A stretch of 64,000 nucleotides of DNA from Haliotis cracherodii (Eukaryota): positions 5,208,001 to 5,272,000 of the forward strand of contig NW_027266280.1 in NCBI RefSeq assembly GCF_022045235.1, read 5' to 3'. Positions 1 through 64,000 of the stretch are shown here, piece after piece. The translations under genes were made by a program, and so were the position numbers. A model generated the notes under the pieces. It had not been told where the DNA came from. It searched no databases and saw nothing but the letters and a program-made list of their open reading frames with translations. Each line of letters begins with the position of its first letter. Position 1 is the stretch's first letter.

Positions 1-1507
1 ATTTTTTTTAAAAGACAAAAGAATGCTCTTACCGTTCCAGAGGGTATTGGGCATCGACCGATGCCAGCCCGATGACTCGCTTATACTGGCAAGGGTTCTG
101 AAAATAAGTACATCATCATAATCTCATAAACGCATGACGATGACAGACTCCCGTAAAAGAAACAAATTGATTTGCTCAAGGGAACACGCCATTGACAAGA
201 GGATGGACGTTAATACTAATTATTACTGATACATTAAAGAGAACACATTACAGGTTTGTATAAAATATGCGAAGGCGTGGGTGAATAGCGTTCTAACGAC
301 AATGACAACCAAGGCAATGGTGTGGATAAAGTGTTTCTCTATTTCCCATGTTAAATCAAGTATCCACAAACTGCTGTAATACGTACACATTGCGATTAAC
401 GTTGATGTGTGATGATTGTGAAAGTTCCACATTTTTATATGGTTGTTAATAAGCAGTCGATTACTTCACACTTATAAAACAATTCATTCATCTCTTGTGG
501 CAGACCGTCATTGTTCATTTCCACACATAACCAATGTCTTGTGAAATTGCAGAATGTACCGAATATTAAATAGATTAAATATTCTCGTTAAAAAAAAACG
601 TTGCATAAAAAACACAGTACAAAACGTCATGCAATTGCATATCAATTCACTTTAAACACTTCAAAATAAAACCTAAGTTCACTGTTGAAATATGACGCGG
701 TAAATAAGTTTATCTTCAACGGTTCATGTGAAAAGTTTCAGATGTTGATCAAACACGCGATTGATGAAGCGTATGTATTTTCGAAGCATGTGTTGTCAAG
801 CACTCAGCAATTTTCCAGCTATACGGGTGTCTGTATAAAAATGTCAATAATCGGATTTGGACCAGACAACCCAGTGGTTGATATTGAAAGCAACACTATA
901 TGACATCGGTTTTCGATTTCACGTAGTCCTGCAAGTCACCGAGCCTGACCGCCAGAACCATTTTGTTGCCTCTTTGGTTACCGGGGACCAATTCTTACTG
1001 GAATTCCGCCAAGCACACAAACAGCATACAAAAATGTAGAGGCGATGAACTCAAGAACCTATACCCAAGGAACATTTTGAATTAGCAAACGCATCGAGTC
1101 ATGGAATATAACACCTGCAAATCTGAAAAATACTATTATACTAGATATGACGTCATGTTACAATGGATGACGTCATAAGCTTGCATGATATTGAACCCTA
1201 CGTATTAAATTGGCACAACGAAAACCACTTAAGTTGTTCAGATACATATTTATCAAATGTAATATATTTATTCAGTCTCCCTTGCGCCAAACCGAATTGC
1301 ACGCTTTTTGTTTGATTGAGAAACGTATCTGCTCATAAAATTGTCGAAAGTTTTTCGGGATTCAATACAAGCTCACAAAATTCACACAGATGAGATCAAT
1401 GAAGAAGTCCATTATTTCACATATTGTCATGAACCTCTGAATGTGGATGTGTAAAAATATCTATGGCGACCGCGTTTCGTTACAAATGCTCCATGGATTG
1501 AGGGATG

Positions 1508-1732
1508 TTCAGCAATATTCCAGTTATGTGACGGCGTTCTATACATAATCGAGTCTGGACCAGACAATCAAGTGATTGACGTTATGAGCATATTGGGATA
1601 CAATGACATGCATCAACCAAGTCAGCGAGCCTGACCACCTGATCCCGTTAGTCGCCTTTTACGACAAGCATAGTCGCCTTTTACGGCAAGCATTGGTTGC
1701 TGAAGACCAATTCTACCCCGGACCTTCACGAG
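1508..1732 (-). mobile_element. Family A SINE-like element
   Basis: Near-complete match to the ~270-bp family A consensus. Confidence 0.85.
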
Positions 1733-1744
1733 TTGGATTAAGGA

Positions 1745-3000
1745 ATTAAGTTTGTCGTGTGAGATGCTGATGTACAAAGTTGAAAAATCAAATGTTTTGA
1801 AGAATTAAACTATAATTTCTTTTTCGAGACTGCAAAACTTCAAAGCAAATCCTTTGGAGGTTTTTGGAATCTACATTTGATTAATTTCACTCACTTTCCG
1901 TGTAATGACAATTCTTTCTTGATTGTATACACGAGTATGGTTAATCTTTGAAACAGGGATTTGATGGTAGATATCCTGGACTCAGCAGCATATCTCTCTT
2001 TGTTCTGATTATATATAGCTTTTGATTCCAGTAGAAAAGAGGAAAGGTTTTAGAGTCAAGTCAAAACTAAATAGTACATATGCATGGCTTGGACAGATTT
2101 TCTTTCTCAGTTAACACAAACTGGCGTTATTTGATACGTCAAGTTCGTTGATCAAACAATTAACGTAGTGAGGCTTGCATATAATGGTTATGTCAATTAA
2201 GGCCTTGCCAGTGGGAACAACTACAAACTTTTCATGTAGGACAGCCACACTTTGGATGTCAGCTGGCTGGAATCTTATTTGATCCAATTCTGTTTCGTCT
2301 TTGTCATCACGCACTGTCTTAACTCATCCGGGGTAGAACAGGTATTCAGCAACCCATGCTTGTCCCCCGTGAAGGTCCGGGGTAGAATAGGTATTCAGCA
2401 ACCCATGCTTGTCGTAAAAGGCGACTATGCTTGTCGTAAGAGGCGACTAACGGGATCAGGTGGTCAGGCTCGCTGACTTGGTTGATACATATCATCACGT
2501 CCCCATTGTGTGGATCGATGCTCATGTTATGAATCACTGGATTGTCTGGTCCAGAGTCGATTTTTAACAGACCGTCGTCATATACATTGTAGCTGGAATA
2601 TTGCTGAGTGTTGCATTAAACAACAAACGAACAAACAAACAAAACTCACAAGACAGGTTCCTCTTCTGGACAATGTTGTGGCAAACAAACAACATTTAAA
2701 GCATCAATGCCCTTGCAAATTTCATGTTCCTTGGGCGGTGTGATTACTTGCAAATACACAGAGTAAAGTCTTGTTCTTATGTTATGCAGTCCCAATCTTT
2801 CATTTGAATAGTATCATTTTGCCTTTGTCCTTTTTTGATCGTCAAGGTCTTTGGAATGCGGGAAACATCGTTGGTTAGAAAGACAGACAACGTAGTTGTT
2901 TGAATAACTATATCCATATGACCTTGCTGAATAGTCGAATCCAGTGATTTCCCCCGGAAGTCCTATAAGGTCGACTGTATTCAAGGTTATTAGATGATTG
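1745..3000 (-). pseudogene. Degraded Penelope-like retroelement reverse transcriptase, interrupted by a family A SINE
   Basis: Minus-strand translation gives VLHEKFVVVPTGKALIDITIICKPHYVNCLINELDV, then FPLFYWNQKLY, KERYAAESRISTIKSL, EINQM*IPK and KTFDFSTLYISISHDKL. These are colinear with recalled PLE RT motifs (VVPADKASNNI, LYWIPKLH, GVNQMWILKNS, KTFDFSTLYTTIPH). Stops and frameshifts present. Confidence 0.75.
2364..2644 (+). mobile_element. Family A SINE-like element (non-tRNA head, (CAAA)n tail); part of the head duplicated at 2328-2363
   Basis: Starts CCCGTGAAGGTCCGGGGTAGAATAGG and ends GGAATATTGCTGAGTG..TTAAACAACAAAC. About 20 copies in the window, including 780-1000, 5938-6143, 9404-9590, 18062-18208, 23200-23410, 25278-25480, 35018-35125 and 39861-40066. 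Confidence 0.85.
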
Positions 3001-3288
3001 ACATATTTTCCCTAATATTATAATTTGCAAAGGATGCAAAATATCATGCATTGGATGGAGTCATCTTCAAAACTGAAATGTTATTGGGCACAATTGGAAA
3101 CATATCTGTTCAAGGCGGTTCAGGATGAGGATGTCGCTGATTACCTTTACTATATCGAACAAACACTTACGTTTTTATGCAAATTGTGTGAGTGGCGCTA
3201 TTTTGTCTTCTACGCCCAGTGGATTCTGGTTCGGCGGATACTCGAAACTGGCTTTTCTCGGGCGTTGACTTTCAAATTTGCCTGCCCT

Positions 3289-3563
3289 TTGGGTTGGGTT
3301 GGGTTGGTTTGTTGTTTAACGCCGCACTCAGCAATATTCCAGCTATATAACGGCCGTCTGTAAAATAATCGAAGCTGGACCAGACAATCCAGTGATTGAC
3401 ATCATGACAATCGATCCACGCAATTGGGATCGATGACATGTGTCAACCAAGTCAGCGCGCCTGACCACACGATCCCGTTAGTCGCCTCTTATGACAAGCA
3501 TAGTCGCCTTTTACGGCAAGCATGGGTTGCTGAAGACCTTTTCTAACCCGGATCTCCACGGGT
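3289..3563 (-). mobile_element. Family A SINE-like element with target-site duplication
   Basis: Full length; GCCTGCCC duplicated at 3280-3287 and 3565-3572. Confidence 0.9.
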
Positions 3564-3573
3564 AGCCTGCCCA

Positions 3574-3914
3574 TTGATACTATTGGACATGAACCATTGG
3601 TAGGATGCGTATTGATACTGTTGGACATGAACCATTGGTAGGATGCGTATTGATACTATTGGACATGAACCATTGGTAGGATGCGTATTGATACTATTGG
3701 ACATGATCCATTGGTAGGATGCGTATTGATACTATTGGACATGATCCATTGGTAGGATGCGTATTGATACTATGGGACATGAACCATTGGTAGGATGCGT
3801 ATTGATACTATTGGACATGAACCATTGGTAGGATGCGTATTGATACTATTGGACATGAACCATTGGTAGGATGCGTATTGATACTGTTGGACATGAACCA
3901 TTGGTAGGATGCGT
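3574..3914. repeat. 38-bp minisatellite, about 9 copies
   Basis: Unit TTGATACTATTGGACATGAACCATTGGTAGGATGCGTA. Confidence 0.95.
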
Positions 3915-5332
3915 GACATTATATGCGAAATGATGCACGTCTCTAAAGTTCAAAATCAGCAGCATATTTGTTATTTACATTATGACAATAAAATGAATAC
4001 AATAATAAATACATCGTTAGTACCCACTCTCATGTGCAAGGGATAGAAAAATAGTTGTTCTCAAATTCGATATAAACGGTTTCCACCTTTTAGATACCCT
4101 GTAGCAGAGGCATGTTTAAGATAGATATACGTATGTTAGTACACAGAGAAACAACCTACGTGAATGCCAACATCTCTATCGTTCATGTTCTGAAAAATAG
4201 AAAATACCAAGAAACACAATCTACCATAATGAATATATAAAGTCATGCACACACATTTTTTAATGAGTTCATACACCGTCTATATACATTGTACACATGG
4301 CAAGATGATGTATTTTATTGCATTTTGTAACAGACATTGTCTCAGTTCTGTAATCAGACAAGAATATAAACATTCTAAGACGTGTGTGTGCTCCATATGG
4401 ACAAGCCAGATTTTGAATAATAATTTTCGAATAATAAAATAAAACGAACGAGTTCCTCTCGCAATAATAGTGTACTAACCAATAGAATATTTCCACCCAG
4501 GCTACAACAATTATTCATTTATGATATGCGCTAATGGCCTCTTCATTCCTTTCATTGTAGGATGACTTTCATTTAGTTTTACTCATGCTTCCGTATTCCG
4601 TGGACATTTATCATGACAGATGATCGACTTGTGTATTTAGCCACAGCACCAAATATATACAAGGCGCCATGTTTCACACTGTATATGTCTACAGTTGTCA
4701 GGGGACTCACAAAACAGGCATTAATTGTCAATCGATGTTTGAATACTGGATAACGTGGCAACAAGGGTAGAGTTCAGAAGGAACGTTTAATGTGACTGGC
4801 GTCGTAAGAAGAAGTTTTATTACGATTATTTTAAGTTTGAAATACCTATTTATACACTGCTTTAGGTAATGTGTTGTGTAGTGAAAATGACAGTTGGCGT
4901 AGTCGTGACGCGCAGTTAATTAGATACATCTCTTGTGACGGGAGAATGCTTAACAACGACTGGTTGTTTAATATAGAAAAATAACTGTAGCTTCATATTA
5001 TATTTTCGATGACATCATTTGACATGGGACCTTTATCTGCACGCCTTTGTTAAAACTGTTTTCCTCCTCTGAGATACTAGTACATATTTCGCTCATTCAG
5101 ATACCATAAACTTGTTAAGTAGTTTCATAAATTCGGTATTAAACGGGAGCTCGTTTAGTATTATATTCATACATTCTCTGACTTTGTTTTAAAGCATATT
5201 CACTATCGTGTGTGGATAGGCAGACATATAAGCGACCCACCGCATAATCCAATTGAGTTTAACAGGATCATTCTTCAATTAGTCAAAGTTGACACGTATT
5301 AATTTAATACAAATACAACGGCCCACCATTAT

Positions 5333-5650
5333 AGGTGAGGTGAAATGGGGTTTAACGTCGCGTCCAAGATTATTGCACTTATATGTTATATCGTGTGTGG
5401 CTGCTTGTACTAGTCCGGACAGATGCCGATTTATAGTGCAAGCTCACTGAGATACCATGCCGCAGTTTAACATGTATACCCCACTCAGACACAGTATACT
5501 GACTTCGAGCCGACCAGTCCTTGTTTTATCCCGACAGGGTAGCAACAAGTTCCATCTTTTAACGTCTTTTGGTATGACGCGGCCGGTTATCGAACCCCGG
5601 ACCTTCCGCTCTCCGGGCGGACGCTCTACCACTAGACCACGGAGGCGGTC
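5333..5650 (-). mobile_element. Family D tRNA-derived SINE (central part resembles the Meta/MESC domain, from recall)
   Basis: Head GACCGCCTCCGTGGTCTAGTGGTAGAGCG..GGTTCGAT has A/B boxes; body GTCATACCAAAAGACGTTAAAAGATGG; tail GACGTTAAACCCCATTTCACCTCACC. Other copies at 32620-32878, 33554-33893, 34150-34334 and 44370-44686. Confidence 0.85.
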
Positions 5651-6545
5651 CCCCCCTTTAGAGTTCGGGGGTCCTTCCATATAGGTTTTCGTAACTCATA
5701 CTTTAACATAGACTTCCTATACGACAGTCGTTGCTCTACGATCACCTTGTGGAACGGGGCCCTACACTTCAAAGTTTACCATCACGTCACAATACCTTAT
5801 GACGCAATTTAGCAATATTTCAGCATCATCACGGATGATGGACACCAGAAATGGGGTTAACAGTTAACCGTGCAAACGGCTCCTTCTGATTGCTAATTGA
5901 TACTAGCATGTACAGCAATGTTAGGATAAACGTGGTCAGGTTGGTTGGTTGGTTGGTTTGTTGTTTAACGCCGCACTCAACAATATTCCAGCTATATGAT
6001 GCAGGTCAGACAATCCAGCCATTGACATCATCAGCTTCGATTCACGCAATTTGGATCGATGACATGCATCAACCAAGTCAGCGAGCCTGACCACCCGATG
6101 CCGTTAGTCGCCTCTCACGACAAACATAGTCGCCTTTTACGGCTAGAGAATGTATGAGTCGGAATAGTGTGTGCATACGTAAATTCACATCACAGAGAAA
6201 AGATGCAATTATAATTATATTTTGTTTATATTTGACAGCTGCTTTAATAAAATAATTTTGCTTTCATTTCGCCTTTCCTAGTATGCAAAAAACACAACTC
6301 TCTGTTAATTGCAATATATTAGAGTTTTTATATCTATCTAGTTAAACAGTTGTTTCCATATATCTTGTGTCTTTTTGCTTTCCTGAAAGAAATAAGTGAA
6401 GCTTTCAATCTCCGAGTTACAGAAAGAACACAAATCATTGTCTGCATATTCCATCCTAAGAAGCAATGATTTATTTGGCAGGATTCTTCATTTTAAATCC
6501 CCTTCCCAGTTTGTTTTATTGGGGTACTTTTTAGTGTTTAGTTAA

Positions 6546-6704
6546 CACTAAACTACGGTTATAACGAACTCAAAGGGACCACTTATTTTAGTTCGTTATA
6601 ACCGTAGTTCATTATAAGCATATATGCAGCATATATACAACAAAATAAGTTTGTTAAATCCATCAGTTCTTTATAAGCATTTTCGTTATAAACGCAGCTT
6701 ACTG
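6546..6704. mobile_element. MITE, Tc1/pogo-like termini
   Basis: Imperfect TIRs CA(G/C)TAAACTACG..; homologous to the copy at 40259-40432. Confidence 0.65.
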
Positions 6705-7450
6705 TACTTTGTAATACATTAGTTTACTGAATATCATACACAAATGTTTTTCCGTTTCCAATTATTTCCTGCAATTTCCTTGAAAGAGAGATGTTTCTAG
6801 TTTATGTTTTATTACTATATGCAGGTTTTGCAATGCTGTTTTATTGCACTTAGGACAATCTTCTACGCAAGAACATTTGTTTTACTAAGGTCTGAGAGTT
6901 TTAACCCTGATCAGTATTGAGTCAATGGAGGATCAAGAAAGTGCAAACAAACTTTATGTAAAGTTTAAATTGATGCATTATTACAGGGGTGGCTAACCAA
7001 TCCCAAACGCCGATTTCCGGTGTGTAGTATTTAATGATGGCGGCGTCCTGTATCTTTGTCATGTTAATCAAAATAGACCAAATATACTTACTTGTGTTTA
7101 TAAGTCAATCATGACTTTCATCGATGCCAGGTACAAAAAAGGGTTAATGACCCATAACTCGTTCCTTTATGTACATGGATGCGATAAATTGGTTTACGAA
7201 GTGCAAATTAATGTTCCATTTGGTAGTTCTCAGGTCATATTCCTGTCAGTCATGGTAAACAGCGCACTGCATCACCTATCAGGAAGCTGGGAGTGGCATT
7301 TATCTTTCCTGCAGCTATGATAGATTAGGTTCACCAGGTCCACTTATTGGATGACATACCAGTATGCATGTCAATGTTTTCCAGGTGGGTTTCAGGGACA
7401 TTGGTTTTAAGATGGTTTAACATTGGTTTTAACGCTACTTTATTCAGTCT

Positions 7451-7490
7451 TGCTTGACAAAGGTATAAGGATCTATACCGAAACGTCGCC
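7451..7490 (+). ncRNA. Minimal type I hammerhead ribozyme motif (U3:A8 core variant), Penelope-associated
   Basis: GC-TTGACAA-A-GGTATA(AGGATC)TATACC-GAAA-CG-TC-GC; only a 2-bp helix I is visible. A second copy at 7621-7658. The same sequence lies just 3' of a PLE endonuclease fragment at 24109-24146. Confidence 0.6.
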
Positions 7491-7702
7491 TTTACAGTAA
7501 TTCTAGAATATGTTATCCATAAATTGTTTATATGGTAATACATCACATTTTAGTATGTGATATCAGAGGTGTTTCGCAGGATTCTTCATACGATTTTAAA
7601 TCCTCTTCCCAGTTTGTCTTGCTTGACAACGGTATAAGGATCTTTACCGAAACGTCGCCTTCACAGTAATTCTAGAAGATGTTATCCATAAATTGTTTAT
7701 AT

Positions 7703-7856
7703 ATAGAATACTAAACGAGCTCCCGTGTAATACCAATTTTATGAACGAGTGAATAGTTGTGGTATCTGACGAGCAAAAGCGAGTCAGATACCACAACTAT
7801 TCACGAGTTTCATAAAATTGTTTTTACACGGTAGCGAGTTTAGTATTTTATTTATT
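7703..7856. mobile_element. Foldback (long palindromic) non-autonomous element
   Basis: Arms such as GTGAATAGTTGTGGTATCTGAC / GTCAGATACCACAACTATTCAC around a CGAGCAAAAGCGAG centre. The right arm and its flank (to about 8185) have a diverged copy at about 5085-5810. Confidence 0.7.
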
Positions 7857-8792
7857 ACTTGCCATTTAAAACGTTTTTTAGAATTATACTGTCGAGTGTG
7901 AATAGGCTGACACCTACACGATCCACGGCATAATACAATTGAGTTTAACAGAATAATACTTCAAACACGTCAAAAGTTGAAACGTATGAATTTAATACCA
8001 TACAACGATCTACCATTAGAATTCAGGCGTCCGTTCCACAAAATTATCGTAGCGTTAAGGTTATCGCAACTCACATACTTAAACTTAGACCAACGACTGT
8101 CGTTGTGCTACAGCACGATCGCCTTGTGGAACGGGGCCTTGCACCCCAAAGTTTACAATCACGTCACAATACCCGATGACGTAATTTGTGGAATTTTGTT
8201 GCAAGATCCTTCGGCGAAACAATGCCATGTGACGTCAGCCTAGCAACAAGGTTGCTGGGGTCATCGTGTGTGCTTAAGCTCCTCTCAGTGATCTATCATC
8301 TCCACACGCGATGTCGTTGAATAAGCCAAGGGATGTTGAGAGCTTTCAATATTTTTCGTGAAACGTGTTCCGAGAGTACATAAGCACGCGTTTTGGTATT
8401 ACACAATGTGTTATACAGCTGTATGTCTATTAAACGGGTGATCTCTTCACGGGCAAGTAATAAATGGTAATACATCACATTTTAGTATGTGATATCAGAG
8501 GTGTAAAGTGTCGCCAGTGAATATAGGAGTACTATCATTTTAAATAAATCACACATTTATTTGGAAACGTATGCGAAATGTATATCATTCCATTGTTTGT
8601 TTTCTCTTTTGTTTGCATATGGCACTACCTGCATGTGTCATGTGACCACTACATTGTTCAAGTTAATTAAACTACCGGCAAGAGAGTGACTGAGTTGGAT
8701 TTTACGCCGCTTTTAGCAATATTCCGGCAGTATCAGGACGGGGGCACCATGAATGGTCTTCACACAATGAACACATGTGGGGAATCCAACTC

Positions 8793-9050
8793 GACCCGTG
8801 AAGATCCGGTAGAATAGGTCTTCACAAATCCAGGTTTGCCGTTAAAGGCGACTATGCTTGTGGTAAAAGGCGACTAACGGGATCGGGAGGTCAGACTCGC
8901 TGACTTGGTTGATGCATGTCATGGTATACCAATTGCAGGGTTATCATGATGTCAATTGGATTGGCTGGTCCAGACTCGTATAATTTACAGACAGCCGTCA
9001 TATAGCTCGAAAATTGCTGAGTGCGGCGTTAAACAAAAAACAAACAAATA
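8793..9050 (+). mobile_element. Family A element nested inside a minus-strand family B SINE (about 8685-9080)
   Basis: Family B body lies to the left; its head remnant (CCACGAGGCTACCCCACCGC) resumes after the family A tail. Confidence 0.75.
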
Positions 9051-10757
9051 AACTCTTCTACCACGAGGCTACCCCACCGCAAACAAGAAATGTTATTCGA
9101 TTGTGATGTTTTCGATGTGGGTATCATAGTTGTGTTTTGCACCTTAAGTTTGCAATGTTTCGGCGACAGTTTTCAGCCGAGTAACGTTGCGAAAACGTTT
9201 GTAATATCTTGGTCGAATCCTTTTTTATATGTATACGTGATTAGTCCTGCTAAGGTTTACCTGAGATGGCTTAGACACAGAGAGACGTCCAGGGTTTGTT
9301 TGTCTTTATTTGATCTATGATTTAAAATACAAGGGTGTGACTGCATTTTGAGGTCATTAAAAATAATACAAAAGGGTAATCTTCATCGTAAATACTCAAT
9401 TTGTGTTTGTTTTTTGTTTAACTACGCACCCAGCAATATTCCAGTATATGACGGCGGTCTGTAAATAATCGAGTCTGGACAAGACAATCCAGTGATTGGA
9501 CAAGACGATCCACGCAATTTCGGATCGATGACATGCATCAACCAAGTCAGCGAGCCTGACCACCCGATTCCGTTAGTCGCCTCTTGTGACACCCGTGCTC
9601 CCGAATGGTTTTGAGTTGTAATAGCAGAGACATGCTTTGGAAAGTGAAAGATGTATGTGATGAGTGAGTGAGTGAATGAAAAGTAATTCAACTCATTTTT
9701 AAATAAAAACGACAAAACCCTTTCTTAAAATCACAAGTAATCTATACCCAAATCAGATTCTACTGCACTATTCTGATTGTATTTTGGGCATGTGGTTATG
9801 AATCACTATTGATTTGTGGTGATTTTGGTGTTCGCGAAATATTGAGCGGAATCTGATCCACTGGTGGAACCAGTCACAAACACATGCGAAGGCAAGCCAA
9901 GAAACATATCCTTTTTCATTCACATGTAATACAATATCGATATCAATATTTAGCAGGGCTATCAATGCATATGGTCAAACATTGCAATGCCACCACTTCT
10001 GTTATTACAGAATCCTCTGTCGTAACAGTTCTGAAATCTTATAAAATAAAAAACAGAGACACAATTTCATGATCAGTAAATATTTCTTTCTATTTTTGCA
10101 TTATGCAGAAAGCCAAAGACTCTTTTATTCCCCGAAAGAAGCCAAAAAACACATATTATCCAGGACATTCATCTTGTCCACTGGACGAGATAACAGAAAA
10201 ATATATCACTATCTAGGGAGAAAATATTCGTTTAATCTTTGAAATTAGACAATTTAAATAAATCAACCCTGACACAATGAGTGTTATGCTTTGATGTTTG
10301 CACAGAGGTTGAGACAATGTCCTGCTGTGCATTCAGGTATTCGACAAAGCGACGCGTACGCCAAGGAAAGGTTATCTTTCTTTCATACAAGTAGGATACC
10401 CTTGACATTTCATTGGTCGTTTTGGGGATCGAGAGACCCTGTCGTCTAAGGTGCCGGAGGCTGTGAAGAGTCATGAGTCAAGCCTCGCGCTGGTTTTGAT
10501 TGTCAGCACAATACACGTGCTCTGGCGTTCAACGACAAACATCTTCATCACCTCGGACTTACGAAAAGTGTGCACACCGGGACTCACTAACTCACTCACT
10601 CACTCACAAAAGTTTAGTCGATTATGTTTTGTCTTGTCTCACTGTAATTAAGCTTTGAGTATTTACGGTCCCGTGACGATTCCGGGTTAGAATAGCAACA
10701 CATGCGTGTCATAAGAGGCGACTAACGGGATCGGGTGTTCGTAATAAATAACCAAAC

Positions 10758-11020
10758 AGTCGTCTAAGGCGCCGCGATTCGCTGTGCAGAGTTGCGTCCC
10801 TTTGGCACGCCAGGAACCTATGATTGTGGGTTCGAATCACGGTTCGCCCCGATTAGGTTTTCTAGGTTTGTCAACACCATACCACTGCTTGTTGGTATCG
10901 CCGAAGTGGTAAACGTCTGAGACCTGCATCACTTCGAGCTTTCCTCCCACATTAAGTTGACATGCCGCGATATAACTCTAATACTGTTAAAAGCGGCGTT
11001 AAACCCAACCCACTCACTCA
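10758..11020 (+). mobile_element. Family C SINE, 5'-truncated
   Basis: Matches the full copy at 23681-23953. Confidence 0.85.
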
Positions 11021-12035
11021 AAACCATTCAGAGAGACATTTTTCGAATTATTCCTCATTTGAAGACATTCGATTGAATATTACTCGCCCATAGTTAATAT
11101 ATTAGAACTATAACGCACCGTTATTCATTATATCCTTTCATACAAGAGGCACGGGTGGCCATGTTGTCTCAGGAATATAACTGGAATATTGTCCAAGATG
11201 ACTTTAAAACTCACAACCCCTTCGTCGCTCCCACCCACTCACTCACTCACTCCAGATAGCACAACGTGATGTTACAGTGCAGACGAACGATAGATAAAAA
11301 CATTTAAATGTATTCCCATACAGTTTCAGAAAAGAGTTATAGCAGGTATTTGTCCTATATTTTGATCCCACATGCCTGTTGCCAGTCGTGCTAAGTATAT
11401 GTCACTGTCAAAAAAAGTCGTGCAATGCTATATTAGTCACAATGTCACGCTCCGTTAACTCACTGTACGTCATGGGAAGATATTATCCCCTGTGGATTGT
11501 AATAAAGGTGGATTATGTGCCACCATCTGGTACCAATTTTCGGACTTTGTCTACACATTTATTTCCAAATTATTAAGAAGAAATGATTTGTGTTGTCACA
11601 GTACTTACAGTCATACAAGCATTCTGTTTGTCTTTTTGGGCGATAGAGGGACGAGCCATCTTGCAGGTTCCGGAAAGGAGCTAATTGTGACGAATGGTAT
11701 CTCTAACGTCAATTACAAGAAATAATCAGTCTTATTTGCTGGAACAGATTCCACTAGGCGTAAAAGGCAAAATTGTATGACTGGATCACTGCAAATCAGT
11801 GATGACACCAGGTGTTCGCTAAAAGGGTAGGCATGTCCTTCCAACGCTGGGGGTTTAGACCATTCCTTCAAGACCCGGGTTCATTTCACAACTGAGGTAC
11901 CGTGCGTTCATTCCAGTCTTTGTGGTTATGGTCAATACATTGCTGGGGGTACATTACATATAGAACTAGCACAGTAAAGTTCTAACTCTCAGGCACAATA
12001 TAGTAAGAATTGAATAGGTGGAGTAAGATTGAACA

Positions 12036-12097
12036 CAGTTTTAATTGGCTAGCGCTTTCAACTCGTACCACGTACGAGTCTCATCAGGCCATAACTG
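12036..12097 (-). ncRNA. Type I hammerhead ribozyme motif with intact core
   Basis: Minus strand reads CAGTTA-TGGC-CTGATGA-GACTCGTAC(GTG)GTACGAGTT-GAAA-GCGC-TA-GCCA-ATTAAAACTG: canonical core, 9-bp helix II, palindromic helix III (AGCGCT), helix I TGGC/GCCA with distal CAGTT/AACTG. Confidence 0.75.
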
Positions 12098-12434
12098 AAT
12101 AACGGACATGAAGTTGTAACATATAGTTAACGTGACGTCCTAACATTTAGGAGAACTATGACGTCACAATACAAAGGTGACAATGGACAAATAACTTACG
12201 CCTTTACATTTAACTCAAGCGCGTATTTATGAATGAAATGATGCTCTTTTTGAAACAATGTAGGTTCATGATAAAAATTTAGCTTTTATAGCGGGAAAAC
12301 TAAAAAGTTGCCGTTTCCACATGCTTCTAAATGTTCACTGAGTGGAATCGTGCGGTTGTGTGGCTGCTTTATTTGTGGACGGTGAAGATTCATTCTTCTT
12401 TTTAATTTAATTCCGATATACTTTTCAAATCGCA

Positions 12435-12581
12435 NNNNNNNNNNNNNNNNNNNNNNNNNNNNNNNNNNNNNNNNNNNNNNNNNNNNNNNNNNNNNNNNNN
12501 NNNNNNNNNNNNNNNNNNNNNNNNNNNNNNNNNNNNNNNNNNNNNNNNNNNNNNNNNNNNNNNNNNNNNNNNNNNNNNNNN
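12435..12581. other. Assembly gap (147 N)
   Basis: Run of N. Confidence 1.
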
Positions 12582-12583
12582 AA

Positions 12584-12712
12584 TAGCCAAGTCTCGACTA
12601 TCCGACGAAACAGATTCTAGCGATGAACATGATATGAATAGATCACTGAAAAACAGTGATGACACCAGGTGTTCGAGAAAAGGGTAAGCATGTCCTGCCC
12701 TGGTGTTGGCAC
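12584..12712 (-). repeat. Family E interspersed repeat (unclassified, possibly the 3' end of a Penelope-like family)
   Basis: Core GCTTACCCTTTTCG..CACCTGGTGTCATCACTGATTTTCAGTGATCC recurs near 11785, 29530, 29755, 31585, 34338, 46440, 52710, 55665 and 59868. Confidence 0.6.
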
Positions 12713-13349
12713 CTGGTACTCCCGGTCCCATGGTCAGGCGCAATCCAAATAACAGTAGTAGTAGTGGTGAGTGAGTGGGGAAGCTGGGTTTAACGCCGCT
12801 TTGAACAGCATTCCACTAATATCACGGCGTGTCATCTTAATGTGGGAGGAATGCCCGAAGTGTATAGGGCTCAGACGTTTGCCACTTTGGTGAAACCCAC
12901 AAGGACGGGTTTGGTGCTGGTAAACCTAGAAACATTATTTGGGAATCGAACCCACGATTTTAGGTTTCTGGTGTGGCCATTAGGTCTCCCATCCCAACGT
13001 AACAAATAGATAATACAATGATTTAACTCTCGGATTAAAACCTCTTTCCTTTGTTGAATATATCAGTTCTTTTATAGTTCGCTCTAAGCCTCAAGACATT
13101 GATATATCACTCGGAATGTATTTTTGTTGTAAAATAAATTTTATTGTATAAGTTTTCATCATTTCTTGACATATCTATATTCAGAGAGTGTCATTTGTCT
13201 CTTACATTAAAACAGCAATAATAAATGCTAAATAAGCCACACTCGCCACATCATTCATTTAAATAAAAGTGACACAAACCTTTCCATATTTATAATAATA
13301 AAGTCAATAGGCTTATGTTTGTTTATTTGCTGTTCATGTCGCACACAGT

Positions 13350-26438: not shown

Positions 26439-26710
26439 CGTGAAGATTCCTGGGTAGAATAGGTCTTCAGCAACCCATGCTTGCCGTAAAAGGTGACTAT
26501 TCTTGTTGTAAAAGTCGACTAACGAGATCGGGTGGTCAGGCTCGCCGACTTGGTTGAAGCATGTCATCGATCCCAATTGCCTGGATTGATGCTCATGATA
26601 TTAATCACAGAATTGTCTGGTCCAGTCTCGATTATTTACAGAACGCCGTCATATAGCTGGAATATTTCTGAGTGTGGCGTAAAACAACAAACCATCCAAC
26701 CAACCAACCA
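26439..26710 (+). mobile_element. Family A element
   Basis: Consensus match with (CAAC)n tail. Confidence 0.85.
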
Positions 26711-27373
26711 TTCGGACAGTTGCATTGGCTTCGGTTATTTTCCCTTTCAACCCCGTAATTACTTATAATTCACCTTCGGATACAACAATTAGTTTGAAGG
26801 TAGACCTATCTTGAGCATCGATGTACGCAATTGGGATACGATGAAACGCTTCCACCAAGTCGCACCACCCGATCCCTGTCGCCTCAAGCATGGGCTGCTG
26901 AAGAACAATAATTCTAACCCGGATCTTTAAGGGGCATTTAAAAAGACAATGTACGTATGTAAGTAACGGTGCTTATTAAACGTTCCATATAGTTTGTGTT
27001 ATCTGTGTAAAAATTCTCCCTTTTAACCTTCGTTTGAACTCTGGCTGTTGTTTACTTGAATGGGGAATAACCTTAGGCATTTCTCTTGCCACATCTCAAA
27101 CAATGAATTCCTTCAAACCAAAGAATATCCTTTAAACAGACAGTAATGGCTACTTCGTGTAATCCATCATGTCAAACAGTTTAGTGGACACGTTCAGGCA
27201 CTATAGAAAAGGACATTAACATGCTTATCTATATACTAACAAACAACATCTACACCTCAAGGTCAACAATAACGTCAACATGTATTTCTTATGAAATACA
27301 GCTTCATTTCCATGTTGAGTTAACGGAAAATCCGGTTGGCCTGTTTTCGTGCGCGTCCTCCCGACTGGCGTCG

Positions 27374-27453
27374 TATTTAAAGAGCGATTGAAAACAAACA
27401 CAGCCAGTTGAACATCATTGCTGATTGTATTCGGACACCGCTAGTTTAAAAAG
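27374..27453 (+). promoter_or_regulatory. G2 TATA-like box, Inr and non-coding exon 1
   Basis: TATTTAAA at 27374; CCAGTT with the A at 27406 (+32); donor AAG|GTAAGT after 27453. Confidence 0.65.
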
Positions 27454-27544
27454 GTAAGTAAGCTTTTCATACTTGTCCTGTTTGTATTACACTATCCCAG
27501 ATATCACTGTCAGCCAACGAACCATGTCATCTCTTGTGGCGAAT

Positions 27545-27710
27545 GGGGCGGTCGGGTAGCCTAGTGGTTAAAGCGTTCGCTCGTCACGCCGAAGACCCGG
27601 GTTCGATTCCCGACATGGGTGCAATGTGTGAAACCAATTTCTGGTGTCACCCGCTGCGATATTGCTGGAATATTGCTAAAAGCGGCGAAAAAACTATACT
27701 CACTCATTCA
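27545..27710 (+). mobile_element. Family B tRNA-derived SINE (~165 bp)
   Basis: GGGGCGGTCGGGTAGCCTAGTGGTTAAAGCG..GGTTCGATTCCC A/B boxes; (CACT)n tail; TSD CTCTTGTGGC at 27531-27540 and 27711-27720. Confidence 0.9.
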
Positions 27711-28338
27711 CTCTTGTGGCTGATATAAGTCAAATGACAATCATCCTTGTACAATGACTGGGAATGTGTACTGCAATCAGATTAGGTTAAAACGTTGTAA
27801 CTGGAAGGGATCATGAGGAATTTGGGGAATTTTCATGTTTATGATTACTTTCTTCACATAATGTGTTTTTGGACGCATCCGTGTAAAAAAAAGCGACAAA
27901 ATCCTTTGATTATTTATAACAAATCATTCGATTGTACGATTCCGAGTATATCATAAACTGATTTCCGATGCAATAAAATATTTTTACTTAAACCATTTGC
28001 AACCCCTGTTTGTTCTGGTGAACACTTGCCTTGCCTTTGCACGCGTTTGTGACCGGTCACTCTTTGATATGATAATAGATAGGATTTTGAAGCTTTCATT
28101 TTCTTACTCAATCCCAATTAAAACGTTCCAACTATACAGCATCACTTGTGATTGGTAACAACTTCGATTTAGTTTCCATCGCTTTCTATAACCAGGTGGG
28201 TTCGGTTGTCACGAAATCAGATGATGTCATTTCATAGAATATTGGTATCATTATGTATGATTGGAACTGGTATATAATAATAACAGTATCATGATACACA
28301 TGATATTAAATATTCTTTTATCAGTCATATACATGGAG

Positions 28339-28510
28339 TGAGTGATCAGTGAGTGAATATGGTTTTAAGCCGCTTTTAGCAATATTCCAGCAATATCACG
28401 GCGGGGGACACCAGAAATGGGCTTCACGCATTGTACCCATGTCGGGAATCGAACCCGGGTCTTCGGCGTGACGAGCGAACGCTTTAACCCCTAGGCTACC
28501 CGACCGGCCC
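28339..28510 (-). mobile_element. Family B SINE
   Basis: Near-identical to other copies; TSD TCAT(A/G)TACATGGAG. Confidence 0.9.
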
Positions 28511-28950
28511 TCATGTACATGGAGATTTATCATTTGTACCATTACAGTCTTACATTAACAATAGCAAATACAAGTAGGCTTAAAATGAATTCAACGTTGT
28601 ATGTTAAACATTGTCAAGTACACCTCCAATAAGAAGGAGGCCTGTAAACAGTCGCGTCTGGGTCAGACAAACGAGTGATCGATATTGTGAGCAACGATCC
28701 ACGATGTCGGATAACCATCTGTCAGACTAGTCACCGAGCCCCACCACCCGATCCAATAATCCATTAAAAGTCGTCTCTTGGTATAGGTTGCTGTTGATGA
28801 ATTCTAACCCGAATTCAAAATGGTGGGTTAGGATATGTATGGTTTATGTCGAGGCCATGACGCTGTAAATATAGGACGCCGTGGAAGGGATGCCAAGAGG
28901 CGTATTTGATCAACCTTTCATTGTTTCTAATTCAGGAAGAAGAAGAAGAA

Positions 28951-29023
28951 ATGGAAATGAGGTACATCCCCATCGTCATCCTGATTGCCTGCTGCTGTAG
29001 CCTGGCAGGATGCAAGTCACTGC
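28951..29023 (+). CDS. G2 signal-peptide exon (MEMRYIPIVILIACCCSLAGCKSL)
   Basis: Acceptor TTTCTAATTCAG at 28935; hydrophobic core with CCC; phase-1 donor GTAAGA at 29024. Confidence 0.85.
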
Positions 29024-29444
29024 GTAAGACATTATGGACATTCCATCTACAATTCGCCGCCCAAAGCGCCACCTAGCGCAGGAAAGAAATCCCAGATTTC
29101 CCCTTAAATATGTTTCTAGGTTTACCAGCTCATTCCCATTTTCTTGGGTTTACCACATTAAGATGCCTGGCTGTGACATAATTAAAAATGAACAGAAAAA
29201 AACTCAAACTCAAATACTGTTCAAAGTGACGTTAAACCCAACCCGCTGATTCACTTGTTAAATATACATGTACACTTGTATTTATAAAACAATAATGTAT
29301 ATCATGTGTAGATACAGGCTCGTTTGTATAGAAAATTAAGGGACCAACATCATTAGAGTTGTACATGCATACAATGGCTGCATGTATTGGTGATTATTAC
29401 CATGACTTGTGATATTAAATATCTAATTATTTTTCTGATGCCAG

Positions 29445-29492
29445 GTAAACGGAGATTTGCACAACAACAACAACCACAAGCCACAGGCCAGT
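29445..29492 (+). CDS. G2 48-nt mini-exon (R-KRRFAQQQQPQATGQ)
   Basis: CCAG acceptor and GTAAGT donor, phase 1-1, open frame, RKRR site. Confidence 0.8.
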
Positions 29493-29721
29493 GTAAGTAC
29501 GTCTACCCCTCACACGATAGAACCTTTTCGGGAACACCTGGTGTCATCACTGATTTTCAGTGATCCATTTTCATAATTTTCACAGGCCCGTGTAAGTACC
29601 TTTACCCCTCACACGATAGAACCTTTTCGGGAACACTTGGTGTCATCACTGATTTTCAGTGATCCATTTTCATAATTTTCACAGGCCCGTGTAAATACGT
29701 CTACCCCTCACACGATAGAAC
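29482..29721. repeat. 99-bp tandem duplication (2.4 copies) including the mini-exon donor
   Basis: CACAGGCC(A/C)GTGTAA(G/A)TAC at 29482, 29581 and 29680. Confidence 0.9.
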
Positions 29722-30265
29722 TGCATACGTTGTACGTGCAATAGTTTTCTAAAAATGCTTACCCTTTTCGAGAATACCTGATGTCATAACTGATTATCAG
29801 TGATCCATTCATATAATTTTCACTGCTAATATGGAATCTTTTTCGGCGGATAAACGAGACATGTAATTCTCAGGCGTTGACGTTTTATATAAATTACTCA
29901 CAGTATATACCAAACAATTTGTTGAAAATACTATTTGTATTTGTATTAATCCATACACGACACCAGGGTGTAATAAACATGCGTATTTCGTAACCGTAAG
30001 AAACCTCTGCTAAAAGCAAAGTCCGTCGTTCGATTCCGACTATATCTGAAGCATTGGTTTATGAATCACTATCAATTAGTGTAGGTGTTTTGCTTAAAGC
30101 TGAGCACCAATCATAAACACATGCAAAGGCAAGTCAACTGTTCACCCGAAGAAAGCAGGGAACATATGGTACAAGTCAAAATAGGGACTTTCATCGACAT
30201 TTACTCACACCTTACAATGACAATTGTCAGAACATTCTATCTGACCTCTGTCCTTTTAATTTCAG

Positions 30266-30621
30266 ATTCGGGAAACATTGACCTAATAAGCCTGCTTCTT
30301 CAAGGTCAAAGTCAAGCCCAAAGTCAGAACGCTTCGGTGGGTGGCACCACATACTCTTTACAGAATCCATCACCTGTACCTGTCTATCAGCCATACTATG
30401 CCAATTATCAACAAGGGATGTCTCCGTACCAGAAGCTCCTCCAGTACTGGGTCATGATGAACAGAATGTACATCCCTGGCATGCAGATCACCAACGACCC
30501 TCGCTTCCCCGGAGGCGGTGTGGTCACTGCAGGTGATGGCAGAGATGGCACGGTCGTCAACCGTTACGGCATGCGGGCCACCGTTGACGGCACAGATATT
30601 TCTTGGGATGGCGGATGGTGA
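30266..30621 (+). CDS. G2 terminal exon: Q/Y-rich region plus conserved domain (158-aa protein)
   Basis: Acceptor TTTTAATTTCAG in phase 1; ..PGMQITNDPRFPGGGVVTAGDGRDGTVVNRYGMRATVDGTDISWDGGW*; shares TNDPRFPGG with G1. Confidence 0.9.
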
Positions 30622-32039
30622 ATTTGACAGTTTAATGTTTAGGCTAGTTATGTACTATTGCCATTTGGCACTTGTCTCAAAGCTACGTGGCCAGTCATTC
30701 CCGTTTCTGAGACTCGTCGAAGTTTTGTTTCATATATCTAATATCGGAAAGGTTTGCGAGGAAATCTTTTGAATTAAGAAATATGAACTCGTTCTAACGC
30801 GTGTCACTCGGCTTTCATTAGTACCATCTACATTCCATTACTCCCTTTATACATTACCTAAGCATAAATATGTCCACAACTACCACAGAATGGTAACTTT
30901 CCATAAATAATGATGTTTTTGTTTCATTGCTGTCCACATATTCGTCAGGGTATTTAATCTACTACCATTAGATAGTCCAGCTTGGTGCTGTTATGTTTAA
31001 TTTTATAAAGCAAACGGTTTGTGTGTTGAGTGATCACCTCAGTGCAAGTGGTGATTAAGACGTATATGGTATCCACGGAATTTTGTCTCTTAAGTCGTAA
31101 CATCCATCCGTGGCAAATTGCAGTTTAATTTTCTGTTCCATCTCTGAAAGTGCCAACATATGTGTACATCGGCGACATGTGAAAAACGTATGATGCGTTC
31201 ACTGTAAGAGATCACAGTGACATTTAGCTCCTTTCGAAATGTCCTCTTGTGTTGATAAAATGTATTTTGACAAACGACATTTCATTTCAAAGGGCCTTAA
31301 TCATTCTTTATCTTGTACAGTTATGGATAATAAAGTGTTGTTTTTTTATAAAGATCGTTTATCATAGTTTGTATTTGACACCTCTCGTATAACTCTCCTG
31401 TTTTCATTTGTTTGCGGAATGATTACATAGATTATTCAGAATGACAAGGATCATTTGTTTAACAGAAAACATAATAATGTAACAGTCCGTCTAAAGAAGC
31501 ATGATAAGATGACAATGAGTTCCGATCATCCGCTGAAACACAATCTACCAGGCGTAAAGGTAGAATAACAGTGAAACTTAAATGAATGGATCACTGAAAA
31601 TCAGTGAAGACTCCAGGTTCTCGCGCCAAGGGTGAGGGTGTCCTGCCCTAAGTGTATCATCCGCCTCCCACACAATGGTAGTGAGAAACGTGTTCGTCAG
31701 GTGCCCGACCCGCAGAGAAGTGTTCTTGCCATACGACCGTATATAAACATTCAAGAGCGGCGGTTCGCCCCGATTATGTTTCTAGGTTTGTCAGCACCAT
31801 ACACGTGCTCGGGGGTTTCACCAAAGTGGTAAAGTCTGAGACCTGCATCACTTCAGGCCTTACCCCCACATTAAGCTGACACGCCGTGATATAACTGGAA
31901 TACTGTTCAAAGCTGCTTTAAATACACCTCACTCACTCATTCAAGTGATGACCCAATGACTGTCAGACTACAGTAGACATTTACATATCCATCTGTTTCA
32001 AGATAAGGAATTTTACAGACAATTATACGTACTTATACG

Positions 32040-32282
32040 AGAATTTATGGATATCAACTTCTTTATTATGAGGAACACAACGTTTTGGAGTATATTCTTA
32101 CTCCTTCATCAGGTGAATAAATGCTATGAAGCAGAGAACATATAGCATTTATTCAGAGCAAGTATTCACCTGATGAAGGGGAAAGTATATACTCCGAAAT
32201 CTTGTGTTCCTCATAAAACAGAAGTTGAAATCCATAAATTCTCATCCTTATGTGTATCACTTCTTAATGCCTTTCAAAGACT
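32040..32282. mobile_element. Inverted pair of Penelope-type pLTR fragments, each with a degenerate hammerhead
   Basis: Inverted arms of about 80 bp; CAC-CTGATGA-A-GG(A/G)G..CTCC-(G/A)AAA..TT-GTG on both strands. Same family at 47488-47560 and as another inverted pair at 58843-59025. Confidence 0.7.
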
Positions 32283-32587
32283 TCATATGTTTCATGATAA
32301 TCCCTCGATTCACATGTGTAATTGTGATTCTCTTCACCATTGCTGACCATACATTACCTTATTTAAATGTGAATGTCTGTGCCCTGACTGGTTGAAACAG
32401 TGTCTGTGATCGCAGCTCACTTCTCTGGACCTCTCATTGGGTATGATAAATGGTCTTGATAAGTATCATTTGCAAAGTTGGAAACCGTTCAATTTGGCGC
32501 AGGCGTCACGAATACTGCATCAATTTTAATTTCGCTTCATTAATATTTATGAAATGATTCGATTTAGTATGTTGTTCACTGTATGTG

Positions 32588-32627
<40 letters not shown>

Positions 32628-33553
32628 CTGCTTGCACTAGTCCGGACTAATGCCGATTTTATCATGCTAGCTCGCTGAGATACCATGCCTCCATTTACAA
32701 GAATACCACAATCAGACGAAGTATACTGACTCCGAGCCGACGAGTTCTTGTTTGAGCCCCTTAATGCTGACCGCCAGACAGGGTAACAACAAGTCCGTCT
32801 TTTAACGTATTTGGAATGACTCGGTTTAGGATCGAACCCCGGACCTTCCGCTCTCCGGGCGGACACACGGAGGCGGTCTATTCTCTGTAACCAAAACATA
32901 TAATAGAAAAGAATATTTCAATTCAGTCGTCAGTGTAACAGGGCGCTATGATGTAATTCAGTAAAGAACTTTCTTTTTTGTTCCTGATTGACACAGTCTA
33001 AAGTAAATCCAGACAACAAAGAAGCACAATGTTTGCACGTGCCTGAAAAAAATCGACGGCGACAATAAACGAGAACTAAACACGTCCGTCTGAAGCCTGT
33101 AACTACAATATTAAGGCGCAACAACCCACAACATGACATTAAATTAGGAAAATGGCACCAGATTTAAAACAAAAAAGACATCTGGTGTCTCCATTGTAAT
33201 TGCAATAATTCATGAGTAGAGTTATTCGGTGCTTAAATTTGTGGCAGCTCGAAAACCCTGAGGCATGGACTTGTTAAAGTAAGTTGTCTTGCCGGTTGAA
33301 AGGGTATTGACTTGTACGCCATTTTCGGGAAAAACGCCAGACATATATATCTAACTGAATGTCTGTGTTTTGTCGAGGGAGAGGGTGGGGGCGATTGTTA
33401 GACTCGTGGTTAAAACGTTCGCTCCTCACTCCGAATGCCCGCATTCTCTTTCCTACAAGGGAAAACATTTCACGTACTCATTGTAATTGCACCAAAGTGG
33501 TAAACTTCCGGGACCTCAGCATTACCTTTTCAATGAACTCTTGTAGGTTTTCA

Positions 33554-33893
33554 GGTGAGGTGAGGTGAAATGGGGTTTAACGTCGAGTCCAAGATTATTG
33601 CACTTATATAGCGACGTGCATGTACGTGTGTGTGTTTGTGTGGCTGCTTGTACTAGTCCGGACTGATGCCGATTTATAGTGGTAGCTCACTGAGATACCA
33701 TGCCGCAGTTTAACATGAATACCCCACTCAGACACAGTGTACTGACTCCAAGCCGACCAGTCCTTGTTTTAGCCCCTTAATGCCGAGCGCCAGACAGGGT
33801 AACAACAAGTACCATCTTTTAACGTCTTTTGGTATGATGCGGTCGGGGATGGAACCCCGGACCTTCCGCTCTCCCACAAGACCACGGAGGCGG
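33554..33893 (-). mobile_element. Family D SINE
   Basis: Match to 5333-5650; flanked by duplicated TAGGTTTTCAG. Confidence 0.85.
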
Positions 33894-35269
33894 TTTATAG
33901 GTTTTCAGAGTATAGTTTGCAAAGGGCAACGGGCTGTCTGCCACATTCAAGTGACATGACCGAAAATATGTACAAGTCCAATGTGCAGTTCTTAAAGGCG
34001 TTCACGTTAGAAAATACATGTATTGTACTCTTTTAGTGGGGATTTCACTGCTATGTTGAGTTATGGACTCGAGACTCACTCACTCACTTACTCACTCGAC
34101 CACTCACTCGATCACTCACTGTATTATTCATAAAAGCTTGACTACCCAATTCAGACACAGTATACTGACTCCGAGTCGACCAGTCCTTGTTTTAAGCCAC
34201 TTAATAACGAGCGCCAGACAGGGTAACAACGAGTTCCATCATTAAACGTCATTTTGGATGACGCGGCCGGGGATCGAACCCGGGACCTACCGCTCTCCGG
34301 GCGGACGCTCTACCACTAGACCACGGAGGCGGTCCAAATCAGTGATGACACCAGGTGTTAGCGAGAGGGTAAGCAGGTCCTGTTCTGGAGCCACACCCCA
34401 GTATTCCTGCCAAGGGAAGCGCAAATACTATCTGGTGTATATCATGCAGCATCTGTAAATCACAACATATGCAGTGTCAGGTATGACAGGTGTGTGCCCT
34501 TTGATCTAAAAAATGACAATGTGACTTTATTATGGTGAAAATGGCTCAGGTTATAACCCTCATGGGCGTAAACCCACAGCCACATAACTCAGCTTTCACG
34601 TGGAGTCTTACATCACATAAATATGTTAGCCACACCTGTCGGTGCATATTAGTTTTCTGATCACATGAAATTCCTTCTTTGTCCCCATGTCAAAGGTGGC
34701 GCTATATAAGCATAATTATTAAGAGTGCTCGTAGATATTTGCAAAAGCACATGAGGCCTGGAAGGAGATTGAGGTGGGTTGTTTATATATCGGTATATCC
34801 TGGTACTAATATGTGTTTGTTTACCTGTGATCATAACGCTGTATCTACATGCATGGTATGATACGTTGGAGTCTGTTGACGTACGTGTACCTCAAACATC
34901 TTAAAATTGCTTAATGAAAGTGTTTTCATAATGGCAGGATATTCCTGTGTTTTGGATATTCCTTTGATGTTAACATTTTTCATAATAAACATGGGAAGTC
35001 ACAGGTATATTTCACTAGTCGGATCGGGTGGTCAGGCTTGCTGATTTGGTTGATGTCATGTCATCGTATCCCAATTGCGTAGATCGATGCTGATGATGTC
35101 AATCACTGGATTGTCTGTTCCAGTACGTATGGCAGGTTTCTAATCTAGTGTTTTTGAGGTTTGTTTTGTTTTGTTTTGTTTGTTTGTTTGTCGCCGCACT
35201 CAGCAGAAGCAGTGGTAGTTGTAGTTGTAGTAGTTGTAGTAGTAGTTGTTGAAGTATTAGAAGTATTAG

Positions 35270-35838
35270 TGAGTTATTCAGTATTCCAGTTATATCGCGG
35301 CGTGTCAGCTTAATGTGGGAGGAAAGCCCGAAGTGATGCAGGCCTCAGACGTTTCCCACTTCGGTGAAACCCACGAACACGGGTATGGTGCTTACAAACC
35401 TAGAAACATAATCGGGGCGAAACGGGATTCGAACCCACAGTCAAAGGTTTCTGGCGTGCCCAAGGGACGCACCTCTGCACAGCGAATCGCGGCGCCTTAG
35501 ACAACTAGGCCACCCGTGGCCCCCATTAGTAATAGTAGTTGTAGTAGTAGTAGAAGTAGTGAGTGAGTGAGTGAGTTGTGTTTAACGCCGCTTTTAACAG
35601 TATTCCAGTTATATCACGGCGTGTCAGCTAAATGTGGGAGGAAAGCCCGAAGTGATGCAGGTCTAAGACGTTTACCACTTCGGTGAAACCCACGAGCACG
35701 GGTATGGTGCTGACAAACCTAGAAACATAATCGGGGCGAACCGGGATTCGACACAATCATAGGTTTCTGGTGTGCCCAAGGAACGCAACTCTGCACAGCG
35801 AATCGCGGCGCCTTAGACGACTGGGCCATCCGTGCCCC
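35270..35838 (-). mobile_element. Two tandem family C SINEs within a (GTA)n tract
   Basis: Copies at about 35270-35524 and 35558-35838, separated and flanked by GTA repeats. Confidence 0.9.
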
Positions 35839-35875
35839 AGTAGAAGTAGTAGTAGGAGTAGTGGTAGGAGTAGTG

Positions 35876-35921
<46 letters not shown>

Positions 35922-35994
35922 CAGAAGTAGTAGTAGGAGTAGTGGTAGTAATAGAAGTAGTAGTAGTTGTAGTTGTAGTAATAGTAGTTGTTGT
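35839..35994. repeat. (GTA)n microsatellite
   Basis: Seen directly in sequence. Confidence 0.95.
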
Positions 35995-36221
35995 TTTCAT
36001 ATAATACCATAAACGTAGAGCTAAGAGTGTTCATATGATGTTATTTGAATTTCACTCTTAGTAACCTTATGGTTCAATATCTGAATACTTTAATCGTTTG
36101 AGTTACGTGATTCTGAAAAAGCGATTGTCATAAGAACATACACATTCTGTCACAGTTACTTCTGTATCTGTATATACGGGAAAAGGATTTAATTTCCATT
36201 TGTTTGTTTCAGGAATTGACA

Positions 36222-36279
36222 ATGACGGCGCTCGTAGCTCTGTTGGCCTGTTGGTTTATTGGATCTGTGTCAAGCCAAC
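36222..36279 (+). CDS. G3 signal-peptide exon (MTALVALLACWFIGSVSSQ)
   Basis: Acceptor TTTGTTTGTTTCAG at 36212; ATG at 36222; phase-1 donor GTAGGT at 36280. Confidence 0.8.
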
Positions 36280-36486
36280 GTAGGTATACACCGTACGACT
36301 AGATGTGCTGTTGCTATGATTTGAATTTCAATGTGATGATAATATTTCAATGAAAATAAACAGTTAACATGTAAGTTCGGTGTACAATAGAAAGAAGAAT
36401 ATTACCAAGAGGAACATTTTTCTTCACATACATTTCAACACAAATATGTTTATTACTATGAACAGGTGTTATAATCACCTAAACAG

Positions 36487-36650
36487 AGTGAGTGAGTATG
36501 GTTTTACGCCGCTTTTATCAATATTCCAACAATATCACGGCGGGGGACACCAGAAATGGGCTTCATACATTGTCCCCATGTCGGGAATCGAACCTGGGTC
36601 TTTGGCGTAACGAGCTAACGCTTTAACCACTTGGCTACCCTACCGCCCCC
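36487..36650 (-). mobile_element. Family B SINE in the G3 intron (rearranged + strand fragments also at 36797-37025)
   Basis: Consensus match; imperfect TSD ATCA.CT.AACA. Confidence 0.85.
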
Positions 36651-37085
36651 ATCATCTGAACAATCAAATGTATTTTACAACAAATCATTTAGTGACAAAA
36701 CCGTATGTGAATTAATAAGAACACAACAGAAGTGAAAGAAAAAAATCGTATTAACAAATGCGAATCATCATACTTATATTCTTTTCAATCCAGATTGGGG
36801 GCGGTGGAGTAGGCTAGTGGTTAAAGCGTTGCAATGTGTGAAGCCCATTTCTGGTGTCCCCCGCCATGATAGTACTGGAATATTGCTAATTCACTCACTC
36901 TAGGTTGGTAAATGTTCGTTCGTCACGCCGAAGAACCGGGTTCGATTCCCGATGTATGAAGCCCATTTCTGGTGTCCCTCGTCCTGATATTGTTGGATAA
37001 TGGCTAAAACCATATTCAATCAATCTATGTGGTTGTTTTGTCTATGCATTATTAATATATTTGTTATTTGTATTTCCATTCACAG

Positions 37086-37795
37086 GCATCATATGGTCAG
37101 GAAGTCCAAGAGAGATAACCATTCCCCTGGATGGAACTGGACCTCAGATCTCGGGGATTCCCCTGGGTCCTCAGATCTCGGGGATTCCGCTGGGACCCAA
37201 GATCTCAGTGATTCCTCTGCCACTTCAGATCTCGGGGACTCCTCTGGTACCTCAAACCTCAGCCCAAGTAGAGGTTCGATCGCAACCATGGCTTCTTAAA
37301 ACAAACTCCTTCCCCCAATCGCAGACTTTCACTGCCAAGTATCCTCACTTCCCATTGCGCTACCCCAAGGTATTCCCGATGCCGTATGTTCCAAAACCTC
37401 AAATCCAGACTCCCCAACAACCATTAAGACTACATTATCCTCAAATGCATGGCTACCAAAATCTTAAGCCTCAAATTAAACAATTTAAACCCCAACACGG
37501 AGCGCCTCTCTCTGCCTGGAAAAACAGCCCCGGCGGAAACGTCCTTGTTGTTCCTTTTGCGTCTTCAAATAAAGTGCAAACGGATCCAGTTGTCATGGCG
37601 GGATACATCCGCGCTTTGAAGAGTGGAGATCCGTGGAAACCTACCTTCCTACCTGGACAAGTCATCCCGAGCAATCTACTAATACCCGGCGGTGGTGTCG
37701 TTCTAGCCGGAGACGGAAGTGATGCAACTGTCGCTGGCCCAGCCGGAAGTTTTTCAATTGATGGAGGTGATGTGGACAGGGTTAGTGTTGTTTAA
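37086..37795 (+). CDS. G3 terminal exon: P/Q-rich with four PQISGIPLG-type repeats plus conserved domain (255-aa protein)
   Basis: Acceptor TTTCCATTCACAG in phase 1; ends ..LPGQVIPSNLLIPGGGVVLAGDGSDATVAGPAGSFSIDGGDVDRVSVV*. Confidence 0.9.
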
Positions 37796-38744
37796 AGTGA
37801 CATCGGCGTCTTTTCGTTTGGTTATGAAACATGGTGACAGTGTGCCCCTGTAGGATGTTCTATAAGTGCTCTATGGGGGCTGTGAAATGGACATTAAGAC
37901 AGGTGTGTAGGTATTATTTTAATTTTGTATTTTGTCTTTGAAACCGGGATTATTACTTTCCATACAACTGGATAATTACCCTGGATAAACGAGGCACCCA
38001 ACATTCATCCGGATGCCCAACGTAATGAACATCCAAGACGTGTATATTTCCAGCTGTGAAAGACCAACATTGCTTTCATGACTTAGAGCCATGGTAGACA
38101 TACGTGACGTGTTCTGTCCAGGTCTGTTGCTGTTCCACGTGGAATTGATTACCAGTGTTTCGGTGATCGATGTCAGAAGAAGTGCGCAAGGATATAACAG
38201 CTTGAATGTTACTGCATAAAGTACAATCATCAGTCGGTCGTTTCTTATTCCTACACATTCCCTACACAAGCGGACATTACAAAACGAGGTCATGTAATAT
38301 TGTAAAAGGATTTTTTCATAAGATATTTGCACCACCCATGTGATAAGGGACATTAAGGGTGAAAAATCACATTATTAATTTTCATTATATTTTAGAACTA
38401 CAGCATTTCGGAACACAGAAAATACTATTCACAAGCTTCAATTCATACTTATAACAGAGATACATGACATCACACATGGTGATCTTCACTGAAGTAAGTT
38501 GGCGTCAAATGTCTTTATGATATCACAGCATAATTGTATCCTAGCACCCATAAGGCCCATGTTCACCTGGTGGATCCCATTTATCTTTTTAAAGATGCGT
38601 TAAGTGTACCCACAAACATTCGTATTGGAGTTTCAGCACTAACCACACCTCAAACTTTCTTTCCATTGAATCGACGGCGCCTGAGTGTCGTTTATGGTGA
38701 TAGATTCATTTCTTTATTAATATGTAAAACGTCACTCAAGAAAA

Positions 38745-39480
38745 CTATCCAGCCACGCATGAGCAGGTTGTCTTAAATAACAATATGCTGCAAAACATGC
38801 ACACAGTTTGGCCGTTATACATGTTCACATGTAAAACTTCTCTCACGAGAAGTATCCATGGCCAGCCACGCATGAGCAGGTTGTCTTAATGAACAATATG
38901 CTACAAAACATGCACACAGTTTGGCCGTTATACATGTTCACATGTAAAACTTCTCTCAAGAGAACTATCCAGCCACGCATGAGCAGGTTGTCTTAATGAA
39001 CAATATGCTACAAAACATGCACACAGTTTGGCCGTTATACATGTTCACATGTAAAACTTCTCTCAAGAGAATTATCCAGCCACGCATGAGCAGGTTGTCT
39101 TAATGAACAATATGCTACAAAACATACACACAGTTTGGCCGTTATACATGTTCACATGTAAAACTTCTCTCAAGAGAATTATCCAGCGATGCATGAGCAG
39201 GTTGTCTTAATGAACAATATGCTACAAAACATGCACACAGTTTGGCCGTTATAAATGTTCACATGTAAAACTTCTCTCAAGAGAACTATCAAGTCACAGA
39301 TGAGCAGGTTGTCTTAAATTACAATATGCTACAAAACATGCACACAGTTTGGCTGTTATACATGTTCATAATAAAACTTCTCTCAAGAGAATTATCAAAT
39401 CACAGATGAGCAGGTTGTCTTAAAAAACAATATGCAACAGAATAGTTGGCTGATATACACACATGTATGTTAACATGTAA
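38745..39480. repeat. 107-bp tandem repeat, about 6.5 copies
   Basis: CAGCCACGCATGAGCAGGTTGTCTTAA recurs at 107-bp spacing (e.g. 38970, 39077). Confidence 0.95.
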
Positions 39481-40258
39481 AATTCACTGCAAGACACGGC
39501 CTCTTTGTTGCTGCTCGTTCAATGCTTCCCGTCAGTGTGTGTACACAACCCACCCCAGTGATCGCACGGTTACACACATGCAAATATGAAATACTTGTCA
39601 GTACCAACATAACAGGAGGTCCATGGGGTTAAGTGGTTAACTCCTTGTATACCAAGGTTCGAATCCAGAGCTGTATGTTGATAAATATTTAGACATACAC
39701 TTGGAATATATAATATCGTTTCACGTCTCGCGGCATTGCTTTCTACTGCATCTAAGGGGGAGTATGTATTAATTATGATATCACGACAGGTCGATCGCAA
39801 TACAAGAAGATATGTAACCCCCAAAATGTCATCGTGGTGTTCACAAACACACCTCATCACTTTTTGTTTGTTGTTTAACGCCACATACATCCAGCTATAT
39901 GACGGGTCTGCCAGTAATCGAGTATGAACGACAATCCAGTGATTAACATCATGAGCATCTATCTGTGCAATTGGGATACGATGACATGCTTCAACCAAGT
40001 CGGATAGCCTGACCACCCGATCCCGCTAGTCGCCGTTTACAAGCATGGGTTATAGAAGACCAAATTCGAACACAGTTCGTCACGAGGGATACATCATAGC
40101 AATCATTATCGTTCAGTCAATCTACACGCGCATGCATGGTTTGAAACATTCTTTCCAACCTGAACCCGCTGTGTTATGGTTTATGAACATACTCTCAAGC
40201 TGGTCGACTGGATACACGGACGACCCCGTGATGGGAGCGTGGATTCGAACCTTAAAAA

Positions 40259-40432
40259 CAGTAAACTACGGTAAACGAACTCAAAGGGGTCACTGATATT
40301 AGTTCGATATAACCGTAGTTCATTATAAGCTTATATACAGCATATGTACAGCAAATGGCTGGGACAAAAAAACTATGTTACTTATATCCGTCAGTTCGTT
40401 ACAAGCGTGTTCGTTATAAACGTAGTTTACTG
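40259..40432. mobile_element. MITE, Tc1/pogo-like termini
   Basis: TIRs CAGTAAACTACG / CGTAGTTTACTG followed by TA; internal TTCGTTATAA repeats. Confidence 0.75.
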
Positions 40433-43043
40433 TATAAGATACGCACGTCGCTTCAGTCATACATTACACAGATCTATACGAAGCAACAACAAAACTGAAT
40501 GTGCATCATCGTCGTGTCAGATTTTTGTTGCCTGTGAATTTGGAACGTGACACTATCAGCGTCGCTGTTTTTATATAGTGTTTTTGTTTATACCTGTTTC
40601 CTTACAAGAGTCAGTTTTGATCATCATTTTCAGATAATTATTGCTCTCTTCTGATAAATAGGAGCAAAAGTAAAATGAGATCCGATCACGTTTGCGCGCG
40701 CTAAAACCAGTAGAGTAGGCCATTTTCAATACGAGGAAAGCGTAAACTTGGGTGAAAGGAGGAAAATATTATATTTTCACAGTATAATTATAATAATATT
40801 TAGATTAGGTGAGAGAGAAAATGACGAAATTATTAAGTACTTTGAAGAATCTGAACATATTTTCCTCACTGTGACCACTAGAAAACATACATCCTCGTCT
40901 CCCCCGTATTTGTCAATTGGCGGTCTTACTTGGACCTTTGCTCAAATTATACTTGTATGACCAGTCCTTAAAATAAGACAGTTCCTATAATATGTTTTTT
41001 GATAAATCCGACTTTAAAATAGTATATATATAATAATTTCTATATATATACACCTTGATATATACATGTACATTTAAAGACATCCGTGATTGTTTATTTC
41101 AAGTAACGTTTCCCATTTCATTCCATTCTACAAAAGGAAACGTTTTATTTTGGCCTAGCGAAATTAGCCTGCAGGGAGGGAACATAACATAACTTAACAT
41201 TGTGAAGATAATCCCTTCTATATATACACAAGAATGCATTCATCTTGCTCTTAGACAAGATTGATTTTGTTTACAATTTCAGTCTGCCAACAGAGGGCGT
41301 TGGCATTTCCAGGCTTGATGGAAGTAGCCGAAAATGAGATTGCACATCAGATCAGCTGTTTGACGTGACGTTATTCGCGCCACAACACACGAGGTCAAAC
41401 GACAAATTCCCAGCGATCTATTATTAGCCTATACAAATATAATTGCAGATTGTAACGTCATTGAACGAAAAAAACAAAGCGTTTACTCATTGCTGACGAT
41501 ATTGATAACATATCAAATACAGGTTTAGACTTGCGATATATTATCTTACGATAATGGAGTGTACAGTCAATATCAATAACTTGTGAATGTAATATTAATT
41601 AGATTCCATTTCAGAATGTTGGAAACACAAACCCTATCATGTTAAGATAAAATATTCCATTTTCTTAGGAGATTTATAATGTGTATTTGATAATACTTAT
41701 TCATTCATAAATAGTTATCAATGATCGTGTACAATCACAGCATCTTACATGTATGTCTAGACACACGGAAAATACTTTCTTAGCAAACTAGTCATAGCGC
41801 CATTATCAGTTTCAGGGAAAGGAAAAATAAATCGAAATAAAACTTAACAGCACATCGTATCCTTAAGCGGGTGACTCAAATGCGAAAAGGAATCGGTGTC
41901 ATTATGTCAGACGTAAAGTTGATGTTTTCAGTAGTTGTATTATGTTTGTATCGTGTGTACCTTCGACAGAAACTGGGGTCGAGGTTACACATGGGACACC
42001 GACCTTGACACAAGCTGTTTATAATATGGCGTCGACTCACGTTTAGATGTCGTCGCCACACTTTTGAAATTCCCTTTTTCCACACAATGTAAAACGGTTA
42101 GGGTAATTAATTCACACTGTCGGATAGTTGATCAATCATACGTGTCTTAGTAATTTCATATACGAAAAGCAACAGATATTTGCCGAAACGGGCACGTATA
42201 CAGGACATAGCTGTGGTGCGAAAGTGCTGTGTCTATTAATTGGGGTTTGGCCATTCAATGTTTATGTGTTGGTCGTGGACTTCCTGCCTCTAAACCTAAC
42301 TTGTATCACCTAAAAATTTGACGATCTTAACTATCTTTCTATATATTAACAGAACGACAATCAGTACCGTCGTTTCGTCTCATGTCATTGCTAAATCGCC
42401 ATGACACACAGTCAATAAAAATATAAAGTACTTAAACAAGAAACTTCATTGCGGCCAAATTGTCAACAGTCTTATGGCAACAACTATACATTGGGGAAAA
42501 GTAAATCTTTCCGACCAGTCTGATCAGTTTTCTTTTTCAAGTAGGCGGCCTGATACTAAAATAGTTACGTGCATGTGACATGGATACATAATAAAAGAAT
42601 TGCCATACACAAAGAGAGACATCTGTCACACACCTGCAGTGGGTTCTGTATTTCATGGGTGTTACGTAAATATCTTTTTAACGAACGCGTGATGTTTCGT
42701 AAAACATAAACATTATTAACCCCCATGTTCTCCGGCATAAATCTTGCGAGACATGAAAGTAGTGGATACATACGTAAAAAGTGGATTAATTATAGCCACA
42801 GAGGATACTGGTCTAAGACAGGGTTGTGACGTTACTCCGGAGCTTTTAGGCCTCGGGTGATAAATTGTTTACCAACATCAATCTGACAGAATGTGGTGAG
42901 CGTAGGCGAGACGATGTCTTGTCGTGAGGTCAAGTATGGTACAGTAAGCTGTGATTCACCTTCACGTACATCCGAAATTCATAAATTGGGCCAGTGACGT
43001 GTTTTGCGCAGGTTTTCACGTCAATGTTTTCTGGATATTTTTG

Positions 43044-43126
43044 TATAAAAGGGGGTACGGGCTATTGTATCTTCAGTCAACTCAAATTTGCCATCGTATT
43101 TCGGCACTATTGTTACAGACTCTCGT
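43044..43126 (+). promoter_or_regulatory. G4 TATA box, Inr and non-coding exon 1
   Basis: TATAAAA at 43044; TCAGTC with the A at 43075 (+31); donor GTAAGT at 43127. Confidence 0.75.
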
Positions 43127-43551
43127 GTAAGTATAACTTTTTCTACTTCTCATAATACGTGTCCATGATGCTAATATTAGTTTATAAGTAGTATGGCCCG
43201 AGAATGTTGAGAAGCGTAGACTGTAGTTCCAGAATATTCATTCTATTTTAATGATAAGAAAGTGTATATAAGACGAAAGAATCATTCGGTAGGACATTTG
43301 TTCAGGAAATATAGCAATTGTGAAAGTATAAACACAGATGACTTCGTTCTATGATAGAATCGTAGGTATTTGTCTCTAAATTCTAAATACAATAGACATT
43401 TGAGTATAAAATAAAACTCATCCTCAACCTCAGAGCTTCTTGCTGCTGTTTCCAACTCAATTTCTATCCGATGAACATTTCATAAAGGAATTATGAATTT
43501 CCTTTATGGTGATTCATTTATTTGTTCACTTATTTCTTTTTTTTCAGAAAC

Positions 43552-43618
43552 ATGAATACTCTTCAAATCCTCGTAATTGTTATGGCTGCATGCTGTGGCG
43601 GTCATGCAAGACATATCC
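43552..43618 (+). CDS. G4 signal-peptide exon (MNTLQILVIVMAACCGGHARHI)
   Basis: Strong polypyrimidine acceptor at 43547; AACATGAA start context identical to G1; phase-1 donor GTAAGT at 43619. Confidence 0.88.
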
Positions 43619-43880
43619 GTAAGTGTTACGAAGTTGACTAATATAAATAAATGAAATCAACATCATCAGGATGAAGATGACGAATCAATGTATGAATTAA
43701 TATTATACCGTAAACAAAACCTTTTTCCAGTCTCATGATATAATAAAAAATCTGGAAATAATATCTATTTACAAATTGATATTAGCGTCCCCTACACATC
43801 GGTGTTATGTACATGTTGTATATTTCACCGAGCGTGCTACATTATAATCTGTTGGAACATATTTGCATGTTACTTGAATG

Positions 43881-44075
43881 TGGTGTTCACACTGAAGTTC
43901 CTGATGTCCCTGATGTTCACACTGAAGTTCCTGATGTTCCTGGTGTTCACACTGATGTTCCTGATGTCCTTGCTGTTCACACTGAAGTTCCTGATGTTCC
44001 TGGTGTTCACACTGATGTTCCTGATGTCCCTGGTGTTCACACTGAAGTTCCTGATGTCCCTGGTGTTCACAGTGA
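43881..44075. repeat. 30-bp minisatellite, about 6.5 copies, intronic
   Basis: Unit GGTGTTCACACTGAAGTTCCTGATGTCCCT. Confidence 0.95.
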
Positions 44076-44229
44076 TTTTCAGTTGTCTATTCTTGTTGTT
44101 TTCACTACTATTTTGCCTTCGCGCCAAGTAGAATCCGTTTCGGTAGATAATCGAGACTGATTATTCTCCGACGTTTACATTCAATATTTTCTAAAAGACA
44201 CTTTCTAATTTCCTATTTTATATTTGCAG

Positions 44230-44262
44230 GTTCCAGGCGTTTTGTTAACCAGTCACCTGCAG
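44230..44262 (+). CDS. G4 33-nt mini-exon (R-SRRFVNQSPA)
   Basis: TTTATATTTGCAG acceptor and CAG|GTACAG donor, phase 1-1, RSRR site. Confidence 0.8.
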
Positions 44263-44711
44263 GTACAGTTTAAATACTTTTTCAAAAATACAAATGTATA
44301 TCCTGTCATAAATATACATTTATAAATTCGAGTGGGTATATACCCTTTGGTTCACCTAGTCCTTGCTAAAATGTGGCTTAACGCCGCGTTCAAGATAATT
44401 GCACTTATATATAGCGACTTGAATGCACGTGTATGTGTATGTAAGGGGGGCCGTTTGCACTAGTCGGAACTAATGCCGGTTTTGTAGTGCTATGCCATGC
44501 CGCATTTTAACATAGACACCTAACTGTGACACAGTATACTGACTCCGAGCCGACCATCCCTTCTTAATGCCGAGCGTCAGACAAGTATTACCCTTTAACG
44601 TATTTTTGGTATGACGCGCCTGGGGATCGAACCCAAACCTTCCCCTCTCCGGGAAGACGCTCAATCAGTTACACCACGTAGACGGTCACTTATAATAAGC
44701 CTGTTGTGTTT

Positions 44712-44962
44712 GTATGTTTGTTTGATGTTTAACACCATGCTCAGCAATATTCGAGCTAACGGTCTGTAAATAATCGAGTCTGGACCAGACAATCCAGTGA
44801 TTGAGCATCAATCCCCGAAAATGGGATACGATGACGTGCATCAACCATGTCAGCTAGCCTGACCACCCAATCCCGTTAGTCGCCTCTAACGACAGGCATA
44901 GTAGCCTCTCAAGGCAAGCATGGGTTGCTGAAGACCAATTCTAACCCCGATTTTCACGGGTC
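44712..44962 (-). mobile_element. Family A element in a G4 intron, next to a family D copy (44370-44686)
   Basis: Consensus match. Confidence 0.85.
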
Positions 44963-45201
44963 ATCATGTTGTGATTTCTTTGTCACACCACCATACGACC
45001 TAACAGAAGGACAAGAACCAAACGGTATGATGAACAATCGAGGGCTGGAACGATGCAATAATGTCACAATACGAATATAAAATATCATATAATTACTGTT
45101 ACTGTGGAACCACGAAGAATAAGACATGTATATGGTATGTAGTTTTATGTCGTTGTGAAAGTCCTTGCCAAGTTATAATGAGAGGTATAACACTTTTTCA
45201 G

Positions 45202-45312
45202 ATTTATTTCCACCTGGTGCCAATCACCTGAATATTCGCTCGCTTATGGCTCTCATGAACAATCCAGTGATGCTGCAAGGTTTTGGTCAGGGTAACACTC
45301 AACAACAAAAGC

Positions 45313-45343
<31 letters not shown>

Positions 45344-45854
45344 GCAACAAGGAACGGCTAACATTCCACAAGCCAAATCAACCACTCCAGCACCCAAAGG
45401 TCAAGGTCAACATCAACAATATCCTCTTCCTAACCCGCCAGGGATCCAGACGCAACCTCAAACCCCGCCTATGACCCAACAAACACAGAATCAGGGATCT
45501 GGTCAAGGTCAAGGTCAAGGTCACGGTCAACCTCAAAGCCAAAATGCAGGTCAAGGACTGACACAACAGGCTCCCGTCGCTGCTCCTTCTACCAATACTC
45601 AGAGCACTGTCAATCCAATGCAGCAGTTTATGAGGTATTCAGGCATGTTCACCGACCCAATGTTTCTGCGATACTTTCAACAATTCATGAGGAGGATAGA
45701 CATGATTAAGCACAAGTACACGAAAGGGGAGTATGTCCCCCCAAAAGGCCTTTTCCCCGGGGGATATGTGATAAATGCTGATGGTAGTGATGCGGAAGTA
45801 AGGGACATATACGGAAGATTGCACTCAATTGATGGTGGCGTTTTCCAAGCATAA
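45202..45854 (+). CDS. G4 terminal exon: polyQ and GQ-rich region plus conserved domain (250-aa protein)
   Basis: Acceptor CTTTTTCAG in phase 1; ends ..KGEYVPPKGLFPGGYVINADGSDAEVRDIYGRLHSIDGGVFQA*; AATAAA at 46063. Confidence 0.9.
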
Positions 45855-46686
45855 CGTCAGTGAAGAAACTTAAACTTTGTGATACATTTGTGATCCGACT
45901 TTTTGTTGCTTGCTGGCCAGGCATATTACAGAGCAAACAATTGCATTATATATGTACTGTAATACATTCCATGTAGATATAAATGTTTCATGGTCATTTG
46001 AATCCCGCCTCATCTTTGTTAATCAGTAATGTACAGCATTTTTATAAGATGTTCTCTTTTTTAATAAATACAATCTCTTTGAATTGAAATTCGTTCGTGT
46101 TGTGACTCTGTTGATCGTTAAAACAACAATGTTCCATCACATTTGTGAAGACTGTTGTGTCAATATGGCAATATTTATTTAAAGCAACTTATTTCAAGCA
46201 GTTGTCTATTTTGCCTTTAGGCAAGCATGATAATGTAACTAAATTCGATGTGATATCATTTCACATGTCACTGTTTGTTGTGAGTAACGAGGACTAGACT
46301 CATCAAATGAGGCATGGCACCATTCTATTTGAATAAAAGCGACACAACACTAAAATGGAAATCATAGGAAATCTCTGCCACAAGGTCCATTGTACAATTC
46401 GACAATATCATGAGCATATGTTTATAAATCACTATCAAAAAGTGATGATGCCAGGTGTTCGCGTAAATGTGAGCGTATCCTACCCCACCGTGGCAGTCTA
46501 TTGTTCCTCTGAAAAAAGAACGAAACATGTCATCATCATTATTTAAAATTCCATCACCTTCTTGTAAGATGCGAAATGGACAAACGATTATAAGCTTTGG
46601 AGTGAGGTGTCATTTTGGAGTGTTGTGTCCTGTTGAGTAGACGCAGTATTGCTCACTAGATCATGGCTGGAGGTGTTTTCAATAAA

Positions 46687-46950
46687 GTTTGTTTGTTTGT
46701 TCTTTAACGCCGAACTCAGCAATATTCCAGCCATATGACGGCGGTCTGTAAATAATCGAGTCTGGACCAGACAATCCAGTGATTGATATCATGAGCATCG
46801 ATCCTCGCTATGTGATCGATGATTTGGATCAACCAAGCCAGCAAGCCTGACCACCCGATCCCATTAGTCGCCTTTAACGACAAGCATAGTCGCCTTTTAC
46901 GGCAAGAATGGGTTGCTGAAGACCTATTCTACCCCGGATCTTCACGGGTC
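46687..46950 (-). mobile_element. Family A element
   Basis: Full length; GTTTTCAA on both flanks. Confidence 0.9.
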
Positions 46951-47487
46951 GTTTTCAAAGAGACAAACGGTATACCTTTTTGATATTTGTTGGTTATTGA
47001 GCATTGTACCATGCTACTGAAGAATGATTGATGTTGATTGGTCAAAACAAGATAGAAAACAGGTATCTAATTTCTTTGGATACCTCAAAACGCAAAATCA
47101 TTACGTATAACATTGATCTCTCTATTGCCTACCGATTAAGGGCCATATCACATTCAGCCAACTAAATGAAATAATACTTTCGATATTAAAACGTACATGG
47201 GAAAACTAGCTTCCTTTTCTAAAAGCGCGACAACTCATTTCACCAAAATGTCGCATTGTCGCGCTTTAAATAATTACTGCATGTTTTTATAGTTTAACAA
47301 AGTGCGATACGCGACAATGCTACATTATATCAAAATGTCGCGTTGTCGCATTAAGGCTTCTCGCGATTGTAATAATTAATGAATATCATAATATTTTATC
47401 AATGTGCGACAATGGGACATTTCATCAAAATGTCGCGTTGTTGCACTGTCGCATTGCCTGTCTCGCTTTTATGAGTCACTGCTTATT

Positions 47488-47528
47488 GACCTGATGAAGG
47501 AGAAACTATATACGCCGAAACGTTGTGT
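47488..47528 (+). ncRNA. Penelope-type minimal hammerhead motif
   Basis: AC-CTGATGA-A-GGAG..CGCC-GAAA-CG-TT-GT: core intact, helix II weakened. Confidence 0.5.
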
Positions 47529-47754
47529 TCCTCATAGTAAAGAAGACATTTTTTATTCCTTTCAAAGGGTTGTACATCAGGTTCAGAGGTTACACAGTAG
47601 GTTTAGTCAATTGTAGTGAAAATACGTTTCATGTGCTATAAATATAGCATGCATAGTAAAGAAGTTGACATCCATATATTCTCTTCCTTATGTGTATCAC
47701 TTCATAATGCCTTTCAAAGACCCCACTGCTTATTTTGTGGTTTATGAAACATGA

Positions 47755-48162
47755 TCTATGATTATAGAAGAAATCGGTCAGTCACATCAGTTACAAAGGT
47801 GCATATATAGGTCCTATGGTTTTAGAAGAAATCGCTCAGTCATATCAATTACAATGGTGCATATATAGGTCCTATGGTTATAGAAGAAATCGCTCAGTCA
47901 CATCAGTTACAATGGTGCATATATAGGTCCTATGGTTATAGAAGAAATCGGTCAGTCACATCAATTACAAAGGTGCATACATGGGTCCTATGATTATAGA
48001 AGAAATCGCTCAGTCACATCAATTACAATGGTGCAAACATAGGTCCTATGGTTATAGAAGAAATCGGTCAGTCACATCAATTACAATGGTGCAAACATAG
48101 GTCCTATGGTTATAGAAGAAATCGCTCAGTCACATCAATTACAATGGTGCAAACATAGGTCC
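47755..48162. repeat. 58-bp tandem repeat, about 7 copies
   Basis: TAGAAGAAATCG recurs at 47765, 47823, 47881 and onward. Confidence 0.95.
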
Positions 48163-48321
48163 GCGAAGGAGCAAAGTCTGCGAGTTAAAGTGTCGTAGGT
48201 TATCTGAAGTCTGAACTCCCATTAACTATACTTGATTCGAATATGGACTTCGCAAAAACATTATTCTGAAAATAGTTCCTTATTTACCAAGCTCTCTAAG
48301 CGTCGTTTCGCCAAATGGTAT

Positions 48322-48485
48322 GAGTGAGTGAGTATGATTTTACTCCGCTTTTAGCAATATTCCAGCAATATCACGGCGGGGGACACCAGAAATGGGCTTC
48401 ACACATTGTAACCATGTCGGGAATCGAACCCGGGTCTTCGGCGTGACGAGCGAACGCTTTAACCACTAGGCTACCCGACCGCCCC
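48322..48485 (-). mobile_element. Family B SINE
   Basis: Consensus match; TCGCCAAA on both flanks. Confidence 0.9.
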
Positions 48486-48981
48486 TCGCCAAAAGGGATA
48501 TCATGAGTGAGTGAGTATTGCTTAACGCTAATATGAATGTATTTCAGTTTTGTCACTGCGTTTCAGATCGATGTCGCAGGAAAGCTGGAAGTGATGTAGG
48601 TCCAAAACATAATCAGGACAAACCGGGAGTTCCAACACACGATTACAGGGTTCTCGCCTCCCTAGGGGACGCCACTCTGCACAGCGAATTCATCGATTTG
48701 AGCCAGTGAGCGTATTATTACTTTGGTCGTTCTCATCTCCAAGGGGAGTATTCAACCCGAGCTGCATGTGATGTGATTTAAGGTTTACGGCCACATCGCC
48801 ACATTGCCACATCACCCTACCGGGTACCCATTCACTACTGGCTGAACAGTGGCATAGTTCGAACAAAATCACTTGTCACGTGCGCTTCAGTCGTCGCTAA
48901 AAGCTGCCAAGTATCGATCCCCCGTGACTAATGCCCATGCCCACTAAAAACTGAATTTCGGAATCTCCGTTTGTAGAAGAG

Positions 48982-49251
48982 TTTGGTTGGTTGGTTTGTT
49001 GTTTAACACCGCACTCGGCAATATTCCAGCTATATGACGGCGGTCTGTAAGTAATCGAGTCTCGACCAGACAATCCAGTGATTGATATCATGATCATCGA
49101 TCCAAGCAATTGCGATCGATGATATGCATCAACCAAGTCAGCGAACCTAACCATCCGATCTCGTAAGTCGCCTTTAACGACAAGCATAGTCACGTTTTAC
49201 GGCAAGCATGGGTTGCTGAAGACCTATTCTACCACGGAATCTTCACGGGTC
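48982..49251 (-). mobile_element. Family A element with 11-bp TSD
   Basis: TTGTAGAAGAG at 48971-48981 and 49252-49262. Confidence 0.9.
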
Positions 49252-52200
49252 TTGTAGAAGAGGACATGATTCTAATCAAGTTGTGTTTTAGCAAAATACT
49301 TACAATAGAATGTTCTATGGTATTTTCAGTTATAAGAAATGGCTTCTATTTTATCATTTTGCGAGTACTTAAACTCAATCCTGGATTGACATTCATGAGT
49401 TTGCTTCACCGCTTCCATTTTAAAGATCATTGCTGTCTAGTCTCATTACTTATGTACTTTTACATACAGGATATATTCAAAAACAAAGATAATGTCAGTC
49501 AACATGAAAAATAGAGCAGAACGCCTTGGGGAAGGAACTAGTTTGATAGAAGAGCATGGTTGGGGATTTAAGCCTCCCTCGAGGTGGATTCATAATGCTG
49601 CCAAAAGTTTCAAATTGGAAACTGCTTAGGGGCTGCCAGCGTCACACACGAGTATGACGGTATGTCGCTGAAAGAGAAATTTGCAAATTGATCGTCAGGT
49701 TAAGATAATGTATGTTAAGTGACATTAGTAAGAGAAGAGAACAAACGCAGTGAAGGCCATTCATTCATGAACCTACATTCACGAAGCAGCATACTGTGAC
49801 ACAAACACTAATTATATATAAATCTAAGTGACATAAAGCAAACTGATGATGGTGTTAATTTATAAGCTGCCAAGAAAATGATGTTTATTAGGCAGGGGTA
49901 TCATTTGTTCACGGGTGATAGAAAGTAGTTCCTGGGACATGAAAGAGGTATCCAATGAAAATTGTATATACTTAATTCACGAAATGTGTGGAATGTAACT
50001 GATGCTAGATCACGGATGTAGCAGTGACGACGTTGAAAATGTAAACAAGTCGACTTTTTTTTAAGAAATTGTACTTATTTAGAAACATGTTGTTGTGAAA
50101 ACACATAATGAGATAAACATACTGTGTTTTAATGTAGAGCTAAGTTATCTGTAGATTTAGCCGGTTAAATTGGATTTGGAACCGGGCGCGCATTCTACCA
50201 TGACTCAATAAAACGCTAAGCTTTTATACAAAATATGCATATGGCGATGTATATGCTCTAGCGGTTTGTTTTCACCGTAATACTTCACTTGAACATAAAA
50301 CAGGCATTGCATTTTGGAAGCATATAAGCACAGCAACTTGGTAAGCTGACATGAACAAGGCACCCAAAAGAAAACTACACAAGCTTTGCAAAGCTTTCGT
50401 TCTACACCGCACGTTACCATTATGACAACTAGCCTCTTTCAGTAACCTGCACGATGATTTGCCTGTCGATGAACGTTATGTGCGAAAATACGACAAACCA
50501 ATCAGAATGCCCGTATGACTTCAAGTACGTCGGTAAAAGATTCCCTCAGGAATACGTTTAGAACTACATATGTCTTGCATATACAATATACCCAAGATAC
50601 AGTTTAATGTGTTCAATCATACTGTATAATACTGTAAGTCCAGATGTATTTGAATAGCATCTGGAATATGTAGGGGATATTTCATGTGTTGAGTGAATAT
50701 TATGTTTCTCTCATCGAGGGCCCCATGAGAGAAACATGATATTTCTAGAGACACATGGACTATCCTATTTAATATATACTTTTTGAGTAGTTGTCTACCG
50801 GAAAATTCTCCCTACCTAACACACAGGGACGGTTCACCACCACTTGTATTTGCGACAAAAAAAGTAGTTTCCTGTTTCAAAATCTTAAAAAATATAAACT
50901 AAAGTCACAAAAACATATTAGGGTCACAGATTTTCTGTGTTATACAAATAGGAATATATACAAAATCAACTGCTATAAACTATCAACAAAACTACGAGAC
51001 CGCTGTTGGAATTCGAAGCGAAAGAATACACACTAGTCAAGTAACAAAAATGGCGCTTGAGTTAAATGAAAAATTTACAATTTATAACGAAACATTTTCA
51101 AGCGAATAAAAAACGGCATGAAGCGACATTATTTCCAAAATGACCATCTGTCATTATTTGGCCTTGTCAATGTGAGAACTAACGTAAAAAAGAAGTCAAC
51201 AGTCTGTGTACGGGACAGACACTTACGATAATTTGAGACAATATGAAGGGAGGTCACTCCTGTGTGAAAATAGTTCTGTCAAAGTGTTATGTTCACAGCA
51301 GTGAAACATCAGTGGTGTGTTCATCGCAATAAAAATATCACTTTTCTCAACTTCGGAAAACTCAGTCTTTCACATTGAGATATATAATAAATATGATATA
51401 AGGGATAAATATACGTGAATCATCGGCACTTCTTTTAGCTAAGCTTGTTTGCGCTGAGACGGGACCCAGTCGCAAAAATGGCCATGAAAGGGGTACGAGT
51501 CGCTATTCGGCTCTTACCGGAATAACACAAGTTTCACGACTGTATGATTACTTAGCATGTTTTCTGCACGAAATATATTGACACACATCCTTCGAGAAGT
51601 GTATTAACTTTGCATTTAGTAGCCTATAACTGAAGATATAATCATTTAAATATGCCTACCGATAATGACTGAAAAAGGTACTATTCTATGAACATTAGCT
51701 TCTGCGATGATACCGCCATCAAATCGGCTGTTTCAATTAAAGGGGATTTATTGTGATTTGACAACCTCAACTGGACCTATCAGAATCGAGTAAATTTCCA
51801 ATTTATGCTAGACTTTTTCATTTCACACTTGTAACCGAGAAACAAAGACAGTCGATGTATCCAAGAACAATCATTTGTGTCAGTGTTATCAGATAGGTGA
51901 TTAAAACACAGCAAACTAAATCCAAATTAAGTTTAGTAGAGTCCAATTTATAATTAATAAATCACCATAATAATAATTATGGCCGAGGATTATTGTGCAG
52001 TCGCTTTCAGCATGTAAATCGATATTTGGCAAAGAAAGACAAATTGATTGATCATGATCATCAAAAGCTTATGTTTTATATGCACAGGTAAGTACAAAAC
52101 GTTTAGGACCAGTGCTGTAATATAATGTCAAGTAAACTATATTTCCCTTTCTGTTCTCCGGGTTAATCTGTCAAATAAACCAACAAATTACTCAGAATAG

Positions 52201-52278
52201 ATCATTAATAAATCAAGCTTACTTGTCATTATTAACGGTAGCTCTAGGAACTCTCAAATAACCAAAATAGATGAGAGA

Positions 52279-52354
52279 TATTAAATAATGTGTGTCACGT
52301 TGTCATTCAAACAGACAGACTGTGGTGGAAGGAAGAAGGTGTTTGAGATACAGG
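52279..52354 (+). promoter_or_regulatory. Candidate G5 promoter and 50-nt non-coding exon 1
   Basis: TATTAAAT at 52279, TCATTC Inr at 52303, donor AGG|GTAAGT after 52354. Exon size matches the paralogs, but an alternative donor exists near 52088. Confidence 0.4.
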
Positions 52355-53757
52355 GTAAGTTTATTTCCCATAGGCTTTCACTTCATCAATTACATTTTAG
52401 CCAAGATGATTATTACTTTGATTTTCAATTTAGATTTGGATAAAACAATACAAACTGTTGAATAAAACATTCCCGTCTTTGGACCTACCTGTGGGAAGCA
52501 TAATGAATAGATAAATAGATAACAGATACGCATCGTAGACATGTGGAGGATATTTCCAAATTTGACTCATCAGTGACAAAACTTATGTCTGATGCAATTC
52601 CCTATTTGGACTTGTATCATATGTTCCCATGTTTCCAGGTGAACAATTGACTTGCCTTTGCATGTGTTTATGACGGGTGCCATCGGTGGGGCAAGATACA
52701 CTCACATTTTCGCGAACACCTGGTATTATCACTATTTAATAGTGCTTCATAAACACATGCTTCTCAAAAGGTCGGAATCGTACAATCGACTCGGTTTCTA
52801 TTGAATATGGAAAGGGTTTTGTGGCTTATATTTAGATGCAAAGATGAACCTAAAAGAAATGTTGGAAATGTCTCTTCGTAGTGATGCCAATGTGAAGCAA
52901 ACACTTCAGAAGGTTATGTTCTGCAATGTTAACATACTATTGGGCCGGATGATGAAGTTTATATACACATATTAGAAATAAACATATATTACAGTCTCAG
53001 ATTCATTTATTATATTCTGAATATGTATGAAAATGACTTTCTTGGTATCACTGTATTGGCACATTAAAGGGCCTACAACTACTATTTATGAAACCAGAAA
53101 CCTATGATTGGGGGTGCTAATCCCAATCTGTTTCTCGGCTTGTCGGCACCATTCCCATTCTCATGGGTTTCACCAAAATGGTAAACCTCTGAGACCTGCA
53201 TCACTTCGGGCTTTCCTGTCACATTAAGCTAACACGCCGTGATATTACTGCAATATTGTTCAAAGCGGCGTAAACCCAACTCATTCAGTCACTATTCATT
53301 TGCCTCATGACAGTGGTATACTGTTAAGCCTATTTAAAACAAACACGGGAAATTACCGGATACAGCGTACTCTTTGATCCTGTCCTTTATTACCGATGTT
53401 ACACAGTGTTACACATGGTCGTTATTACGATGTTTATAACGCACACAGGCTCACACAGAGAGTCTCGATCTTCTTTACTGCAGATATCGATTAATGCATT
53501 GCCACTCAATGCTTCCGGTAAAATGGTCACAGATCTTATGGCCACAGATGGTATGATCGGAATGTGGTGAAGTCGTCATATGGTGTCCAGAACAAACCTA
53601 GATACTTGTTGTCTGTGCATAACAAACTGCTTGATCACCAAACTGATATACTTTAGTTGTTGTATTTACCGCTATAAGGCATTTCCATTTTTGATTATTA
53701 TGAAGATAGTATGTGTGTTGATGTTGATCGATTTTATTATACATTATAAATCAAATG

Positions 53758-54030
53758 GCCCCGTGAAGAACCGAGGTAGAATAGGTCTTCAGCAACCCAT
53801 GCTTGCCTTAAAAGGCGACTATGCCTGTCGTGAGATGGGCGACTAACGGGATCGGGTGGTCAGGTTCGCTGACATAGTAGATGCATGTAATCGATCCCAA
53901 TTGCTGGGTTCGATGCTCATGATGTCAATCACTGGATTGTCTGGTCCAGACTCGATTACTTACAGACCGCCGTCATATAGCTGGAATATTGCTAAGTGCG
54001 ACGTTAAACAGCAAACAAACAAACCAAATA
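53758..54030 (+). mobile_element. Family A element
   Basis: Full length; AA(A/G)TCAAATG on both flanks. Confidence 0.88.
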
Positions 54031-54517
54031 AGTCAAATGAATATATTGGTCTTATAATGAGTATATTGGTCAATATAAAGTGACAGAATTATAAATTTCC
54101 TTTGCTTCGAAAGAACTCCGTTTTATGAACCGTGGTTAATCAGAAATCATTTTAAGTTAGCAGTCCTTGGGAGTACGTAATTTTCTGTATTTCAAATTTG
54201 GGTAGTCGCGCATTGAAGAGTGTTTGTATGAATGAATTCCGATAAATAATATAAACAAATAAACTCCCGGGCATAGGGAAGTATACACCCATGTTTGATG
54301 AAACAAACAAGAAATGGTTATTCTAATGTGACGTATTTGACGTAAAGTTGTGTTTTCGACCTTAAGTTTACAGTGTTTCGGCGACTGATTTCAGCCTAGT
54401 AACGTTTTGATAACTGTTGTAGTTTGTTGATAAAATCCAAGTTTCAAGTGTAACTTTCTTTTGCCTGGAAGTTTATTTCACTTCTTATACGGGTATTTTG
54501 TTGCAGAGCTCACGGAA

Positions 54518-54593
54518 ATGACGTACTGGCGTTTCATCTTGTGCACTCTGGTGTTCTGTTATGAGGCCCATACGCAGCATATTGGTGTAGCAC
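54518..54593 (+). CDS. G5 signal-peptide exon (MTYWRFILCTLVFCYEAHTQHIGVA)
   Basis: Acceptor TTTTGTTGCAG at 54506; phase-1 donor GTATGT at 54594. Confidence 0.75.
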
Positions 54594-55199
54594 GTATGTA
54601 TTCATGGAATGATGACTTGAATATAAGGGTAAACATCGAATACTGATTTCATGTGCTGGTTAACTCCAGAATGTGGCGTAACGATTGTAATTAACCTGAC
54701 ACAGCCTCAGATAGCATACAAAGCATATGTAAGCACCACTATATTAATTGTTAATCAAAGAACTTGGTTTAAGTAAGATTCCAAAGCACCATGGAGAGCC
54801 GGACAAAGAGAGATATATTCTTGGGTCCAGCAAGTGTACCATCTAAATGCGTGTCGCAAAGATTAACCATTGTCCTTAATACAATGGAGGGAGGTACTTC
54901 GATATTTACAGAACAAACAATCATTAGAGGTAGAATTAATGTCATGTGGTTTCGTTGCTTTGAAGTGTTGCTTTCTCAGAAAAGAACCAAGTTTTATTTA
55001 ACTTTGTATACCCATATCCCACGCTACAAACTTACTGTTAACTTCATTCATTGACCCCGAGGGCATTTGTCATTAAACGCAGTGACCATTCGTTTCAAAG
55101 AAAGCAAGAAAACAATATTCATACAGATGCATAATGTCAAAAAGCTATCCACGAGGCTTTCCCTATATTTTGCACAAAATTGCAACAGTTCTAGCCTTT

Positions 55200-55430
55200 A
55201 GCGGAGGGGTGGCCCAGAGGTTAAAGCGTTCGCTCGTTCGCTCGTTCCCCCAAGTTTGATTACCCCCATAGGTACAATGTGTGAAGCCGATTTCTGGTGT
55301 TCTCTGCTATGATATTGCTGGAATATTGCTAAAAGCGGCATAAAACCATACTCACTCACTTACTCACTTACTCACTCACTCACTCACTCACTCACTCACT
55401 CACTCACTCACTCACTCACTCACTCACGCA
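55200..55430 (+). mobile_element. Family B SINE with expanded (CACT)n tail
   Basis: Diverged head; long tetranucleotide tail. Confidence 0.8.
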
Positions 55431-55946
55431 CTAGGAATGTTCTCCTTTTGAGCACGCACTTTCTACGAAGATTTCGAAAATCTTCACGCAGGCTCACAGT
55501 ATTTAAGGCGCAAGTAAAGCTTTTAAAAATGTTCATGTTAGACCAACTTGACTTGCCTTTGCATGTGTTTATGACGGATGCGACTGGTAGGGAAGGGGGT
55601 GCTCACCTGTTCCCGATGATCTGATATCCCCCCAATTGATCGTGATTCATAAACAAATATTTTCGGGAACACCTGGTGTCATCACTGATTTTCAGTGGTC
55701 CATCCATATAATTTACACAGCTATTTAGCCCTTTCAGCCAAATGGAATCTGTTTCGGCGGATACTCAAGATTGGTTATTCTCTTGACATTATATATTGTA
55801 TTTGATTACGGATTCGTAATACTTTCAACAGATATTCTTTATGATTATGAAAGGGTTTTGCCGATGATATTTACCTTATTGTGCTATTTTCATAGACCTT
55901 CCAGCCTTTAGGTATCGCTCGATGCCGTCCTTTATCATTTACACAG

Positions 55947-55982
55947 GTGTTTTTAGTGGTAGGAGAACAACCTCAGGGTCTA
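55947..55982 (+). CDS. G5 mini-exon (R-VFSGRRTTSGS), 36 nt, or 87 nt if the acceptor at 55895 is used
   Basis: CATTTACACAG acceptor and GTGAGT donor; both versions are phase 1-1 and open. Confidence 0.55.
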
Positions 55983-56513
55983 GTGAGTATGGCTGCGATA
56001 CCTTGATCTTTTCCATTCAAATTTAATGAACTTGAAACTAATTACATTAAAAGCGAACCGTTTGACAATACGGATCTGCTGTCGGCAATTAATTTCATGA
56101 TATGGGGTGAAACCTCTACATCTGCAATACTGATAGTGAAATATGCAACATTTTTTTACATAATACTAACTTAATTACTCGCCGAAGTTTTGTGATCCGC
56201 GAGTACGCACAAACACAAGTCTTTACAACATAAATGTCATTTACTTACCAATCATAGGGACCGTTTCGATAGTTTAAGGCATCACAATGGTGAGTTTATA
56301 TTTAACGTCGCATCGGCATCATTTCAGACATATAGCGAGAAAATAAAATAACCAAGCTTTAGTAAATATGAAATATATTAAACATGAAACAGCTTTTGTC
56401 AGTTTCAGGCAAGTAGGATGTTCTTGGCAGCAAAGCTATTTCTCAAATTAAAAGATATTCAGTTGATGTTTATTTTCATATACAACTAAATTTCATATAT
56501 TTTTCTGTTAAAG

Positions 56514-57176
56514 GTATTCGCTCACTCCTACCCCAAAGCGTTGCCTTTAAGCTGCTTCTACTAAAACCACCCGCATCCAGAGGCAGCTTGTTTCCACAAG
56601 GGAGAAACCCAGCAAGGAGACAAGTAGGATCCTCATCCGGAGGTCCATTTATTCCATCTGATCCCATCGGAGGCCCTGGCTTTGTGCACCCTCTACTTGA
56701 CCCTAATTATGGCAACAGCCACAACGGATTTAATGGCTTTGGTGGTTATTCCGAGACCATCTCGCCAACAGGTTACCCCGGAGATATGTCTGGATCTGGC
56801 ACATTTGGTGGTCCTTCTCCAGGGTCTCCGGGTTTCTCTGGAGGAAGTCCTCTTGGTTTGTTAGGTGTTGATTCCACAGGGTTTCCTGGAAACCTGATGG
56901 GTTCGGGGGGTTTACTTGGCGGAATGTCAAGCACTGGAAATAAGGAAACAGGATTTCCAGGACTACATCTTGAACAAACTTCAGGTGGGTTTGGACAAGG
57001 CCCTGTTGGAGATTTCTTTGCATCGGGCCAGAACGGAGGTCTTCTCGGGTTAGATGTGATGCCTGGTAGTCTTACAGGAGGTTTTCCTGGTGGAGCTCCA
57101 TCACTACTTGGACACTCTGAGGGTTCACAAGGATTTGGCATGTCTATGGGATTGCCTGGCGAGCTTCCTGGCACAG
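56514..57176 (+). CDS. G5 Gly-rich internal exon (GFPG/GLLG motifs)
   Basis: Acceptor TTTTCTGTTAAAG, in frame with ORF 56588-57196; phase-1 donor ACAG|GTATGG; 663 nt. Confidence 0.8.
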
Positions 57177-57208
57177 GTATGGGAAAGACAGGGTAGTGTT
57201 TTGAGAGT

Positions 57209-57369
57209 GAGTGATGTATGGTTTTCGGCGCTTTTAGCAATACTCCAGCAACATCACGGCGGGGGACACTTGAAATGAGCTTCACACATTGTACCCATGT
57301 CGGGAATCGAACCCGGGTCTTCGGCGTGACGAGCGAACGTTTTAACCACTAGGCTACCCGACCGCCCCC
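57209..57369 (-). mobile_element. Family B SINE with 12-bp TSD, in the last intron of G5
   Basis: TGTTTTGAGAGT at 57197-57208 and 57370-57381. Confidence 0.92.
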
Positions 57370-57546
57370 TGTTTTGAGAGTAAGGCATGAAGTTACCTTC
57401 GTGGTACTGGTGCAGGGTTAATATTTAGTAATGTTGGTGTATCAGTTGACAGATCGTTGTTTGCAAGTTATCTCTAAGATGTACACAAACCTTGAAAAGC
57501 GTCAATGTTATCGCTTCGAACTAAAACATAAGTTTCACATTTTCAG

Positions 57547-58043
57547 AACAACAAAGCCTTAACAAAGGGATGGCAGTGAATATTTTGCGGGAAACGTCCC
57601 CAACCTCTACGCCACAAATGGCAAAAGTTGCTCCGACGAACCCTGGCCAGTCTTTTACCTCTGGACCCGTAACATCCCCGGTAAATAGGAGTAAAATACA
57701 AAAAAATATTCAAAACCCGCCACGTCCAAAAGTGCAGCAGAGATTACAAAATTCTCGTCAAACTGGAGCCGGTAAAGGGCCAATTAGAAGAATCCCGGAA
57801 TCTGCTGTGGGAGGTATCAATCGCCCTGCATCAATCAGAGGTGTACAGCCAATCATTCCACCTATCATACCATCAGGTGTTCCGCCAGTCATTCGGCCAG
57901 GAACCGTACTTCCACCAAGTGCTTTGCTGCCAACTGGAGGAGTGGTGCTTCGTGTTGATGGCAGCGATGCTGTTGTGGCGTCTCCCGATGGTGTAGAAAC
58001 GACCGTAGATGGAACTGACTTCAGTCAAGAGGTAGTTGTCTGA
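57547..58043 (+). CDS. G5 terminal exon: basic P/R-rich region plus conserved domain (protein about 423-440 aa)
   Basis: Acceptor CATTTTCAG in phase 1; ends ..RPGTVLPPSALLPTGGVVLRVDGSDAVVASPDGVETTVDGTDFSQEVVV*. Confidence 0.88.
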
Positions 58044-58842
58044 GATCTTGCTGGTAGTCATTCTTCCGTTGGGATGTCTCATTAGCTATTAGAAACGATG
58101 TGAGATGATATTTTCTGACGACACGTCCTAAAGCGACGTTGTTGCTTTGTGTGAAAACTTCAAATTGGGTTGTCGTACCTGAACAGCGAAGAAAGATGTT
58201 TTACCTTTTACCACCTTTTGCATCCAGATGCATATTTGAATTCCTATACAAGATTCTGAATTTCAGACGTAACCATTTTATGTAAAATATAAAAAAATAA
58301 CAAGTGATAAAAGAGTTTGTACTTCAAATTAGATCTATGTCTTTTTTTAAATCTACACAGGCAGTTTGTATTATAATATTTCATATAGTAGTGTAGCAGT
58401 CTACAGTCACATCTGGCTTTGAGGTTTAATGCGGTCGATGTGCAGAGTTCCATCCCTCAGCTGCTACCAGGTTGCTCTCGTCGAGGGGGCGTGTAAAAAC
58501 ATATTTCTAATTATAAGATAGCTAGCTACCATGACGTGATTTCTGGAGATTCGAGCATACATCCGCATCTTGATGACGTCGCAATGCAATCTGAGAGGGT
58601 AGTGAGCTATTCCCCTTTGATGTAATTGGGCACAAATTTGGGGAGATATGGAAATCTGTAATGAAATAAAGGTACACGCATAATAGCCGTTAATTCTCTG
58701 CACCGTTGTATTATCTGTGAATACCAAATTTACACCCGTCCCCTGTTCATACAATGGACTTGCCCGAGATTGCCGAGATCATCATCATTATTTAAAAACA
58801 GGTAAATGGTTTTTAAAGCTTGTACATGTTAGGAAGAGATTT

Positions 58843-59025
58843 TTTTATGGATGTCAACTTCTTTATTATGAGGAACACAACGTTTTGGGGTATATGCTAA
58901 CTCCTTCATCAAGAATACATGATGAACGAGTAAGCATTTTTCTCCGAAACGTTGTATTCCTCATAATAAAGAAGTTGAAATTCTCTTCCTTATGTGTATC
59001 ACTTCTAAATTCCCTTCAAAGACTT
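58843..59025. mobile_element. Inverted pair of Penelope-type pLTR fragments with degenerate hammerheads
   Basis: Homologous to 32040-32282. Confidence 0.65.
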
Positions 59026-59245
59026 GTAAATGGTATTAACCTCTTCGAAGAGGCTGTAAATAGTGGTGATATATTATATAAGAAATAAACCACACTTGGT
59101 CGTTGTTTATCTCAAAATAATACGGCACTCTATTCTCCCTGCAGTGTTGCCTTGTACGATAAACAATTATTTCTCCTATAAAGGTATGTCATAGTCAAAC
59201 CACAGTGAGTGAATTTGGTTTAATGCCCCTTATAGATAGAAAAAA

Positions 59246-59406
59246 GGGGCGGTCGGGTAGCCTAGTGGTTAAAGCGTTCGCTCGTCACGCCGAAGACCCG
59301 GGTTCGATTCCCGACATGGGTATAATGTGTGAAGCCCATTTCTGGTGTCCCCCGCCGTGATATTGCTGGAATATTGCTAAAAGCGGCGTAAAACCATACT
59401 CAGTCA
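59246..59406 (+). mobile_element. Family B SINE
   Basis: Consensus match. Confidence 0.9.
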
Positions 59407-60003
59407 GTATAGTTAGAAAAAAATATTTTTCTATCATACCACAGTGTGTCTGTTTGATGTATGCAAACATGCAGGAGGAGATGCAGTTGTTAAACACACA
59501 CAATGATATAGTGCTGAAAAACCTGGACCTTCAATCAGGGAGAATCTAGGATTCAAAGTCAGATCAGAGGATTCTGGTAATCCCAATAGGCGCAACCCAA
59601 CACAGCGAGCCAAAACCACAAGGAGTCAGATTGCTGACGTTAATACTACTTGCTCATTGTACAGGATTCCGAGGTACTGTGAGGGCCGTTGAGACCATGA
59701 TTCCAGTGAGTGCCAATATTAGTTGCTGGTAGCCAGTGGCGCCCTATGTTGCCTTTTACGCCTAATGGGATTGGTTTAGGTGGATGGAGACTGGTATTTC
59801 TCTGACGTTACGTTTTATATTACCTACATATTACATATAACCAAACTATACGCTTACCGTTCTTGCGAACACCTGGTGTCATCAACGATTTTCAGTCATC
59901 AGTTCATATAGATGGAGATGACGTTTTATGTTAAAGAGTGACTGATGCTATGGACGTGCTGATCTCTCTCACTCATACACTACAGATATCGTTTGGGAAC
60001 TAT

Positions 60004-60179
60004 AGTGAGTGAGTGAGTGAGTACGGTTTTACGCCGCTTTTAGCAATATCATATTCCAGCAATATCACGGCGGGGGACACCAGAAATAGGCTTCACACAT
60101 TGTACCCATGTCGGGAATCGAACCCGGGTCTTCGGCGTGACGAGCGAACGCTTTAACCACTAGGCTACCCGACCGCCCC
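60004..60179 (-). mobile_element. Family B SINE
   Basis: Consensus match. Confidence 0.9.
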
Positions 60180-60704
60180 TTGGGAATTATAGCAGTACGC
60201 ATGTTTTGATCGGTGATGGGAGTCTTTAGGAAACACTGTGACCATCTCGAGGTTGAGGTCTTAAACATATCAAAAGCCTATAAGTCTGTATCCATCATTC
60301 ATTAATACGGAATTGTTTGGTTGGACGTCTTTTAGGGTTACCAGACTTCCCTGGCATGAGGATTGGTTCGTTTCTGACACATATGCTACCTTGAATTAAT
60401 AACACTCACACCTGTTTGAACAATAGCATTTTATTCATAGACTAAATATGTACAGGTTCAACAACATATGCATTATTGGATAGAAAGCAGACATTGTTTA
60501 TACACAGACACCCTTATTAACGCTAGCCAACAATATATTTGTGATTGGTCCTTTTTTAAGACACAAAATATGTTCATGGCATAAATAAATGACAACCATA
60601 AACGTTTTTTACTGATTGGAGTAAAAGTCCAATTAACTATTGCTCCTCGAATTCCTCGAAGGTGGCTGTGACCTCAAGGAAATACTCGCTGAATCAATGT
60701 TCAT

Positions 60705-63700
60705 CTAACCACTTGCTTCTGGGAAAGCTGGAGCTCCACGATTGCCCCCCTCCGCCATGAAAGATCCAGCTGCGTCTGTGTTGGTGAACCTACGAGAATT
60801 ACTAAAAGACAGACCATTCATTACAGATGACCCATACTGAGTACTGTCCATTTGAGAAGGTAATGAACCAGCCATATCAATGGTGAGAAAATCACTTCGG
60901 TCCCTGGCGGAATTTCCATTTGTGTTGGCATTGGATTCTAATGGTCTTGATAGATATTCGCTGTTTGAATGCACATTACCGTTCTGACTATTTAGTCGTG
61001 CCATTGTTCCAGCATCAAGAATGCCACCATCCATCATTACAGGTCCGGTTACGTCCGAGTAGCCACGGGCATTCATAAAGGACTCGACAGCTGTCACAGG
61101 TGATCCAGGCTGATTCACATCAACTTGGGAAGGAGAGTTTCCTACGTTATTTGTGTTGCGACTGATACCTGAAGGTGAATCTGCCCATCTTGCCATGGGA
61201 ATGTGAGATGTAGAATCTCTGTTAAAGTCCATCAAGTTACTATTTGGACCAGACAGTCCTGTCGAGTCTTGCGCACCACGATACCCCCCATCCATCATTG
61301 GAGATCCATTTTGGTCTGTAAAGCCACGAGTATCCATAAAGGCTTGTCTGTTCATATCCATCACAGGTGATCCTGATGGGGAAAAGATGTTGCTATTCGT
61401 GGATGAAAGTCCTTGTCCATTTCTAGAGGTCAGTCCGTGAATATCCATGGAAGAAAGAATTTGAGAATTTCCATCAAACATTGCATTGGACATATCATTA
61501 TTGCTCCCTGAGCCGACATGCCTGCTTTCACCGGATGATGTGCCCATTTCGATTGGTCCATTGGCCAGTGGAACTTGTTCTACTGTCAAACCCATCATAT
61601 TCTGATCGGCTTGCTGAAAGTCGTTTATATGTGATCGACGTACATCCATGCGTCCGTTAAGAGTATCAAAGTTTGTTGCACCTTGACCACCGGCATTTGA
61701 TGATCCACTTGGATCCAGCATACCCAGCATATCTTGGCTTGATCGCATAAAGTCTCTGCTTCTTGATAAGCTTACATCAACATTATTTAAGGAATTTGAA
61801 AATCCGTCCACATTGTTCATCCTTTGCCCTTGGCCTTCAGTCATAAAAGACCCTGACGCATCCATCATTCCTATCATATTTTGTCCCAGCTGTTGGAAAT
61901 CTTGTGCAGTTGATCCACCCATATTTCCCGTCATACTTCCGTCAAGAGTATTTATGGATGTTCCAAATCCATCTATATTGTTCCTCATTTGCCTTCTGTC
62001 AGCATCCATCACACCCATCATATTTTGTCCCATTTGTTGAAAATCCTGAGCAGCTGATCCACCCATATTTCCGGTCAGAGCTCCGTCTATAGTATTCATG
62101 GATGATGCAAATCCATTTATATTGTTCCTCATTTGCCCCCTGCTACCAGTCATGGAAGACCCTGCAGCATCCATCATGCCAACCAAATCCCGTCCTTGTT
62201 GCTGAAAGTCTTGTGCGGTCGAACCACCCATATTTCCAATCATACTGCCGTCAACAGCAGTGAAGGAATTCGAAAATCCATCAAGATTGTTCAAGATTTG
62301 TCCTCGGCCACCAGTATTGGTAGAGCCTGTAGAATCCATCATACCCGTCCAATCCCGTCCTTGTTGCTGAAAGTCTTGTGCGGTGGATCCACCAATATTT
62401 CCAGTCAGTGGTCCATTTATATTATTAACGGATGTTACAAATCCATCTATATTGTTCCTCATTTGCCCTCGGCCACCATTCATAGAAGACCCTGTGGCAT
62501 CCATCATACCTATCATATTTTGCCCTTCTTGCGGAAAGTCCTGTGCAGCTGTTCCTCGATTTGCTGATGACATTGGTGACATCATTTCTGACATAGAGTT
62601 TTGAAGATTTGATGATAGATCGGCTGCATTTCCAATGTTACCAGTAGTGTCTGTTCTTCCAAATCCAACTGATTGTGGCTTGTTTATGAATAACTGGTCT
62701 AAGTTATTGGAATTGGAGACGATTTGTCTGTCAGGACGTGTCATCTTCCCGTCCGGCTGACTGACGACCCATGAGGGTTGCATGGACATCGCTTGACTTC
62801 CAGAGGGAACAAAGCTGATTTCAAGCACTTTAGCACCTCCAAGCATATTGCTTGTTTCGGCAGCTAACATATCTGGTTCGGGCGTTTGGGGGAAATTGGT
62901 CTTTGCATTGCCAGCATTGTCCATTTGGGTTGGATTACGAAGAGTCATTTGATCACGAGGTGATGCTTGATTACGAAGAGAAGTTTGATCACGGGGAGAT
63001 GTTTGATCACGCAGCGATGCTTGATTACGGAGAGAAGTTTGATCACGGCGAGAAGCTTGATCACGGGGAGATGTTTGCTCACGCAGCGATGCTTGATTAC
63101 GGAGAGAAGTTTGATCCCGGGGAAAAGATTGCTCACGGGCGGTTGTTTGATCACGTGGAGATGCTTGATTACGGGCAGATGCTTGATCACGGGGGGATGC
63201 TTGATCACGGACGGTTGTTTGATCACGGCGAGAAGCTTGATCACGGAGGGCTGCTTCATTACGGAGATAAGTTTGATCACGTGGGGATGCTTGATTACGG
63301 AGAGATGCTTGATTACGGAGGGACGTTTGATCACGGGGAGATGTTTGCTCACGGACGATTGTTTGATCACGTGGAGATGCTTGATTACGGAGGGACGTTT
63401 GATCACGGGGAGATGTTTGCTCACGGAGGGTTGTTTGATCACGTGGGGATGCTTGATTACGGAGAGATGCTTGATTACGGAGAGATGCTTGATTACGGAG
63501 GGATGTTTGATCACGGGGAGATGCTTGCTCACGGACGGTTGTTTGATCACGTGGAGATGCTTGATTACGGAGAGACGCTTGATTACGGAGGGATATTTGA
63601 TCACGGGGATATGCTTGCTCACGGACAGTTGTTTGATCACGACGAGAGGCTTGATCACGGAGAGACGCATGATCTCGAAGGGGAGCCTGATCACCATTCG

Positions 63701-63998
63701 ACATGAGGGTAGTATTTTGTAATTGACTCATTTCCATAGAACCGCGGGCATTTCCTTCTTGTGGGCGCAGATTTTCTGTTGAGACTGTCTTGATCTGCTG
63801 TGCTGATTCCATGTTTGAGATAGAGGCTGTTTTGGTCTGTTGCATGCTCTGTCCCATGCGCCTTGGGGTACGAAGCATATTGGGAGCTTGCATCATCGGT
63901 GTGTTTCGGCGTGGCTGTGGCATCATAGTTGGCGCCGGTCCTGGTGCTGCTGTGTTTGAGGAGGGTCGTCTCATATTCGGGAAACCACCTGACTGTCT
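60705..63998 (-). CDS. G6: terminal exon of a large repetitive low-complexity protein (M/G/N/S/Q/D-rich), 5'-incomplete
   Basis: The 1089-aa ORF stays open to the window edge (RQSGGFPN before the listed Met). About 740 aa lie outside the simple repeat and have codon-level structure. Minus-strand AATAAA at 60430-60435. Confidence 0.88.
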   Translation of the reverse strand, partial: RQSGGFPNMRRPSSNTAAPGPAPTMMPQPRRNTPMMQAPNMLRTPRRMGQSMQQTKTASISNMESAQQIKTVSTENLRPQEGNARGSMEMSQLQNTTLMSNGDQAPLRDHASLRDQASRRDQTTVREQAYPRDQISLRNQASLRNQASPRDQTTVREQASPRDQTSLRNQASLRNQASLRNQASPRDQTTLREQTSPRDQTSLRNQASPRDQTIVREQTSPRDQTSLRNQASLRNQASPRDQTYLRNEAALRDQASRRDQTTVRDQASPRDQASARNQASPRDQTTAREQSFPRDQTSLRNQASLREQTSPRDQASRRDQTSLRNQASLRDQTSPRDQTSLRNQASPRDQMTLRNPTQMDNAGNAKTNFPQTPEPDMLAAETSNMLGGAKVLEISFVPSGSQAMSMQPSWVVSQPDGKMTRPDRQIVSNSNNLDQLFINKPQSVGFGRTDTTGNIGNAADLSSNLQNSMSEMMSPMSSANRGTAAQDFPQEGQNMIGMMDATGSSMNGGRGQMRNNIDGFVTSVNNINGPLTGNIGGSTAQDFQQQGRDWTGMMDSTGSTNTGGRGQILNNLDGFSNSFTAVDGSMIGNMGGSTAQDFQQQGRDLVGMMDAAGSSMTGSRGQMRNNINGFASSMNTIDGALTGNMGGSAAQDFQQMGQNMMGVMDADRRQMRNNIDGFGTSINTLDGSMTGNMGGSTAQDFQQLGQNMIGMMDASGSFMTEGQGQRMNNVDGFSNSLNNVDVSLSRSRDFMRSSQDMLGMLDPSGSSNAGGQGATNFDTLNGRMDVRRSHINDFQQADQNMMGLTVEQVPLANGPIEMGTSSGESRHVGSGSNNDMSNAMFDGNSQILSSMDIHGLTSRNGQGLSSTNSNIFSPSGSPVMDMNRQAFMDTRGFTDQNGSPMMDGGYRGAQDSTGLSGPNSNLMDFNRDSTSHIPMARWADSPSGISRNTNNVGNSPSQVDVNQPGSPVTAVESFMNARGYSDVTGPVMMDGGILDAGTMARLNSQNGNVHSNSEYLSRPLESNANTNGNSARDRSDFLTIDMAGSLPSQMDSTQYGSSVMNGLSFSNSRRFTNTDAAGSFMAEGGNRGAPAFPEASG
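61690..62550 (-). repeat. Coding 165-bp (55-aa) repeat, 5 copies plus degenerate ones
   Basis: AQDFQQxGxxxxGMMDxxGS..GQMRNNIDGF..DGxxxGNMGGS; identical DNA motif at 62206 and 62371. Confidence 0.9.
62931..63686 (-). repeat. Coding 18-bp tandem repeat: 42 x [AT][ST][LPV]R[DNE]Q
   Basis: Counted from APLRDH to MTLRNP in the translation. Confidence 0.95.
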
Positions 63999-64000
63999 CG

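Follow-up and report, generated by a model that had tools for sequence, protein, structure and literature searches.

Two abalone genes, here called G2 and G4, probably encode shell-matrix proteins that carry a short N-terminal propeptide for a proprotein convertase. Both appear to be secreted shell-matrix genes in which a mini-exon present in transcripts encodes most of an R-x-R-R motif; a furin-type convertase would likely cut this motif in the late secretory pathway, freeing a predicted 7-residue propeptide and leaving a Phe N-terminus. Read this way, it is an ordinary short convertase propeptide in a shell-protein family that is undescribed as far as our literature searches reach, and because the mechanism is textbook it offers no new principle but adds to nacre biology a detail that can be tested. 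The genes lie in a 64,000-nt stretch of Haliotis cracherodii DNA (the window), where five Haliotis paralogues, G1-G5, sit in tandem and have a C-terminal domain in common. Coordinates below are those of the window, and all features are on its forward strand.

G2 begins with a signal-peptide exon (28951..29023, as in the RefSeq models of three species) whose last base opens the P4 Arg codon. A symmetric mini-exon of 48 nt (29445..29492) supplies the remainder of R-K-R-R and then F-A-Q, and the last exon (30266..30621) contains the family domain at approximately 30424-30618; the spliced product is identical to RefSeq XP_071110968.1. For G4, the loose end of a contig of run X9 before 43548 places the 3' end of a 5'-UTR exon at 43102..43126, with a GTAAGT donor next to it. 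The signal-peptide exon starts at 43548 (coding part 43552..43618, 67 nt), a symmetric 33-nt mini-exon (44230..44262) gives the remainder of R-S-R-R and then F-V-N-Q, and the last exon (45202..45854) carries a poly-Q/P/G region and the family domain. All introns of both genes are GT..AG and of phase 1, and the first Arg codon of R-K-R-R|F and R-S-R-R|F is split C|GT over the splice junction. A sequence-only reading of this DNA had proposed that symmetric mini-exons build R-x-R-R|F at a splice junction, and gene structure, RefSeq identity (for G2) and contigs bear this out. It had also stressed assembly of the site across the junction: the first Arg codon is indeed split, but only one base crosses, and G3 and G5 share the split Arg without the site. 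G3 has a 58-nt signal-peptide exon (36222..36279; split Arg codon C|GC) and a last exon with the family domain (37086..37795), while G5 has a 76-nt signal-peptide exon (54518..54593; C|GT), a G/P/S-rich exon 2 (56514..57176) and a last exon with the family domain (57547..58043); their spliced products are identical to XP_071111066.1 and XP_071110958.1, respectively. Since phase-1 introns are overabundant near signal cleavage sites (PMC1626468) and since these two genes build a split Arg without a convertase motif, the split codon is nothing special. The coding part of the signal exon measures 67 nt in G1, G4 and G2 (in G2 counted from Met3), and both the 7-residue length and the split Arg codon go back to the ancestral signal exon: the length is kept in G2 and G4, as had been claimed, and in a further copy, G4b, but it came with that exon. 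The surrounding sequence had been called unalignable, which holds for the signal exons of G2 and G4 (2/21 residues alike) but not for G1, which aligns gap-free to both (6 and 7 of 21 residues). Exon-1 shuffles gave p-values of 0.005 or lower (20,000 shuffles), values that come out too favourable given the hydrophobicity pattern common to all signal peptides; we therefore relied on equal exon length and phase instead.

Transcript evidence comes from assembled contigs of runs that are RNA by guess, none being recorded as such, and whose organisms differ from the window by some percent; 6 of the 21 runs listed were compared. The G4 joint 43618->44230 was found in the contigs of one of four runs (X4, depth 2430, side 33), extending 22 letters into exon 3. 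Run X9 joins G4 exon 1 to a G4b-type mini-exon, and X1 and X10, with no contig over the G4 signal exon, are uninformative. For G2, joint 29492->30266 was seen in three of four runs, with sides of only 26-29 letters. Thus, of the two junctions leading into the mini-exons that had been put forward as worth checking, the one in G4 was recovered, but 29023->29445 in G2 was absent among the 15 joints listed (2099 others; the listing over G1 and G2 is dominated by repeats), and its inclusion is therefore taken from the RefSeq models of three species. The mini-exons are nonetheless included in transcripts, that of G4 in contigs and that of G2 via 29492->30266, so the objection that they might never be used does not apply.

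The motif R-x-[KR]-R is, as the sequence-only reading had it, the canonical proprotein-convertase consensus (PMC2820236), and the host genome contains 7 P_proprotein (PF01483) matches over cut-off, i.e. it encodes convertases. G2, G4 and G4b all have symmetric mini-exons (33 nt in G4b, like that of G4) with R-x-R-R|F seven residues past the predicted signal cut. Across seven aligned proteins (G2 from three species, G4 from two, plus G4b and the G1 of H. asinina), which are related and amount to approximately three independent paralogue lineages, P4, P2 and P1 were Arg in 7/7 and never Lys. By contrast, P3 (K/S/F/D), P6 (S/H/N/V) and P7 (K/T/R/M) varied; three fixed arginines with a varying P3 are the pattern expected of a convertase site, and the acidic and aromatic P3 residues would be more in keeping with a protease site than with a charge patch. 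The mini-exons of G4 and G4b differ at three positions: one changes P3 and two are silent, one of these in the P2 Arg codon. The Phe at P1', described earlier as kept, is present in G2, G4 and G4b but replaced by Leu in H. asinina G1, which has Asp at P3. As a measure of chance, 3412 other YAG-plus-C/A trials across the window gave R-x-[KR]-R 11 times, and 4 times with F/L after it. The first introns of G1, G2 and G4 hold one match each (1/27, 1/30 and 1/32 YAG sites), those of G3 and G5 none (0/14 and 0/46), and the motif is not present in the N-termini of the window's G1, G3 and G5. No orthologue of G2 or G4 turned up in H. asinina, which is weak evidence. Judged from sequence, a conserved furin-type site behind a predicted 7-residue propeptide is well supported in G2, G4, G4b and H. 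asinina G1.

G1 is transcribed without a mini-exon: its signal-peptide exon (coding part 21116..21182, 67 nt, phase 1) is joined directly to the last exon (22428..22834; a Q/G/P-rich region, an internal R-N-R-R and the C-terminal family domain) in three of four runs, and the 21182->22428 joint gives a protein identical to RefSeq XP_071111084.1. In the intron lies a relic (21619..21646) with R-N-R-R-F in its 5' part and, in a different frame, N-P-Y in its 3' part; each agrees with the N-terminus of H. asinina G1 (P0008). It had been offered as a candidate exon yielding RTM-RNRR|F, a proposal we discard: the relic is 28 nt long, frameshifted and skipped by three of the four runs, and its inclusion would stop translation after 46 aa. 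Splice-site scoring did not separate it from used exons; run X1 shows further differences at its P4 codon and donor +5. By sequence comparison, the G1 mini-exon is evidently lost in this lineage and kept in H. asinina, a clear case of exon decay removing a processing site in one lineage. The family can do without the propeptide step: the exon is missing from G3 and G5, and G1 has lost it here.

The signal peptides of G2 and G4 have a hydrophobic core and (-3,-1) sites, although the (-3,-1) rule allows more than one cut (8 candidate sites for G2, 6 for G4). According to the supplements of PMC6003135, the H. laevigata G4 orthologue was recovered from shell and has a SignalP cut after residue 19, and it is a nacre matrix protein, as are the orthologues of G2 and G3. 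By peptide and sequence the three are idb_54301 (G2), idb_28907/idb_36084 (G4) and idb_16318 (G3), the last a major nacre protein; no orthologue of G1 or G5 was found in the H. laevigata shell data by the motifs searched. We consider it quite probable that the signal is cut after residue 19 in G4 and 21 in G2 and that a convertase cut takes place. In the H. laevigata G4 orthologue, a shell peptide at residues 27-46 spans the mini-exon/exon-3 junction. It starts at F27, the P1' residue, and is tryptic with 1 MS/MS count, trypsin yielding the same end. Since a ragged form at a K-K site of the same protein appears in 7/30 spectra, its lack in the single F27 spectrum carries little weight. In the H. 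laevigata database, the G2 orthologue is truncated at its N-terminus. If the propeptide is cut, mature N-termini would lie seven residues beyond what databases assume, which is relevant to recombinant work and proteomic searches.

As to its role, we tentatively suggest that the basic peptide might mask the Phe/Gln-rich N-terminus until the protein leaves the Golgi, tuning self-association rather than targeting. The earlier idea that the propeptide controls sorting is weakened because G3, without the mini-exon, reaches nacre as a major protein, and G1 is transcribed without it as well. Removing the predicted propeptide would shift the pI of G2 from 9.5 to 4.9 in two species, whereas in H. rubra it would fall only from 10.5 to 9.9, and G4 would remain basic; a charge switch as a general mechanism was rejected, as the pI drop is not conserved.

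It is rather unlikely that the heptapeptide instead serves as a spacer for the signal-peptidase cut site and its efficiency, with later removal being clean-up of no effect on assembly. A spacer-type role has been proposed for the propeptide of proparathyroid hormone, and the short fixed length adjoining a signal peptide with several candidate cut sites would suit such a role, which is itself compatible with convertase cleavage. However, G1, with the signal exon kept but the arginines lost, is transcribed all the same, and G3 is secreted into nacre without the heptapeptide. Within the convertase-propeptide reading, the mini-exon could act as a plug-in processing switch, although we think this improbable: inclusion would give a convertase-gated precursor whose Phe/Gln N-terminus is unmasked on secretion and drives assembly, and skipping, by splicing or by lineage loss as in G1, would with the same low probability give an ungated form. 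In that case, G1 of H. asinina, which has the exon, and G1 of H. cracherodii/rufescens, which does not, would together make a natural experiment in how shell-protein assembly is timed. We are very doubtful that the mini-exon is a regulated cassette, with cleavable and uncleavable isoforms differing in sorting or assembly timing. Lengths of 48 nt in G2 and 33 nt in G4 and G4b fit a cassette exon (28 nt in the G1 relic does not), and so skipping would keep the frame, the part of the proposed uncleavable isoform that stands. Furthermore, G1 shows a skipped form transcribed, RefSeq XP_071110655.1 models G4b without its mini-exon although it is intact in the DNA, and a 15-aa cassette stands in the same place in 0, 1 or 2 copies among the four RefSeq isoforms of the Gigantopelta homologue. 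Regulated skipping, however, was not seen: there was no G2 skip joint among the 15 joints listed and no G4 skip-type loose end behind 43618 among the 24 listed (12 others), even if missing skip forms are no proof of absence because contigs drop rare forms. Looking for both forms from one gene, we found inclusion only in G2 and G4 contigs, skipping only in G1, and for G4b the one unverified RefSeq skip model, which starts at an internal Met, suggesting a poor model; the exon is present both in RefSeq XP_048247589.1 and in the X9 contig of G4b type. The Gigantopelta cassettes are without R-x-[KR]-R, and G3 reaches nacre without a propeptide. It is just as doubtful that the motif stays uncut, its Arg cluster binding acidic matrix proteins or mineral on the mature protein: the tryptic F27 peptide is no N-terminal proof of cleavage, and the major H. 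laevigata shell proteins Tri_33510 and Tri_64952 have, as seen by eye, basic clusters right behind the signal, but the exact R-x-R-R spacing is kept, P3 tolerates Asp/Phe, Arg is not exchanged for Lys at P4, P2 or P1 in any of the seven proteins, and in a secreted, disordered protein one would expect cleavage at a site of this kind.

Secreted, of biased composition and, for G2, G3 and G4, with orthologues in nacre, the family proteins fit the low-complexity (RLCD) class of molluscan shell matrix proteins; in G1, G2 and G4, Q makes up 12-21% and G 11-15%. None of 7 exon translations matched a Pfam family above the curated cut-off. An AlphaFold2 model of the C-terminal domain (pLDDT 73.8) gives a helix and a four-strand meander; as its top PDB match reached only Z 3.8, with none of at least Z 5 among 48,161 chains, no fold was assigned, and the ESM Atlas yielded no usable match. 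A profile search over 1.84 billion representatives returned 13 matches: 6 Haliotis-type, 1 from Gigantopelta, 3 likely relatives (P0022-P0024) and 3 rejected as repeat-driven noise (P0021, P0025 and P0027). The Gigantopelta aegis protein, LOC121368135, has a signal peptide, a low-complexity middle, the C-terminal domain (E 1e-7) and cassette-like inserts past the signal, with no R-x-[KR]-R in the three of four isoforms scanned. Literature searches, which covered papers other than subscription ones, brought up no paper that describes the family or how its members are processed; searching by locus ids and by two motifs returned 0 papers, and none of the searched terms is present in the main text of Marie 2010. 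The main text of Mann et al. 2018 (PMC6003135) does not contain the words furin or propeptide, and the available text lists idb_54301, idb_28907/idb_36084 and idb_16318 as separate uncharacterised proteins, untreated as one family.

Processing of shell matrix proteins is little studied beyond cases such as Pif. A short N-terminal convertase propeptide is also found in proalbumin. Proparathyroid hormone has a signal peptide and a 6-residue propeptide that is removed in the Golgi by convertases, furin being the most efficient, with the prepro part encoded mostly by exon 2 and the mature peptide by exon 3 (PMC9558279); G2 and G4 differ in their predicted 7-residue propeptide, separate symmetric mini-exon and low-complexity product, and we claim no sequence relationship. 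Pif of Pinctada fucata is a nacre matrix protein processed at a basic four-residue (dibasic) site (PMC11291548), but into a pair of large functional halves that bear VWA and chitin-binding domains, while G2 and G4 would free 7 residues and match no Pfam family above cut-off. Coral galaxin, a skeletal matrix protein, likewise combines a signal peptide with a dibasic site for processing (PMC2726143), but its sequence of Cys-rich repeats is unrelated and its pro-region longer (338 aa precursor, 23-aa signal, 292-aa mature form).

Spliced sequence bore out the layout that the sequence-only reading had proposed for G2 and G4, two of the tandem paralogues G1–G5: the signal exon ends in C before a phase-1 intron, a symmetric mini-exon follows (48 nt at 29445–29492 in G2, 33 nt at 44230–44262 in G4), and the motif read across the junction is R-K-R-R|F in G2 and R-S-R-R|F in G4. 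G4b, a further copy of G4 outside the window, has an intact 33-nt mini-exon encoding R-F-R-R|F. At random acceptors in a scan of the window, the R-x-[KR]-R motif arose in 11 of 3412 cases, 4 of them with F or L next. Mini-exon inclusion in transcripts is real: among contigs from sequencing runs taken as RNA, from organisms differing from the window by some percent, the G4 junction 43618->44230 was found in one run of four and continues into exon 3, a G4b-form mini-exon occurred in a second, and the G2 junction 29492->30266 was seen in three of the four runs compared there. The upstream G2 junction, 29023->29445, is present in RefSeq models of three species but absent among the contig joints listed. 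A 99-bp tandem repeat (29482–29721, 2.4 copies) begins in the last bases of the G2 mini-exon and puts two extra copies of that exon's donor region into intron 2, creating possible decoy donors.

P4, P2 and P1 before the putative cut are Arg in all seven aligned N-termini, while P3 varies among K, S, F and D, and P2', after the cut, between A and V. The Phe thought to be fixed at P1' occurs in most, but Leu is also found. Only 3 of 33 bases differ between the G4 and G4b mini-exons; one of these alters the P3 residue, and the other two are silent. Such variation follows the pattern of the canonical convertase motif R-X-[K/R]-R (PMC2820236); convertases are encoded in the assembly. In idb_28907, the G4 orthologue among H. 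laevigata shell proteins, SignalP places the cut after residue 19 (PMC6003135), which would leave a propeptide of 7 residues; for G2, several cut sites obey the (-3,-1) rule, and the one after residue 21 is among those that H. rubra shares. A nacre peptide covering residues 27–46 of idb_28907 crosses the mini-exon/exon-3 junction. This tryptic peptide, with Phe27 as its first residue, comes from a single spectrum, and at a K-K site elsewhere in the same protein ragged forms account for only 7 of 30 spectra (PMC6003135). The likeliest process, and in our view a fairly probable one, is putative cleavage by a convertase that removes a short basic mask.

Much of the arrangement is inherited or ordinary. 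An Arg codon is indeed split by the splice junction across which the site was said to be assembled, but only one base of that one codon crosses; G3 (C|GC) and G5 (C|GT) also split an Arg, both without the motif, and phase-1 introns are overabundant close to signal cleavage sites (PMC1626468). The description of the surrounding sequence as unalignable holds only in part, as G1 aligns gap-free to both G2 and G4. Since, in addition, the signal exon has 67 coding nt in G1, in G4 and in G2 counted from Met3, the fixed propeptide length reflects inheritance. A short convertase propeptide, of 6 residues, is already known from proPTH (PMC9558279), and Pif and galaxin are precedents for biomineral proteins processed at basic sites. 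The feature is real and conserved and its likely mechanism well known; we found no prior description of this shell-protein family in the literature searched.

The candidate exon of G1 is a relic: it is 28 nt long, and a transcript including it would be translated for only 46 residues. Its 5' part encodes R-N-R-R-F and its 3' end N-P-Y in another frame, and these two parts match both ends of an insert of 12 residues carried by G1 of H. asinina, a protein that retains R-D-R-R|L seven residues past the likely signal cut. The length of the H. asinina protein implies a putative net loss of 8 nt. An intronic contig of X1, one of the runs, carries more changes, at the P4 codon and at the donor. In contigs of three of four runs 21182 is joined straight to 22428, and RefSeq G1 models of two species likewise join the signal exon directly to the last exon. 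Relic and direct joints together indicate that in this lineage the site has disappeared from G1 while transcription of the gene goes on. The last exon of G1 has an internal R-N-R-R followed by L or M (about 22660–22675; residues 100–104 of the G1 protein, P0012), immediately ahead of the C-terminal domain. This motif is conserved among H. cracherodii, H. rufescens and H. asinina but missing from G2; cleavage there could release that domain.

In H. laevigata, idb_28907 was present in all six nacre fractions (0.057–0.179%), as was the G2 orthologue idb_54301 (0.009–0.653%); each also turned up in two of four prismatic fractions, at 0.005–0.021%. For G3 the orthologue is idb_16318, one of the major shell proteins; six of its columns, read as the nacre fractions, have values, and the remaining four are empty (PMC6003135). 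Motif searches of the PMC6003135 supplements found no G1 or G5 orthologue. Because G3 is major in nacre without a propeptide, sorting, one of the roles suggested earlier, is unlikely to be the main one. Propeptide loss shifts the computed pI of G2 from 9.5 to 4.9 in two species; a charge switch as a general role fails for H. rubra G2 and for G4. The propeptide may delay self-association, help signal cleavage or be close to neutral.

Regulated skipping of the mini-exon, suggested to give an uncleavable isoform, is one of the less likely readings for abalone. The RefSeq G4b model does leave out the intact mini-exon; however, it also lacks the first ATG and starts at an internal Met. No skip forms of G2 or G4 were among the joints listed, from contigs that drop rare forms. 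Outside abalone, Gigantopelta aegis LOC121368135 has four isoforms (P0026, P0034–P0036) with 0, 1 or 2 cassettes after the signal region; these near-identical 15-residue cassettes sit at the position of the mini-exon and lack the motif in the three isoforms scanned. The slot after the signal exon is evolutionarily labile.

G1–G5 lie on one strand of the window, which is G000:C17:5208001-5272000. Their shared C-terminal domain is about 60 residues long, and 11 of its aligned columns are invariant. Spliced G1, G2, G3 and G5 each match a Haliotis cracherodii RefSeq protein exactly. The sixth copy, G4b (locus L008, G000:C17:4835117-4837245, minus strand), lies about 415 kb from G4 and, at about 88–93% DNA identity with introns counted, is a recent duplicate of it; four domain queries of the assembly found no further copies, so at least these six exist. 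Beyond Haliotis, a profile search detected the domain in three unnamed proteins and in one from Gigantopelta aegis. No Pfam family covers it; its predicted fold is a helix and four strands, for which no clear structural match was found. The protein P0022 (443 aa) has about five family-domain matches and consists of short DG-x-D repeats; it also contains R-K-A-K-R internally, and it suggests a domain built of hairpin repeats.

Elsewhere in the window, 147 N stand in a row at 12435–12581, from which we draw no inference. On the minus strand at 60708–63998, an open frame of 1097 aa, rich in Q/M/G/N/S repeats, matches no Pfam family above its cut-off and runs past the window end; it resembles the final exon of one more secreted low-complexity protein.
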